Source: an uncultured Acidobacteriota bacterium (lineage in GTDB: Bacteria; Acidobacteriota; Blastocatellia; RBC074). From it: a stretch of DNA of 64,000 nucleotides. The stretch's first letter is position 1. Every line of letters begins with the position of its first letter. Below the pieces are notes generated by a model. It made no database searches, was not told where the DNA came from, and was given only the letters and a program-made list of their open reading frames with translations. Shown here in pieces: positions 1-64,000 of the stretch. Position numbers and translations under genes: made by a program. Location of the stretch: assembly GCA_963796275.1 (NCBI GenBank), contig CAWCKY010000006.1, positions 1,824,001-1,888,000 of the forward strand, written 5' to 3'.

Positions 1-428
1 TCACTGAACATGAACTCCATGAGCACGGTAAATACATGCCAGGTGAAATTGGAAATAGGCTGATTCGGAGGTGCAACGAGGATGTGCATCCCGTAATCTC
101 CCGGTTGAACATCGTAGAATTTACCGACTTGATCCTCCATCGCCCGGTAACATTCGAGGAGAAATACAGGCTTGCCATCGTAAATGCCCAGAAAAACCCG
201 CGAATGTTCAAGTATCTTTATATAGGCTGCTTCCACCTCTTCTATTGAGCTACCCTGCATTCCCCAGTATTTTGCATACTCCCTGGTCACCCAACCATGT
301 ATAAGCGGAATGTCATCCGGCATATGTAAATGGCGTAGGTGGAAATCTCCCAAGCCCGGGACATGTTTATTAAATATAAACTCGCTCAAACTCTCCGTGC
401 GCTCCGTGATTGTTTGCTTGTTTTCCAT
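1..428 (-). CDS. desC: Siderophore N-acyltransferase (AlcB/DesC/IucB-type GNAT), N-terminal part; may be fused to an IucA/IucC synthetase beyond the window edge
   Basis: Not in the ORF track because it is truncated. Manual translation from ATG at 428 gives MENKQTITERTESLSEFIFNKHVPGLGDFHLRHLHMPDDIPLIHGWVTREYAKYWGMQG...YDVQPGDYGMHILVAPP...FTWHVFTVLMEFMFS, open to the edge. W-V-x4-A-x-YW-G-M and GD-x-G-MH-x-L-x-AP are AlcB-type motifs. It follows desA/desB. Confidence 0.85.
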   Translation of the reverse strand, partial: MENKQTITERTESLSEFIFNKHVPGLGDFHLRHLHMPDDIPLIHGWVTREYAKYWGMQGSSIEEVEAAYIKILEHSRVFLGIYDGKPVFLLECYRAMEDQVGKFYDVQPGDYGMHILVAPPNQPISNFTWHVFTVLMEFMFS

Positions 429-1759
429 TCTTGTATGTTTTGATTGGGCTCAATACAATTGGCCTCCTCATCAAGAGCGGCAAACCGCTGGAAAGCAATC
501 TTTCCTTCGATCGGGTAATACTCTTTGCCGGTTATTTCTTTGATGATGTAAGAATTACGGTAACAGGCCATGCCTAAATCGGGTGTTACGAACCCATGAG
601 TGTGGAGCTCCGCATTCTGGACGTAGATTTCGGAGCCATTCTTGTCGATACTATAGTTCCGGTTGACATCAAATCGCCCTTTCTCGTCCCATTTAATACG
701 TGAGGAAATCCTGTCTATAAAAGCCGGAATCTGATAGGTATACCCTGTAGCTAATACCAGGCCTTCCGTGGAATGTTGGTAGTATTTACCCTCTTCTCGT
801 TGATGAAATTCCAATTTAAAAATGTTATCAGCTACATTGAAGTCCACATTCATCAGCTCGGAGCTGGTACGCAGAGTTATTTTGATGTCGTTAGTAAGGC
901 TTTTCGTGTAAAGCAGATCATATATGTCATTGATCAAATCAAAGTTGATCCCCTTATACAGCTGCTTATGCTCTTTCACCATTTGATCTCTTCTTTGAGA
1001 GGGCAGGGCATAGAAATAATCCACATACTCCGGCGAGGTCATCTCCAACGTCAGCTTGCTGTATTCCAAGGGGAAGAACCTGGGCGAGCGGGTGATCCAG
1101 TTAAGTTCGTAGCCGTACTTATCGATCTCTTGCAGGAGGTCGTAGTAGATCTCGGCTGCGCTTTGCCCGCTACCGAGCACCGTAATAGACTTTTTCCCTT
1201 GAAGTCTCTGCTTGTGATCAAGGTAAGAAGCCGAGTGGACAGGATCGCCGAGCAGGTCTTTGCAACAAGCCGGCACATAGGGAACGGTACCGGTTCCCAG
1301 CACAAGCTTCCTCCCTCTGTAGATGTTAGTCTTACCGCTCACAGCACATTTTGCGATAATGACATAACATTTCTGTTCTTCAGAGTATTCTATATGCTCG
1401 ACTTGCGTATTAAATCGAATGTTGGATAGCCTGGTTGCCGCCCACTGGCAGTACCTGTTGAATTCGTTTCGCAGTAAAAAAAAGTTCTGCCTGATGTAGA
1501 ACGAGTATATCCGCCCCTGTTCCTTGGTATAGTTTAAAAAACTGAACGGACTCGTCGGGTCAGCCAATGTCACCAGGTCCGCCATGAACGGTACCTGTAA
1601 CGTGCTATCCTGCAAAAGCATTCCGGGATGCCAATTGAAACTTTCTCTTTTATCCAGAAATAAGCCATTCAATTCATCGATAGGCTCGGAAAGGCATGCC
1701 AGGCCCAGGTTGAATGGCCCGACGCCTATGCCGACAAAGTCATATATTTCATCATTCAT
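386..1759 (-). CDS. desB: Flavin-dependent lysine/cadaverine N-hydroxylase (DesB/DfoA/AlcA/IucD family)
   Basis: GIGVGPFNLGLA FAD motif, FNWHPGMLL, VLGSGQSAAE NADPH motif, LATGY; lies between the decarboxylase and the acyltransferase. Confidence 0.93.
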   Translation of the reverse strand: MNDEIYDFVGIGVGPFNLGLACLSEPIDELNGLFLDKRESFNWHPGMLLQDSTLQVPFMADLVTLADPTSPFSFLNYTKEQGRIYSFYIRQNFFLLRNEFNRYCQWAATRLSNIRFNTQVEHIEYSEEQKCYVIIAKCAVSGKTNIYRGRKLVLGTGTVPYVPACCKDLLGDPVHSASYLDHKQRLQGKKSITVLGSGQSAAEIYYDLLQEIDKYGYELNWITRSPRFFPLEYSKLTLEMTSPEYVDYFYALPSQRRDQMVKEHKQLYKGINFDLINDIYDLLYTKSLTNDIKITLRTSSELMNVDFNVADNIFKLEFHQREEGKYYQHSTEGLVLATGYTYQIPAFIDRISSRIKWDEKGRFDVNRNYSIDKNGSEIYVQNAELHTHGFVTPDLGMACYRNSYIIKEITGKEYYPIEGKIAFQRFAALDEEANCIEPNQNIQEWKTSKQSRSARRV

Positions 1760-3314
1760 TGTTGTTCTCTATGCGGCTTGAAGACTGGTTGAAATATCGC
1801 TGTCCGTATTCTTTGATCAGGTTCAATATTTCTTGGATGTCATGAATCGTGGTCATGGGGTTGAGCAGTGTAAACTTCAAGTATTGTCTTTCGTTTACTT
1901 TGCTGCCTGCCACTACAGCTTCTCCAGATCTGAAAAGCGCTTTTCGGATGTATGCGTTGGCATCGTCGATTCCGTTCTCCGAATAAACTCCGGCAGGGCG
2001 ATAACGGAACACGAGTGTACTCAACTCAGGCTGGTGTAGCGCTTCGAAGGTCCCATCAGAAATGAGCAACGTATATGTCTCTTTCGCCAAATCAACAACC
2101 TTGTCGAAGGCTTTTCCGATGTTGTCGGCACCCATTGTTCTCAAGGTTAACCAGAGCTTTAGGGCATCGAATCTTCTGGTCGTCTGAATGCTCTTGTTGA
2201 CCAGGTTGGGAGTCCCTTCTTTAAGTTGACTTAACGGATTCAGGTAATCTGCATGATGCGTAAAAAATGACAGGTTCTTTTTATTCCTCACGAAGAAAGC
2301 GCCACAACTCACCGGCTGAAAGAATGATTTGTGATAATCCACGGTAACAGAATCTGAATACTGAATTCCGTCCAGCAGTTTTCTGTGTTTTTCGGAGATG
2401 AGCAGGCCGCAACCATATGCCGCATCCGTATGCATCCATAAACCGTAATTACGGCATATTTCTGCTATTTCCATTATGGGATCGATGCTCCCGAAATCGG
2501 TTGTTCCGACGGTAGCAACCACAGCCATAGGCATTAAGCCTTGAGCGAAGCAACTTCTGATCTCCTTTTCCAACTCGGAAACGTTCATTTTAAAATGGTC
2601 GTCGCAGGGCACAGGGATGACAGCCACATACCCCAGACCAAGTATTGCTGCCGCCTTCTGGATGCTGAAATGGCACGCCTGCGAGGCGAAAATCCTCAAT
2701 TTGTTATAGCCATTTGGTAATCCCTGAACCTGGATGCTGTGTCCCAATCTGCTTGAGCAGTACGCATCACGAGCCAGAAGCGTCGCCATCAGATTGGATT
2801 GCGTCCCTCCACTGGTAAAAATCCCGTCCGCCTTGGGGCCCAGGCCGATCTTCTCCGCCGTCCAATCGATGAGCTTCTGCTCTATCAATGTACCGCCGGC
2901 GCTCTGGTCCCACGTGTCCAATGAAGAGTTGATCGACGTTAGTATCAATTCGGCCAGGATAGCCGGCACGACTATCGGGCAGTTGAGATGGGCTACATAT
3001 TTGGGATGATGGAAGTAGATGGCATGATTCAGGTAAAGCTCCTCAATCTCTTCCAGAGCTTTCGAAAGACGATCAAATGACTGATCTAAATCTACCCCTT
3101 CGAATTTTATCGCCAACTCATGAGGCAGCACACCGCTAAATGGCTTATTCGCTCCCGATACCTTTTTTTGTACCAGGTCGATGCCTTTCAGAATTGTCTC
3201 TTTATATCTATTTAAACTTTGATGATTGAATAAGAAGGATTTATCGGAAAGTGGATCTATGGTTTTATCGAGCTGATTTTCGAGTTCCATCAAAGCGCCA
3301 GTGTTATTGGACAT
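1752..3314 (-). CDS. desA: PLP-dependent group II decarboxylase (lysine decarboxylase DesA/DfoJ-like)
   Basis: YVAHLNCP, DQSAGGT, FTSGGTQSN, HTDAAYG, DYHK (PLP lysine), SIQTTRRFDALK; overlaps desB by 8 bp. Confidence 0.92.
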   Translation of the reverse strand: MSNNTGALMELENQLDKTIDPLSDKSFLFNHQSLNRYKETILKGIDLVQKKVSGANKPFSGVLPHELAIKFEGVDLDQSFDRLSKALEEIEELYLNHAIYFHHPKYVAHLNCPIVVPAILAELILTSINSSLDTWDQSAGGTLIEQKLIDWTAEKIGLGPKADGIFTSGGTQSNLMATLLARDAYCSSRLGHSIQVQGLPNGYNKLRIFASQACHFSIQKAAAILGLGYVAVIPVPCDDHFKMNVSELEKEIRSCFAQGLMPMAVVATVGTTDFGSIDPIMEIAEICRNYGLWMHTDAAYGCGLLISEKHRKLLDGIQYSDSVTVDYHKSFFQPVSCGAFFVRNKKNLSFFTHHADYLNPLSQLKEGTPNLVNKSIQTTRRFDALKLWLTLRTMGADNIGKAFDKVVDLAKETYTLLISDGTFEALHQPELSTLVFRYRPAGVYSENGIDDANAYIRKALFRSGEAVVAGSKVNERQYLKFTLLNPMTTIHDIQEILNLIKEYGQRYFNQSSSRIENNNE

Positions 3315-3480
3315 ACCCTTCCCATTACGCAGTAGAGAAAAAGCACTGCGCCTGAATGTTTTATTGGTTTTATGGTTATCGCCTGCTTCCCGTGAAGGAA
3401 GCGATGTGATGCGGTTGTGTGGGGGAGTTACTCAATGCAACTTCTTGCTCTCAGTTCCGTTGCTTTTAGCACAAATTGAA

Positions 3481-3510
3481 ATCAATTATGAAATCCATTT
3501 TCATAATGAT
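3481..3510. promoter_or_regulatory. Fur-box-like operator upstream of the siderophore operon
   Basis: Perfect 9-5-9 inverted repeat ATTATGAAA-tccat-TTTCATAAT (3485-3507), about 170 bp upstream of desA. The minus strand reads TGAAAAT-G-GATTTCA, like a 7-1-7 Fur box. Confidence 0.7.
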
Positions 3511-3670
3511 CCGAAATGTACAGAATCAAGTTGGGAATGTCAAGAATATTTTTGCAAGTAATTACAGGAGGTTCGCTAATACCAGGGATTTTGGTTCATC
3601 TGAGCGGTCGAGCATTTCGTATACAAATCAGTCACTTGTGGCGCCGGCCTCCTTTCGCGTGCGTGGGCAT

Positions 3671-4687
3671 TCACTTGTATGCGACGCCGGCGCTGGCCGC
3701 CCCCGCCAAAGGAATCACTTCGGTTTCATGGAAGCCCACCTTCCGACACCAATCGAACAGATCTGCAGACGTAAAATCGAAAGCGTCTCCGAACTCGATC
3801 AGCATATTGAGCGACATCAGCAACCCAAAGGCGTTTTCTCGCCGAGCGTCGTCTATGAGATTCTCGACAACGACGAACGCGCCTCCGGGAGGTAAGGCAT
3901 CGTAGGCCGCCTGAATCAACTGCATCTTTTTGTCCAGGTTCCAGTCGTGGAGAATCAATCCCATGGTGATCACATCAACCCTGGGGAACGGATCGGAGAA
4001 GAAATTCAACGATTGTGCGGAAACGCGATCAGTGAGCCCGGCGGCAGATATCTTGCGTTCAGCGAACGCCGTGACAGCTGGCAAATCAGTGGTGAGGCAG
4101 CGGAGATGAGGATGCCGCCTGGCGACGATCATGGCTAATTGGCCGGAAGCACCTCCCACATCACAGAGCGATCGATAGCGAGAGAAATCAAATTTTTCCG
4201 CTAAGGCTTTGAAATTTGCCGTAGAGATTCCCGTCATGGCATCCATGACTTGCTCAAGGCGCTCGGGTTGACTATAGATTTCCTGGAACACCGGGCCGCC
4301 GATATGTTTGATCTCGTTCTGAGGTTGTCCTGTTCTAAGCCCTTCCGTAAGGTCGCCCCAGAAGCGGTAGAGCCGATCGTTCGCCATCTCGAGGATGCCG
4401 CCCACATATTCCGGATTGTTGCGATCCAGAAAGGCGGCGGTCTCCTGCGTATTACGATAGCGCGCGGACGGCCCGTCGCCATCCCGTTCCAGGAATTTCA
4501 GCGCAACGAGGGTGTCGAAAAAGTCCGGATTCGCGCGTGCGTTAAGTCCAAGTTGCTCCTGCAACTCTCGTCCGGTCATTGATTTGCTTCCCAGCTTCGT
4601 GAAGATGCGCAGCTCGACAGCTGAGAGAAGTGTTTTCGCAGGCCAGAACCCGAGTCCGACCTCGATAATTCGCGAAGGTGACAGCAT
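3671..4687 (-). CDS. SAM-dependent O-methyltransferase (Methyltransf_2 with dimerisation domain)
   Basis: N-terminal winged-helix dimerisation region, DVGGASG SAM motif, ILHDW catalytic motif; AAGGAG RBS. Confidence 0.88.
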   Translation of the reverse strand: MLSPSRIIEVGLGFWPAKTLLSAVELRIFTKLGSKSMTGRELQEQLGLNARANPDFFDTLVALKFLERDGDGPSARYRNTQETAAFLDRNNPEYVGGILEMANDRLYRFWGDLTEGLRTGQPQNEIKHIGGPVFQEIYSQPERLEQVMDAMTGISTANFKALAEKFDFSRYRSLCDVGGASGQLAMIVARRHPHLRCLTTDLPAVTAFAERKISAAGLTDRVSAQSLNFFSDPFPRVDVITMGLILHDWNLDKKMQLIQAAYDALPPGGAFVVVENLIDDARRENAFGLLMSLNMLIEFGDAFDFTSADLFDWCRKVGFHETEVIPLAGAASAGVAYK

Positions 4688-4955
4688 TGTAATTACTCCT
4701 TTGCTATTCTTATGCCTCGCATTGAGAATTCGTGCAGAACAGCACTGGATCCCCCATAGGCTTCGGAACTGTCGTGTCGCCGAAACTCGCGGCCTATGGC
4801 TTGTTTCGGACGATGGCCGTTATCACCTGGAGAAATTTTAACCGATGAAAAGCGTAAAACCAAGAATCACGTTCCGGGAGGGATACGATGCGTGGAAATG
4901 ATCGGGTCGAAATGGTTTGGACGGAAGGAATTCGATATCGAGAGGGATGGAGATA

Positions 4956-5762
4956 CTAAGCTCTCCGAGAAATTGACGACATCAATTTTTCTATGCGGCC
5001 GGCATCTGGTTCGTTGGCCCAATGTCCATCGACCTTAAAATACGATCCGATGATGAATCCGTCAGCCGCTTTATAAAATTCCGCGATGTTATCGGTATCT
5101 ATCCCCGAACCGAGCAGGACCGGCAGCTTGCAATGCGCTTTGATCTCTTGCACGTCCGCGAGCTTGGGGGGATCGCCGGTGACGTTTCCGGTTACGATCA
5201 CGGCGTCACCCCTCATGAACTCTACCGCCTCGGCTGTGGCGCTCAAGCTGATGTCGGCTGTGATCGCGTGTGACGAATGTTTCTTCTTGACGTCGGCCCA
5301 GACCTGTACGCGGTCGGCTCCAATCATCCTGCGATAGCGCAACACCCTGGCAGCCGACGACTCGATCAAACCTTCGTCCGCGACGTGGGCGAAGGCATAT
5401 CCTTCGGCTCGAATGAAATCGAGGCCGGCGGCATGCGCTACGGCAATTGCCTCAATGTTGGCTCCTGCGAGGATTTGAACGCCTGTCGGCAGACGGCTTT
5501 CCTGCCTGACCCGCCGGCCGATGACAGCCATGGCCGCGACGATCTCGGGACCGACTGATCCGCGCAGATAAGGAACGTCGGACATATTCTCTATGATCAA
5601 GCCATCTATCCGGCCGTCGCGATAAAGGGCAGCCTCGCGTTCGGCCTGAGCGATGATTTGATCGATCGATTGGCTATTGGCAGGTGTTCCCGGCAGAGCT
5701 CCGACGTGGATCATGCCGATGATCGGTTTCGGTTTGGAAAATAGTGAAGCGAGCATAAGCAA
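4956..5762 (-). CDS. BtpA/SgcQ family TIM-barrel protein
   Basis: IGMIHVGALPGTP, IENMSDVPY, ADVKKKHS, VTG-x-TG, LGSG, IIGS-x-K-x-DG motifs. Confidence 0.88.
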   Translation of the reverse strand: MLMLASLFSKPKPIIGMIHVGALPGTPANSQSIDQIIAQAEREAALYRDGRIDGLIIENMSDVPYLRGSVGPEIVAAMAVIGRRVRQESRLPTGVQILAGANIEAIAVAHAAGLDFIRAEGYAFAHVADEGLIESSAARVLRYRRMIGADRVQVWADVKKKHSSHAITADISLSATAEAVEFMRGDAVIVTGNVTGDPPKLADVQEIKAHCKLPVLLGSGIDTDNIAEFYKAADGFIIGSYFKVDGHWANEPDAGRIEKLMSSISRRA

Positions 5763-5923
5763 ACGATCGAACTATTGATTTCAGCATTCCTCAACAGCCT
5801 CCATCAACCTCGATGGAGAATAGTAGCACAGCACTGCTGAAGGAAATAAAACGTCATGAAGCTGACATCGCATTCTCCTGGCCTTCGCGCCAAATCGATT
5901 TCAAACACCGAAACGAAGTATCA

Positions 5924-6886
5924 TCAAGGATTCGCGAACTCAACAGACGTTACAGTGGCATCCGGCAAAGCCGATCGTGAGCAAAAATAGTCCAGCATAC
6001 TATATTGAACAAAACAGCTCTTCTCTTCCGACCGGCAGGTCATCGGATTTTCGATCTCTGAATCCTTGCGTGAAAAACATACCGTGTGAATGATTCCGTC
6101 CTCAGTAGATTCGAAGGTAACACGAGAGGAGTTGTGATCAACGGTCTCTTCTCGCACGAAGCGCAAACTGTCGATACTGATATCGCCGGATTCAAGTCGG
6201 ACGAAGAATTCGCCGGCCTGCGCATTCTTGGGGTAACAACCTCTCCCCCGGTAGTTGGCCAGAAATATCCGTCCCTCCTTGTACTCGCCCGCGACGCGCA
6301 CGGCATCGGCTTCCGTTACGCGCCCGTAAAACAACCCGTGGGGAAAACAGACTATATTGGCGGCAAATCTGTCGCCGCCGACGTGAGACGATGCCCAGAC
6401 GTTGTAACCGAATTTCTCCCGCATGAATTCATAGGTGCGAAGCCCATATTTCGCGCAACATTTGTCATGAGCTCCATCAGTGCAAACCAGGTAAAGGGGC
6501 GATCTCTCGCAAGCTCCTGCCGTATCGTTCCGCGCCCGTGCCAAATCGCAAATATCCAGATCGAGCAGTTCTTTGTAATCTTTGAGCTTGAAGTGCTGAA
6601 CGTACGGCGAGGATTCGCGCGCCACGACGATGAAAAAATTGATGGCGCCGGTTTGCGAATAGCTTTGACGAATCAATTGGAATCTTCCGCCATTGATGCG
6701 CTCCAGAGTCGAGCTCAGGCTCTCTTTCACCACATCAGGTATTCGATTATCGACCAGCGCTTTTTGTCCCCATGGTTCGGGGTGTTCGAGCAGTAACCAG
6801 ATGTTGCCTCTGCTTGCCGTCCCGAAAATAGGTTCGCAAGCGTTTCTTGATAAATCGGAACAATAATATACAGCTTTGTTATTCAT
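5924..6886 (-). CDS. Sucrase/ferredoxin-like protein (Suc_Fer-like, Apd1/Aim32-related thioredoxin-like 2Fe-2S protein)
   Basis: GTA...WLLLEHPEPWG, LVCTDGAHDKCCAKYG, SSHVGGDRFAAN, YRGR; ATGA overlap with the upstream JmjC gene (6883-6886). Confidence 0.85.
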   Translation of the reverse strand: MNNKAVYYCSDLSRNACEPIFGTASRGNIWLLLEHPEPWGQKALVDNRIPDVVKESLSSTLERINGGRFQLIRQSYSQTGAINFFIVVARESSPYVQHFKLKDYKELLDLDICDLARARNDTAGACERSPLYLVCTDGAHDKCCAKYGLRTYEFMREKFGYNVWASSHVGGDRFAANIVCFPHGLFYGRVTEADAVRVAGEYKEGRIFLANYRGRGCYPKNAQAGEFFVRLESGDISIDSLRFVREETVDHNSSRVTFESTEDGIIHTVCFSRKDSEIENPMTCRSEEKSCFVQYSMLDYFCSRSALPDATVTSVEFANP

Positions 6887-8121
6887 TGAACATGAAAAGT
6901 GTCGTCTTCGACGATCACCGCCAATCCTTTAACAACGAGTTCTCCTGCGAATTTGCGCACGGCCATGCGGTCGAGCCGCTTAGCCGACGCCTGGCATAGT
7001 TCCTGTATGGAATGGACCTGGCCGTCTTTCAGTATTTGCAGAATGCTTTCCACTGATCGGTCGAATTGCCACCGCCTTCCGTGCGATAGAAATTCCATAT
7101 GTGATTCATTCACCTGAATCTCCACCGGGCGCGGGGATGTTATTCGTATTCCAACCTTATCGCCGGGAGGCAATCCTTCATCCAGCGCGCTCCATGGGAG
7201 ATTGAAATGCGGACGAGGTGCCGCCATGGCATCCGAACGGTTGAAAAATCGTGTGAGCACATCGCGATCGCACAGGCGGAGAAAAGCTGAACGAATCTGG
7301 TCGGCATATGCCGCCTGTTCATCAGCGGTCGCATATCGCGGCAAATCCATTCGCACGAACGACTCCGCGCAGAGTTGTTCCGTCAGCCATTTAAGCAGAT
7401 CGGCGCCCGTGAGATTTGAAATCCCGATCGTGAGGTGCATGGTCGGTTCCGCCAGGGGAATTGCGACATGCCACCAGCCTCGCGGTATGTAGAGCATATC
7501 TCCGTCTTCAAGTATCCCTTCCCAGAGAGGATCATCGGCCGGAGGCTGACTCTCCACGAGGTCTTTTGCGAGGGGGTGGTGTCTGGTAGGACGATAAACT
7601 TTCCATTGCTTTCTGCCGGTTAATTGAATGATGAGAACTTCGTGATCGTCCCAGTGCAGGTCGAATCCCTGCGAACTCTTCCACCCGGCATAGAGGTTCA
7701 TCTGAATGGGAACGCGAAACGCCCATTCGAGAGATTCGGCGAGCCGCGTGAGCGGTCTATGCAACTCATCGACTCCATCGAGGACGAGCGTCGCTCCCTG
7801 ATAGAGATGCTCTGTTATAACAGTGGGAAGCAGGTGCGGGACGCGTGAATAGTTCTGCCGGCGGCTTACGGTATATTTTATATAACCTTCTGCAGGGATG
7901 ATCTTCCCATTCATCGCCAGCCGCAATCGCGGCGGTTCCAGCCGGTGCTGCATGAGGATTTCGTTCAGGCGCTGCCAGTTGAGAAGCCCGGTGAACTTTC
8001 CCTTCCATCCAGGAAGATGTTTCACCGACCTGCACCAATCATCCTTTAAAAATTTTTCAACCGCGTAAGGAGACAATATCTCGGGAAGCGTGGAGGGAAG
8101 TTGCGTCTTTTCCATACCCAT
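6883..8121 (-). CDS. JmjC/cupin_4 Fe(II)/2-oxoglutarate oxygenase (ROXA/YcfD/NO66-like) with C-terminal winged helix
   Basis: GATLVL, NLY, GFDLHWDDHEV (HxD), GRKQW, GDMLYIPRGWWH (distal His); C-terminal beta-beta/3-helix wHTH-like tail. Confidence 0.88.
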   Translation of the reverse strand: MGMEKTQLPSTLPEILSPYAVEKFLKDDWCRSVKHLPGWKGKFTGLLNWQRLNEILMQHRLEPPRLRLAMNGKIIPAEGYIKYTVSRRQNYSRVPHLLPTVITEHLYQGATLVLDGVDELHRPLTRLAESLEWAFRVPIQMNLYAGWKSSQGFDLHWDDHEVLIIQLTGRKQWKVYRPTRHHPLAKDLVESQPPADDPLWEGILEDGDMLYIPRGWWHVAIPLAEPTMHLTIGISNLTGADLLKWLTEQLCAESFVRMDLPRYATADEQAAYADQIRSAFLRLCDRDVLTRFFNRSDAMAAPRPHFNLPWSALDEGLPPGDKVGIRITSPRPVEIQVNESHMEFLSHGRRWQFDRSVESILQILKDGQVHSIQELCQASAKRLDRMAVRKFAGELVVKGLAVIVEDDTFHVQ

Positions 8122-8154
8122 CGAGATTTACATGTTCATCGCGAACCGAATCTC

Positions 8155-8222
8155 GTATCTATTCCTTCTCTTCCTATTATTTTATTTCTAGTATTTTTAT
8201 TATTTCTATTATTCCTATTCTA
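8155..8222. repeat. Degenerate ~9-bp AT-rich tandem repeat
   Basis: Minus strand reads AATAGGAAT AATAGAAAT AATAAAAAT ACTAGAAAT AAAATAATAGGAAG. Confidence 0.6.
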
Positions 8223-8348
8223 AAGATAGCGACTACCGCCGAACTTCCGAACCTTCATCGGCGATCGACGATAGTCGTTGGCGAAATGTTATTTCATCTT
8301 CCCCGGTTTCTATTTCGATGCCGACGACTGGGAAAAATATTTACTCAC

Positions 8349-8513
8349 CTATTCCTGGTCGTAATGTTTATCGCTCCCATCGTCATCTGTTTCCTCGGAA
8401 CGCGTTTCCATATACCAGGGACGAATCTCCTCCAAATTTTCCGATTTGATGATAAAGCCCGACTCTCGGACGTTGGTTGTCTCTTTTACTGACTGTTGTT
8501 TCGATTGCTCCAT
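8349..8513 (-). CDS. Unannotated 54-aa acidic peptide, candidate RiPP precursor
   Basis: GGAGGA-acctgta-ATG at 8513, TAG at 8351-8349; MEQSKQQSVKETTNVRESGFIIKSENLEEIRPWYMETRSEETDDDGSDKHYDQE. Shorter than any ORF in the track (all 60 aa or more). An in-frame ATG at 8528 would add MEEPV. Confidence 0.65.
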   Translation of the reverse strand: MEQSKQQSVKETTNVRESGFIIKSENLEEIRPWYMETRSEETDDDGSDKHYDQE

Positions 8514-8820
8514 TACAGGTTCCTCCATGGAATCAGGTATCGCCTCGATACCGAGGCCTACACAAGGTAGGGAATATGGGTAAACATCTTCCCCGAACAG
8601 GTTTATCGAAAGTTAATAGTTGTCGATTATCGATCTTGAAAATCGATTTCAGGATTATGAGTTTTCTTGGAGGCGGAGTCAAGTAGGTCTTCAAAATTTG
8701 CCATTGTTTGAAGACAAATAGGGGTCTTTTCCGCTGTAGGCGTAACTTTGGCGAGTGAGAACTTGAATGTAGAGGCTCCTACTTTTTTGTGAGTCATGGA
8801 GCGCAACAAGCGGGCCAGTG

Positions 8821-9108
8821 TCAGTGAGTACCATTGGGTCTGGAATCATCCTGGAGTGAATCGAGGGCCTCAGAGAGCGAACGTCCCTGACTGTCGCGTC
8901 CGTTCGGGAAATTTCGTCGAACCCATTCGTCGGGCGTAATTCCTTGTTGGACTGCTACGTTCGTCAAGGCGGAAGATCTCTTTACTTCCTTATCATGGTT
9001 TTCTTTGAGATAACCTCCGAATACCGTATGCGTCGGCGGAGATGTCGGGTCGGGGATACTGCTATCGATTGAACCGATAAGGTCGGAGGATGTGCACGTA
9101 TCGCTCAC
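8821..9108 (-). CDS. Hypothetical small protein or gene fragment
   Basis: 95-aa ORF with protein-like composition, GTG start and no clear RBS. Confidence 0.3.
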   Translation of the reverse strand: MSDTCTSSDLIGSIDSSIPDPTSPPTHTVFGGYLKENHDKEVKRSSALTNVAVQQGITPDEWVRRNFPNGRDSQGRSLSEALDSLQDDSRPNGTH

Positions 9109-9397
9109 CAGAGAAATTCATTTTCTCCGGAGATGATGTGAGTGATCGAGTATTTGAAGACGTTGCTCCACTCTTACAGAGATCAAATCCAGTTGGTTCT
9201 CTAAAAAGAGATCTAAGGAAGTATTCGGGAGCCGAGAGCTACTGATTGTGTGCACCGATTTCGGTGTGCCCTCTACCACCGACGAAGCAATAATTTGCTA
9301 ATTTGCATATCGTGCCAGCCAAGATTGAGAACCCATAGCCACTATCTACCTTACAGCCAACGACCACTGCATCACCCGCCTTGCTCCGACGATATAT

Positions 9398-12300
9398 TCA
9401 AAAAGTAAACCTCACCCTAAACTGCACCTGCCTTGGAACAGTCGTCGTACTCGTCGTCCTCCCAAAGCTGGTCGCCGTAATACTGACAGGTGTTACCCCA
9501 AACGTTCCCCCGGTCGGCACTTCGAAGATCGGGTGATTGAAGGCATTGACCATCTCCGCTCTGATCTCCATTCTTACCCTCTCTTTAACTAACGGCATTG
9601 CTTTAGCCAACGACAGGTCGGCAGTAACAAATTTCGGGCTATAAAGATAAACAAACGCTCCGAACTGCCCAGCACTCTCGGCCGGTGAGAGAAAACTGCT
9701 ATCAGCCTGTCCATTGTCACCCGTCAGCTTCGGATCAATGAAATAGACATCCGGCCCTGACTTGAACACACCGACCATTTTCTGTAGATCAGATGCCGTC
9801 AACCCATTCAGTACCACGCCCGAGTCCGATTGGTTGACCGTCATGCGGCCGCTGCTCAGTTTGAACGGTAGGCCGGATTGCATGCGGAAGATCGTCCCGA
9901 CCGTCCAACCGCCGAGCACGCCATTGAGAACAGGGTTTTTCATCGAGAACTTGCGGCTTTGCCCCACCGGCAGATCATAAGTGCCGTAAGCCTGGAATAC
10001 GTGCCTGATGTCGAAGGTCGAAGGCCCATAGTCTAATCGCCGATTCCGAAGCGTGGCGAAGTTACCGATGTTATCCACGTTCTTGTTATAGCGGTCATTC
10101 ATCGCGTGGGCATATGTATAGTTCATGTTCATCGTCAGCCCGTGCGTAATCCGCTGGCGAAACTCGATCTGAAGCCCATTGTAGTTGGACGAGGAGTTAT
10201 CGCTCAGAACATTGGCCGTTCCCAGGAACGGGTTGAGCCGGAAAAGGTTGATCGGATACTGACCGGGAGTATTGAACCCGAGATTGGCGCAGGGACCGAA
10301 CCCATTGCCAACCAGTTTGCAGAAATAGGTCGAGGTCGAGGCGAAGGTGTTTGCTAACGCTCCTGCCTGCCCAGTCCGAAGCAGATTGATAAATGTACCG
10401 TTTGCAAAACCCAGGTTCGGGGCCACGCCCTCGAAGGCCGCAGCGAAGATCGGCGTCGCCGCTTGACCCGGATATCCATTATTGGCGAAGCCGGTTATTC
10501 CATTCGCTGTATTGATCGCCAGATTACTTTGGGCATCCTGGAACTGCTTAAGGAAACCATTCTCGAATATATTTACTTCGTTGATATTGTACGTACGCCA
10601 CAATCTCACGCCGCGGTTGCCCGCGTATCGAACCTCAAGCACGCTCCCTTGCCCGAATTCGCGTTGAATACTGGCCGACCACGTTTGCACGTAGGGCGCC
10701 CTGATCTTCGGATCGATTGTGGAGATGGTAGTGTTAGTAGTGAAGGCGAAATTCGACAGCGCCAGCGGAGAACCGAAACTGCCGGGGGATAGATTGAATA
10801 AGGGCAGCGGATCGCCCAGACTTAATGTACCAGCGGCAAAGTCGACGCCGGGAACCAGATTGCCGGTCTGTCGCAGCCCCGGATTATTGCCCGCGTTGTT
10901 GGTGAAGTTGAGCATGCCTTCGGAGTAATAGCTGATCGAATAACCGCCCCTGAAGACCGTCTTGCGGTCGCCGAACAACCTTCCCCTCAGACCATTCTGA
11001 AAGCTCGGGTTCCACGCTATTCCGAGATGCGGTCCGGGATTGATGAAATCACGGCTGTACGCATGCGAACGCTGCTGAATGTTGGGATTGGCGATCCCAG
11101 GCAACGAACCCGGATTGAAGAGATTGGGCGAGTTGTCGTCACCGCCCAATGCAGAGCCCGAAGGCCCGAAGAGGTCCAGCAATGTCGGACTGGTATAGAT
11201 GTCGTTGGTGTTAAAGCTATCACCCTGGAAATCCCAGCGCAGGCCATAATTGAGCGTCAGCGAGCGATTGAAGCGCCACGAGTCCTGAAAATAGAGCCCG
11301 AAGGATGTCTGTCTCTCGCGTCTGGTGAAAGGTTGATCGACGGCGTACTGCTTGGACTTCTCATCCACGTTGACGGATTTGGCCACGTTCGAGATGCGCC
11401 CCGTCAGCAGCGCATAGAGGGCCAGGGCGTCGTTGCGCGCATCGGGGGGAATATTGGGAAGCGCGCTGTTATCGAAGATATCGTCGACCGGATCGCCGCC
11501 AATGACTCCGAAAGTGTAGCGCGGGATGCCGGCATCGCCGAGAGTACCGACATTTACGCGGGAGCGGATGTAATTGCCGCCGAAACTGAACGAGTGGTTA
11601 CCGCGCTGGTAATAGAAATTGTTCGCCAGGTTATAGACCGGATTGTTCCGCGGCTGGAACGTGGTCTCAAAGCCCGCGTTATTCATCGCTTCCAGTCCGC
11701 TCGCCAGCGTCAGCGGGAAATTCAACAGACTGGGTTGGTAGAGGCTCCGGTCATATCCGATATTGAATATCTCCTGGGTACCCTGGATGCCGAAATTGAA
11801 CTCGTTGATCATGTTCGGTCGAAGAGTCCAGGTGGCGCTGGCGTTGGTGATGTAGGGGTTGGAGATTTGCCCAACCGATTGCTCCGTGGAGAAAGTGCCC
11901 GGCAGGACCGTTCCCCGAAACCCACGGTCGGTCACGTTCCGGTTATAAAAGTCGGAGACGCTCAGGCGTAACTTCTCCGTCACCTGATAATCGATGCGCG
12001 CCACCGGGAATTGATTGGTGACGGGAGACGGCGCCACCCACCGCACTCTGTTCCGAAACAAGTCCAACGGCGAGACCGCCCCGGCCGAAGTCGATGATTG
12101 AATCTTCTGCAGCTGTGCGGCAATGATCGGATTGACCGTGCCCGGGAACCCCCTCTCCTGCGCCTTATCGAGCAGGTTTTCCGTATGCTGGATGCCATCG
12201 CTTCCGACATAGGTGAAGAAGCCCATCTGGGCAGCGGGGGTCAATACACGAGCTTCGAATTCTTGCGACTGAGGGGTCTTCACATGGGCATAACTCACAA

Positions 12301-13210
12301 AGAAGAAAAGTTTGTCCCTGATGATCGGCCCGCCGATCGCACCGCCCTGGTCGTTGCGAATGAAGACGGGCCGGCGGATATTGCGGGCATTGTTGAACCA
12401 GTTATTCGCCTTGAGCGCCGAGTTTTCATGCTGCCAGAAGACTTCGCCGTGAAAGGCGTTGGTTCCAGACTTGATGACGTACTGGATCTGTATGGCACCC
12501 TGTCCCGTGCTGTTGGCGCCGAGATTCGAGGTTGCAACAGTGACCTCCTGCACGGCCTCCAGCCTGGGTGTGACGAAGGCAAAGAAGCTTGTGCCGCCGC
12601 TCTTGAACCGCTGGGAGTTGTTAGCGATGCCGTTGAGGGTGATATTGATCGCGCCCCCGGGTAAGCCGTTAAAGGTGCTGTCGCGTGAGTTGGTTCCTTG
12701 CTGGGCGCCGGCCTGCAGCAGCGCGAAGGGCAGGGTATCGCGGCCAGTCAGTGGCAGGTCCTGCAGATACTTCTGATCCACCGTGTCCGAGATGGTGGTC
12801 GTCGTCGTATGCAATACCTGGGCTCCGCCCTGGACCTCTACGACCTGGTTGACGGCCCCGACTTTCAGGGTAACCGTCTGATTGCTGGTACGCGCCGCAT
12901 AGACGATCAGGCCTTTGTAAGAAGTAACTTCAAAACCCTGCTTCGTGACGGTCAGGGTATAACTCCCCGGTAAGACGGTTGGAAAGACAAAACCGCCTTC
13001 AGTGCTAGCGGTCGCAGTCTGGATGGCCTTGGTCTCCTCGTTTTGTAACTGCACCTCGGCTCCGGGGATAACTGCGCCCGACTGATCCTGCACAGTACCG
13101 ACTATCTGCCCGGTCGTAGCAATCTGGGCAACCGTCGATGAAACAGCGCCCAGAGCGAATATCAGGGCGATAGCCGGCATTACAACTGCGATCGGTCTTG
13201 TTCTCGTCAT
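9398..13210 (-). CDS. TonB-dependent receptor, Oar-like, with N-terminal carboxypeptidase-regulatory-like domain
   Basis: Signal peptide, GTVQDQSGAVIPGAEV, LPLTGRD, KSGTNAFHG, LNYGLRW, C-terminal PRQVQFRVRFTF. Start moved to 13210 because of the GGAGGA RBS. Confidence 0.92.
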   Translation of the reverse strand: MTRTRPIAVVMPAIALIFALGAVSSTVAQIATTGQIVGTVQDQSGAVIPGAEVQLQNEETKAIQTATASTEGGFVFPTVLPGSYTLTVTKQGFEVTSYKGLIVYAARTSNQTVTLKVGAVNQVVEVQGGAQVLHTTTTTISDTVDQKYLQDLPLTGRDTLPFALLQAGAQQGTNSRDSTFNGLPGGAINITLNGIANNSQRFKSGGTSFFAFVTPRLEAVQEVTVATSNLGANSTGQGAIQIQYVIKSGTNAFHGEVFWQHENSALKANNWFNNARNIRRPVFIRNDQGGAIGGPIIRDKLFFFVSYAHVKTPQSQEFEARVLTPAAQMGFFTYVGSDGIQHTENLLDKAQERGFPGTVNPIIAAQLQKIQSSTSAGAVSPLDLFRNRVRWVAPSPVTNQFPVARIDYQVTEKLRLSVSDFYNRNVTDRGFRGTVLPGTFSTEQSVGQISNPYITNASATWTLRPNMINEFNFGIQGTQEIFNIGYDRSLYQPSLLNFPLTLASGLEAMNNAGFETTFQPRNNPVYNLANNFYYQRGNHSFSFGGNYIRSRVNVGTLGDAGIPRYTFGVIGGDPVDDIFDNSALPNIPPDARNDALALYALLTGRISNVAKSVNVDEKSKQYAVDQPFTRRERQTSFGLYFQDSWRFNRSLTLNYGLRWDFQGDSFNTNDIYTSPTLLDLFGPSGSALGGDDNSPNLFNPGSLPGIANPNIQQRSHAYSRDFINPGPHLGIAWNPSFQNGLRGRLFGDRKTVFRGGYSISYYSEGMLNFTNNAGNNPGLRQTGNLVPGVDFAAGTLSLGDPLPLFNLSPGSFGSPLALSNFAFTTNTTISTIDPKIRAPYVQTWSASIQREFGQGSVLEVRYAGNRGVRLWRTYNINEVNIFENGFLKQFQDAQSNLAINTANGITGFANNGYPGQAATPIFAAAFEGVAPNLGFANGTFINLLRTGQAGALANTFASTSTYFCKLVGNGFGPCANLGFNTPGQYPINLFRLNPFLGTANVLSDNSSSNYNGLQIEFRQRITHGLTMNMNYTYAHAMNDRYNKNVDNIGNFATLRNRRLDYGPSTFDIRHVFQAYGTYDLPVGQSRKFSMKNPVLNGVLGGWTVGTIFRMQSGLPFKLSSGRMTVNQSDSGVVLNGLTASDLQKMVGVFKSGPDVYFIDPKLTGDNGQADSSFLSPAESAGQFGAFVYLYSPKFVTADLSLAKAMPLVKERVRMEIRAEMVNAFNHPIFEVPTGGTFGVTPVSITATSFGRTTSTTTVPRQVQFRVRFTF

Positions 13211-13224
13211 GCGAGTCCTCCACG

Positions 13225-14298
13225 CTACTCTTTCGATTCGTCCAATAATGCAGCGAGATGCTGCTTCCACAAGGCAGGCATGGTATGCGTGCCGTGTCCG
13301 CGCGTCTGGTCGCTGATCGGTATCAGGATGAAGCGCCCGCGTTTTACCCGCTTGATCTCCCGTTCTGCGATGCCCAGCTCGGGCGGGTTGACCTGGTCAT
13401 CGGCTGAGTTAATGGCCACCAGCGGAGCCTTGATGCTCTCGAGCTTCGGCGCCGGGTTGTAATCGCGCGAGGCATCGAACTGGTAGATCATATCGTTGGC
13501 ATCCCTGTTGTTGAGCGAAGCGCGCACCCGGCTGTCGAACTGCTGGTCGGCCTCATCGCGCGTTGGCGCCTGCTTCTGCATTTGCAGCGGGCTGCTGGAC
13601 ATAAATGTCATGGCGTAAATGGCAGAGGTCAAACCGCGCACTGGCTGCGTCTTGTATTCTCCTTTATTCCACTCCGGATCGTTTTTGATTGAGTCCATGA
13701 CCATCCGGCGAATCATCCGGTTGCGGCCCGCGATCTGGACTGGGAGGCTGGCAAGCGGCATCAGCGCATCCATAAAGTCGGGATACTTCTCGCCCCAGAC
13801 CCAGGTATGCATCCCGCCCATCGAGGTCCCCATAACCAGCCGCAGATGTTTCACGCCCAGGTGTTCGGTCAGCAGCCGGTAATGCGCCGTGACCATGTCG
13901 TTGTAGTTATAGCGCGGAAAGCGCATCCGCATTCCATCGCTCGGCTTCGATGACTGGCCGTGCCCGATGCCGTCCGGCAGAATGATGTAATGCTTCGTCG
14001 CATCCAACAGTTGTCCGGGGCCGTAGAGCACGTCGGCAAATTGCCGTGAGAGGAATTGCGCGCCCGAGCCGGTTGTGCCGTGCAGAATCAGCACAGCGTT
14101 GCGCACCTCGCCCGCCGCGTCTTTGCTCGGGCTCCCGATCGTGCGGTAGTGCAGTTTCATCTCGGGCAGCGTCTCACCGCTTTCAAAACGGAAGTCCCGG
14201 ATCGTAAAGTCGCCTTCGACGGGAACGGGCGATTGTTGCGCCATCGCGGACATTCGGATGCAGACCAGAACGACCGCCAGTAGAATTGCTTTCTTCAT
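13225..14298 (-). CDS. Exported alpha/beta hydrolase, homoserine O-acetyltransferase (MetX)-like
   Basis: Signal peptide MKKAILLAVVLV...AMA, FESGETL, HGTTGSG, GTSMGG nucleophile elbow, SADD, GHGTH. Confidence 0.85.
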   Translation of the reverse strand: MKKAILLAVVLVCIRMSAMAQQSPVPVEGDFTIRDFRFESGETLPEMKLHYRTIGSPSKDAAGEVRNAVLILHGTTGSGAQFLSRQFADVLYGPGQLLDATKHYIILPDGIGHGQSSKPSDGMRMRFPRYNYNDMVTAHYRLLTEHLGVKHLRLVMGTSMGGMHTWVWGEKYPDFMDALMPLASLPVQIAGRNRMIRRMVMDSIKNDPEWNKGEYKTQPVRGLTSAIYAMTFMSSSPLQMQKQAPTRDEADQQFDSRVRASLNNRDANDMIYQFDASRDYNPAPKLESIKAPLVAINSADDQVNPPELGIAEREIKRVKRGRFILIPISDQTRGHGTHTMPALWKQHLAALLDESKE

Positions 14299-14324
14299 CG
14301 AATCTCCATAAAAATTGACAGGAT

Positions 14325-14834
14325 TTATGCAGCGGGTATCGGCGTTGCCATTTGCGAGACTGCCCGCCATTTGCCTTGCCGGCGGGCATAGACGCGAATA
14401 TATCTGACGTTGTTCGGAACGTCGCGACCTCCTTCCAGTCTGAAACCGGAAGAACGCGCTGCCAGCACTGCTGTGTCGCCGTAGAGATGAACCTTCACTT
14501 CGCTTATGACGAGGTTCTTATAGCGCCGCGCGCCGGAGCGATACGAGGCCATGACATCATCCTTGGTCAATTCCACACCGGATGCCTGTACCGCCACATA
14601 ATCGTCGGCAACCAGCCGGTCATAAGCAGCCAGGTCAACGGCAGAGATCGCGGTGATGAGCTGGCGTTCGAGCTGCTCCACTTCCTTGGCTGCATCTGCT
14701 GACGGAGCGCTCGCAGACGCGCCGGTAGGCAGCGCGCATGTCGCGGCGATACCCAAACATGTTGCGGCGATGCCAAAAGAAGCCGTGAATTCTCGCCGGT
14801 TCGGCGGATTTAATCTCTCGGACATATCGGACAT
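14325..14834 (-). CDS. NTF2/SnoaL-like DUF4440 protein with Tat signal
   Basis: NRREF twin-arginine motif; D-x-AA-x-DRL-x-ADDY, VHLYGDTAV, RVYARRQGKWR. Confidence 0.8.
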   Translation of the reverse strand: MSDMSERLNPPNRREFTASFGIAATCLGIAATCALPTGASASAPSADAAKEVEQLERQLITAISAVDLAAYDRLVADDYVAVQASGVELTKDDVMASYRSGARRYKNLVISEVKVHLYGDTAVLAARSSGFRLEGGRDVPNNVRYIRVYARRQGKWRAVSQMATPIPAA

Positions 14835-15135
14835 AAGAGAAATCTCCGGTCAGAAATAAATCATTATTTTTGAGCGACTGTTCTTGTGTGTTAACGCCGT
14901 TTTTATCTTAATTCGCCTCGACTTGCTTGAGGCCGGCGCTGGTGATGATCAATGTTTAAGTGCTGTTGATTTGACAAGCGTGGGCACGCCACTGATGACT
15001 TCCTAAGGGGATCACTTGACGGCGTTGCAGGTCTTGTATGCTTTTAAGATTGCTTGAATCGGTTTAAGGGACGCCTGGCCATCCCACCTGGTCTAATCCG
15101 CCGCTTCCGAAATAATAAAATATTTTTCTACCGGG

Positions 15136-15162
15136 TGTCGATCCTGAAGCCCGCCGTTCGTC
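15136..15162 (+). promoter_or_regulatory. ECF42-type promoter TGTCGA-N17-CGTC
   Basis: TGTCGA tcctgaagcccgccgtt CGTC; same spacing as the motifs at 44676 and 53200; followed by an AAGGAG RBS. Confidence 0.65.
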
Positions 15163-15178
15163 TTATTGTCGAAGGAGA

Positions 15179-15460
15179 ATGGAAATGTTACGTAAAAACA
15201 AGAACTTAGTGAAATATGAAGGCGGAAAGGCCTTCGGCGGCGGGGGATTCTCGCGCGACTCGCGCGAAGCTACCACGAGGCTCCTTGACGGCCATTCGAG
15301 TGAAAAGCGGGCTACCGCAGGTGATACGGCCAGGAAACCACAAATCGGCGCGGGCGTAAACAGAAATCAATCCGACGTTGTGGTTCGGAAGGTTCGTAGT
15401 TCCGATAAGCGCTCAAATGGCGATGGCATGAGTGCCGGGCGATGGCGAGATACATGGTGA
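15179..15460 (+). CDS. Hypothetical basic, disordered 91-93 aa protein
   Basis: ORF preceded by an ECF42-type promoter and GAAGGAG RBS (better spacing to ATG 15185); no recognisable domain. Confidence 0.4.
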   Translation: MEMLRKNKNLVKYEGGKAFGGGGFSRDSREATTRLLDGHSSEKRATAGDTARKPQIGAGVNRNQSDVVVRKVRSSDKRSNGDGMSAGRWRDTW

Positions 15461-15548
15461 AGAAGGGTGTCTAAACCTCATCCTGTCACTAAAAATATGG
15501 GTTTTCATTCAATTTCTTGATCGCATTTAATCAACATCTACCGTATAC

Positions 15549-18500
15549 CTACACCAGCAAATGCTCCTTGAGAAACCGTCCCGTGTGCGAACTCTTGCAC
15601 GCGGCGATCTCTTCCGGGGTACCGGTCACTACCACTTCGCCACCTGCGTGTCCGCCCTCCGGTCCCAGGTCGATCACGTGATCGGCAGTCTTGATCACGT
15701 CAAGGTGATGCTCGATCAATAACACTGTATGTCCGGCGTCCACGAGCCGGTTCAATGACTCCAGCAACCGCTCAATGTCCGCCAGATGCAGTCCAGTTGT
15801 CGGCTCGTCGAGGATATAGACCGTATGCTTCGCCCGTTGCAGCTTGCTCAATTCCGTCGCGATTTTGATCCTCTGGGCTTCGCCGCCGGAGAGAGTCGTC
15901 GCGGATTGACCGAGAGTCAGATAACCCAGCCCCAGATGGTTCAGCACCTCGATCTTTTTCCCCACTGCCGGCTCGCCCGCGAAGAATTTCACGCCCTCCT
16001 CAACCGACATGTTCAACACGTCGTCGATGGTCTTCCCGCGTAACGTCACCTCGAGCGTTTCGCTGTTGAACCGCGCGCCCTTGCACGCGCCGCAGGTCAC
16101 CTCCACATCCGGCATGAAGTAGAGCTGCGTGGTTATCGCGCCCTCTCCCTGGCACTCCTCGCACCGGCCGCCTTTGACGTTAAAGCTGAAACGCCCAGGT
16201 TTATAGGATCGCTCAACCGACAGCGGCGCCTGTGTGAAGAGGTCGCGGATCGTGTCATAAAATCCGATGTAGGTAGCTGGGTTCGACCGGCTGTTCCGCC
16301 CGATCGGCGACTGGTCTATGTTAACGACTTTATGCACGTGCTCGACCCCATCCACTCCGTCGTGATCGCCCGGCAGCGTGCGCGTATCCACCAGCCGCTT
16401 CCATAGGGCTTTGTATAGTATTTCGTTCACCAGGGTGCTCTTCCCTGAACCGGAGGCGCCAGTGATCGCGATGAGTATGCCGAGCGGAAATGTCACATCG
16501 ACCGCTTTCAGATTGTTCTCCCGCGCACCACGCACCACGAGCGATTTGTCGTTGCCATTACGCCGTTGCTTCGGCATCGCGATCGAACGTTTGCCAGAGA
16601 GGAACTGTCCCGTCGGCGAGGCATCGCAAGCGAGCAGGTCGTCGAGCCGCCCCTGCACGACCACCTGGCCGCCATGGACTCCCGGCCCGGGACCCATCTC
16701 CACAATATGGTCGGCTGCGCGAATCGTAGTTTCATCGTGCTCCACCACGATTACCGTGTTGCCGATATCGCGCAGACTCTCCAGCGTCGCGATCATCTTC
16801 ACATTATCCTTAGGATGAAGGCCGATGCTCGGCTCGTCGAGCACGTATAGCATTCCCATCAGCCCCGACCCGATTTGCGTCGACAACCTGATCCGCTGCG
16901 ACTCCCCTCCCGAAAGCGTGCCGGAGCGGCGGTTGAAGTTCAGATAGTCCAATCCGATCCCCAATAATAATCGCAGACGCCCCAGTATCTCATCGAGCAC
17001 CTGACGGCCTGCGCCGGCGCCGCGGCCGGATGGCTTGATCGTGCCGAGAAATGCGTACAGCTCGTCGAAATTGAGCTCGCCGACCTCGTGGATGTTCTTG
17101 CCCGCAATAGTGAACAATAACCTGGTCGCGCGGATCCGCGCGCCATTGCAGTCGGGGCAGGTATGCTCCACCATCACTTTTTCGAGCCAGGCTTCCATTC
17201 CGGAGCTCGCTTCACCTCGCTGCCGATAACGGCGGTAATGTCGTTCGATTCGACGCGCTATTCCGCCGAAGCCGACCTCCTTTCCATCCCAGTCGTCGCG
17301 CTTCACCTTGGCCTCGGGCGGCGTGGCAGTCGGGATTTTCTTCTCGACGCCGTAAAGTATCGCGTTGCGCCCCGATTCGGGCAGTTTCTCCCACGGAGAT
17401 TCGATTGAAAATCCCAGGTACTTCGCCAGGCTGTACATCATTCGCCCATCCCACGTATCAGGGTTGTATTTGAACGCCTCACGTACGAAACATCCGCCCG
17501 CGATGCTCCTCCGCGGATCGGGGATGAGCAGTTCCGGATGCGTGAGCTTGTCCACACCGAGGCCGCCGCAAGTCCGACAGGCGCTCTCAGGGTTGTTGAA
17601 CATGAAGAACTCGGGCGCGATATCACCGTAAATGAAATGATGGGTTGGGCTGCACAGCCCGAGGTAAAAACGCTCCGTCTCCTCCTTGCCCCCTGCCTTT
17701 TGCTTCTGCCCTGTTTTCTGGATGATGTGAACCTGCAGCAATCCATCGCCTATCAAAAGTGTGTTGGCGATTCCCGCTTTGATCGCCTTCTCGTGCTTTC
17801 GGCTGACCACAAATCGGTCGACCAATGCGTCTATATCCCGGACCTTCTGCTGGGCGAACTCGACTTCGACGGAAATGTCCACCGGCTTGCCGTCGATGAT
17901 GAGTCTGCGGCAACCCTTCTTCCGAATTTCGGTGAACACGAACTCCAGATCTTCGCCGTAAACCTTGAATACAGGCGCGCGCAGTTCAATCTCCGTGCCC
18001 TCGGGGAGAGAAAGGATTGCCTCGAGTATCTGACTCGATGTTCGAGTCGGCGTCGGTTCGCCGGTTCGCGGGCAATGCGGTTGGGCGATAGTTGCGAACA
18101 GGAGATTAAGGTAGCTGGCGATATCGGTCATCGTGCCGACTGTCGAGCGCGGATTGTTTACGATCGTCTTCTGCTCGATCGAGATAACCGGGGATAGGCC
18201 GAACACGAAGTCCACGTCGGGTTTCGTCACCTGAGCGACGAATCTCTTGGCGAAACTCGAAAGCGACTCCATGTAGCGCCGCTGCCCCTCGGCATAGATC
18301 GTATCGAACGCCAGGCTCGACTTGCCCGAGCCCGAGAGCCCGGTGACGACGATGAGGCGGTCCCGCGGTATCTCCAGCGAGATGTTCTTGAGGTTATGCA
18401 CGCGCGCACCCTGCACCGCGACCGTCGTGCGGGCGACACCTCTTGTGGATTTGGGCGCGCCGCTGTTCCCATTCGGTCCTCTCTGTTTGGAAAGTGAGGC

Positions 18501-18551
18501 AGCGGCGGGCGCTTTCTTACCGTTCCGTTTCCCCGTCGTCTTGGAAGCCAT
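15549..18551 (-). CDS. uvrA: Excinuclease ABC subunit A, divergent paralogue
   Basis: [25 protein letters not shown], two LSGGE signatures, [18 protein letters not shown]...CGAC zinc finger; basic N-terminal extension. Confidence 0.93.
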
Positions 18552-18637
18552 ACTGCAGTTTCCTTATGTAATCGAGGCGAGTGTGCAATTTGCAGCGGTA
18601 TTCAGATGAGTACGCATATCTTGGGATAGCGGAGCCT

Positions 18638-19070
18638 AGTAGTGCGGTACCAAGCTTGCAACCGCTTTGGTAGTCAATTGCTTCACTCATTGCTTACGAG
18701 ACAACCGGGCAATTCCTCAAATAACGGTTGTCTGGAAGGCCGTGGTGAGAGTTTCAGCAAAATCCCGGATCACGGAATATCTCTACCTAAACGGTAGCAA
18801 GCGATACTACTGTCAAACTCCGCGATATCTTACGGCCCCGAAGGGGCATTGGAAAATAGCCGGTGGTGGAGCGCAGCGTAACCACCGGTAGCGTACCGGA
18901 ATGAGTTGCGCCCTGAAAGGGCGCAGGATTCCAGCGTCCCTCCGGGACGCGAAAATCTCATTGATCTGTTCCGGTGGTTACGCTGCGCTCCACCACCGGC
19001 TACATTCCGCCGCGCCTCCGGCGCCGGAGAGTTCGCCAGCAGTATCCCAAGCTACCGAACTCCAAAAAGC
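18638..19070. repeat. Nested REP-like palindromic element
   Basis: Outer AGTGCGGTA...ACCGCTTTGGTAG / GCTACCGAACTCC arms; inner TAGCCGGTGGTGGAGCGCAGCGTAACCACCGG and its reverse complement; hairpins GCCCCGAAGGGGC, GCCCTGAAAGGGC, GTCCCTCCGGGAC. Confidence 0.8.
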
Positions 19071-19161
19071 TCTGCATTCCTCAAACCTGCATACTCATCT
19101 GAAACCGCGGTAAGATCGATTTCCGGATAGTTATGGTTGATTCCTTATGCCGAACGAATCA

Positions 19162-21003
19162 TCAGCGATATCCGGCTGCCTGTAATTCGAAGAGTTGTGC
19201 ATATCGGCCGTCAGCCGCAAGCAATTCTTCGTGCGTGCCCAATTCCGTTATCCGCCCATCGGCGATGACTGCGATACGGTCAGCGATGCGCACGGTCGAG
19301 AATCGGTGCGAGATCACAATGCCGATACGTCCTCTGAGATTCTCCTTCAATTCGGCGAAGATTCCCGCCTCCGCCTCGGGATCGAGCGAGGATGTCGGTT
19401 CGTCCAGAATCCAGATGTCAGCGTCCCGGTACATAATCCGCGCCAGCGCGAGGCGCTGCCATTCACCCCCCGAGAGGTCGTGCCCCCCTTCGAAGAGCCG
19501 CCCCACCTTGGAATCGAGACCTTTCGGCATCTTCTTCACCAGCCACTCGCTGCGAGAATCCTTCAGCGCTTCCAACACTCGCTCATCGTCGATATCGATG
19601 TCCGGGCGGCCCATTACGACGTTATCCCTGACGGTCAGCTCATAACTCGCATAGTCCTGAAATAGCACGCCGATACGGCTGCGCAGCGATTCGGGGTCCA
19701 TCTCCCTCACGTCAACGCCGCCTACGCGCAGCGAACCCTGATCGGCATCGTAAAAACGAAGCAGCAGTTTGATGAGGGTGCTCTTGCCGGCTCCGTTCTC
19801 GCCGACGAGCGCGATCAACTCGCCGCTGCGTATCTTCAAGCTCAACCCCGCAACAGCCGGTTCCGTCCCGCCGGGATAGGAGAAGGTGACATTTTCGAAC
19901 TCGATCCCATTGACGTGGAGGCTGGGTACCGAATGAGGGTTGGCGGGCACCGGGACCAGCGGCTCGATCGCCAGAAAAGAGAAGTAGTCGTCGAGGAACG
20001 TGGTGTGCTGATCGACGGCTACAAAGGTGCTCGAAATCTGGCCCAGTGTCCCTGAGACCGACGTGAATGCCCCGATTACCAGGACAACGCCCCCCGGATC
20101 GATCGTGCCGGCAACCCCCTCGACTGCGACGAAGACGTAGGCCAGTGCGAGAGCCGTACCGGTCACCAGCCCGGTCGCGAGCGAGATGCGCGTGGCCGAC
20201 CGGTACATCTGCTCCCTCAATTTGAAAAGATCTTCCGACAGTTTTCGATGTCTTCCGAGAAGATAGTCGGCAAGCACGTAGGCTCGTATTTCCTTGGTGG
20301 TGCGCGGCTGGGCCAGCAGGTCGCCCATATACTCGCGTTCCCGCTCTTCCGGAGTTTCCTTGTAGAAGAATTCGTAGAGACGCGAAGTGATGCGGCGTTC
20401 GAGGACGAGCGAAATGCCCGCCGCCGCCAGCGCCATGACCACCAGCAGATAGTGAAGGCTCGCCAGGAGAGTAGCCATCAGAAGGATCGTCACGATGTTA
20501 CCCGACAGCCCGAGGACCGACCACGTGAGATCGCCAGGTCTCCAGGAGACGTCCCGCTTGGCGCGCGCTAGACGATCGTGCCAGTTGGAGTTATCGAAAT
20601 GACCGATGTCTACCTTCGAGGCCTGGGCCAGCAAACGCCTCTCCGCTTCCAGCTGTACGCGACGAACGAAGAGGTTCCGGCCGTATCCCATATATGCGCC
20701 TATCGCTCGTTGCACTCCGATGACGAGCCACAGGCCGATCACGATGGGAAGCAGGTCCCTGAGATGAAGCGTTTGCACGCGGGCTTCAGCGATGCCGTTG
20801 ACGAGACTTGCACCCAGGAAGACCGCAATGGGCGGCGTCGTGGCGCTCACCATTCCCAGCAGCGAATAGCGGATAAGCAAACGCGGTGACGCGGCCCAGG
20901 CCAGAGCAAGCGCCTGCTTCAGGTTCTTCCTCACTCTGCGCGTGCGGCCTTTCGCTGTGGCGGCCTCGGGCGATAGCCCCTCCGCTTCTGTTTCCTTTCT
21001 CAT
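19162..21003 (-). CDS. ABC exporter, fused permease + ATPase
   Basis: N-terminal TM helices, [29 protein letters not shown]; ATGA overlap with the upstream nucleotidyltransferase. Confidence 0.92.
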
Positions 21004-21938
21004 AAACACAATCTATCCCCATCTGCAGTGTAGAAGAAGGCGAGCTCCTGGACTTCGACTTTGCTCTTCTTCGTCAGGCGTATAGGCGTCGAGGCTTTGC
21101 CGATAAGCCCCTGATCCGCCAGGTACTCGCACGCCGTAGTCACGCAGCTCACATCGAAGTTCCGTTCGAAATGGTCCTCGATCTCGCCGGAGCCCCGCGC
21201 TTCCCCGATTTCACGCAGATGATCGATCACCGGCTTGAATAGCGCCGCGGCCCGCTCTGCCATGTAACGGTCGATCGCGTCCAGCGCCGCCTGCACGCTC
21301 TTTCGCGTCTTTTTATGATTGAGCAGGTCGGCGTAGATCGTCTTGAAAAAAGTCGGATTCAGTTTCATCGCCTGCGGAATCACCTCGCGATCGGCCAGCA
21401 GGCGCGCACCGATCACCTCAACCTGCGCCAGCGGCGTCGCGGCATAGAGAATCCAAAGCGCGGTATAGTCGATGTCGCCGCGCGTTTCGAAAAATTTATG
21501 AGCTTTGTAGATCGGGGGGAGCGCGTTCGTCGCTGCGCGCAGGAGCTGCACTTGCGTATCGCGATCGCCGATTTCGTTCAATGTGGCGCAGAGATCGGCG
21601 ATCGTCTGGTCGTGCGTGTAAAGCAACCGCCCCTTCGCCAGAAATGAGTGCGCGAACGAGTTGCGCACCGATCCCTCGACTGTCTTACGGAACTCTGCAC
21701 GCGGAATTAGGTACGCGTGAACATTCATCCCGTCCGCATAAAGCGCGATGCTTGACCGGGCGGCTTTCTTGTCGTCGATCGTCACTAGCACAAGGTCGAT
21801 GTCCGACTTCTCCCATACCGCGTCGTGCGACAGGCTGCCGCAGAGGATGGCAGCGAGGATCGTCCCGTCATCTTTCACCTGCTCGACCAGCTCATCGAGC
21901 GCTTTCGTGAATTTCTGCTGGATCGAATCGTCTCCCAT
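21000..21938 (-). CDS. Pol-beta superfamily nucleotidyltransferase-like protein with helical C-terminal domain
   Basis: hGS-x9-DxD motif ([17 protein letters not shown]), followed by a helical bundle and a possible wHTH tail. Confidence 0.7.
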
Positions 21939-21980
21939 GCGTGGTCGTCAAAATACAGGACGGCTCTCAGAAAGCTCCGA

Positions 21981-22409
21981 CTATCGTTCATCCGGCGGAT
22001 CGCTCTTCTTCATGTGCTTGACTGATCCCTTGATGATCCGCTTGAGCGTCGGCAGATCGATATCCGATAGCCGTTTGATATAAATACATGTTTTACCGCG
22101 CGAGTGTTTGCCGAGCCGAGCCATAAGCTCATCGTATCCTGCGAAACCCGGCCAGATGTAGAGCGTGATGTTCTGTTTGCGCGGAGAAAAGGCGGTCAGC
22201 GTCCAATCGCCCTCGCGGCCGCTCGCATATTTGTAGTGATAGCTGCCGAATCCTACGATGCTGGAGCCCCACATTTGCGGCTTCTCGTTGGTGGCCTTCC
22301 GCATTATGTCGACAATCGTCCAACAATCCTGGCGGACCTGTTCGTCTTTGATCGAATTGAGAAAGTCATCGACGGAAGCATCGTTCACTTTTGTCTTGAT
22401 CTCGGCCAT
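21981..22409 (-). CDS. DUF1801 (YdhG-like) protein
   Basis: MWGSSIVGFGSYHYKYASGREGDW...FSPRKQ...LGKH..GKTCIYIKRLSDID. Confidence 0.85.
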   Translation of the reverse strand: MAEIKTKVNDASVDDFLNSIKDEQVRQDCWTIVDIMRKATNEKPQMWGSSIVGFGSYHYKYASGREGDWTLTAFSPRKQNITLYIWPGFAGYDELMARLGKHSRGKTCIYIKRLSDIDLPTLKRIIKGSVKHMKKSDPPDER

Positions 22410-22430
22410 CTATCCTCCCCAAAGCGATTC

Positions 22431-22817
22431 TCACCTTTGCCGTTCGCCCAGGCAGTAACAGAGCCCGTCCGGCGCTACAACGAAAAAAACTTTCCACGCG
22501 GTTTCGCCATGTCGATCGATGCGGAAGCCGGCATCTCCTTTTTCCAAACCATTCGATTGCAATTCTGCGAAGGCCGCTTCGACGTCGTCTACCTCGAAAA
22601 AACATCCCTCCTGGGACGGGTCGCCTCCGTTTTCGGCCAGCCCGATTTGAATGCCGTCTCGCGCAAGAATAGCCGACTTATGCGGCGCGTCTTTTCGTGA
22701 GAGGACGCGGAATCCGAATATTTTTTCATAGTAGGGAATTGCCGTATCGACGTTCTCAACCGGGAGATTCAATGCATCGTCAGCATAAGGCATTGCGGAT
22801 CGATATACTGCTTTCAT
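22431..22817 (-). CDS. VOC/glyoxalase/bleomycin-resistance family protein
   Basis: LPVENVDTAIPYYEKIFGF...FEVDDVEA...APDG; AAGGAG RBS before ATG 22817. Confidence 0.82.
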   Translation of the reverse strand: MKAVYRSAMPYADDALNLPVENVDTAIPYYEKIFGFRVLSRKDAPHKSAILARDGIQIGLAENGGDPSQEGCFFEVDDVEAAFAELQSNGLEKGDAGFRIDRHGETAWKVFFVVAPDGLCYCLGERQR

Positions 22818-22990
22818 CGTTAAGCTCCTTAAACTTCGACCATAACTCCCGCGTTGCAATGACAACTTGGCGAATTGAATAGCCACCGGACACCGGAAGA
22901 ACCGCGGGAATGATCAAGCAAATATTCCTGAGAGATTTGTTTTATGCCTCGTCTCCAATCGAATCTAATAGCTCCGGTGGGCCGGACAAT

Positions 22991-23668
22991 TCACATCATC
23001 CTGACCGCCCACCCCCGGACGACGCGCGCCATCTCGACGAATACATCCTCCTCGCTCGTGCGGGAACGTTTGAGGATGCGGAAGCCGTGGTCGGCGGTGT
23101 CCAGCGTGTGTAGTGTCACGCGTTCGCCGAGTTTTTTGCAGACAGATTCCAGTAGGTCCAGACGCGCCAACGCGTCGCGCGTGCCGCTGAGGAACAGCAT
23201 TGGAACGCTTACCGCTCCCAGGTGGTCGGCGCGCTTCGTTTCCGCTCTGCCGGGTTGATGCAGCGGGAAAGAGAATAAGACCAGCCCGCATACGCCATCG
23301 AGTGATGACTCAGAAGCCGCCGTGGATGTCATTCGCCCTCCGAATGAATGGCCGCCGGCCAGAAGCGGGAGATCTGAAGCCACCTTGTGAGCCGCCGAGA
23401 TCGCTGATCGAATGGTCGTTGTGCAAACCTCCTGAGAGTCGCGTCCCTTCCCGTGTTCCATGTAAGGGAAATTATAGCGGAAGGTCGCAACTCCCGTGTC
23501 GGCCATCCGATCCGCAATGTTCTGGAGTATGGCATGTCGCATGTTCGTGCTCGCCCCGTGACCGATCACTAATAGATGGCTCGCACCAGCGGGACGGGTC
23601 AAAATAGCCGAAACCTCTCCCTTCTCCCGCGTCGCTAAAAATTTCATCTCTATTATTTTGTGAGTCAT
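22991..23668 (-). CDS. Alpha/beta hydrolase (KANL3/Tex30-like)
   Basis: HGA, RYNFPYM, GGHSFGGR, FPLH, GTRD, ADH catalytic motifs. Confidence 0.82.
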   Translation of the reverse strand: MTHKIIEMKFLATREKGEVSAILTRPAGASHLLVIGHGASTNMRHAILQNIADRMADTGVATFRYNFPYMEHGKGRDSQEVCTTTIRSAISAAHKVASDLPLLAGGHSFGGRMTSTAASESSLDGVCGLVLFSFPLHQPGRAETKRADHLGAVSVPMLFLSGTRDALARLDLLESVCKKLGERVTLHTLDTADHGFRILKRSRTSEEDVFVEMARVVRGWAVRMM

Positions 23669-23933
23669 CTCGAGGTCGCCACGATGCTCGATCACGATGC
23701 ATGAAGTCGAATGTCGTCGATCCTTCCCGTTCTATCCGACAGCCATCTTGATCAATGTCGTCCCGTTTATAACACACTTGTTCGATTCATCAAATAAGAA
23801 AAATCAGAAAGACGTGACCGTTCCTGGCCCTCAACGGGGGAATGGGTCAGTCGTCTGGCAATTCTTGACTGCCCAGTCTAGCTCTGTTTGTGACTGAATC
23901 TATTAAGTGTTAATGAAGCGGGGTATCGAACTC

Positions 23934-24371
23934 TCACTCTGCAGAGAGCACGGTGTTTTCCGGTACATCCGTATAACTCTCGAACTCTATCCGATAGCCG
24001 TCGGGATCCGACAGGGTAGTGACCCACATACCATTCCCAACGTAGGGTATCGAGGCCTTAATTCCTCGAGAGGTGACCTCGCGATAAATTGCCAGGGCAT
24101 CCTCACAGATGAAACAAACCGAGACGCCCTGACCCAGTTTTCCTTCGGGCACATTGGCATGGTGGCCGTCTTTCCAGAATTCTTGCAGCATCAGGGCAGC
24201 ACCACCTCGCGCGAGCCAGCACCAGCGAAGCTTGCCCTCATCGATCCATTTCCCGGTCATCTCGAAGCCGAGACCCTCGACATAATATCGGACGGATTCA
24301 TCAATGTTCGAAACGCGGAAAAACGGTACTGCCTGCTTGACGTTCGGTTCGGAAGTTTTCTCGCCTGTCAT
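23934..24371 (-). CDS. VOC/glyoxalase/bleomycin-resistance family protein
   Basis: VPFFRVSNIDESVRYYVEGLGF...DPDGYRIEF. Confidence 0.85.
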   Translation of the reverse strand: MTGEKTSEPNVKQAVPFFRVSNIDESVRYYVEGLGFEMTGKWIDEGKLRWCWLARGGAALMLQEFWKDGHHANVPEGKLGQGVSVCFICEDALAIYREVTSRGIKASIPYVGNGMWVTTLSDPDGYRIEFESYTDVPENTVLSAE

Positions 24372-24531
24372 GATTCGAACTCCTCACACACTCATTATGA
24401 TTTGAATGCTCTATCCACTTATAATCGATAGTGGAATTGGCCGGTGAAAAAAATCGATCAATTAAATGAAACCATTGCGGGTTCTGCATCAGTCTATTAC
24501 GATGATCGACTGTCCTTTTTCTATGGCTGTG

Positions 24532-24580
24532 TCTGTATTGCGTCGTATTGCATCTGTATTCTGTATTGCAACTGTATAAT
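24532..24580. repeat. Short direct repeats (c)TGTATTGC in the divergent intergenic region
   Basis: Five degenerate copies at about 24534, 24544, 24555, 24562 and 24573. Confidence 0.5.
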
Positions 24581-24784
24581 AATAAGAGTACCGGAAAAGA
24601 ACAGAAAACCGCTAAGTCGTGAGTCGTCAATAGTTGATGAGATTTATAATAACTATGAAAAGAAATATCTCATCAAACTCTATTTAAATCTTTTTTTGAC
24701 CCGACAACTGACGTCTCTCGTGCGACATGAACATGTAGATAGCGTTATCTAAACGCCCCGACGAGAGGCCGAAAAAGCGGGAGC

Positions 24785-27700
24785 ATGCTGCACCCTTACG
24801 ACACGTCGATTGATGAGTCCTCACCCAATCGTGGAGAACTATTTCTTCAGCGATATAATCGTTTACTAGATTGGGCAATGAAGCTCACTAATCAACGGCG
24901 GGCTGCCGCTGAGGACTTGGTTCACGATGCCTTTGTCCAATTCATGCTTTGTCGGTTGGAGGGCATCAACAACCTTGATGGTTATCTTTACGGCATGCTG
25001 CGGAAAATGCGCATATCGCAATTGCGCCGGTCAGCTCAGCAGATAAATAAGATGTATCATATTAGAATTGCCGATTACGATTCAGCGGAGGGTGGACTCG
25101 TTGCAGTATTACGAGCTGAATCGCACGCCGTAGATTCCCGCATTCAGATTCAGGACGAACTTCAGCAGATTTGCCAATATGTCTGTTCGCGCAAAGAGAC
25201 ATCCAAATCGGCAAGTATTCTTATTCTGAGATTTTTTCTGGGTTATTTTCCGCGCGAGATTGCCAAGATTCTCCGCTGTCAGGATCGGGCCGTACGCGAC
25301 CTGCTGATGACCGCCAGGCGGGAGGTGAAGCTCTACCTGAACTCTCCCGAGCAGTTGAAGTTTTTTACCGGCAATATCGGAAACGGAAATAAAAATAGTG
25401 GCGATGGGCAGAAGACTGGTGACGGGTTTAAATGGAATTCAACCGACAACCTGTTGCAGGACTTACGCACTACAATATTCCGATCACGAGAGCATGAATG
25501 TTTGTCCGCGGAACAGATTCAGAAATTTTACGATGATGAGGCCCCCGCTAACGCGCTCGATTGCGTGACGCTGGCCCACGTCGTCAGTTGCATCGGTTGT
25601 CTGGAGCATATCAATCGAATTCTTCAATTGCCGCCTCTGCTTGATCGTTTTCCCACCGACATGCTCGGCCCGGATAGCAAACGGAATGGCTCTGATGACG
25701 GGGACGGATCGGCCACGGGCAGTGCCAATGGCAGCAAGAGCAGCAGTGCCAACAGCAATAGCCATGCCATCTCACAACAGAGGTTGATGGAAGCCTTCGA
25801 GCATCGCCCGCAGGAACTTAGCGTGAGCGTCAATGGGTTCATTATCGGATCGCTCAAGATCAGCGGAGATACGAATGAACTTATTCTGAATCGAAATGGA
25901 GATGAGCCGGTCGAGTTTATTGAAGTCTTCAGCGAACAGGGGATCAGGTTATTGTTCTTTGAACCTGGTTCACCGGCCTGTGACGGGCGACATGATTACT
26001 GTATCCAACTGAGCAACGGGCGAAAACTTCACGTAGATTTCACTCCCGGTGTTCCCTGGTCATCATTCCAGATTTCATACAGCGACCCCGAGCTTAGCGA
26101 GATGGAAGAGCCGGCTCGTCTGAAGTTGGTCGAAAGCATTTCACAAAATCCGGTCCCGGCAGTGATTCTCTCAGAACCGCATCAGCTCCCGGTCGAGCCA
26201 GATCAAACATTATCGAGTGAACCGGCTACTCTGCCGCGTCCCTCCGAGGTCGGTCTCGTTTACGGTAAATTCAACGAGTTCTGGCGGGCTCTGGCGTCAT
26301 CATGCCAATTACTTTTCAGCGCCCGGCTCTGGACGCATCCCGGGCGGGTGACTGCGTTTGTTGCATCTTTGATAGCTATCGCGCTTGTGATTCACGGCCA
26401 GCTCGCACCGTCAATCAACGCCGCCAGTATTTTGGCGCGGGCGAACTCAACCGAAGAGAAGATTAGCAGCAATCCGGGCGTCATTCAGCACCGAATTATG
26501 GATTTTGAAGAGCGCCGTCCTGCTGATGGCCGGGTGATCTCGCGCTGGCGGATCGAGGACTACCGAAGCGGCGCGCGGGGCGTCAAGGTGCGACGCCTCT
26601 ACGATGAGAAGAATCGTCTGGTCGCCGGTGAGTGGCGAAGAGCGGACGGAACGCGCACGCTATACGGGCTTCAGGCGTCGCCGCAGGCTTCAACGCGGTT
26701 TTCAGCCCAGACTCTCAACCTGGACGACATCTGGCAACTCGATCTGTCCGCCAAAGAGTTCACGGCGCTGATCAAAAATCCCGATACTGCCACGATTGAA
26801 GAGACGGCTCGTAGCTACGTCATCAGATACCAACTTCCTGCGCCCGGCCCCACTCGGGCCATGGCAGAACTGATCAGCGCCGTAATCACTTTGAGCAAGC
26901 ACGATCTCTATCCGCTCGGGCAGACGCTCTTGATTCGACAGGCGGACGAGACCCGCGAATTTCATTTCAACGAGGCCAGCTACGAACAACTTCCGGTGAT
27001 CCGCGTATCACCCGATAGGTTTGAGCCGGAACCGGAACTCCTCGGCGACCGGGAGGCGAAGGGAAGTTTGAGCAATTTGTTAGAAGCCGCTCCCAATCCC
27101 AAGCCGGAGCCTTCGCCCGCAGCACTGGCGACTGCCGAATTGGAGGTCGAAGTGATCCGTTTGTTGGATCAGGTAAATGCCTTCTCGCGCGATCAACTGA
27201 ACGTGACTCGGTCGTCAAAAGGATTGCTTCAGGTAGAAGGCATAATTGATACTGATGAACGCAAGCAAGAGCTGGTGCGATCTCTCCTCACGGTTCAAAA
27301 CCATCCGGCGATCAGAATCAGGATCGAGACTTCGGCTGAGGCCGTAAAACGCCTGGCAGGGCAACAGTCGAATACGACCGTGAATCTGTCAGGTGCAAAC
27401 GAAGTTAGATTTACCAATAAATTCCCCCCTGCATATCCCGAGCTACGCCGCTACTTCAGCGAACGGGGTGCTGCCAATGAGCGCACCGATGCTATTGATA
27501 AATACACTGACACGATGTTGCGCCGTTCGCGTCGAACGTTGCAGCACGCGCGCGCGATGAAGCAGATCGCTGCTCGTTTCACACCGGAGCAGTTGAAGAC
27601 GCTTGACGAAAAGGCGCTCGCACAATGGCATACGATGATACGCGAACACGCGCGTTCATTTCAGAATGAAGTATCAATTATGCGTCGCGAGCTTGAACCT

Positions 27701-27955
27701 ATCTTCCTCCCCCCGAACTTTGTTACCGAGACGCAGACCGAAGCTGAATTTACCAACGACGTCGAATTGGTAAACGCCGTAGGACGCCTGTTCGAGGTCT
27801 GGGCGGATATCGATGAAGATGTACGCAATGCATTTTCAATCAGCACGGCTGATCCGATAATAATAGAAATCAAACTACCGCAGTTCTGGCGTTCTCTGAA
27901 AAGCGCCGAGAGTCTCGCAGCGGTAGTGAAAAGTTTTCCCACGAATCATCGCTGA
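24785..27955 (+). CDS. ECF sigma factor fused to a zinc anti-sigma motif, a TM helix and a large extracytoplasmic region
   Basis: Sigma2 (AAAEDLVHDAFVQF), sigma4 (ILILRFFLGYFPREIAKIL...ARRE), HVVSCIGC at about aa 265, hydrophobic helix at about aa 522-538, about 500 aa C-terminal region. Confidence 0.8.
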   Translation: MLHPYDTSIDESSPNRGELFLQRYNRLLDWAMKLTNQRRAAAEDLVHDAFVQFMLCRLEGINNLDGYLYGMLRKMRISQLRRSAQQINKMYHIRIADYDSAEGGLVAVLRAESHAVDSRIQIQDELQQICQYVCSRKETSKSASILILRFFLGYFPREIAKILRCQDRAVRDLLMTARREVKLYLNSPEQLKFFTGNIGNGNKNSGDGQKTGDGFKWNSTDNLLQDLRTTIFRSREHECLSAEQIQKFYDDEAPANALDCVTLAHVVSCIGCLEHINRILQLPPLLDRFPTDMLGPDSKRNGSDDGDGSATGSANGSKSSSANSNSHAISQQRLMEAFEHRPQELSVSVNGFIIGSLKISGDTNELILNRNGDEPVEFIEVFSEQGIRLLFFEPGSPACDGRHDYCIQLSNGRKLHVDFTPGVPWSSFQISYSDPELSEMEEPARLKLVESISQNPVPAVILSEPHQLPVEPDQTLSSEPATLPRPSEVGLVYGKFNEFWRALASSCQLLFSARLWTHPGRVTAFVASLIAIALVIHGQLAPSINAASILARANSTEEKISSNPGVIQHRIMDFEERRPADGRVISRWRIEDYRSGARGVKVRRLYDEKNRLVAGEWRRADGTRTLYGLQASPQASTRFSAQTLNLDDIWQLDLSAKEFTALIKNPDTATIEETARSYVIRYQLPAPGPTRAMAELISAVITLSKHDLYPLGQTLLIRQADETREFHFNEASYEQLPVIRVSPDRFEPEPELLGDREAKGSLSNLLEAAPNPKPEPSPAALATAELEVEVIRLLDQVNAFSRDQLNVTRSSKGLLQVEGIIDTDERKQELVRSLLTVQNHPAIRIRIETSAEAVKRLAGQQSNTTVNLSGANEVRFTNKFPPAYPELRRYFSERGAANERTDAIDKYTDTMLRRSRRTLQHARAMKQIAARFTPEQLKTLDEKALAQWHTMIREHARSFQNEVSIMRRELEPIFLPPNFVTETQTEAEFTNDVELVNAVGRLFEVWADIDEDVRNAFSISTADPIIIEIKLPQFWRSLKSAESLAAVVKSFPTNHR

Positions 27956-27967
27956 GCTAATAAGGAA

Positions 27968-28234
27968 ATGAACGAAAAGACTGCAAGAGAAAAACTGGTC
28001 TCTTACGTGGCTGGGACTTGTTCGCCGACAGAAAAAAAAGATTTTGAAGGTCATTGTCTCACCTGTAGCGAGTGCCGATTTGTATTGGCAGTTCTTCTGC
28101 GCGTCACATACCTGCCTATCGATGAAGAAGAGAAGAAGGTTTTAGAGCGTCTGTATCCGCACGGCGTTTTAGCAGCCAGCATGGCGCTGGAAAACGTAAC
28201 TCAGCGACCTGAATACATAGAAATGCGTGCCTGA
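27968..28234 (+). CDS. Small stand-alone zf-HC2 (ZAS) anti-sigma-like protein
   Basis: LVSYVAG...E..FEGHCLTCSEC (HxxxCxxC); TAAGGA RBS, 12 bp after the sigma fusion. Confidence 0.75.
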   Translation: MNEKTAREKLVSYVAGTCSPTEKKDFEGHCLTCSECRFVLAVLLRVTYLPIDEEEKKVLERLYPHGVLAASMALENVTQRPEYIEMRA

Positions 28235-28735
28235 GCGACACTACCATCGCAAATCCTTAGGTCTCCACCGCAACCGCATATCCACAAATTGCGCCAACTG
28301 TAATTTCATTCCCTCCCATTGATGGGTGGAAATCGACTTTTCAACCTACTTATGCGGCAGTCCATTATATTTTTAATGCCGGCTACTGCCTTGCCGCATA
28401 TTATTTGATTATCGGTCGATTTGACCCTGAAGTCCGAATTTTCTGCCCTGCATTACATCGGGTTTCATTTGAAGAATAGATGATTGGTCGAAGACCAAGA
28501 ATTGGCGCAACCTGTCCGGTTCGAATCCAATGTGATCAGAGCACGCTGGTTACCCCTCGTGGTAATGACTGGACGCGATCGTCACGAATTGGGTGAAGAG
28601 CCTCGATATCAAAATGCTCGATAATATGAGCGCCACGGTTGCCGCTGTCTCCGGTTTTAATGCATCTGCTCATTCAGGTGGAAAACGCAATAATTCATCG
28701 CTGCGATTCCTTGATCGAGTGATGAAGAGGAATCG

Positions 28736-30913
28736 ATGAAGATAGAGAGATATCCGGTTATCCTCCTGATTTGCTTTCTTTGCAGCCTCACCGCGAGCGG
28801 TCTGTCTCAATCGAACAGTACTCTCCGCGGCACAGTTACCCTCGGTGATACGGGAAAACCAGTCCACAATGTGCGAGTGACGATCAATCAACTGAAGCGA
28901 TCTATTGAAACCGGGGAAGACGGAACTTTTGAATTTTCGAACATCCCTGCGGGTAAATATGATGTGACAGCCCACATGGACTTCGCGCCCGATATCGTTA
29001 AAAGTATAGAAGTCGGTGCCGGAGAATCGGCAACCGCCGATTTTCGAATCGAATTATCATCAGTGCGTGAGCAGGTGACGGTCACGGCTACCGGAAGCGA
29101 AGAAACGACTTTCAACTCGATACAATCAGTGACTGTCGTGGGCTCGCAGGAATTGGCGAAGAAGAATCCGGTCTCACTCGGAGAAGCGCTCGATTTCGAG
29201 TTGGGAGTGGCAAAGCGAAGTTTCGGCCCGGGTACTTCGCGCCCTGTTATACGCGGTTTCGACGGCGATCGCGTTCTCGTGTTGCAGGACGGCCAGCGAA
29301 TCGGCGCACTCGGCTTCCAATCGGGCGATCACAGCGAACCGGTAGATTTACTGGGTGCGGATAGGGTCGAAGTCGTCAGAGGACCGGCGACGCTTCTCTA
29401 CGGCAGCAGCGCGCTCGGCGGCGTGGTCAACGTGATCTCCGCACACGAATCGGCGCACGAGGGATTGCGCGGCTTCATAACGGGAATAGGCAGCACCAAT
29501 AACTACCAGGGCGGCGGCAGCGCCGGGATCGAATATGGCAAGGGAAACTGGTTGTTCTGGGGCAATGGCGGGGGACAACGAGCGGGTGATTACGCTACTC
29601 CGCTGGGCCGCGTAACTAACTCATACACGCGGGACGGCAATGGATCGGGAGGATTCGGTTATTTCGGTAAAGGCTGGCTCAGTGCCGATCTGGCTTATGA
29701 CAATCGCAAGTACGGCATCCCGTTCGATTCGAGTGAAGCGGCGCCTGAGGTTGTCTTCTTGACGCCGCGCAGAACCGGCCTACAGTTCAAAGGCGGATGG
29801 CGTGACAGTGAGAGATTTATGAGCGCCGGTCAGTTTTCACTCGCTTATAACAATTATAAGCACGATGAAGTAGAGTCCGCCTCCGGGGCCATTGGCACAT
29901 CATTCCGGAACAATTCCTACCTCTATCGTGGATTGATAGATGAACGGCGGACTGGCCGCCTCACCGGCAGCTTTGGTTTCTGGGGTATGCACCGCGATTA
30001 TGAGTCGATCGGTGAAGAGGCGCTGGCACCGCCCACAAAGAACAACGCAATTGCACTCTTCACTCTGCAGACGCTCGATTTCGACCGCGCCGTGCTGCAG
30101 TTTGGCGGACGATTTGAGCGAAATGCATATAAGCCAGATGGACTGGTGGATCGATCATTCAATGGATTTTCGGGATCGGCTGGGTTGCGCGTACCGCTGG
30201 TGGCAGGCACCGCTTTTGTCGCCAATTTCACGCACGCCTACCGCGCGCCCGGTCTGGAAGAACTCTATAACAACGGACCGCACCCGGGAAATGCGGTATT
30301 CGAAATTGGCAACCCAAACCTCGGGCGCGAGCGCAGCAGCGGTATCGATCTTTCCTTACGCCATTCGAGCGGGCGGCTGCGCGCCGAAGGAAATTTCTTC
30401 TACTACCACATCGACAACTTCATTTTCCTGGCGCCGACCGGCGACGTCGATGACAGCCTGCCGGTAGCCAATTATGCGCAGGGAGACGCCCGCTACGTGG
30501 GGGCGGAAGCCCGGCTGGATGTCGGACTGACGCGCAATATCTGGCTGTTGTCGGGTCTCGATTATGTCAACGCCGAACTGAAGGATACCAACACGCCGCT
30601 CCCGCGCATCCCGCCTTTGCGCGGCCGCATCGGGTTGGAGGCACTCTATAAAGGCTTTCGCATCAACCCCGAAGTAGTCATGGCTGGCGATCAAAACCGC
30701 ATATTCCCGCTCGAGTCGCGCACTGCCGGTTATGCCACGGCCAACTTGTCGGCTTCCTACACATTCGCGCGGCAGCACGTAGCGCAGACAATTTCAGTAA
30801 ATGCATTCAACTTGAATAATAAGCTCTATTTCAATCATCTCTCGTTCATCAAGAATTTCGCGCCGGAGATCGGGCGAGGGGTGAGGCTGGTTTACACGAT
30901 CAGGTTCTTTTGA
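28736..30913 (+). CDS. TonB-dependent receptor, ZnuD-like metal transporter
   Basis: Signal peptide, SFGPGTSRPVIRGFDGDRV, SGDH, EVVRGPATLLYGS, RAP..EELY..GPH, RIPP, C-terminal Phe. Confidence 0.88.
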   Translation: MKIERYPVILLICFLCSLTASGLSQSNSTLRGTVTLGDTGKPVHNVRVTINQLKRSIETGEDGTFEFSNIPAGKYDVTAHMDFAPDIVKSIEVGAGESATADFRIELSSVREQVTVTATGSEETTFNSIQSVTVVGSQELAKKNPVSLGEALDFELGVAKRSFGPGTSRPVIRGFDGDRVLVLQDGQRIGALGFQSGDHSEPVDLLGADRVEVVRGPATLLYGSSALGGVVNVISAHESAHEGLRGFITGIGSTNNYQGGGSAGIEYGKGNWLFWGNGGGQRAGDYATPLGRVTNSYTRDGNGSGGFGYFGKGWLSADLAYDNRKYGIPFDSSEAAPEVVFLTPRRTGLQFKGGWRDSERFMSAGQFSLAYNNYKHDEVESASGAIGTSFRNNSYLYRGLIDERRTGRLTGSFGFWGMHRDYESIGEEALAPPTKNNAIALFTLQTLDFDRAVLQFGGRFERNAYKPDGLVDRSFNGFSGSAGLRVPLVAGTAFVANFTHAYRAPGLEELYNNGPHPGNAVFEIGNPNLGRERSSGIDLSLRHSSGRLRAEGNFFYYHIDNFIFLAPTGDVDDSLPVANYAQGDARYVGAEARLDVGLTRNIWLLSGLDYVNAELKDTNTPLPRIPPLRGRIGLEALYKGFRINPEVVMAGDQNRIFPLESRTAGYATANLSASYTFARQHVAQTISVNAFNLNNKLYFNHLSFIKNFAPEIGRGVRLVYTIRFF

Positions 30914-30953
30914 CATTTATTTCCCGATCTCCGGTCGTTCGTCAAGAAATTTA

Positions 30954-33900
30954 CTAAAAGCTGTATTTCACGGCCAATTGAAACTGGCGCGGAAAGTTAT
31001 TCTGCCGTTGTGTGCTCTTATTGATGGCCCCGAATTCGGCCGAGTTAACGTCGCGGTTATAGTTGATCCGATTAAACATCGGTGTGTTGAATAGATTGAA
31101 CGCTTCTATGCGCAGTTGCAGCGTATGTTTCTCGCGGATTCGCCAATTCTTGGCGAAGTTGACGTCGATCTGGGTGAATACGGGTCGGCGGAACCTGGCG
31201 TCGCGCAGCGGCGCGGTGTACGTCTCGTAGGCCTCCACGACTCTGAAATTGGCAGCCGTGCATCCGTAACTGATCGAACTCGGTGTCAAAATATATTTTC
31301 CGAAATTTGAGTTGCTCTGATTATTCTCACGCCGCTCCACACATGGCTTGAAGGCCAGCATATACTCTTCTCCATTGATCGTTCTCGCTCTCTCTGACTT
31401 CGAGAGTTCACCGCCTCCCAGATAGACTATGGGGAGATTGTCTTCGGGGTTGGGGAAGTCCCACGGGCGTCCCGATTCCCGGATAATAGCGCCGGCCATC
31501 TCCCATCCGCCGAAGACCGCGTTGAGCGCTCGGGGCATCCCTCTGAAAAACCGCTTGTCTCTTCCGACCGGCAGAAAAAAGATACCGGCGAGGGTGATCC
31601 TGTGCGGTCGATCTTCGCTCGCCAGCCCCCTGCTCTCGCCGCGAGTCAGCCGGTAATCCTCGGTGACCGTGCCCGGAACTCTCTCCATGGCCTTTGAGAA
31701 GGTATAACTCGCATTCAACGACAGGCCATTAGACAATCTTCTGTTGGCGACCACTTGCAGTGAGTTATACCAGGATCTGCCTTCGTTCCTCTCCGTCTCC
31801 GTGATCCTGTTGAAGTGGGGAAACGGCCTCATCAGAAGGTAGCGGTCGCGACTGGAATCGTTGAACAATCCGGTCCCCTCGAATCCCGACACGTTACGGA
31901 ACGGATTGGTCAGGTCCTGATCACAGTAATTGCGATCGCCGCCGCGCGTCACATCACACAAACTTCGAAGATCGGCGCTCGGCTCATTGATACCTCCATA
32001 AGAAGATTGCAGTTTATATCCCTGCGTGCCCACATAACTCATCTCGAATACCGTCTTCCACCCGAGTTGACGCTGGAAGCCGAATGAAAAGCTGTGAACA
32101 TATGGTATTTCAAAATTGGGATTGGAGTAACTGATGCTTTGTCCCAGAGATGTCTCCAGCCCACGGCTGGTCCCTGGAGGAATGAGAACTCCGTTCGGGA
32201 AGAAACGGTTCAAATCGGCGATCGGCGTGCGACCCCCGTCTGTTGAAGCCACCAGCGGAGTCGTTATGCTGAAGCCCGCGCCGTGACCCTGGGGCGTAGG
32301 GTTGAGATAAAAACGGCCGATTCCCCCGCGCACGACCGTCTTCTCGGTAAGACTGAATGCAAATCCGATACGCGGTTGGAAATTGTTCGTATCGAACTTC
32401 CATGCCGTACCCGGGCTGTCATCGAGATTGAGGAACCGTAGACCTCCGTTGAGCTGGGTGTAGGTAGGGAATGTGGCTCCATCGATTCGCTGCGAGACGG
32501 GATTTATTTGTGACGGATCGAAGATGTAGCTCCGCCTGTCGAACCGCTCCTTTACCGGAGTATTGAAATCCCACCGCGCGCCCAAATTGATGGTCAATCG
32601 CGGATTAACCTTCCAATCAAACTGCGTCCAAGGCGCATAGTATTTCCACATATAGATCGGAGCGGCGTTGTAAACGATACTGCCGCCTGCAACCGCTCCG
32701 AGCAGAAACGATGCGACCGTATGCCCGGTGGGATCATTGCCGTCGTTATAAATTCTTCTGGTGAAGTTACGGTTGAAATTTAGGCTGATGACATCTCCGC
32801 TATTGTTGTTGCCATACTGCGTATATCTCATGTCCAAACCCGACCTGATAGTCAGGTTGCCGCGCATCCAGATGACGTTGGGCTGGAATGTGAAGCCATT
32901 GGTCGGTTCAACGACAAATTGGCCGCGCCCCAATCGAACGTAACCGCTGCCGAGCTCGATTCTGGGAAATATTTTTGCCGGGGCTTGGTCCGCCAGAGAT
33001 TGGGGAAAGCCGAGCTCAGTCAGATTGAAATTCAGTCCGGCGCCCGTCGACGCGTCTTCGACAAAGCGATTGGCCGACGCGCGCATGTTGAGGACCAGAC
33101 TCGTATTGAATGTGTGTACCCAATCCACTACGCTGCTATGGTTGATGCGAATCAAGGGAAGCTGGCCATATTGCGCCGGTCCATCGGTAATGCCATTCTG
33201 GTGGCGCATCTCCGTGCGCTTGTTGTGACCATAACGGAAATAAACCTTATCGTTCTCGCTAATACGGCGATCGATCTTGAACGCCCAGTTGGTGAAATCG
33301 TCACGGGCCATATTCGGGATATCCGAGTAATTGTTGCGCCAGGGTTCCCCGCTTTTTGCATTCTGATTTGATTTGGGGTAGTAGAGCATCAATTTTTTGG
33401 CGAGAGGATGGATCATGTAATCCGGAATTATGTTGTTCTCGAACTGATCGCGCACCCACTGAGTCCCGACCATATGTGTCGTATACGGATTATATATCGG
33501 GATCAGGGCTCCAGTTGCGTCCGTCAGATTCCTGAAATCGCCGCGCAGGAACTCGTCGGTCGGAACGGTCCTGACCTCGGGGTTGGGTGATTGTTCGTTG
33601 TAATCTTCGAAGCTGAAGAGAAAAAAGGTCTTGTTACGTCCATTGTAGAGCTTGGGGATCCAAATGGGGCCGTTAATCTGAAATCCGTACTGGTCGAGCA
33701 GATGCGGTGCATCCGATAGCGTGCCGTCGATGTTTTGAAATTGACCGGCCGGTATGCCTCTGTAATTCGATACCAGGTAATTGGCATCCATAAAATTACG
33801 CCGGGCGAATTCGTAAACAGACCCATGAAACGAATTGCTGCCCGATTTGAGAGAGACGTTGATAACGCCGCCCGAAGTCCTTCCGTATTGAGCATCGTAG

Positions 33901-34586
33901 GCATTGGTTACAATCTTGAATTCCTGAACGGCATCGACCGGCGGCACCATACCGATGTTGTTTCCGCCACCGACCATTGCATTGTTGGGTGCGCCATCCA
34001 ACATAAACTCGTTATTCCGGCTGGGGGTTCCATTGAATGAGAATGTACCTACAGCACCGTTATCAAACGGACGCTGGTAGATATTGTCTCCATCGAAAGT
34101 AACGCCGGGCGTGAGGGCGGCCAGCATGAACGGGTTGCGGGCGTTGAGCGGTAATTCTGTGATAATGCTGTTGTCGATCACCGTCCCGCGATCGGCATTG
34201 CCCTGTTCCAGCAGGGGATCTTCCGCTGTAATATTGATGGTCTCATTCGCAGCGCCCAATTCAAGCTCTATATTGATAGTCGCAGTCTGCCCGACCTGCA
34301 GCCCCTGTTTGGAGCGCGTATATTTCTTGAATCCTATAGCTTCGACTGTAATCGAATAGGAGCCGGGATTGAGGAATGGCACAGTGTAGTTACCTGCGGT
34401 ATCGGTCCTTACTCTCACCACTTCATTCGTCCCTAGATTCGTTACCATTACCACTGCACCGGGAATCACGGCTTTATCAGGGTCAGTAACTTTACCATTG
34501 ACTACGGCGCGAAATTCCTGTGCGAAGGCGACTTGAGCGATTAAATAGACAAGTAGACATGTGACTATGAGTTGCAGGTGCTTCAT
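30954..34586 (-). CDS. TonB-dependent receptor, Oar-like, with carboxypeptidase-regulatory-like domain
   Basis: AQEFRA, GKVTDP..AVIPGA, LPLNARNPF, DAVQEFK, KSGSNSFHG, PRQFQLAVKYSF; AGGAGG RBS. Confidence 0.92.
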   Translation of the reverse strand: MKHLQLIVTCLLVYLIAQVAFAQEFRAVVNGKVTDPDKAVIPGAVVMVTNLGTNEVVRVRTDTAGNYTVPFLNPGSYSITVEAIGFKKYTRSKQGLQVGQTATINIELELGAANETINITAEDPLLEQGNADRGTVIDNSIITELPLNARNPFMLAALTPGVTFDGDNIYQRPFDNGAVGTFSFNGTPSRNNEFMLDGAPNNAMVGGGNNIGMVPPVDAVQEFKIVTNAYDAQYGRTSGGVINVSLKSGSNSFHGSVYEFARRNFMDANYLVSNYRGIPAGQFQNIDGTLSDAPHLLDQYGFQINGPIWIPKLYNGRNKTFFLFSFEDYNEQSPNPEVRTVPTDEFLRGDFRNLTDATGALIPIYNPYTTHMVGTQWVRDQFENNIIPDYMIHPLAKKLMLYYPKSNQNAKSGEPWRNNYSDIPNMARDDFTNWAFKIDRRISENDKVYFRYGHNKRTEMRHQNGITDGPAQYGQLPLIRINHSSVVDWVHTFNTSLVLNMRASANRFVEDASTGAGLNFNLTELGFPQSLADQAPAKIFPRIELGSGYVRLGRGQFVVEPTNGFTFQPNVIWMRGNLTIRSGLDMRYTQYGNNNSGDVISLNFNRNFTRRIYNDGNDPTGHTVASFLLGAVAGGSIVYNAAPIYMWKYYAPWTQFDWKVNPRLTINLGARWDFNTPVKERFDRRSYIFDPSQINPVSQRIDGATFPTYTQLNGGLRFLNLDDSPGTAWKFDTNNFQPRIGFAFSLTEKTVVRGGIGRFYLNPTPQGHGAGFSITTPLVASTDGGRTPIADLNRFFPNGVLIPPGTSRGLETSLGQSISYSNPNFEIPYVHSFSFGFQRQLGWKTVFEMSYVGTQGYKLQSSYGGINEPSADLRSLCDVTRGGDRNYCDQDLTNPFRNVSGFEGTGLFNDSSRDRYLLMRPFPHFNRITETERNEGRSWYNSLQVVANRRLSNGLSLNASYTFSKAMERVPGTVTEDYRLTRGESRGLASEDRPHRITLAGIFFLPVGRDKRFFRGMPRALNAVFGGWEMAGAIIRESGRPWDFPNPEDNLPIVYLGGGELSKSERARTINGEEYMLAFKPCVERRENNQSNSNFGKYILTPSSISYGCTAANFRVVEAYETYTAPLRDARFRRPVFTQIDVNFAKNWRIREKHTLQLRIEAFNLFNTPMFNRINYNRDVNSAEFGAINKSTQRQNNFPRQFQLAVKYSF

Positions 34587-34695
34587 TGGGTGATCCTCCT
34601 GATTCTTACATCAGAAACTATGACAATGCTGACCCTGATTGAACGCGGATAGTTGCTATGATTTGTTGAGCTCGTCTTGATGCCTACCGATTTGG

Positions 34696-34844
34696 GATAC
34701 GGCTATCGGCAAAGCTTGAGCTAACGCAATGGTGCGTACGAAGATTGGTAAAGCTCGAGCGCCTTCTACTCATGCAAGTAGAAACGCTGTAGATTTTTAA
34801 ATAGAAGCTGTGTGGGGTTTCATCCGGTAATTGATACGGCTATC
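34696..34844. promoter_or_regulatory. Two identical GATACGGCTATC palindromic sites upstream of the TBDT
   Basis: Copies at 34696-34707 and 34833-34844, 137 bp apart. Confidence 0.45.
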
Positions 34845-35130
34845 TCCGGAAGTCGGCGGCATATTAGTCATTACTGAAAACAAAGTCAATCGGAAGATGC
34901 GTCATGGCGGTGAAATAGTTTACGACTCGCGCACTACGTCTTGTTTTACAGCTGATAATTTCAAGGTAAAACATCTACGAACCACCGGATGGGGAGCTTA
35001 GATGTATCCATGGAACACGCGACCGAGAAGCGATAAGCCCTGTAATATAGCAGTCGGCGCCACTGTTGAGCGTACGAGTCGTGGGGCGACGACGTCATTG
35101 AAAAAAAAGATACAACGATGGATTGCTGCT

Positions 35131-35173
35131 AATACCACCGACGGCAGTCAGCGGATCGTTAATTCCGACCTAC
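35131..35173. repeat. REP-like palindrome, left arm
   Basis: AATACCACCGACGGCAGTCAGCGGATCGTTAA; an inverted copy lies at about 36013-36058. Confidence 0.65.
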
Positions 35174-35314
35174 ACCCTTACCCAGTCCTGTCCCATTGAA
35201 TATCCGCTGAAAACAGGCCAGTTATTTGAAGGGTGTGCAAATAAAATATATGGAATCAGTCGAGTGGAATTCAAAGGGCGAGTGCGTAAGTCTCATTCAC
35301 CGCAAAAGCGCGCA

Positions 35315-35743
35315 TTATGGCGCAACATCACCGTTACCGGGCCGAGCTGTGAGATATTTGTCGAAGACGTAGCATACGCCGATGCTGCAGGCAAACGCGA
35401 CGACGTCGTAGAGATCGAAGCGCCCTGCAAACACGCCTCCCGGCCAATAACGCTGGCTCACCTCAGTCAATGCACCCGCGAGGAATATCACGAGAGCCGC
35501 AGTCTCCGGGCGCGAACCAATTGTGCGATTGAGTACCGAAGCCCGGCCTGACCCAGGAAGATCGCGGGCAATTATGTAGAGCCACCCAGGTTGCGTGAGG
35601 TCGGCGCCATAGTTTGTGACGAAGCCCCCGCGAACCCGGTTCATCACTAAGGCGGCACATCCCAACCAAGCGGCAAGCAGCGCCCAGGAGGCGATCCGCC
35701 AGATGCGGGCATGTCGTTCGGGCTCAGCTATAGCTCGTTGCAT
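35315..35743 (-). CDS. Hypothetical membrane protein
   Basis: Several hydrophobic helices; E-x-SQ...G-x-FD-x-x-D motif as seen in VanZ/DUF2809-like small membrane proteins. Confidence 0.65.
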   Translation of the reverse strand: MQRAIAEPERHARIWRIASWALLAAWLGCAALVMNRVRGGFVTNYGADLTQPGWLYIIARDLPGSGRASVLNRTIGSRPETAALVIFLAGALTEVSQRYWPGGVFAGRFDLYDVVAFACSIGVCYVFDKYLTARPGNGDVAP

Positions 35744-35913
35744 TGATAGGTCCCTCTGTCAGAGGGGCGATAAAAAAACAACCGACCATATTTATAGCGC
35801 CCCCAAACTTTTCAAACTGAACTTTCAGCAATCGGGAAGGCAGATAACCTACGATCAACCCGGCGCTGAGCATCTTCTCATTCTATATCAGACCACATAG
35901 AGATTGGGACAAT

Positions 35914-36058
35914 GGACCACGGATTTTCGCGGATGCGACGGATTAAACGCGGCTTTTTCCGCGGCGATCCGTTGCATCCGTATGTTCCGTGGTCGATCCT
36001 GGTGTCCCAAAGCTATGTTGGACCTTAACGATCCACCGACTGCCGTCGATGGGATTTA
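35914..36058. repeat. REP-like palindromes
   Basis: GACCACGGA...GGATGCGACGGAT / ATCCGTTGCATCC...TCCGTGGTC stem, then AACGATCCACCGACTGCCGTCGATGGGATT. Confidence 0.65.
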
Positions 36059-36147
36059 GGAGTTGCATCTATAATTTAAAGACACATCGCTAGAGGTCTG
36101 GCAAAATTTTAAGGACCTCTTATTGGACTCATCAGATAGGGTCGCGG

Positions 36148-38218
36148 TTATTCGCATCTCAGAACGATCATCGGATCCACTTTCATTGCCCGTCGCGCTG
36201 GTATCCAGCAAGCCAGAAGAGTGATCAATACCAGCAATAACGCAACCAGGGTTATCGTCAGAGGGTCGGTCACGCTTACGCCAAACAACAGCGGTTTCAT
36301 CAGCTGCATCAGCGCTAGCGCCCCGCCCAACCCAATAAAAATACCGGCTAGCGCCAGCCCTAGTCCCTGTCCCACCACCAGCCTCAACACATCGCCGGGT
36401 TGCGCGCCCAACGCCATCCGAATACCGATCTCGTTCATACGCTGACTGATCGCATATGAAACCACACCATAAAGACCTACTGCAGCGAGCGTCAGTGCGA
36501 CGGCGGCAAAAATACTCAGCAGATACATCGTGAACCGCCGCTGGTTCAGTACTCCTCCAAGCACCTCATCCATGGTTCGGATGTTATATATCAAAGGCTC
36601 TCGGTCGAGTCTTCTAACTTCACTTCGTACTGCCGAAACCATGCTCATCGGGTTATCCTGAGCACGCACAAGGAGGGCCATCGAAGGCCAGGTGTGGGGC
36701 ACATAGATCGTTGGGTAACTCTCTTTTTCCATTGCCTCATGCTTGACGTCGGCGACCACACCAGCAATGGTCATCCAGGGCGTGAACGGACTCTGCGGGA
36801 GGCCCAAAGATATCTGCTGGCCGATCGGATATTGATCGCGGAAATATTGCCGCGCCAGCGATTGATTGATTAGCACCGCCTTCGGGTTGTCCTGCCTATC
36901 TTGTTCAGTGAGTGGCCGGCCGAGCACAAGTGGGATACCCATTGTCTCAATGTATCGGTCGCCAACATACAATATATTGGCATCCACTACCATCTCCGGT
37001 GGTGGCGCCGGACGCCCGGCGATATTGAAAACAATAGCACCGCGCCCACCGCTAAGCGGCAAATGACTGACCGCCGTGACTGATACGACCCCTGGCAGCC
37101 CGCGAACGTTCTCAATGAGTTGCTGGTAAAATAGTCACCAGGTGGTTGGCATCATATTTCGTTTGCGGCAGCGCGATTTGCAGCGTCAGCAAATTCTCCC
37201 GGTTGAACCCGGAATCAAGATTCATCAGCTGATGCAGGCTTTTGATGGTCAGGGCTGCACCGACCAGCAGGATCAAAGAGAGTGCCACTTCAGCCACCAC
37301 CAGGGCACGACGTAGTCGGAACCGCCCGCTACTCGCTCCACCAACGCGGTACCCTGATTTTAGAACTTCGTTCAGGTCGAGTCTCGAAAACTGGAGTGCT
37401 GGCACAAGACCGAAGAACACACCAGTCGCTAACGAGAGCAAAGCGGTAAAACCTAATACGCGTCCGTCAACGCCGATCTCGCTCAAGCGGGGAATGTCAT
37501 CCGGCCCGAGTCTCACAATTACATCAGTTCCCAAAAGTGCAAGCAGCCCTCCCGCTATACCACCCAACAATGCCAGAATAATACTTTCAGTAAGGAATTG
37601 ACGTATTAGTTGCGTCGCTGCCAGAGGCCGTAGCTGAGAATGGCAACACGCAGAGCGCCTCGACGCTCATCCTCTGGCAAGAAACCGCGTCCGAGGATGG
37701 GCCGAATACGCAGTGCAGTAAAGAAATCAGAGGTGACGGCAGCACCAGTCAGCAGTTCTGGTTCTTCCCCACTGGTGTAGCTGAAGCTTCGCCCGGTAGT
37801 TGCGGTTATTTGCTCAAAGCTCCGACTTTGATCTCGCCAGTCTACCAAGTCCGGGAGCGAAACCTCTTCGCGACCGATCTGTGGATGGGTACCCCGAATA
37901 ACGACTAGCCGGTCGGGGATCTTCATACGGGAGTGGACGAAACAGCACAGCATTGGCGACACTGAAGATCGTCGTATTCGCACCAATTCCGAGCGCAAGT
38001 ATTATCATCGAGACAACTGTGAACCCGGGATTATTTAATAACATTCTCACGCTATAGCGGAGGTCCAGCCACAAAGTGTCCAACCAACTGCCCCTCACCT
38101 CAAAGCCCTGTTCTTTAGCAGGCTTATCAATTTGGAACTGCGCTTCATCCGTTTGGTGAATCAGCCCGGTGCGTACAAGGTTGTGTACCCGATGGAACAA
38201 GCTCTTCAGCCATCTCAT
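36148..38218 (-). pseudogene. ADOP/MacB-FtsX-type ABC permease pseudogene
   Basis: Four ORF fragments: DLRYSVRML...ALGIGANT...RPLPYEDP / DRLV...LSYGLWQRR / LTES..LALLGG...LVVAEVALS / EIGIRMALGA...WIPARRAMKVDPMIVLRCE. Frameshifts near 37915 and 37130, and a large deletion at about 37612. Confidence 0.88.
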
Positions 38219-38404
38219 GATCAAAGCCCCCTTACGATCGTTTGCATTGCCTTGTTGATGACAAGCGCGCATCATTGCCAGCCATCTTCTTACCTATAGG
38301 TCGTACAAAGACTCACGGTTCTATTGAAAATCGGTTTTCGAGATCGATGATATCAGCATTGCGAGCGTACGCGATGAGAGTCCCAACAATTTCAAAAAAG
38401 CGGT

Positions 38405-38827
38405 TTATTGACATTCAGTAGGGTCATTTAAGCCCATGCCGAATTGCAGCGTGGCGGCAGGGATGAGTCTAATCCGGCGTTTCAACGCCGGCACCGGTAT
38501 CCATCCTCGCGTAGCGACGGCGTGAATGTAGCCGTGGGTTTCAACCTGGTTTCAACCCACGGTAGACACGTGAGATTGTCCCGCGTCGCGTCAGCGACGC
38601 TTGACTCAACCGTCGCTGACGCGACGCGGAGCGTTTTACTGGCTTTCCGTGCGTTAAAACGCACGGCTACATTCACGCCGTCGCTACGCGACGAAGAAGG
38701 TGGACATTTCGTGCGAAAGTTTGGGCAATGACAAGGCTTTGAAATGCCAGGCTAAATCCATAGCGTCGCGACGCGGCGGAAGCGAAAGAGGCAATCTTTG
38801 TAAAACCGATTGCCTGAAGCTCAATAG
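38405..38827. mobile_element. MITE-like element (14-bp terminal inverted repeats) with nested REP palindromes, left copy
   Basis: Ends TTATTGACATTCAG (38405) and CTGAAGCTCAATAG (38814-38827); core CGCGTCGCGTCAGCGACG...CGTCGCTGACGCGACGCG; non-coding. Confidence 0.72.
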
Positions 38828-38972
38828 TATTTTCATATAATGGTCATCACACCCCTTCACGGTTCGTCGGACTAACTTTCGGGCTACCAGAGGTTACGCT
38901 TCGCACCACCTGGCAATTATCTGATGACCATTTACAAGACGCCTTTTAAAACTCGTTCTCAGGGAAGTTTGG

Positions 38973-39728
38973 TTATAACCTTATGCCAAAGTGCTCGCGT
39001 AGCATCTCCGCAAACTCTTCTTCATCGGTCAATAATCGCTCTTGTCGTTCGCCATGTGTGGTTGTGATAAAGCGCAACTCCCTCAACGTCACGCGACCAT
39101 CAGGCGTGGCTATCGAACAAAGCCGCCCCTGCGTGAAATGTGATAGGGGTGATGTCTGGTGAAAGCGGCACATCTCTTCGTAATCTGAATACTTATATGG
39201 CTGCAAACCGAAACGATATTGAGTCTTCCATTCACTCTCCGCTCTATCGTCGCGCCATATCAGATTCAGGTATGTCCCATCCGGGTCGATTCGATAAATG
39301 CGGTCGCCCTGCCGATGCTCACCTTTTTTATCGAGCGATAGCGGCTCAAGGAATGAATCTCCGAACCCGACATCAACGAGCCAGCGCTCGTCCAGTGTGA
39401 TCATCAACGCCATATGATCGAAATCCGGTCCGAATCCTCCTTCTGCTCTCGTAACTCTGGCTGAAAGCAAATTAACATTGAACCCGAGCGCGCGCAGGAG
39501 CGCGGCGAACAGACCGTTTGCTTCATAACAGAAACCGCCACGACGATGCACGACGATTTTCTCGAACAGAGCGTCATCATCGAGCACGATCGGTTGCCTG
39601 GCATGAATGCTAAGATTCTCGAAGGGGACGGCCAAAAGGTGCGCAACTTGTAAATCCCGCAATGTCTCGGCTGTGGGAGTGAAAGAGCCATGATAGTTGA
39701 TGCGGTCAAGATAAGCCTTGATATTCAT
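38973..39728 (-). CDS. nat: Arylamine N-acetyltransferase
   Basis: AYLDRI, VPFENL, RRGGFCYE (Cys), DHM (His), DVGFG (Asp), SP.SHF. Confidence 0.93.
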   Translation of the reverse strand: MNIKAYLDRINYHGSFTPTAETLRDLQVAHLLAVPFENLSIHARQPIVLDDDALFEKIVVHRRGGFCYEANGLFAALLRALGFNVNLLSARVTRAEGGFGPDFDHMALMITLDERWLVDVGFGDSFLEPLSLDKKGEHRQGDRIYRIDPDGTYLNLIWRDDRAESEWKTQYRFGLQPYKYSDYEEMCRFHQTSPLSHFTQGRLCSIATPDGRVTLRELRFITTTHGERQERLLTDEEEFAEMLREHFGIRL

Positions 39729-39788
39729 ATGGACGCTCTTCTTAGACTGGTTATCTCAGCGGTTTTCAGATGAAACTGCATTACTAAT

Positions 39789-40427
39789 CTACTTATTATT
39801 ATGCGAGCCGGTCAAAGCGGTCATCGTGCCGAGCCCGAAATAAACGCTTCCAGCGAAATAGCGTTGAATTCGGAAGAACCTGGGATTACCGCGCAGCAGA
39901 TTTCCGATGCTTCCGGCCAGGAGCGCGTAAGTCGAATCGCTCAAGGTTCCCAATACGATCAATATTGCGCCCAGAAACAGGATCTGTCCCACCATCGAAC
40001 CGCGCTTCACATCGATAAATTGCGGCAGAAAAGCGAAGAAGAATAACGCGCTCTTCGGATTTAAAACATGAACCAAAATACCTTGATAAAAAGTGCGGCT
40101 TAAACTTTTCTCCTCGACCTTTTCTTTCTTTACAATCTCTTCCCGCGTCAACAACGTTTTAATACCGAGATAGACGAGATAGGCTGCGCCCACGTATTTC
40201 ACGATGTTAAAAGCCAGAGCCGATGATAAAAGTAACGCCGACACGCCGAAAGCGGCTGCGGCGATATGGAACAGCGTGCCTACTTGAATCCCCAGGCTCG
40301 ATACGATTCCAGCTTTGCGTCCCTGTTGAACGCTGCGGGTAATGATGTAGAGGGTGTTCGGCCCCGGCATTAACACTAAAATCAAGGCTGCGGTAATGAA
40401 TAGGGATAGCATCGACCAGTCCGGCAT
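39789..40427 (-). CDS. LysE/RhtB family translocator
   Basis: PGPN, GRKAG, KYVGAAYLVYLG, LNPKSALFF.AFLPQF. Confidence 0.92.
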   Translation of the reverse strand: MPDWSMLSLFITAALILVLMPGPNTLYIITRSVQQGRKAGIVSSLGIQVGTLFHIAAAAFGVSALLLSSALAFNIVKYVGAAYLVYLGIKTLLTREEIVKKEKVEEKSLSRTFYQGILVHVLNPKSALFFFAFLPQFIDVKRGSMVGQILFLGAILIVLGTLSDSTYALLAGSIGNLLRGNPRFFRIQRYFAGSVYFGLGTMTALTGSHNNK

Positions 40428-40646
40428 GTTTATTTCCTTATCTAATTTTAGAAGATTCACCACGTAAACTCCGAAAGATTACCAAGCAAAAAGAAACTGT
40501 AACACTCATATACCGTGAGACGCATCGATTCGCGTAGTGACGGTCGATTCACGATTGCTCAACCGTCGCTACGCGACTTGGGAAGTCATGAAATGCCGAC
40601 CCGCCCTTAATGGTCTTGAAAAAATAACCTGATGGTCCCTCTCCAC

Positions 40647-41173
40647 CTATTGAGCTTCAGGCGATAAAGTTTCACAAAGATTGCCTGCTTCGCTTTCGCC
40701 CGCGTAGCGGCGCTAAGAATGTAGCCCGTTTCAACGCCTTGTTATGCCCAAACTTTGGCACGAATTGCACACCTCCTCGTCGCGTAGCGACGGCGTGAAT
40801 GTAGCCGTGCGTTTTAACGCACGGAAAGCCAGTAAAAGGCTCCGCGTCGCGTCAGCGACGGTTGAATCAAGCGTCGCTGACGCGACGCGGGGACAATCTC
40901 ACGTGTCTACCGTGGGTTGAAACACGGCTACAATCAGCCGCCGCTAACGCGGCGAGGAAATGTGGCTTCCGTGAAAAGATATGGGTAACGACAGGTATTT
41001 ATCTCACGGAAAGACAGCCATTGGTTGAAACTGTTGAACCCCACGGCTACATTCACGCCGTCGCTACGCGACGCTGGATGGCGGTGCCGGCGTTGAAGCG
41101 CCGGATTAGACTCACCCTTGCCGCTACGCGGTAATTCGGGCTGGGCGTTAAACGACCAACTGAAGCTCGATAG
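40647..41173. mobile_element. MITE-like element, right copy, inverted relative to 38405-38827
   Basis: TIRs CTATTGAGCTTCAG (40647-40660) and CTGAAGCTCGATAG (41160-41173). Its reverse complement aligns along the left copy, with about 110 bp extra at 40924-41033. Confidence 0.78.
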
Positions 41174-41203
41174 ATGCCAGTAAAGTAGTGAATTTTCTAT
41201 TCT

Positions 41204-41674
41204 TTATTCATGTTGAATGGAGCCAGGCTGGTAATCACCAGGCAACACCCGGAAACCGATGCACAGGCGGTTCCATCCATTGATGGTGATGATGGCGACC
41301 GTCAGATTGACCAGCTCTTCTTCGCTGAAACGTTGAATAACTTCATTGTAAACCTCGTCCGGCACATGATCCTCGCTGACCATCGTGATCGATTCGGTCC
41401 AGGCCAGCGCGGCTCGTTCCCGGTCGCTGTAGAAAGGCGACTCCCGCCAGGCGCTCAGACAGTAAAGTCGTTGCTCAGTCTCGCCTGCCGCCCGCGCATC
41501 CTTGGTATGCATATCGAGGCAGAATGCGCAACCGTTGATCTGCGAAGCGCGCAATCGCACCAGTTCCAGCAGAGGTAGTTCGAGACGGGACGATTTTCTC
41601 ACATAACCCTCCAACGCCGACATCGCCCGGTACGCCCCCGGCGCAACTTTCATCGCATCAATTCGTTTCTGCAT
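41204..41674 (-). CDS. Carboxymuconolactone decarboxylase / AhpD-like protein
   Basis: ELVRLRASQINGCAFCLDMH, WRES, ERAAL, INGWNR. Confidence 0.9.
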   Translation of the reverse strand: MQKRIDAMKVAPGAYRAMSALEGYVRKSSRLELPLLELVRLRASQINGCAFCLDMHTKDARAAGETEQRLYCLSAWRESPFYSDRERAALAWTESITMVSEDHVPDEVYNEVIQRFSEEELVNLTVAIITINGWNRLCIGFRVLPGDYQPGSIQHE

Positions 41675-41753
41675 TTTCATCTCCTTCATTGAGCTTCTCA
41701 TTTTTATTTACGGCGCTTGCCGTTTCTTCGTGCCGGATACATCATAGCGATTT

Positions 41754-41800
41754 AGTGGACTTGCTGACAGCTCCATAATTTGTATGTTGACTGGTCCACT
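41754..41800. promoter_or_regulatory. Putative MocR/GabR operator
   Basis: Inverted repeat AGTGGAC-N33-GTCCACT between the divergent AhpD-like gene and the MocR gene. Confidence 0.55.
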
Positions 41801-41809
41801 TTAGAAGGG

Positions 41810-43321
41810 ATGGCATTAGACAATTTGGGCAAAAAAGAGAGTTTTCAGGATCTGTCGCTGATGCAGCCACAGGATGGCAAAGAGAAATGGCGCTGGCTCT
41901 ATCGCGAATTGCGAACAGCCATCCTCGATGGCAGGCTCAAGCCGGGGAGCCGCATGCCATCGACGCGAAACCTGGCGGAGCAATACGATATCTCGCGCGG
42001 GACGGTGGTCGTCGCATTCGATCATCTGCGGAGCGAAGGTTATCTCGAGACCCAGGTCGGTGCGGGAACATTTGTTGCCTCGAACCTGCCCGACGACTCG
42101 CTGTCAGCGAAGCGGAGCAGGGAACGACTTTCCGATCGGAGCTCAAGGGCGAAACTTTCCAGACGCGGGAGGCTTGCCGGTGAAAATGTACCTGTGGCTC
42201 CGGTCTTTCACACCGTCGGAAGGGCCTTCCGCTCGTACGAGCCGGCCCTCGACCTCTTTCCAGTTGCCCTCTGGTCCCGTGTTGCCGGCAGGGTTCTACG
42301 GAATGCGCCGCGGAACCTTTACGGAAATGGAGATATCAAGGGATACCTGCCGCTCCGAAGAGCCATTGCTGAATATGTCGGAGCTGTGCGTGGGGTACGT
42401 TGCGATCCTGATCAGGTGATCATAACAACGGGGACTCAACCGGCGCTGGATCTCATCGCACGCATGGTTCTGGATCCCGGCGATTGTACTTGGATGGAGG
42501 ACCCGGGCTATCCGGGAACTGTCTACGCATTTCGCGGTGCCGGAGCGAAGCTCGTTCCTGTTCCGGTAGATCAAGAGGGGCTCGATGTGGAATGGGCGAA
42601 GCGGAGAGCGCCCGGGGCAAAATTAGCCTACGTAACGCCATCCAACCAGTTTCCGCTCGGAGTTTCGATGTCGCTCGCGCGGCGGCGAGCGCTGCTGGAC
42701 TGGGCGGAAGCGCGAGCGGCCTGGATCGTGGAAGATGACTTCGACTCTGAATACCGTTACTCGGGCCGCCCGCTCGCCGCGCTTCAAAGTCTGGACCAAT
42801 CCGGTTCCGTGATTTATGTCAGCACATTCACCAAGATACTCTTCAACGCGTTGAGGCTGGGGTTTATGGTGCTTCCGCCGCGGCTGGTCGAGCCTTTCGC
42901 CGCCGCCAGGAACTGCATCGATCGGCATCCCCCGACTCTCGATCAGGCAATACTCGCTGAATTTATCCTGGAAGGACACTTCGGTCATCACATTCGCCGC
43001 ATGCGTCAGGTCTATACGGAGCGCATGGCCGTGCTCGCCGAGGCTGCGGAGCACCGGCTGGGCGGACTGCTAGAAGTGGTGAAGGCGGTGACGGGTATGA
43101 GAACAGTAGCATGGCTGCAGACCGGAGAGGATGACCAGAGCGCACATGCGAGGGCGAGCGCGCAAGGTTTGGAACTCGCCGCGCTTTCATCATTCACTCT
43201 CCGCCATCCCGTGCGAAACGGGTTGATACTCGGGTTCGCCGGCTCCAGCCCGTCTGAACTGCGACGAGGTGTAAATGTCCTTGCGGCAGTGCTGGAACGC
43301 GGGAGGAAACTTCGCCCTTAA
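41810..43321 (+). CDS. MocR/GabR family regulator (GntR HTH + PLP aminotransferase-like domain)
   Basis: GRLKPGSRMPSTRNLA...SRGTV, EDPGY, YVTPSNQFPLG, EDDFDSEYRY, TFTK, LRLG. Confidence 0.92.
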   Translation: MALDNLGKKESFQDLSLMQPQDGKEKWRWLYRELRTAILDGRLKPGSRMPSTRNLAEQYDISRGTVVVAFDHLRSEGYLETQVGAGTFVASNLPDDSLSAKRSRERLSDRSSRAKLSRRGRLAGENVPVAPVFHTVGRAFRSYEPALDLFPVALWSRVAGRVLRNAPRNLYGNGDIKGYLPLRRAIAEYVGAVRGVRCDPDQVIITTGTQPALDLIARMVLDPGDCTWMEDPGYPGTVYAFRGAGAKLVPVPVDQEGLDVEWAKRRAPGAKLAYVTPSNQFPLGVSMSLARRRALLDWAEARAAWIVEDDFDSEYRYSGRPLAALQSLDQSGSVIYVSTFTKILFNALRLGFMVLPPRLVEPFAAARNCIDRHPPTLDQAILAEFILEGHFGHHIRRMRQVYTERMAVLAEAAEHRLGGLLEVVKAVTGMRTVAWLQTGEDDQSAHARASAQGLELAALSSFTLRHPVRNGLILGFAGSSPSELRRGVNVLAAVLERGRKLRP

Positions 43322-43384
43322 GGAAACGGCATATTCACCGCTCAATGATTCGCTTCATTTATTTTGAGGACATTTAGGTTCAGT

Positions 43385-44646
43385 TCAGTGGCTTTGAACC
43401 TCGCGCAGGCGGCGCTCGAGATATCTGCGCTCGCTCTCATTGGTGACCAGCGCCAGCGCTCGTTTGTAGCTTTTCGCTGCTTCTCCCAAAGACCCGGCGC
43501 GGCGCAACAGATCAGCGCGTGCGGCGTGCAGCAGGTGATAATCGTCCAGATCGCCGCTGGCGGCCAGCGCATCGATGAGGGTCGAGCCCACTCTTTGGGC
43601 CGTCGACCATGGCGACAGCCACAGCCCGGTTGAGCGATACGATAGGAGAGGGCTGCAGACGTTCGAGGATGTTGTAGAGCCCGACGATTTGGGGCCAGTC
43701 GGTGTCTTCTGCGCGTGCCGCCTGGCAATGCAGCGCCGCGATTGCCGCCTGCAACGCATATGGACCGGGTCCGTCGCGAAAAGCCTCCTCGACCAACGGC
43801 AGCGCCTCGGCAATCTGCTGCCCGTTCCAACGGCGGCGATCCTGATCTTCGAGCACGACGAGATCGCCGGCTTCATCGAGACGGGCCTCGCGCCGCGAAT
43901 CGTGAAGCAGCATGAGCGCGAGGAGCGCCGTCGCTTCAGCTGGCGGTTGCGGCGCCATCAACATCCGCACCAGTCGGCCGAGCCGAATAGCCTCCGCGCA
44001 GAGATCAGCCCTCAACAGCGGCCCGCCCCGGGTCGCCACATAGCCTTCATTGAAGATGAGATAGATCACCGTCAGAACAGCGTCGAGCGCGCTCGGGCAT
44101 ATCGTTCGTGTCGGGCATCGAATATGGAATGCCCGCGTCGCGAATCTTCCGCTTGGCGCGTACGAGCCGCTGCGCCATCGTCGCGGTGGGCACAAGAAAC
44201 GCGCGTGCGATCTCTTCCGTCTCAAGGCCGCCCAGCGTGCGGAGCGTCAGCGCTACCTGAGCTTCGAGCGTCAGCGCCGGGTGGCAGCACGTGAAGATCA
44301 GCCGAAGTCGATCGTCCGGTATTTCGTCAGTATCATAATTCGGCTCCTCCATCGTCCGGATCAGCCCGGACTCAACGTACGATTCAATTTTTTCCGCAAA
44401 CCGCGTACGGCGACGGATGCGGTCGATGGCCTTGTGCCGGGCAGTCTGGATGATCCACGCGCGGGGGAACTCAGGGACGCCGGTGGCCGGCCACTGGTCG
44501 ACCGCGGCCGCGAAGGCTTCCTGCGCCACCTCTTCGGCGAGGTCGAAGTCGCCCACGAGCCTGATCAGAGTTGCGACGATCATCCCCCAGTCGGAGCGAT
44601 AGACCGAGTCTATGGTTGAGTTAGCTGAATTTGCATTGTGGAGCAT
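43385..44646 (-). pseudogene. ECF42-type sigma factor with C-terminal TPR-like extension, interrupted by two single-base frameshifts (real lesions or assembly errors)
   Basis: DFDLAEE, DDRLRLIFTCCHPAL, AQRLVRAK / YLIFNEGY, QDRRRW, PGPYALQAAIAALH, LNRAVA / YHLLHAARADLL. One extra base near 44091 and one near 43584. Confidence 0.88.
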
Positions 44647-44675
44647 TCCTAATTATAGAAAAATTAGTGGTGTAG

Positions 44676-44702
44676 TGTCGATTCGCGCCCTCCCCGTTCG
44701 AC
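44676..44702 (+). promoter_or_regulatory. ECF42-type promoter TGTCGA-N17-CGAC
   Basis: TGTCGA ttcgcgccctccccgtt CGAC, next to the ECF42 gene and pointing at the VOC gene. Confidence 0.75.
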
Positions 44703-44785
44703 TATATATTAAAGAAGCGAATAGTCGGGCCTATTTGGCACCGGGGAAGGCGTTTAGTTCATATTTTAGGTGAAGGAGGGAGAAA

Positions 44786-45163
44786 ATGTTCAAAGATACC
44801 AAAGCATTTAGCGGTTTTTCCGTAGACGATTTGCAGAAGGCTCAGAAATTTTACGGGCAGACTCTCGGCCTGGAGGTTACCAAAGACGATGACCTCTTGT
44901 TTCTTAATATCGCCGGGGGAGTAAAGATCGTTATATACCCTAAGCCGAACCATGTGCCGGCGACCTTTACGATCCTAAACTTTCCCGTAGAGGATGTTGA
45001 AGGAGCCGTAGATGAACTTACCAGTCGCGGTGTGAAGTTCGAACGCTACGATCAGAAGGAGCTGAAGACCGATGAAAAAGGCATCCATCGCTCCGGAGGA
45101 ATGTCGATCGCATGGTTCAGGGACACGGCCGGTAATATTCTGTCTGTGCTTGAGGAAAAGTAA
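44786..45163 (+). CDS. VOC/glyoxalase family protein
   Basis: [45 protein letters not shown]; AAGGAGG RBS. Confidence 0.9.
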
Positions 45164-45170
45164 TAACTTA

Positions 45171-45220
45171 TAACCGGAAGCAACCGGAAGTAACCGGAAG
45201 CAACCGGAAGTAACCGGAAA
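45171..45220 (+). repeat. 10-bp tandem repeat (YAACCGGAAG) x5
   Basis: taaccggaag caaccggaag taaccggaag caaccggaag taaccggaaa. Confidence 0.9.
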
Positions 45221-45449
45221 TATACCTTTCAGGGAAAGATGGGGTTGAGTTTCATACCTGCTTGGTATTCGTGTGTCGGGGGGGGCTTTACCTGATTCGC
45301 CCTGCATTTGTTACGAAGTCGTTCATACACGTGCGACTTGATGAAAGGTTGAAATGGAAGGACTTACCGATTTTTCTCAAAATGTCATCAAATCTATGAA
45401 AACCTGGTAAATCATATATATTTCTTATCTATGTCATGGAGTTAAAAAG

Positions 45450-47913
45450 ATGATCCTGGGCTTGTTCCTCCGCGATTTGAGAATCGCCCTCCGGTCGCTC
45501 ACCCGCGCCAAAGGGCTTACGATTACGGTGGTGCTCACGCTTGCGCTCGGCATCGGCGCCAACGCTGCTATTTTCAGTGTGGTGCGCGGCGTGTTGCTGC
45601 GGCCGCTCGTCAATCGCGACGAGAACACGTTGATCTATATCCGCCAGAGCGCCCGGGGCATAGACGCCGACAACGTAACGTTCTCCGTTCCGGAAATTCA
45701 AGATTTACGCGAACGGCGTTAAAACGCTAAGTGCATTCGGCGATTTCTCGACTATCGGTTTCACCATGGTCGGACTCGGTGAGCCGCGCGAAGTTCGTGC
45801 GGGGGTCGTTGGCGGATCGTATTTTGAGGTGATGGGGTTGCGACCTGTACTCGGCCGGCTGCTTGGGCCGGGAGATGACGGCCCTAATGCTGCCGGCGCT
45901 GCGGTGCTTACTCATCGCTTTTGGACGACTGTGTTCAATAACGATCCGAGCGTGGTCGGCAAAACCGTGAGACTCGGCGAACGCTCGGCCGTCATCGTGG
46001 GCGTATTGGAACCATCGGTACCATACCCTGCCGAGACCGAGATCATTGCTAACGTCGTAACGAGCCCGCACCATCTGTCGGCGACAATGGTGACCGGACG
46101 GGTCCACCGGATGACGGAGCTGTTCGGCCGCTTGGCCCCCGGAGTAGACCTCGAGACGGCGCGCGCCGAGTTGCGCCTCGCCCATGGGGCGATTTTAAAA
46201 GAACATCCCGAGGCATATTCGGCGAAAGCGGACTACCGGATTGAAGCCGTGCGGTTGCGCGACCAGATCACTTCGCGTGCCAAGACTGTTCTGTTGGTTT
46301 TGCTGGCGGCGTCGGCGCTCGTTTTCGTCATCGCGTGCTCGAATGTCGCCAACCTGATCCTGGCTCGGACGGTTCGGCGCGAAGGCGAGCTGTCGATCCG
46401 CGCGGCGCTCGGTGCAAGCACCGGCGCGCTGCGGCGAATGCTGCTGGCGGAAACCATCCTTCTATGCGGCGCCGGCGCTGCGCTCGGCGTAATGAGCGCG
46501 CGGCCGATGGTGTCCATCCTGGCCCGCTATACTTCCCGTTTCTCAGTGCGCGCGCTCGATATGACAGTCGACTCAAGCATGCTCTGGATCGGCGCAGCGC
46601 TGGCTGTCATCGCAGCCGTGCTTTTGGCGTTTGTCCCGCGCCTGCCGGAAGCCAATACGTCGCAGGGTTTCGGCCTGTCGAGCGGCAGCCTGCGTATAAC
46701 CGGCAGCACAAGCCGCCGGCTGCGGATCTTCGCCATGACGCAGATCGCCGCATCCTTCGTGTTGTTGGCCGGCGCCGGCATGTTGCTCAAGACGCTGCTC
46801 GCGCTTCAAGCCGCGCCGACTGGCTTAGATATACGTAAAGTGCTTGCTATGAACGTACCCGTGATGTCGTATGGAAAAACGCCCGACCAGATTGTGGCAT
46901 TTTACAAGGAAACGATCAGACGCATAACAGAGCTCCCGGGTGTAAATAGCGTTGCGGTCGGTACTGTCATTCCCTGGCGTGACGCGGGCATCTTCGGCCC
47001 GGGTTTGGAGTTCACGGCGGATGGATTCGTCCGCGCGCCGGGAGAAGAGTTTCCGCGCGCGCGCTTCCGAACCGTCTCGCCCGGGTTTTTCGCCGCGCTC
47101 GGCGTTCCTCTCATAGCCGGACGCGATTTCAACGATTCCGATCGCCGGGGCGGTGAGCCGGTCGTAATCGTGAGCCAGAGCCTGGCGCAGCGTATGTTTC
47201 CGAATCAAGATGCGGTCAACCGCCACATCATGTGGAACGATCCGGTGATTAAGTTCATCGACGTCAGCTCGGCGCCTCGGCGCATTATCGGCGTAGCCCT
47301 CGATGTCGACGATGAGAATGTCGTGCCGGGGCCGGCGCTGAGCGTCTATCACCCCTTCGAGCAGCAGGATATCTGGGGCGGTCGCCTGTTCGTTCATACG
47401 TTTGCTAATCCGTATGCGCTGGTAACGCCGATCAAGCGTATTATCCGCGATCTCGCCAATGATCAACCGGTCGAAGGCGCGGCGACGCTAGAAGACATAC
47501 GCGCGGAGGTGTTGACTCCCGATCGGCTTAACACGGTGGTATTCGGCGGATTCGCTACCCTCGCTCTTGCCATCTCTGTCGTCGGAATTGCCGGCGTGCT
47601 CGCCTTTTCGGTCAGCGGTCGAACGCGCGAGTTCGGAGTCCGCCTGGCGCTGGGCGCACAACCGCGCGGGATTCTCGCAAACGTGATCGTTGAAGGTATT
47701 GTGATTGCAATGATCGGCGTTGCGGCGGGCGCGTTATTAGGCTTCGCGTTCTCGCGGCTGATCGGTAGTTACTTTCAAAATATGGAGTTGCCCGGTCTGA
47801 TGCCGTTGATTGGAGCGGCCATCGTTATCCTGGTTGCCACGATAATCGCGTCCGTACTTCCGGCAGCGCGCGCCGCCCGCGTCGACGTGATGCAATCGCT
47901 GAGATCGGAGTGA
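45450..47913 (+). CDS. ADOP-type ABC permease with one +1 frameshift near 45716
   Basis: RDLRIALRSL...[13 protein letters not shown]; after removing one G the reading continues DLRERVKTLSAFGDFS into the 715-aa ORF (IACSNVANL, RAALGA, REFGVRLALGA, PAARAARVD). Confidence 0.85.
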
Positions 47914-47929
47914 GGTTCTTGATGATCGA

Positions 47930-48018
47930 CGAATCAGTACCGCGAGCGGTAGCGAGCGTGTCTCAATCAAACAACTGGTTCGGGTACAACGCTCGCTACC
48001 GCTCGCGGTACTGATTCA
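47930..48018. repeat. REP-like inverted repeat between convergent genes
   Basis: GAATCAGTACCGCGAGCGGTAGCGAGCG ... CGCTCGCTACCGCTCGCGGTACTGATTC, a perfect 28-bp stem. Confidence 0.85.
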
Positions 48019-48062
48019 CTTAAAACATCAAATAATTTAGATTTAGTTTACCGAGTGTTTAT

Positions 48063-48368
48063 TTATGCCATTTCTCTCTTTTTTGCCTTTTTTGTTTCTG
48101 CTCCCTCCTCGACCGAATCGCCAGTGCGCGCGTGCAGCAATATTCGATAGAAATAGATGATAGCAATTGCCGAAGTTATTGAGAGTATCCAACCGGCATC
48201 ATTTTGCGGGCCGAGGACAAGATAAGCGATGAATGTTCCGGCCGCTGAGCCGGCCAACCCGATGAGGGCCGTCACGATGACTCCACCTCGCTCATCCCCG
48301 GGCATAACCAGCTTAGCAACTGTGCCTACGATCAATCCGACAAATATTTGCCCGGCCAGTTGAAACAT
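48063..48368 (-). CDS. GlsB/YeaQ/YmgE transglycosylase-associated membrane protein
   Basis: IFVGLIVGTVAKLVMPG...GG...T.LIG.AGS..G; AAGGAGG RBS. Confidence 0.85.
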   Translation of the reverse strand: MFQLAGQIFVGLIVGTVAKLVMPGDERGGVIVTALIGLAGSAAGTFIAYLVLGPQNDAGWILSITSAIAIIYFYRILLHARTGDSVEEGAETKKAKKREMA

Positions 48369-48455
48369 GCCTCCTCCTTCTGTCTTTTATGGGCCGGCAG
48401 TCGATAAAACAATTATTCGCATTCCATCGACTGCCGGCAGACTTCTGTGCGCGTC

Positions 48456-48911
48456 CTACTGCTTCGTTTTGGATTTTTTACTTGTGCCTGTAGAGCTCGG
48501 AGAGCTCGATTCAGCTTTCTCCACCGAAATGTTGTTTACGACCTGTTTGGCGCCACAAGATTTGGCTATGGAATTGACCCCGCTTTTACTGTTCGAGTTC
48601 TTGGTTGTGCCCGTGAAAGTAGCAACACCATTGTTCATTGATAGGTTGAAACCCTGATTCTTGAGCTTTTGGTCACTGCCCATCTTTGACTCAATGCAAG
48701 ATTGTATATCGGAGTCGCGCTTCGTCGCGGTCATGTGCTTTGCCGTTTTGGTCGATTGCGAAAGGCTGTAACCGGTTGGCGCGTTCTTCTTGGCCGCAGA
48801 TTTTTGCCCCGACTGCCCCGATTGCCCCGTTTGTCCCGTTTGTCCGAGCGCGCTCATAACTAGAACAGCAGAGAGCGCCAAATTGCTTAAGACGATAGTA
48901 GCTTTTTTCAT
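48456..48911 (-). CDS. Exported BON-domain protein
   Basis: Signal peptide, GQT/GQS repeats, DSDIQ...NGVATFTG...GAKQVVNNISV. Confidence 0.8.
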   Translation of the reverse strand: MKKATIVLSNLALSAVLVMSALGQTGQTGQSGQSGQKSAAKKNAPTGYSLSQSTKTAKHMTATKRDSDIQSCIESKMGSDQKLKNQGFNLSMNNGVATFTGTTKNSNSKSGVNSIAKSCGAKQVVNNISVEKAESSSPSSTGTSKKSKTKQ

Positions 48912-49173
48912 AAGGCTTCCTTCCTGTTTTGATCTTCAGGTATTCGGCGGCGAGGACTGATCGATTCGCTCAATCGCTCGCGCCACAAGAGTGCGACCAC
49001 GGGACACACGGGGAAACTCAGAGTGGATTGCCCCGTGTCCCTCCGTGGTTTCTCGCTCGCTTGCTGCCTGGGGAATGCCGGTTTTCCAATCTCCCGTTCC
49101 GGCTGCAGCGCGATGCTCGACCAGGCGTCTCGCTTGAACCTGATCTAACATTCCCAGAGCGCACACGATTGAG

Positions 49174-49189
49174 TGCAATCCCGATGCCG
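49174..49189 (-). promoter_or_regulatory. Putative sigma54 promoter for the BON/YeaQ genes
   Basis: Minus strand CGGCATCGGGATTGCA (GG-N10-GC). Confidence 0.5.
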
Positions 49190-49455
49190 CGATTGAGCAA
49201 ATTGAATCGTAGCGACAGGGCGGCTGATTGATGGCCGCCGAGATTGAATGGGTCAATGATATTAAGCAGATCAGGAGTTCGGTTTATCCGTTCGATCCTG
49301 CCATGCGCGTTCTGCGGAGCGGGGCGGTTTTGCGTGTAGCGAGGCAGTTTTGCTTACTGGCAATCGCGAGAGCGGCGATGTTCAGGCATTCAGGGTACTC
49401 GTCGAATGTCACATAGATTGACGGGATGTTCGCCGTGAGGGAATCAGTAAAAGTA

Positions 49456-49471
49456 TGGCACCGCGTATGCA
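49456..49471 (+). promoter_or_regulatory. Putative sigma54 promoter for the two-component operon
   Basis: TGGCACCGCGTATGCA (GG-N10-GC), 38 bp before ATG 49509. Confidence 0.55.
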
Positions 49472-49508
49472 GTACTATCCGAATGGATATCTTTGTTACG
49501 ATAGGGGC

Positions 49509-51074
49509 ATGCGACCATTGAAACTGCATCTTAAAACCACGCTGCTTGTCTCGGCGATCACGCTTGCGGTGATGATCGCCTTGCTGATGGTCATAAGCGC
49601 GCGGCTGATGGACGCAATCCGCGCGGACGAAAAGGCATTGGCAGAAATCGAGGCTGCTCGTCTGGCCGAGCATATCGGGAGTCTCGCCTCTGCGCCAGAG
49701 TTCGTTGATCTGGAACGCGCGTCATCGCTCGTTCGCGGTACCAGACTGGATTCCGTCGTGGTCCGCCTCTGGGATCGTGTGGGCGATAATTTCAAGGCAA
49801 GCCTGGCTACTCCTGCGAACGACCCACCTGAGGAAGTGCCGCACGAAATTGCCGAAACGTTACTTCTCAACCAGGTCGCGAGGGTTGAAAGTAGCGGAGG
49901 TTTTGCAATAGGGGATTCACTCTATCGCGTTTTCGCGCCGATAACACGAAAGAAGCAAGTCGTCGGCGCTGTCGAAATAAGCGATCATCTGGACAATCTG
50001 CCTGTCATATTGCGGCGGACGGCCGGAACGGCGTTCTGGCTGGCGATACTTGCAGTCGGACTGATTGCGTTGGCGACGTTTATTCTGTTTCGTGACCTGG
50101 TCTACGGCCCGCTCTCACATCTGTTGACGGTGATTGAAAGAGCCGGATCCGGAGAACTCGACCTGCAGGTCCCCGAGCGCAGGCAGGATGAACTGGGCTT
50201 ACTGGCGAGGGCGTTCAACCGGATGCTCAAGCAGCTTCACGAGATGACTGCTGAGCGCGAAAGGCAGCGCGAACTTCTGCGCGAACGAGTGCGCGAAGCG
50301 ACGGCGCAGTTGGAACAGCGCAATACCCAGCTCGAAACAACCAATCTCGAACTATGGCGTACGACGCGGCGGCTGACGCAGCTTGAGCGGCTGGCGGCCG
50401 CGGGGCAGACGGCTGCTCAATTCGCACACGAAGTCGGCACGCCGCTCAATCTCATAAGCTGTCACGCGCAGTTGATACAGGTCGCGAAGGAATCAAGTCC
50501 GGATGCCATTCGCGACCGCGCAGGCATTATCGTTGAACAGACCGATCGCATCGAGCGCATTGTGCGCCGCATGCTGGATCGCACTCGCTCCGAAACGCCC
50601 GAGCTCGAATCGGTCGATCTGAACGCCGTCATCATCAATATCACGGAAGCCACTGCTCCCTTGCTGGCAGAGCGTAAGGTCGAACTCGAATTATCACTCG
50701 CGGAGATGCTGCCGCACATTGCCGGCGACCCAGACAGGCTGCAACAGGTCTTCATCAATCTCATGGGCAATGCCGTCGACGCCATGCCCGATGGCGGGAA
50801 ACTGAAGATCGTTACGGGAATAGAGAAGGCGGAGAACGCCGGCCTTGCTCGTGTGATCGCGACGCTGGCCGACACGGGCTATGGAATGATGCCCGAGGTG
50901 CGGACACATATTTTCGATCCGCTTTATACGACGAAGGAGCGCGGAAAGGGTACCGGTCTGGGATTGTTCGTGGTCAGTCAGGTTATGCGGGAACACGGCG
51001 GCGGCGTCTCGGTCGAGAGCGAGCCGGGACGAGGCTCGGTTTTCCGCCTGACTTTCCCTGCTTCAGGAAGTTAG
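49509..51074 (+). CDS. Sensor histidine kinase (2 TM, HAMP, HisKA, HATPase)
   Basis: DELGLLARAFNRM, AHEVGTPL, QQVFINL..NA, DTGYG, TTK..GKGTGLGL. Confidence 0.93.
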   Translation: MRPLKLHLKTTLLVSAITLAVMIALLMVISARLMDAIRADEKALAEIEAARLAEHIGSLASAPEFVDLERASSLVRGTRLDSVVVRLWDRVGDNFKASLATPANDPPEEVPHEIAETLLLNQVARVESSGGFAIGDSLYRVFAPITRKKQVVGAVEISDHLDNLPVILRRTAGTAFWLAILAVGLIALATFILFRDLVYGPLSHLLTVIERAGSGELDLQVPERRQDELGLLARAFNRMLKQLHEMTAERERQRELLRERVREATAQLEQRNTQLETTNLELWRTTRRLTQLERLAAAGQTAAQFAHEVGTPLNLISCHAQLIQVAKESSPDAIRDRAGIIVEQTDRIERIVRRMLDRTRSETPELESVDLNAVIINITEATAPLLAERKVELELSLAEMLPHIAGDPDRLQQVFINLMGNAVDAMPDGGKLKIVTGIEKAENAGLARVIATLADTGYGMMPEVRTHIFDPLYTTKERGKGTGLGLFVVSQVMREHGGGVSVESEPGRGSVFRLTFPASGS

Positions 51075-51273
51075 CTGGGAACCTTCAGGAGGGGGTTAGT
51101 TGGGAGTTCCGCCTTGCGGCGGTCAGAAAAAAATGCGAAGAGAGAAGACCGCGTAAACGCGGAACTCCAAACGCGAGCACAAACGCGATCTCGGACCTAG
51201 ACTCGACCCGCCTGCAGGCGCCTGAGGCGGAACTCCCAGCGGAACTCCCAGCTATTTTCAGAGGGGTGAACGT

Positions 51274-52641
51274 ATGAAAAGAATTCTGGTTGTGGATGAT
51301 GATGCGGCCTCGTGCAAACTTCTGCTCGATCTGTTCGGCGCGCAGGGATGGGGCGCTGAATCCGCGCTGACCCCGGAAGATGCCCTGGAATTGGCTGCGC
51401 GGGAGAAATTCGATCTGCTTGTGAGCGACATCAATCTTGAAGCGAAACAATCCGGTATAGATCTGCTGCGCCAATTGCACGATCGGTGTCCGGTGATTCT
51501 GGTGACCGGCTTCGGCACGCTCGATACGACGGTAACCGCCTCGCGCGAAGGCGCCTGGGACATCATATCGAAGCCTTTCAAGGTCCAGGAACTCATCGGG
51601 ACTGTGCGACGGGCGCTGGAACGCGAGATGCCCGGTACTGAACGGGCAGTGTCCGACGCGCTGTCGACTCAGTATGAGGGCGCCGGCCTGATGGGACGGT
51701 CTCCCGCGATGTTGGATCTATACAAAGAGATCGCGCGAGTTGCCCCGGCTCGTTCGACCGTGCTCATCGTGGGCGAATCGGGGACGGGCAAGGAGCTTGT
51801 CGCACAGGCGATTCACCAGCACAGCGCGCGCGCATCCGGGCCGTTCGTGCCGATTAATTGTGGAGCGCTTGCGGAAACGCTTCTGGAAGCCGAACTCTTC
51901 GGCCACATCAAGGGATCGTTCACCGGCGCAACTGCCGATCGCCGCGGATTGTGGGAAGAAGCCGGAAGCGGCACGCTCTTTCTCGATGAGATCGGTGAAA
52001 CCTCTCACGCGATGCAGGTCAAGTTGCTCCGCGCCCTGCAGGAGAGGGAAATCCGCCGAGTCGGCGCGACCAGGAACACCAGGGTAGATGCGCGGGTGAT
52101 CGCCGCGACCAACCGCGATCTGGAAGCCGAGGTTAAGGTGGGACGCTTCCGCGAAGATCTCTTTTACCGCATAAGTTTCGTCACGTTGAAAGTGCCGACC
52201 CTTCGCGAACGCCGTAGCGATATTCCATTGCTCGCTGAAAAGTTTGTGCGAAGCGCTTCGGAGAACGCCGGACGCACGTCACTTCGATTTAAGGAAGAGA
52301 CGTTGAAGATTCTGATGGCTTACAACTGGCCGGGAAATGTGCGGGAACTCGAGGCAGCAGTCGAATATGCCGCGCTGCACGTGCATGGCTCGGATATCGC
52401 GCCGGAAGATCTGCCTACGAAACTTCAGACAGTCGATCTGCGCGAGGGGGCTGGCCATTCACCTCTAGCGGCGATCTACGACGATCTCCCTACGCTGGAT
52501 GAACTCGAACGCCGTTACCTGATCCACGTGCTGAAAAAAGTGGGCGGCAATCGAACCCGCGCAGCCGAATTGATGGGGATCGATCGCCGCACGCTGTATC
52601 GAATGGCGGAACGCTTCGGTATCAGAACAGATGAACAGTGA
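51274..52641 (+). CDS. NtrC-family sigma54-dependent response regulator
   Basis: Receiver domain, GESGTGKE, GSFTGA (GAFTGA variant), LFLDEIGE, FREDLFYR, WPGNVREL, Fis HTH. Confidence 0.94.
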   Translation: MKRILVVDDDAASCKLLLDLFGAQGWGAESALTPEDALELAAREKFDLLVSDINLEAKQSGIDLLRQLHDRCPVILVTGFGTLDTTVTASREGAWDIISKPFKVQELIGTVRRALEREMPGTERAVSDALSTQYEGAGLMGRSPAMLDLYKEIARVAPARSTVLIVGESGTGKELVAQAIHQHSARASGPFVPINCGALAETLLEAELFGHIKGSFTGATADRRGLWEEAGSGTLFLDEIGETSHAMQVKLLRALQEREIRRVGATRNTRVDARVIAATNRDLEAEVKVGRFREDLFYRISFVTLKVPTLRERRSDIPLLAEKFVRSASENAGRTSLRFKEETLKILMAYNWPGNVRELEAAVEYAALHVHGSDIAPEDLPTKLQTVDLREGAGHSPLAAIYDDLPTLDELERRYLIHVLKKVGGNRTRAAELMGIDRRTLYRMAERFGIRTDEQ

Positions 52642-52736
52642 AGCGGCGGCCAATGTTATTCAGCTTCGCCAATCACTCGCGCGGCTTCTTTTCGGAGCCC
52701 TCATTCTTAATAAACGTGAAAGTCTTGGCGTTCTCT

Positions 52737-52940
52737 CTAGCTCCGGTCAACTTCATAGTAGTAATCGAGTTTAAAATCAAACTTAATATTTCCGCGCACA
52801 TTCGCCGGCTCACCTTCTATCACCGCAGGTTAAAAGGGAATCGTTTGCATAGCATTATCAACCTGATCCTGGGCTGGGAGATCGATTGAGGACATCCGGC
52901 ATCTTCAAATTGACCGTCACTGCACCGTCCTTGCATTGCA
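52737..52940 (-). pseudogene. Relic of a TonB C-terminal domain gene
   Basis: Manual translation: KDGAVTVNLK (one frame) then AQDQVDNAMQTIPF*PAVIEGEPANVRGNIKFDFKLDYYYEVDRS*; internal TAA at 52832-52830. Confidence 0.55.
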
Positions 52941-53199
52941 GAATCGATCTCCAGCCCATTATCGAGAATGGCAATCGATGTTCCACAAACGACTGGAGAC
53001 TCCCTCGTCTGAAAGTGCCGTCCGGAAAATGAGATATAGAAATGGGCGGTAGACGGCTGAACGGTTTTTGAGTAATAACCGGGACATTCTTGACTCGCAT
53101 CGCAAATCTGCCCCAGCCGAAACGAAAGACCCCCCGATAAGGAGATCGCACGCGCGGCGAAAAATTTAAACATCGAAAAGTAGAAAAATTATTTTGAAG

Positions 53200-53226
53200 T
53201 GTCGATTCGAGCGCTTGCAATTCGAC
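53200..53226 (+). promoter_or_regulatory. ECF42-type promoter TGTCGA-N17-CGAC
   Basis: TGTCGA ttcgagcgcttgcaatt CGAC; shares the upstream TAGAAAAATTA with the 44676 promoter. Confidence 0.7.
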
Positions 53227-53394
53227 TAACTGGTGGAGGTGGAGATGGCTGGCAGCAGCAGCCAGAAAGGGAAACAAAAAGGCGAAAAAAGCAGAGAGAG
53301 TGTTTGTCTAGAGTTCCATTTTGTCTTCTTGGTTCTTTTGCCTTTTTGTTTCCACCTCCTCTTTCAAAAACATAAATCAAGGGAGATAAGCGGC

Positions 53395-54204
53395 ATGAAG
53401 ACAAGAGAGAAAGCGACGCAAAAAAATAAGATAGTATCGCGGGCAGAATGGCTGGTGGCGCGCAAGGCGCACCTGGAAAAGGAAAAAGAGCTCACGCGCC
53501 AGCGCGATGAACTTAGCCGTGAGCGGCGCGAACTGCCCTGGGTCAAAGTAGATAAGAATTACGTATTCGACGGTCCGAATGGGAAGGAGACGCTCGCCGA
53601 TCTCTTTGCGGGACGGAGCCAGCTGATTATCTATCACTTTATGTTCGGTCCGAACTGGGAAGAGGGTTGTCCGAGCTGTTCCTTTCTGTCAGATCATATA
53701 GATGGCGCTCTCGTGCATCTAAACGCGCGGGACGTTTCGCTGGTGGTAGTTTCGCGAGCCCCGCAGCCTCAGATCGAAGCATTCAAGAAGCGGATGGCAT
53801 GGCGCTTTAAATGGGTATCGTCGTACGCGAACGATTTCAACTACGACTATCACGTGTCGTTCACCAAAGAGGAATTGGCGAAGGGCAAGGTTTATTACAA
53901 CTATGCATTGCAGGAATTCGGGGCCGAGGAAGCACCCGGCGCCAGCGTGTTCTTCAAGGATAGTTCGGGTGATGTCTTCCATACTTATTCCGAATATGCG
54001 CGGGGCGGTGACATATTGCTGGGCGCGTACAACTACCTCGACCTAACGCCGAAGGGGCGCGACGAGGATGGTCTGGCCTTTACGATGGCGTGGGTTCGCC
54101 ATCACGATCGGTATGGCGATGATTACCAAGTCGATCCGTCGGCGAACTATTCGCCGCCGAAGGGCTCGATCTGCTCGAATTGTGCAGGGGAGGAGCATTT
54201 ATGA
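53395..54204 (+). CDS. DUF899 thioredoxin-like protein
   Basis: EWLVARKAHLEKEKELTR, RRELPWV, QLIIYHFMFGP, GCPSCS, LDLTPKGRDE, WVRHHD. Confidence 0.92.
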   Translation: MKTREKATQKNKIVSRAEWLVARKAHLEKEKELTRQRDELSRERRELPWVKVDKNYVFDGPNGKETLADLFAGRSQLIIYHFMFGPNWEEGCPSCSFLSDHIDGALVHLNARDVSLVVVSRAPQPQIEAFKKRMAWRFKWVSSYANDFNYDYHVSFTKEELAKGKVYYNYALQEFGAEEAPGASVFFKDSSGDVFHTYSEYARGGDILLGAYNYLDLTPKGRDEDGLAFTMAWVRHHDRYGDDYQVDPSANYSPPKGSICSNCAGEEHL

Positions 54205-54539
54205 GTACTCATCGCTGTTGCCAGGCTGCGGGCATCGCGCAGATCGGCCCGCGCCAACCAACCGCAATTGTTCGCGCATCGCTGAGGCGGACGCTCGCTT
54301 GCCGCCTGCCGGACTTTGCCGGATGGGCGATTGGCGGCGCAATACTCGCACTTTTGCCCAAGTGCCCCGCGTGTCTGGCAGCCTACGTTGCAATTGGAAC
54401 GGGAATCGGGATTTCGATGTCGTCCGCGGCAATTCTGCGGACGCTGCTGGTTACCCTGTGCGTGGCATCATTTGTGTATCTGGCAATCAGGTTAGTATAC
54501 AAGTTTTGTCATAGTCTGGAATCAGGAGCTCGAATCTAA
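54201..54539 (+). CDS. Small Cys-rich membrane protein coupled to DUF899
   Basis: ATGA overlap; HRCC and LLPKCPAC motifs with hydrophobic helices. Confidence 0.7.
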   Translation: MSTHRCCQAAGIAQIGPRQPTAIVRASLRRTLACRLPDFAGWAIGGAILALLPKCPACLAAYVAIGTGIGISMSSAAILRTLLVTLCVASFVYLAIRLVYKFCHSLESGARI

Positions 54540-54860
54540 ATCGAAACAACGAACAATACTGCAGTGCGTAAGCGAATTGTGTCTTGATGAATTTACATTC
54601 CCGAATGCACAGGTCGCTTACGCTCCCAACTCTGCACCGGCATGTTTCCCGATGTTGTCCGGTTGATTTAGTAATTCCAATTTACAGTATTGGGAGGCAG
54701 AACATTTATTGAGGAATGAATATTCTTCGCACCCTGGAGTTCTATTTTTATTGATCGGGCCATTCTGCTGTATTTATTGGGTGAATCTGTTAAACCGCCG
54801 ACCTCAAGCGAACAGCCGGTTGACTGTGCTGCCATCCGGCTCGTAGGATAACGATATCCC

Positions 54861-54982
54861 AAAGGGGGAGTAAGTCGCCTGCGTCGTCGGGTCTGGTGAG
54901 ATCGTCAAGACGATTGCCGTTCAACGCGGCAATCCGGCTCATCGGGAAGAGCGAATCAAAAGCTCAAGGACTGAGACCTTTT
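54861..54982 (+). ncRNA. yybP-ykoY (Mn2+) riboswitch
   Basis: AAAGGGGGAGTA...CGTCAAGACG-stem-CCGG...GAGACCTTT pattern directly upstream of a TerC/Alx gene. Confidence 0.8.
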
Positions 54983-55015
54983 GCGGCTTTATGAGCGCGC
55001 AAAAGGTTTTTTTTT
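54976..55015 (+). terminator. Intrinsic terminator (riboswitch expression platform)
   Basis: ACCTTTTGCG...CGCAAAAGGT followed by a T run; overlaps the 3' strand of aptamer P1. Confidence 0.75.
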
Positions 55016-55045
55016 GCGTTGAATTCGAGCATAAAGGAACTGCGT

Positions 55046-56071
55046 ATGGATGTTGAGCTTTTCCCGTTTGGCCAGTACTGGTGGGCCTATCTTTCGTTTA
55101 CCGGATTCGTTCTGTTATTGCTGGCAGTCGATCTGGGAGTTTTTCACCGAAAGCCGCACGAAGTATCATTTCGCGAAGCGGCCGCCTGGAGCGCCGCCTG
55201 GGTCGCGCTATCGCTCACCTTCAATTTTCTGCTCTATCATTATGCGCTCTGGAAGTTTGCCCAGGATCCGAGATTGCTATCGCTGCCCGACTTCGACCCG
55301 CATGCGGCGGCGTGGCAGACGGCGCTCGAATTTTTGACCGGCTACGTCATAGAGTATTCCCTTTCGGTGGACAATATTTTCGTTTTCGTGGTGGTCCTCA
55401 CTTATTTTAACGTCCCCGCCAGATATCAGCACCGCGTGCTTTTCTACGGCATCCTGGGAGCTCTGGTCTTTCGTGCGGCCTTCATCGCGATGGGGGCGGT
55501 TCTGATGAAGTACCACGCGGTCATCCTCATATTCGGCGGGTTTTTAATATTCACCGGTTTAAAAATGATGTTCGGTCCAGAAACGTCGGTAGATCCGGAA
55601 AGGAACCTCATCATACGCGTCTTTCGCCGATTCATGCCGGTCACATCAGAGATGCACGGGCCGCGATTCTTTGTGCGATTGAATAGCTCGTGGAGCGCTA
55701 CACCGTTGTTTATTGCCCTGCTTTTCCTCGAATTGACCGACATCATCTTTGCTATCGATTCAGTTCCGGCGATCTTCGCATTGACCAAAGAACCGCTGAT
55801 CGTCTTCACGTCGAACATCTTCGCCATCCTGGGATTGCGCTCGATGTATTTCATGCTGGCCGGGGCGATAGACAGGTTTCATCTACTCAAGTATGGGCTG
55901 GCGATCGTTTTGATCTTCGTCGGTCTGAAAATGGTCTGGCTGGATGATATGTTCGGAGGTAAGTTCCCGATCACCTACTCACTGGGTTTCATCGGCATCG
56001 TTCTGATTATTGCAATTCTCGTGTCGGTGCTTTTCACGAAAAAAACCGGTGAGTCGCCCGCTATAAAGTAA
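55046..56071 (+). CDS. alx: TerC/Alx family Mn-homeostasis membrane protein
   Basis: DLGVFHR, EYSLSVDNIFVF, QHRVLFYG, ATPL, DIIFAIDSVPA, TSNIFAILGLR. Confidence 0.9.
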   Translation: MDVELFPFGQYWWAYLSFTGFVLLLLAVDLGVFHRKPHEVSFREAAAWSAAWVALSLTFNFLLYHYALWKFAQDPRLLSLPDFDPHAAAWQTALEFLTGYVIEYSLSVDNIFVFVVVLTYFNVPARYQHRVLFYGILGALVFRAAFIAMGAVLMKYHAVILIFGGFLIFTGLKMMFGPETSVDPERNLIIRVFRRFMPVTSEMHGPRFFVRLNSSWSATPLFIALLFLELTDIIFAIDSVPAIFALTKEPLIVFTSNIFAILGLRSMYFMLAGAIDRFHLLKYGLAIVLIFVGLKMVWLDDMFGGKFPITYSLGFIGIVLIIAILVSVLFTKKTGESPAIK

Positions 56072-56194
56072 TAAATATAGATAGAACCGGTTGGTGTCTT
56101 TCCCAATTTTCAATTGACTTGCGATGCCTTGTGTCGTAGTTTTGCCCCGCATTATCTTTCTCACATTGAAGAACTCGCTAAGGAGGGCCCGTTC

Positions 56195-57217
56195 ATGTCG
56201 CAAACCGGAAGTTCCATTGGGGTATTATCCGTGGCATTGGCGTTGATCATCCTCGCAGTCGTATTTTCTCCTTTCTCCATGCTGGCTCAGAGCAATAACG
56301 GCTTCGGCTTAGGGTCGAGTGTGCTCATCGATCCGCAAGGCACAGCGTACATATCGAACCAAGAAGGTGCGATTGCGGCAATCAAGCTCGATTCAGGCAC
56401 ACAACTCTGGACGACGCCGAAAGGGAAGGCGTATCGGCCGCTAGCGATCTCCGGCAAATTTCTGGCGGCGATGCAGGAAGGCGGGGGACCGAAAGCAGGT
56501 AAGCATCTGGGCGTCGCGTTACTGCAATTGCTCGACGGCAGCGAACATATGGTTAACTGGGTCGAGGTTCCACCCGCGGCCTGGGCATCGGTCAAGAACG
56601 GTCTCGGCTCATCGCTCCGGACGAGCGCCGCAATTGGAGCCGATGGCAAAGTGACACTTTCCTGGATCTCGGAATGGCAGCGTGAGATGCGCGGCGCCGC
56701 TCCCGATGATGATGAAACGCCGGGAGGTGCGAGGTTGGCGGCCGCGAAGGTCGAGGCGCACAGCGGTTCGGTCGAGATCGATTCGAGCGGGCGCATCGTG
56801 CCGCTGAGCCAGGCGGTAAACTCAGCGCAGGCATTTCAAACAGCCCGGCAGGACCTGCCCGAAGATCAGCGGTTGAAAGGGCTTCCCGAAACGCAATATA
56901 TTTCAGCGGACGGCAGGCATATCCTCGTGAGCGAGATTACGGGCAATGATAACGATCTGAACAAGTATCGATGGACGATCTATCCAATCGCATCGAAGGA
57001 ACCCGTCGGGGTGATCGCCGCAACATTTCCAACCGCGCCCTTCTTCGTTTCAGGCGCGGCAATCATCTACCAGCTGCGGCCGTACATGGCCCGCGATCAA
57101 GGCGACAGGCTTGCACGGTCACCGCTAAAGTTGACCGCCATCGACCTCAGATCCGGCGGTAAGCTCTGGGAGCATGCGATTCTGGACACCGAGTATTACG
57201 GTCCTTTTCCGCCGTAA
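56195..57217 (+). CDS. Exported hypothetical protein with PQQ-like beta-propeller repeats
   Basis: Signal peptide; AIKLDSGTQLW and AIDLRSGGKLW repeats; AAGGAGG RBS. Confidence 0.7.
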   Translation: MSQTGSSIGVLSVALALIILAVVFSPFSMLAQSNNGFGLGSSVLIDPQGTAYISNQEGAIAAIKLDSGTQLWTTPKGKAYRPLAISGKFLAAMQEGGGPKAGKHLGVALLQLLDGSEHMVNWVEVPPAAWASVKNGLGSSLRTSAAIGADGKVTLSWISEWQREMRGAAPDDDETPGGARLAAAKVEAHSGSVEIDSSGRIVPLSQAVNSAQAFQTARQDLPEDQRLKGLPETQYISADGRHILVSEITGNDNDLNKYRWTIYPIASKEPVGVIAATFPTAPFFVSGAAIIYQLRPYMARDQGDRLARSPLKLTAIDLRSGGKLWEHAILDTEYYGPFPP

Positions 57218-57379
57218 TTACCTTTCAGTAGGGTCCGGATTTCTCCGTTAGTTAGTAGTACGGTTCGGCGAGCCTCTGCCGTGAACCTGCTAACGTCTAT
57301 CGAAACGTAATCAATTCATACCGTAAAACAAGCCATGAAAACTTTGGGTCAAGTAGTATCCAATCTGAAGGAGATATCA

Positions 57380-60274
57380 ATGTTCACCCGGTTGGACTCG
57401 CCTATTCGCATGTTTCTCACCCTCTGCACTTTGGGCATCATATTTGCCGCGCCGGCAAGCGCGCAAGAACCGCGGCTGGAACAGGAACCCCGTGAGGGGA
57501 ACGGCGCGATGACGCGGGCGCCTAAAATCGAACCACCCATCCTGGGAGGAACGTGGCGGCCATTCGGGCCGGCCCCGAAAGTGAACGGTCAATCGGAGAA
57601 CGCGCAGCCCAATAACGGTGTGGGGGGAGCCGTTCACACTCTGGCGCCTCATCCGACTGATGCCAATCTCCTATATATCGGTACAGTCAACGGCGGAATC
57701 TGGAAAACGACGAATGCCGCTTCGGCCAGCCCGAGCTGGGTGCAGCAGACCGACCCGCAGACATCGCTCTCGATAGGAGCACTTGAGTTCGACCCCACCG
57801 ATTCCACCCGCCAGACCCTGGTTGCGGGAATAGGAAGGTTCAGCAGTTTCGCCAGCCGGGGCGGGCAGCGGCTGGGATTGCTGCGCACGATGGACGGCGG
57901 CACCCGCTGGACGAGTATCGACGGCGGCGGCGTGCTGGTTGGCAAGAACATCTCCGGCGTCGCGCCCCGCGGTCCGATTATAGTCGTCTCGGTCAATACG
58001 GCTGACAGTAATACATTTCCGCAAATCGGCATCTTTCGCAGCACTGATTTCGGCGCAACGTTCACACAGATTTCCAACGGCAATGGTTCGGCGACGGGGT
58101 TGCCCGGCGGCGTGTCGAACGATCTGGTGGGAGATCCAACCAATCCCGCCCGCTTATTCACATCGGTGGTCTTTGCAACCACAGTGGGCGGGCTCAACGG
58201 GATCTATAGAAGCACCAATACCGGCGCAAACTGGACCAAGGTGAGCAACGCGGCAATGGACTCGCTGATCATCAGCGGCACTACCAACAATATCGAAATG
58301 GCGGTTGGCCGAGATAACAACGTCTACGCGGCGATCGTCAATTCGGGCCGTCTGGCCGGCCTTTTTCGTTCAGGCGATGGGGGAGAAACCTGGGTGGCGC
58401 TCGACGTGCCGAACACGCATCCCGGCGGCCAGGGTGGCATCCACCTTTCGATCGTGGCCGATCCCGGAAATTCGAACATCGTTTACATCGGAGGAGACCG
58501 CGCCGATATCGGCGTCTTCGGTGCGCGTGATTTTTCGGGCAGACTCTTTCGCTGCGATGCAACAGCGGCAGCGGGCAGCCAGTGCGTGCATCTGACTCAT
58601 TCGAGTACGTCAGGACCTGCGGGCGGGGGGACGCTCAGCATGAGTTCGCCGCACGCCGACTCGCGCGAGCTGGCGTTCGATGCCACTGGAAATCTTCTCG
58701 AATCCGACGATGGAGGAGTGTTCCGGCGAACGAGTCCGAGAAACAATCAGGGCGACTGGTTCTCTATTACCAATAATATCCAGGCGTTCGAGCTTCACAG
58801 CATCGCGTACGACTCCAACGCCAAGATCGTCATTGGCGGATCACAGGACAACGGGACGGGGAGTCAGAATTCGCCGGGCTCAACGCTGTGGGATAACGTC
58901 AGCGGGGGAGACGGAGGCGATGTCGCGGTTGATGCCACCAGCACACCAGGTTTATCGAGCCGTTACTCGAGCAGCCAAAATCTGGGCAACTTCAGACGGC
59001 GCATCTACAGTGCGAATAACGTCCTGCAGCGCACGGTGGCTCCCGCTCGGCAGTTGGTCGGAGGTGGCGCGTCTCTGCAGCCAACCTTCGTAACTCCGAT
59101 CAGGCTCAACGCGGTCAACCCTTTGCGCCTGATCATCGCCGGGGCGAACGCCGTATATGAATCGTTCGATCAGGGCGAGACGATTCGGCAGCTTCTACCG
59201 GCGGTGCCGGTCAATTCGCTCGGCAGTCACCCGATCGCCTATGGCGCCGCAGGCAATCCGGACATTTTATATATCAGCTCGGGAGACCGAGTCTTCGTAA
59301 GAACAGATCCTCCGCCCGCGGGTCTCGTGCAGTCGACCACTTTCCCGGGCACCGGATCCGGGCGAGCCGTCGTAAATCTCGCGGGCGACCCATTGAATCC
59401 GATGACAGCAGGTGTGATCGACATTATCACCGTTTACCTCACGCGCAACGCGGGCAGTACCTGGACCAATATCACGGGAAACCTGCAGACGCTCAACCCC
59501 GGACAGCTTAGATCGATCGCGTTTGTATCGAATGCATCGGGGGATGCTATTGTCGTGGGAGCCAACAATGGAGTGTTTGTATCTCTGCCGGGATCAGGTT
59601 TCACGTTGTGGGACCGCCTCGGGAGCGGGTTCCCGAATGCTCAGGTCTACCATCTGGACTATAATAGCCTGGACGACATTCTTATTGCGGGAACGCTGGG
59701 TAGAGGCGCGTGGGCGCTGAACCATCCGGCATTCAGTGCGACTCTGTTTGCATCGACATTCGATGCATTGCCCGATGGATTCAAATTCCTCGCCGATGCC
59801 TTCGGAACCAATCAACCCGCATATGCCTCGGGCGGCCGCGTGAACGAGAGCGGATTTGGCGGCGGAGGTTTACGCGTGGTAGTGGGCGGGATCGACAATA
59901 ATGAAGTGCTCAATATGTCCGGCGGATGGCGGCGGTCGTTCTATCTCAGCTCCCCGCAGTCCGTGAGTGTGGGCTTCGATTTCAAAATGACGCAGACCCC
60001 GGATTACGAAACCGACGAATTCAGCGAGACGGTGGTTCGGTTCGATAATCAGGCGATCATCGAAGTCGCAAAAATCGCGGGTGACGGTAATGGGGGAGGA
60101 CCGATAACTACCGGTCCGACTTCTCGCGTAATAGACCTGGGATGTCTGCCTGCGGGTACGCGCACGGTCACCATCGGGTTGCGAAACAATAAGAAGACGC
60201 GAACCAGCCAATCAACGGAACTGCTGTTGGACAACGTCACTCTGAAGGCCAATGGCTCATGCGTGACGCCATAG
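57380..60274 (+). CDS. Exported BNR/Asp-box (VPS10/GH74-like) double beta-propeller protein with C-terminal beta-sandwich domain
   Basis: NGGIWKTTN, RSTDFGATF, RSGDGGETW, HADSR, DGGVF, GSQDNG, GGDGG, GTLGRGAW. Confidence 0.8.
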   Translation: MFTRLDSPIRMFLTLCTLGIIFAAPASAQEPRLEQEPREGNGAMTRAPKIEPPILGGTWRPFGPAPKVNGQSENAQPNNGVGGAVHTLAPHPTDANLLYIGTVNGGIWKTTNAASASPSWVQQTDPQTSLSIGALEFDPTDSTRQTLVAGIGRFSSFASRGGQRLGLLRTMDGGTRWTSIDGGGVLVGKNISGVAPRGPIIVVSVNTADSNTFPQIGIFRSTDFGATFTQISNGNGSATGLPGGVSNDLVGDPTNPARLFTSVVFATTVGGLNGIYRSTNTGANWTKVSNAAMDSLIISGTTNNIEMAVGRDNNVYAAIVNSGRLAGLFRSGDGGETWVALDVPNTHPGGQGGIHLSIVADPGNSNIVYIGGDRADIGVFGARDFSGRLFRCDATAAAGSQCVHLTHSSTSGPAGGGTLSMSSPHADSRELAFDATGNLLESDDGGVFRRTSPRNNQGDWFSITNNIQAFELHSIAYDSNAKIVIGGSQDNGTGSQNSPGSTLWDNVSGGDGGDVAVDATSTPGLSSRYSSSQNLGNFRRRIYSANNVLQRTVAPARQLVGGGASLQPTFVTPIRLNAVNPLRLIIAGANAVYESFDQGETIRQLLPAVPVNSLGSHPIAYGAAGNPDILYISSGDRVFVRTDPPPAGLVQSTTFPGTGSGRAVVNLAGDPLNPMTAGVIDIITVYLTRNAGSTWTNITGNLQTLNPGQLRSIAFVSNASGDAIVVGANNGVFVSLPGSGFTLWDRLGSGFPNAQVYHLDYNSLDDILIAGTLGRGAWALNHPAFSATLFASTFDALPDGFKFLADAFGTNQPAYASGGRVNESGFGGGGLRVVVGGIDNNEVLNMSGGWRRSFYLSSPQSVSVGFDFKMTQTPDYETDEFSETVVRFDNQAIIEVAKIAGDGNGGGPITTGPTSRVIDLGCLPAGTRTVTIGLRNNKKTRTSQSTELLLDNVTLKANGSCVTP

Positions 60275-60334
60275 TGGATCGTAACTGAGCTCAGACAGCG
60301 GTTTCTGCAGAGCGTCGGGATGGGCTGAGTTTTT

Positions 60335-60580
60335 GGAGTGCGGTAGCTTGCTTGCTACCGCTTTGGTAGTCCATTCCTCGACTTATGCTGTCGCTTAAAC
60401 TCACCCAGTGGCCTGCCACACAAACCGAGGATTGAGAATTGCTCGGTTGTCCATGAGACAGCCAATAAAGCAATGGACTACCAAAGCGGTACCAAGCTTG
60501 GGATACTAATGGCTACATTCCGCCGCGCCTCCGGCGCCAGAGAGTTTGCCAGTAGTATCTCAAGCTACCGCACTAAAAAG
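60335..60580. repeat. Nested REP-like element related to 18638-19070
   Basis: GGAGTGCGGTAGC...TACCGCTTTGGTAGTCCATT / AATGGACTACCAAAGCGGTA; 60511-60574 is nearly identical to 18998-19061. Confidence 0.8.
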
Positions 60581-60691
60581 CCTTAGCCATCCTCTGAATA
60601 TCAGTGGAACTTGTCTCGATTTCCCAAGAAATCGTGGAGTTTTGTGACACCGTTCTGCCATTTCGTTGCTGCCTGTCATATCGCATACGAC

Positions 60692-61084
60692 TCAGTCGGT
60701 AGTTTTGAACTGTTGATCTACTTCGACTTCATAGCCGCTCGCCAGGCGGTTGGTTTCATTGGCCATACCGACGACCGCCATCATTTCGCCAAACATGGCG
60801 TCGGTCAATCCTAACTCGCGGGCGGCCGCGATGTGTGATGCGATGCAATAGGCGCAGCCGTTCGTGGCGCTCACCGCGATATACAACATCTGTTTCGTGA
60901 GGGGATCCAGAATGCCGGGCCCCATTACCTGTTTGATACTCTCCCAGGTCCGCTTTAACGTCACCGGATCGTTCGCGAGAGCCTTCCAGAAATTATTGAC
61001 ACGGTCTGTCTTCCGCACAGCCATGATGTCGTCGTAAACGGCGCGCACCTCGGGGTTGGCGTCGGCATAATCAATCATTTTCAT
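60692..61084 (-). CDS. Carboxymuconolactone decarboxylase / AhpD-like protein
   Basis: NNFWKALA, AVSATNGCAYCIASH, VGMANETN. Confidence 0.88.
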   Translation of the reverse strand: MKMIDYADANPEVRAVYDDIMAVRKTDRVNNFWKALANDPVTLKRTWESIKQVMGPGILDPLTKQMLYIAVSATNGCAYCIASHIAAARELGLTDAMFGEMMAVVGMANETNRLASGYEVEVDQQFKTTD

Positions 61085-61275
61085 TTGTTAAATAAAGCCT
61101 CCTTTGTTTTGATCGGCCAGCTTCGGCGTCGTCCATCCTAGCATGACTTGTGCGCGGAGCGTCTTTCTCTGAGTTTGTCTTCTTCCCGGCTTCTTGGTTA
61201 TATCGTATTGAATCGTATATTATCGATCTGGTACTTTCGTGTAAATTTATAAACAACAGTATAGGAGCGCTCATT

Positions 61276-61677
61276 ATGGAACTGCTCAGATTGCATGAGG
61301 CTGCGCGGCTGGCGGGCGTCAGTTATCCGACGCTCAAGCAATGGATTTACAGGGGCAAGATCAAATCGGTGAAGACGGCTGGCGGTCATCACCGCATCCC
61401 GAGGAGCGAGATCGAGCGCCTGGCCGGGACAAATAAGGGTAAGGGTAAGCGGGAGAAGCCGATGGGACTGGACGCGATCAGCGGGCGCAACAAACTTTTG
61501 GGAAAAATCACGGAGATGCGGTTCGATGGGCTGCTAGCCCAGGTCAGCATCGATCTGGGCGGTCAGGTCATCACCTCGATCATTACGAGCGACGCGGCGC
61601 GCGAGTTGAGATTGAAGGAAGGCGTCTCCGTATATGCGCTCGTCAAGGCGACCGAGGTGATGATCATCAGAGGCTGA
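61276..61677 (+). CDS. Excisionase/MerR-like HTH + TOBE (Mop) molybdate-responsive regulator
   Basis: EAARLAGVSYPTLKQWI...KTAGGHHRI; SGRNKL.G...SIIT...L.L..G..V.ALVKATEV. Confidence 0.85.
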   Translation: MELLRLHEAARLAGVSYPTLKQWIYRGKIKSVKTAGGHHRIPRSEIERLAGTNKGKGKREKPMGLDAISGRNKLLGKITEMRFDGLLAQVSIDLGGQVITSIITSDAARELRLKEGVSVYALVKATEVMIIRG

Positions 61678-61731
61678 TCGCTTAATAAAACAATGGCAGT
61701 CGAACACATTTCATAATTGAGGCGCGTGATA

Positions 61732-62517
61732 ATGACGAGAAGATACCGTGCAGAACTGTTGCTGCTGAGCGTTTTTATGACCGCATGCGTTGGATTCGCG
61801 TGCCGTCATTCAGGCGATCCCGGGCCGGCTCGTGAGATTACAGTTTCCGCCGCGGTGAGTCTTAAAGATGCCTTTCGAGAGCTAAGCCGGCAGCATGCGG
61901 AGCGTGCCGGGACAAACGTCGTTTTTAATTTCGGCGCGTCGGGCGCACTGCAGAAACAGATTGAGTCCGGTGCGCCGGTCGATCTCTTCGCCAGCGCCGG
62001 TCGTCCGCAGATGGATGCGCTGGCGAAGCAAGAGTTGATCATACGGGAGACACAACGAGACTTCGCGCGCAACGAGCTGGTGCTGGTGGCGCCTGCCGAC
62101 CGTACGCCGGTTATTGCGTCCTTTGCCGCCCTGGGCGATACAAGGATCATGCGACTCGCGGTAGGAAACCCCAAGACCGTCCCCGCCGGGCAATATGCGG
62201 AGCAATCGCTCACTCGCCTCGGCCTGTGGCCGCAGCTGCAACCGCGGTTGATTCTGGCGGAAGATGTTCGGCAGGTGCTCGATTATGTCGCGCGCGGCGA
62301 GGTAGATGCCGGCATCGTCTACACCTCGGACGTTCGCGCCGCGGCGGATAGAGTACGGACCATTGCAACCGCGCCGGAAGATTCACATGATCCCATCCTG
62401 TATCCTATCGCCGTTGTGCGGGCGAGCAATTACCAGGATGCTGCGCGAGCCTTCATAGATACGGTAATGAGCGACGATGGCCAGCGCATCCTCGAGAAGT
62501 ACGGTTTTGCCCGGTGA
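61732..62517 (+). CDS. modA: Molybdate ABC transporter substrate-binding lipoprotein
   Basis: VSAAVSL, FGASGALQKQIESGAP, VPAGQYA, DVRQVL, DAGIVY. Confidence 0.93.
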   Translation: MTRRYRAELLLLSVFMTACVGFACRHSGDPGPAREITVSAAVSLKDAFRELSRQHAERAGTNVVFNFGASGALQKQIESGAPVDLFASAGRPQMDALAKQELIIRETQRDFARNELVLVAPADRTPVIASFAALGDTRIMRLAVGNPKTVPAGQYAEQSLTRLGLWPQLQPRLILAEDVRQVLDYVARGEVDAGIVYTSDVRAAADRVRTIATAPEDSHDPILYPIAVVRASNYQDAARAFIDTVMSDDGQRILEKYGFAR

Positions 62518-62521
62518 CTCG

Positions 62522-63187
62522 ATGATCTGGTCAGCATTCAAGCTTTCACTCTTAGTCTCGATAATCGCGACGATAATCGTGGTTTTGCTCGGTACATCCG
62601 TCGCGTTCGTTCTCGCCAAACGGAAGTTTCGCGGGCGCGAACTGTTCGATGCGATCGTGACTCTGCCGCTCGTCCTGCCGCCGACTGTAACGGGTTATTA
62701 TTTGATCGTACTGCTCGGCCGGCACGGCCTGATCGGAAAATACCTCTATGATCTCACGGGCTGGTCGGTAACCTTCACCTGGGCGGGAGCGGTGATCGCA
62801 GCGTCGGTGATGGCCCTGCCGTTGATGGTCAAGTCCGCGCGGGCGGCCATTGAAAGCGTCAATCCCATGTACGAAGTGGCGTCATATACGCTCGGAAAAA
62901 GCGAGTTGGAGACCTTCTTCCGCATCACGCTGCCGCTCGCGCGTCGCGGCATGTTAGCCGGCGTTGTGTTAAGTTTTGCGCGCGCTCTCGGTGAATTCGG
63001 CGCAACGCTGATGCTGGCCGGAAACATACCGGGGAAAACGCAGACGATGCCTCTCGCGATCTATGAGACCGTCGTTGCGGGGGAAAACCGCCAGGCGCAG
63101 ATGCTGGCCTTCATTTTGACCGCGTTATCTGTCGCCGCTATCTATTTGACCAACAAGTTGACGGGCGGCCGTACGCGTGAGATGTAA
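62522..63187 (+). CDS. modB: Molybdate ABC transporter permease
   Basis: LPLVLPPTVTGY, FARALGEFGAT, GNIPGKTQTMPLAIY. Confidence 0.95.
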   Translation: MIWSAFKLSLLVSIIATIIVVLLGTSVAFVLAKRKFRGRELFDAIVTLPLVLPPTVTGYYLIVLLGRHGLIGKYLYDLTGWSVTFTWAGAVIAASVMALPLMVKSARAAIESVNPMYEVASYTLGKSELETFFRITLPLARRGMLAGVVLSFARALGEFGATLMLAGNIPGKTQTMPLAIYETVVAGENRQAQMLAFILTALSVAAIYLTNKLTGGRTREM

Positions 63188-63197
63188 CTGAATATAG

Positions 63198-63941
63198 ATG
63201 CTGTACGTCTCGATCAGAAAAAGATACGGAAATAACGGGCGAAACGGGCGCGAGGATCGCGGCCGAAGCGCTGAACGGACATTCACCCTCGATCTCGAGT
63301 TTGCAGCGCCTGAGGGAGTTACGATACTCTTCGGTCCTTCCGGATCGGGGAAGACCACCTGCCTGCGCTCCGTTGCCGGCATCGTACGGCCAGATGAAGG
63401 GCGCATCTCGGTGGGCGAACGAGTTTACTTCGACTCGGCATCGGGCGCAGACCTCGCGATTCAGCAGCGCCGGGTCGGGTTAGTGTTCCAGGATTACCTG
63501 CTTTTCCCTCACCTCACGGCGGAGCAGAATGTAGCGTACGGTGTGCGTTCAGGGGCTGCTGAAGGCAGCATCAGCAAGGCTGATAAGCAGAGACGAGCGC
63601 TGGAGTTGCTTTCTATCCTGGGCATCGAGTACACGGCCGGCCAATACCCGCGCGAGCTGTCGGGCGGCGAGAGCCAGCGCGTCGCACTGGCGCGTGCCCT
63701 CGCGAGCGATCCGGAGCTGGTCTTGCTCGACGAGCCGCTCTCGGCCGTCGATGTATCGACCCGCACGCGCCTGTTGGCGGAGATAGACGCGACGCAACGA
63801 AGAACGGGTATTCCGTTTCTCTACGTGACACACAATGTGTCAGAGGCAATCGAGATAGGAGATTATGTTGTAGTGCTAAATGATGGCCGGGTAGTACAGC
63901 ATGGATACCCGCGAGAAGTGATGCTCATCCAGAGTGAATAG
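63198..63941 (+). CDS. modC: Molybdate ABC transporter ATPase (no TOBE tail)
   Basis: [32 protein letters not shown]. Confidence 0.9.
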   Translation: MLYVSIRKRYGNNGRNGREDRGRSAERTFTLDLEFAAPEGVTILFGPSGSGKTTCLRSVAGIVRPDEGRISVGERVYFDSASGADLAIQQRRVGLVFQDYLLFPHLTAEQNVAYGVRSGAAEGSISKADKQRRALELLSILGIEYTAGQYPRELSGGESQRVALARALASDPELVLLDEPLSAVDVSTRTRLLAEIDATQRRTGIPFLYVTHNVSEAIEIGDYVVVLNDGRVVQHGYPREVMLIQSE

Positions 63942-64000
63942 ACATCGAGGCCGGAACAATAGAAATCAAAAGTCAAATCTCAATAAAGGAGGCCGGCACT

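Follow-up and report, generated by a model that had tools for sequence, protein, structure and literature searches.

A short acidic peptide, a JmjC oxygenase and a Suc_Fer-like protein are encoded side by side on one strand of the window, as the whole 64,000-nucleotide stretch of acidobacterial DNA analysed here is called, and the best explanation, which we favour at slightly better than even, is that the peptide serves as the substrate of the JmjC/Suc_Fer pair in a RiPP-like or small-protein modification cassette. As shown in Table 1, the peptide gene stands first, and four things were established directly, namely that it is a real gene, that the three genes are linked, that the catalytic residues of the oxygenase are intact and that the peptides are built of a leader plus repeats.

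Table 1. Positions of the cassette genes, their motifs and the neighbouring genes in the window.
Feature	Position	Strand	Basis or remark
Siderophore-type genes (Lys/Orn N-monooxygenase, PLP decarboxylase, GNAT)	3-3314
Suc_Fer-like thioredoxin-like-ferredoxin protein, 320 aa	5924..6886	(-)	Pfam, model, adjacency
H168-X3-D172 of Suc_Fer-like protein	6371-6385	(-)	invariant in 28 sequences
C135-X8-C144 of Suc_Fer-like protein	6455-6484	(-)	invariant in 28 sequences
ROX-type JmjC Fe(II)/2-oxoglutarate oxygenase, 412 aa	6883..8121	(-)	Pfam JmjC_2, fold, invariant catalytic residues
RRE-like winged-helix end of JmjC	6910..7152	(-)	AF2 secondary structure
H218 of JmjC	7468-7470	(-)	invariant in 36 sequences
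K171 of JmjC	7609-7611	(-)	2OG-binding Lys, invariant in 36 sequences
H156-x-D158 of JmjC	7648-7656	(-)	invariant in 36 sequences
Predicted hairpin, 13-bp stem, possible attenuator	8230..8277	(-)	peptide-JmjC spacer (227 bp); lead only
Candidate precursor/substrate peptide gene, 54 aa + stop	8349..8513	(-)	translation, pN/pS, 17 database relatives, same-place copies
Single DxDGxD unit (DDDGSD, residues 43-48)	8370..8387	(-)	repeated unit of main family
Conserved N-terminal recognition-like motif ESGFIIKSENLEE, residues 17-29	8427..8465	(-)	alignments, hhalign; counterpart of main-family SGLLLSVEPL
Promoter-like site TTGACT-17-CATAAT	8654..8682	(-)	~140 bp upstream of peptide start; 10/12 matches; lead only
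TonB-type outer-membrane barrel	9398-13270

The small ORF translates exactly as an earlier note on this DNA had written it, its GGAGGA ribosome-binding site does end 7 nt ahead of the ATG at 8513, and the distance to the co-oriented JmjC gene, given there as about 230 bp, is 227 bp from the stop. An alternative in-frame ATG at 8528 would yield a peptide of 59 aa; 20/20 aligned relatives share the start at 8513. Between the window and the same-genus locus L002, 52 aligned codons differ at 14, 8 and 32 sites in codon positions 1, 2 and 3, respectively (pN 0.21; pS 0.92, which is saturated), and the DNA flanking the ORF does not align. Related to the peptide are 17 database clusters of 69–95% identity, every one annotated 'hypothetical protein', and same-place copies of the gene are present in L002/L006 and L087, beside the two closest JmjC homologues; peptide, JmjC and Suc_Fer are each single-copy in their own genome. 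The codon pattern and the conserved copies indicate a real gene under purifying selection. That the ORF goes untranslated, or serves only as a regulatory upstream ORF or an attenuator, is scarcely credible: its shortness and the predicted hairpin in the spacer behind it would suit such a role, but the constraint on the ORF is strong at the amino-acid level, a good Shine-Dalgarno precedes it, and its family spans 54 to 154 aa with motifs kept across classes of Acidobacteriota, a kind of conservation that, to our knowledge, attenuator peptides do not have. The fold of 8360–8115 has a minimum free energy of -60.2 kcal/mol (z -2.3; 1/200 shuffles equally good), and the hairpin sequence is not conserved with L002. 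Promoter-like sites in the region number 2 against 4.6 expected from shuffles, and the promoter and terminator scans of the region gave no excess over the shuffle expectation. Among the sequencing runs listed for this DNA there is no RNA run; six DNA runs share 5–6% of the sequence words.

Databases offer no name for the peptides. With the threshold relaxed to E ≤ 1, Pfam still has no family for any of 9 peptides; NCBIfam has none for three peptides, the JmjC or the Suc_Fer protein, and the ESM Atlas gave matches only to unnamed Acidobacteriota clusters. A Pfam match of one peptide to an ASFV protein (E 0.4) was dismissed as meaningless, and a sub-threshold PK-repZ match in the Rfam scan of 5000–10000 (22.4 bits against 44) was rejected as chance.

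Meanwhile, a peptide with a conserved N-terminal motif precedes nearly every JmjC homologue of at least about 43% identity. The motif reads SGLLLSVEPL in the main family, where 32 leaders all keep the S, G and L of SGLLL, and ESGFIIKSENL in the window peptide; the two types of leader align in hhalign over 34 columns (probability 60%, E 8.6e-5). Behind the motif, the family carries one to eight or more DxDGxD units, in which DGTD occurs 169 times and DGSD 97 times among 76 peptides; the DGxD count per core runs from 0 to 8 with a median of 4, and cores differ in length as well as in repeat number. Asp makes up 31.5% of the composition after residue 45, and the acidic tails contain few basic residues (K 2.4%, R 1.1%, H 0.1%). 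The earlier note had described a bipartite peptide with an Asp/Glu/His-rich core; the split into leader and core is real, but in an alignment of 20 sequences it is D43, D45, G46 and D48 that are invariant, the tail His and Lys vary, and the conserved unit is DxDGxD. Tandem second precursors also exist, some of which keep the leader but differ in the core (DPIVE repeats, L069 and L079). A leader profile from distant loci picks the 54-aa ORF as its top match across six frames of the 64-kb window, a match that is weak alone (E 0.041), and a scan of the loci for the 'IRPW' motif finds it solely in the closest relative. From these alignments the window peptide is best read as a short form of a larger family, and the family displays, at the sequence level, the conserved leader and variable core that are a RiPP trait.

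The scan of the DNA upstream of JmjC homologues that the earlier note had proposed was carried out, and a co-oriented small ORF with the conserved motif and an acidic tail was found at essentially every locus with enough DNA. Of 191 relatives, 80 genome loci were kept, and 74/80 have a leader-profile match (E ≤ 0.01) directly upstream of the JmjC gene on the same strand, a count that is partly by construction because the profile was derived from 70 of the same loci. Among the remaining 6, three have less than 310 bp of upstream DNA and three (L006, L046 and L063) show the peptide by eye; matches at this threshold lie nowhere else in the genome loci or the window. As an independent set for the peptide–JmjC linkage, 80 metagenome loci gave an upstream match in 63 and none elsewhere. 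Another 11 have less than 330 bp upstream, inspection by eye reveals the peptide in 4 of the 6 misses, and within this set the peptide is absent upstream of JmjC only in L164 and L166, whose JmjC identity is 39–40%. On the downstream side, tblastn places the Suc_Fer-like gene next to JmjC in 78/80 genome loci, the other 2 having no room for it. The ATGA overlap by which the earlier note had coupled the JmjC and Suc_Fer-like genes is confirmed. Antisense ORFs longer than JmjC occur in 8 loci and one longer than Suc_Fer in 1.

In a family sample of 151 genomes, 42 carry JmjC, and all 42 of these are among the 43 that carry this Suc_Fer subfamily. The cassette was found in 1/40 relatives, in none of a sample of 400 further genomes of the phylum to which the window belongs and in 42/151 in another family. 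The loci come from related metagenome-assembled genomes and are not independent samples. By adjacency and co-occurrence, peptide, JmjC and Suc_Fer-like protein thus appear as one self-contained, co-inherited cassette whose three-gene linkage holds, with the Suc_Fer-like protein as the apparent obligate partner of JmjC. The set is conserved in soil Acidobacteriota and undescribed: a literature search of freely accessible main texts found no description of a peptide–JmjC–Suc_Fer cassette.

The JmjC protein matches Pfam JmjC_2 (PF08007) with 94.1 bits against a cutoff of 22 (E 6e-27), and in sequence it matches MINA53 (5.8e-17), NO66 (2.7e-15) and YcfD (3.3e-7), with the iron triad and the 2OG Lys aligned to the MINA53 segments HYDD, GEKHW and PRGTIH. 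Its AF2 model (pLDDT 91.3) has the complete ROX architecture of JmjC barrel, dimerisation helices and C-terminal winged helix, and Foldseek aligns it to NO66, MINA53 and YcfD over 411–458 columns (NO66: E 2.1e-22 over 446 columns). By residues and predicted fold, it is a complete ROX-type Fe/2OG hydroxylase. The winged-helix end comprises strands 324–327, 341–346 and 349–354 and helices 355–364, 372–378 and 385–397 in the AF2 model, for which the secondary-structure order of RREs given in PMC12710340 was the reference. The same domain is present in NO66, MINA53 and YcfD, and because it is a standard part of ROX enzymes, it is alone no evidence of leader recognition. The ROX enzymes (E. coli YcfD/RoxA, human NO66, MINA53) share Pfam JmjC_2, the three-part architecture, the HxD...H triad and the 2OG Lys with the JmjC protein, but sequence identity is only about 18–20%, and the JmjC gene, unlike those of ROX, always lies between an acidic repeat peptide gene and a Suc_Fer-like gene and is patchily distributed. 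Hydroxylation by ROX enzymes falls on Arg or His residues in ribosomal proteins, and in the papers examined acidic-peptide or Suc_Fer-like partners are not described for them.

The Suc_Fer-like protein belongs to Pfam PF06999 (69.6 bits against a cutoff of 34.9, E 5e-19), and a PDB sequence search with it gave nothing at E ≤ 1. Roughly 100 residues of its model (pLDDT 82.4) superpose on the Aquifex [2Fe-2S] ferredoxin 1m2d_A with a TMt of 0.73 over 103 columns, although E is only 0.037. Residues C9, C135, C143, C144, H168, D172, C217 and C284 are invariant in 28 sequences. It has been reported that the cluster ligands of Aim32 are CX8C...HX3H (PMC8482512). The HX3H of this ligand set is absent from the 28 Suc_Fer-like sequences, which have HX3D instead, and [2Fe-2S] binding is therefore only putative. 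Yeast Apd1 and Aim32 share the Suc_Fer-like family and the CX8C motif with the protein described here, which differs from them in HX3D, in the extra invariant Cys 9, 217 and 284, in an additional C-terminal beta domain and in being coupled to an oxygenase gene.

The siderophore-type genes and the TonB-type barrel that the earlier note had placed within a few kb of the cassette are present as described. It had further suggested a ribosomal β-hydroxylated metallophore or signal as a possible product. In the most specific version of this idea, the cassette belongs to the neighbouring siderophore pathway and yields a ribosomal β-hydroxy-Asp/His siderophore taken up via the adjacent TonB-dependent receptor. 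Despite the position of the window's cassette between the barrel and the siderophore genes, and despite a TonB-type barrel ahead of the cassette in 6 other loci, this is very improbable, and the proposed link does not survive comparison of loci. Neither element neighbours the cassette in the same-genus genome (L006), where the cassette is flanked by a radical SAM gene and, at its opposite end, by genes for zf-HC2, a P-type ATPase and GntR, or in L087, where a Ser/Thr kinase gene is upstream; siderophore, BtpA and methyltransferase genes do not cluster with it at any of the 80 other loci, and the tail His is not conserved. The proximity seen in the window looks coincidental, and because the siderophore genes and receptor are not conserved beside the cassette, this metallophore argument falls away. 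Besides the three cassette genes, no neighbour family occurs in more than 27/81 loci, the 27-locus family being a hybrid histidine kinase. In agreement with the earlier note, no protease or exporter family recurs within about 6 kb of the cassette in the 81 loci; such an absence is unusual for a secreted RiPP.

Metal-related neighbours do recur in separate clades, with a ChaN-type gene in 6 loci, the TonB-type barrel in 6 and a DUF5666/CusF-like gene in 5, and a heavy-metal P-type ATPase lies beside the L006 cassette. Together with the siderophore genes of the window and the polyanionic composition, they could point to an unmodified small acidic Ca/metal-binding protein, merely co-transcribed with a JmjC–Suc_Fer pair that shares an oxygen, iron or redox-response role. 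However, a simple metal-binding tail needs no conserved N-terminal docking-like motif, the same-strand adjacency is strict, and peptide type is in step with the JmjC phylogeny, with 3/3 of the window type in one clade (support 99, FastTree only), which makes this explanation improbable. Predicted binding also speaks weakly against it: the three-chain fold of JmjC, Suc_Fer and peptide scored 0.56, 0.58 and 0.56, and the best of 3 controls, one of which had JmjC replaced, scored 0.00. The partner pLDDT was 44–47 and the runs agreed in at least 30% of contacts, with no contacts returned. In calibration, the mark was reached by 58/80 solved complexes and 2/110 mismatched pairs; of those that passed, just 7 of the 80 solved complexes but both mismatches scored no higher than 0.60, so that 0.56 lies in a band more often wrong than right when no strong prior is at hand, and the fold used custom alignments and three chains, unlike the calibration. 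The model thus lends weak support to peptide binding. Adjacency, clade tracking, the docking-like motif and the fold together nevertheless indicate a physical relationship between peptide and JmjC. The charge and pI of JmjC and Suc_Fer were not discriminating.

We infer binding, reaction, modified residue, the role of the iron-sulfur-type protein and product function along the following lines, with the peptide as the probable substrate. The peptide would undergo RiPP-like oxidation guided by its leader, the Fe(II)/2OG centre acting on DxDGxD, of which the window form has one unit and the main form up to eight or more. Ribosomal oxygenases of the ROX fold hydroxylate at C-3, and because the JmjC protein has their fold, the likeliest chemistry would be C-3 (β) hydroxylation of Asp; this specific reaction is proposed tentatively. 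The residues targeted by those ROX and PF08007 enzymes that have been characterised are Arg, His or Orn, which speaks against Asp as the target. The Suc_Fer-like protein, with its CX8C...HX3D variant of a [2Fe-2S] site, could be an obligate redox or accessory subunit that either keeps the oxygenase iron reduced or performs a second redox step. 2OG oxygenases require no external electron donor, and this role is therefore ad hoc. The outcome would be a hydroxylated, strongly polyanionic peptide, which may remain full-length because a dedicated protease or exporter is lacking; Fe3+/Ca2+ binding is a plausible role for it, though a metal-binding function is on balance rather unlikely.

Alternatively, the peptide may be an accessory partner (an acidic inhibitor, a substrate mimic or an Fe2+/Ca2+ buffer or donor), with JmjC hydroxylating another, for example ribosomal, protein. 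This is unlikely but has real arguments, since JmjC shares its fold and its catalytic residues with ribosomal oxygenases, the known members target basic residues, of which the acidic tails have few, a conserved protease or exporter is lacking, and DxDGxD may resemble metal-binding loops. The patchy distribution, however, misfits a housekeeping ribosomal role, and a conserved leader, variable repeats and tandem precursors with different cores typify substrates. Moreover, the nearest outgroup JmjC, that of L166, has a different small ORF on one flank and ThiF and YcaO genes on the other, in a YcaO RiPP cluster.

The substrate reading has parallels in PhaI (phaeornamide), BipG (biphenomycin) and CzlI (curacozole), which are JmjC-type Fe/2OG enzymes (PhaI in PF08007) that hydroxylate RiPP precursors in dependence on flanking or leader sequence; like them, the JmjC protein would act on a ribosomally made precursor. 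Those enzymes are accessory in larger clusters with lanthionine synthetases, MNIO or radical SAM enzymes, YcaO, proteases and transporters, and their substrates are Orn or Phe, whereas here the precursor is an Asp-rich repeat and JmjC is the sole recognisable modifying enzyme, paired with a ferredoxin-like protein. CinX (cinnamycin) and the alpha-KG HExxH hydroxylases perform the reaction proposed here, Asp β-hydroxylation in a ribosomal peptide, but they belong to unrelated enzyme families, and their target is one position of a cross-linked peptide rather than a series of DxDGxD units.

If the proposed modification takes place, the cassette would be an undescribed, widespread peptide-modification system (42/151 sampled genomes of one abundant soil family), the ROX fold would extend from ribosomal proteins to dedicated peptide substrates, and the poorly understood bacterial Suc_Fer-like proteins would be matched with a definite partner. 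The cassette could also turn out to be a gene-encoded source of β-hydroxy-Asp, an iron-binding group that otherwise comes from non-ribosomal machinery. The boldest version, in which JmjC and its iron-sulfur partner produce a leader-guided poly-(β-hydroxy-aspartate) class of RiPP acting as an Fe(III)/Ca(II) chelator, a 'ribosomal siderophore' of soil Acidobacteriota with the window gene as its minimal one-unit form, is decidedly unlikely. Unlike the cassette described here, methanobactins and bufferins depend on MNIO (DUF692) enzymes and Cys-derived ligands. They are RiPP metallophores and a precedent for metal-binding ribosomal peptides (PMC11626156); metal binding by the acidic repeat peptides is hypothetical.

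The reading frame proposed in the earlier note is exactly reproduced: its translation is identical, and the sequence GGAGGA ends 7 nt upstream of the start codon (ATG) at 8513. The JmjC gene and the Suc_Fer-like gene do overlap by ATGA. Comparison of related loci shows that this small ORF is a true gene. A genome of the same genus, in which JmjC has 64% identity, carries an ORF of 52 aa at the corresponding position and in matching orientation; the DNA of the two loci can be aligned over the ORF only, and the differences at codon positions 1, 2 and 3 are 14, 8 and 32 over 52 codons, with pN of 0.21 and a saturated pS of 0.92. A third copy of this short type, which has one DxDGxD unit, is found on metagenome contig L087 (JmjC at 65% identity), and a protein collection contains 17 clusters at 69–95% identity to the small ORF, each named "hypothetical protein". 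N14, R16, E17, S24, E25, L27, P32, W33, Y34, E36, S39, D43, D45, G46, and D48 are invariant in a 20-sequence alignment of the window-type peptides; K49 and H50 are not. In L087, the spacer between peptide and JmjC (~1470–1700) contains a short tandem DNA repeat that reads as three-residue repeats in all three frames over ~60 bases.

Genes of the window around the peptide gene and the siderophore-type genes
Feature	Position	Strand	Remark
UvrA-like ABC ATPase, 1000 aa	15549-18551	minus	UvrA_inter and UvrA_DNA-bind domains; unrelated to the cassette
TonB-type outer-membrane barrel, 1290 aa	13270-9398	minus	first of the gene series
Small ORF (peptide gene)	8513-8349	minus	five residues longer if read from the in-frame ATG at 8528
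Spacer between small ORF and JmjC gene		minus	227 bp
JmjC_2 protein, 412 aa	8121-6883	minus	
Suc_Fer-like protein, 320 aa	6886-5924	minus	own ATG overlaps the JmjC stop
BtpA/SgcQ-family gene	4956-5762	minus	follows the Suc_Fer-like gene
O-methyltransferase (Methyltransf_2)	3671-4687	minus	
PLP-dependent decarboxylase	1752-3314	minus	end overlaps the next gene
Lys/Orn N-monooxygenase	386-1759	minus	ends overlap both neighbours
GNAT (Acetyltransf_8)	3-428	minus	runs off the window

Scanning genomes with the JmjC sequence as query gave 191 relatives, and the best 80 loci (44–64% identity) were kept, from Pyrinomonadaceae, Blastocatellia, Bryobacteraceae, Solibacteraceae, and Acidobacteriaceae. 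The "IRPW" motif of the window peptide occurs in the upstream DNA of the closest relative only among these 80 loci; listing all upstream ORFs reveals a co-oriented ORF of 70–154 aa ending just before the JmjC start at nearly every locus. The main type of these peptides has a conserved start (consensus MSEQ...EE.E...SGLLLSVEPL) followed by Asp-rich repeats. Past residue 45, the composition of 76 peptides is 31.5% D, 16.8% G, 14.0% S, 11.0% A, and 10.8% T, with no Cys and almost no aromatic residues, and the 76 peptides contain DGTD 169 times and DGSD 97 times. It is moderately well supported by sequence comparison that the window ORF is a short form of this larger family, because Bryobacterales-type peptides form a bridge between the two types (SGLLLGSDPLDEIR compared with SGFIIKSENLEEIR), profiles of 20 window-type peptides and of 32 main-type leaders align with each other over 34 columns spanning the motif (probability 60%, E 8.6e-5), and the invariant D43-x-D45-G46-x-D48 of the window type is the repeat unit of the main-type peptides; much of the weight of this homology comes from the common position and common partners. 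Two tandem precursors are present in L065, L069, L079, L084, L142, and L151, and the second one in L069 (5593–5853) and L079 (5463–5714) has the same SGLLLSV-type leader with a DPIVE(D/E) repeat in place of DGTD units. The P-type peptides carry clade-specific C-terminal motifs after the repeats, such as ...IKIDSKDA, ...DPLGIA..., and ...ESESGLGGENPLG..., and a Lys or Arg near the C-terminus is frequent in them and not universal.

The upstream scan of JmjC homologues that the earlier note had proposed found a small ORF of this family before the enzyme gene at nearly every locus. With a profile built from 70 leaders, and a match defined as E ≤ 0.01 directly upstream on the same strand, 74/80 genome loci were positive, partly by construction since the profile derives from 70 of the same loci; the other six comprise three with less than 310 bp of upstream DNA and three with a peptide recognizable by eye (L006, L046, and L063). 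Six-frame searches of the 80 loci and of the window gave no match at E ≤ 0.01 at any other position. An independent test is provided by 80 metagenome loci, none of which was used in profile building: 63 have the upstream match, none has a match away from this position, 11 have less than 330 bp of upstream DNA, and four of the six misses have a peptide by eye (L087, L109, L120, and L150), so that a peptide is missing only at L164 and L166, whose enzymes are the most distant of the set (39–40% identity). In a FastTree phylogeny of 148 JmjC sequences, midpoint-rooted and made of rows from related genomes, the three loci with window-type peptides group together in a single clade (support 99); Bryobacterales-type leaders are concentrated in one clade, and those of the SGLLLSVEPL type in a different one.

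By tblastn, 78/80 genome loci have the Suc_Fer-like gene immediately after JmjC, with a median inferred gap of 7 bp; the other two loci have less than 300 bp of room. Among the metagenome loci, it is adjacent in 51, has no room in 22, is divergently upstream in one (L153), and is absent despite room in six, namely L101 and L141 (each with ~400 bp only), L148, L162, L164, and L166, the last four of which have distant enzymes. The cassette JmjC is patchily distributed in the samples searched: it occurs in 1/40 nearest relatives, in none of 400 further genomes drawn from the window's phylum (E ≤ 1e-60), and in 42 of 151 genomes sampled from the family of locus L079 (E ≤ 1e-60). The Suc_Fer subfamily (E ≤ 1e-30) occurs in 43 of these 151 genomes, including all 42 with JmjC, always at adjacent coordinates, and in the one additional genome the gene stands at a contig start. 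All 28 Suc_Fer-like sequences compared share C9, C135, C143, C144, H168, D172, C217, and C284, giving the motifs CX8C and HX3D; the former is common to Aim32, described with CX8C...HX3H, whereas the second motif differs. No PDB structure matches the Suc_Fer-like model (pLDDT 82.4) at E ≤ 0.001; ~100 residues of the model superpose on the thioredoxin-like [2Fe-2S] ferredoxin of Aquifex (TMt 0.70–0.73, E ~0.04).

The closest solved relatives of the JmjC protein by sequence are MINA53 (5.8e-17), NO66 (2.7e-15), YxbC (2.2e-8), and YcfD (3.3e-7). H156, D158, H218, and K171 do not vary among 36 family members, and K171 is aligned to the Lys of the GEKHW segment in MINA53. A model from AlphaFold2 (pLDDT 91.3, pTM 0.88) aligns with NO66, MINA53, and YcfD structures over 411–458 columns (best E 2.1e-22), so that the whole ribosomal-oxygenase architecture is present. 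In the model, the last domain (residues 324–404) has three strands followed by three helices, the order set for RiPP recognition elements in PMC12710340, which also mentions that some JmjC (PF08007) proteins carry RRE-like domains and that bacterial homologues are found in RiPP-like settings. The most distant homologue, the outgroup enzyme of L166 (40% identity), belongs to another RiPP-type cluster (2446–6833), with the order 62-aa ORF, JmjC_2, winged-helix protein of the ThiF family, and YcaO, and without Suc_Fer; its 62-aa ORF has a leader-like acidic N-terminus different from the cassette leaders and a Cys/Ser/Thr-containing tail.

These features fit a self-contained cassette with the peptide as putative substrate, which would bind to the enzyme through its conserved N-terminal motif and be oxidized at its DxDGxD units. 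A predicted three-chain fold of JmjC, Suc_Fer, and peptide gave weak support for peptide binding; the scores were 0.56, 0.58, and 0.56, compared with 0.00 for the best of three controls, in one of which JmjC was replaced; in calibration the mark was reached by 58/80 solved complexes and 2/110 mismatched pairs, with a score of 0.60 or under it was reached by only 7/80 solved complexes and by both mismatches, and the present fold differs from the calibration in its three chains and custom alignments per chain. As the scored partner, the peptide had a pLDDT of 44–47, and at least 30% of contacts are common to the runs. The peptide could also be an accessory partner of the enzymes. For the peptide as substrate, the favoured reaction is C-3 hydroxylation of Asp, because the fold family hydroxylates at C-3 (PMC9994133), only Asp and Gly are invariant in the core, and Asp beta-hydroxylation has a RiPP precedent described for CinX. 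The known members of the fold, as described, act on Arg, His, or Orn, a clear weakness of this assignment. No protease or transporter family recurs beside the cassette in 81 loci, and the absence of a protease or exporter is a clear weakness of the substrate reading; the peptide could instead be an unmodified metal-binding protein. A further weakness concerns the iron–sulfur-type partner, as 2OG oxygenases need no electron donor.

Pfam and NCBIfam have no model covering the peptides, ESM Atlas returned unnamed Acidobacteriota clusters only, and a description of such a cassette was not found in full-text literature, a search with subscription journals and supplements outside its scope. Since JmjC enzymes that tailor RiPPs are already known, the cassette is rated not as wholly new but as a new precursor family and enzyme pairing, with putative chemistry.

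ORF clustering of the 81 loci shows that only the JmjC and Suc_Fer families are present throughout; the next family is a hybrid histidine kinase (27/81), and the remaining neighbours are clade-specific: CheR (9 loci), CheB (6), TonB-type barrel (6), ChaN-type haem-binding protein (6), and DUF5666/CusF-like protein (5). The link to siderophore genes and a receptor suggested in the earlier note is not supported, as the same-genus cassette has a radical SAM gene at one flank and genes for zf-HC2, a heavy-metal P-type ATPase, and GntR at the opposite flank, and the upstream gene in L087 is a Ser/Thr kinase; the siderophore genes and receptor thus lie outside the conserved unit. The genes at 3–3314 of the window are of hydroxamate or NRPS-independent siderophore type and are not conserved beside the cassette elsewhere; the BtpA/SgcQ and O-methyltransferase genes, which lie between them and the cassette, are absent next to it in L006 (same genus) and L087. 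Some neighbours hint at a possible metal theme: TonB-type barrels with DUF5666/CusF-like proteins and ChaN-type proteins occur in separate clades, and the P-type ATPase gene (L006 4894–7488) adjoins the same-genus cassette. In one Pyrinomonadaceae clade (L009, L015, L022, L023, L031, L032, and others), hybrid histidine kinase, CheR, and CheB genes precede the cassette, and a radical SAM/DUF3641 gene or a trehalase gene lies 3' of it.
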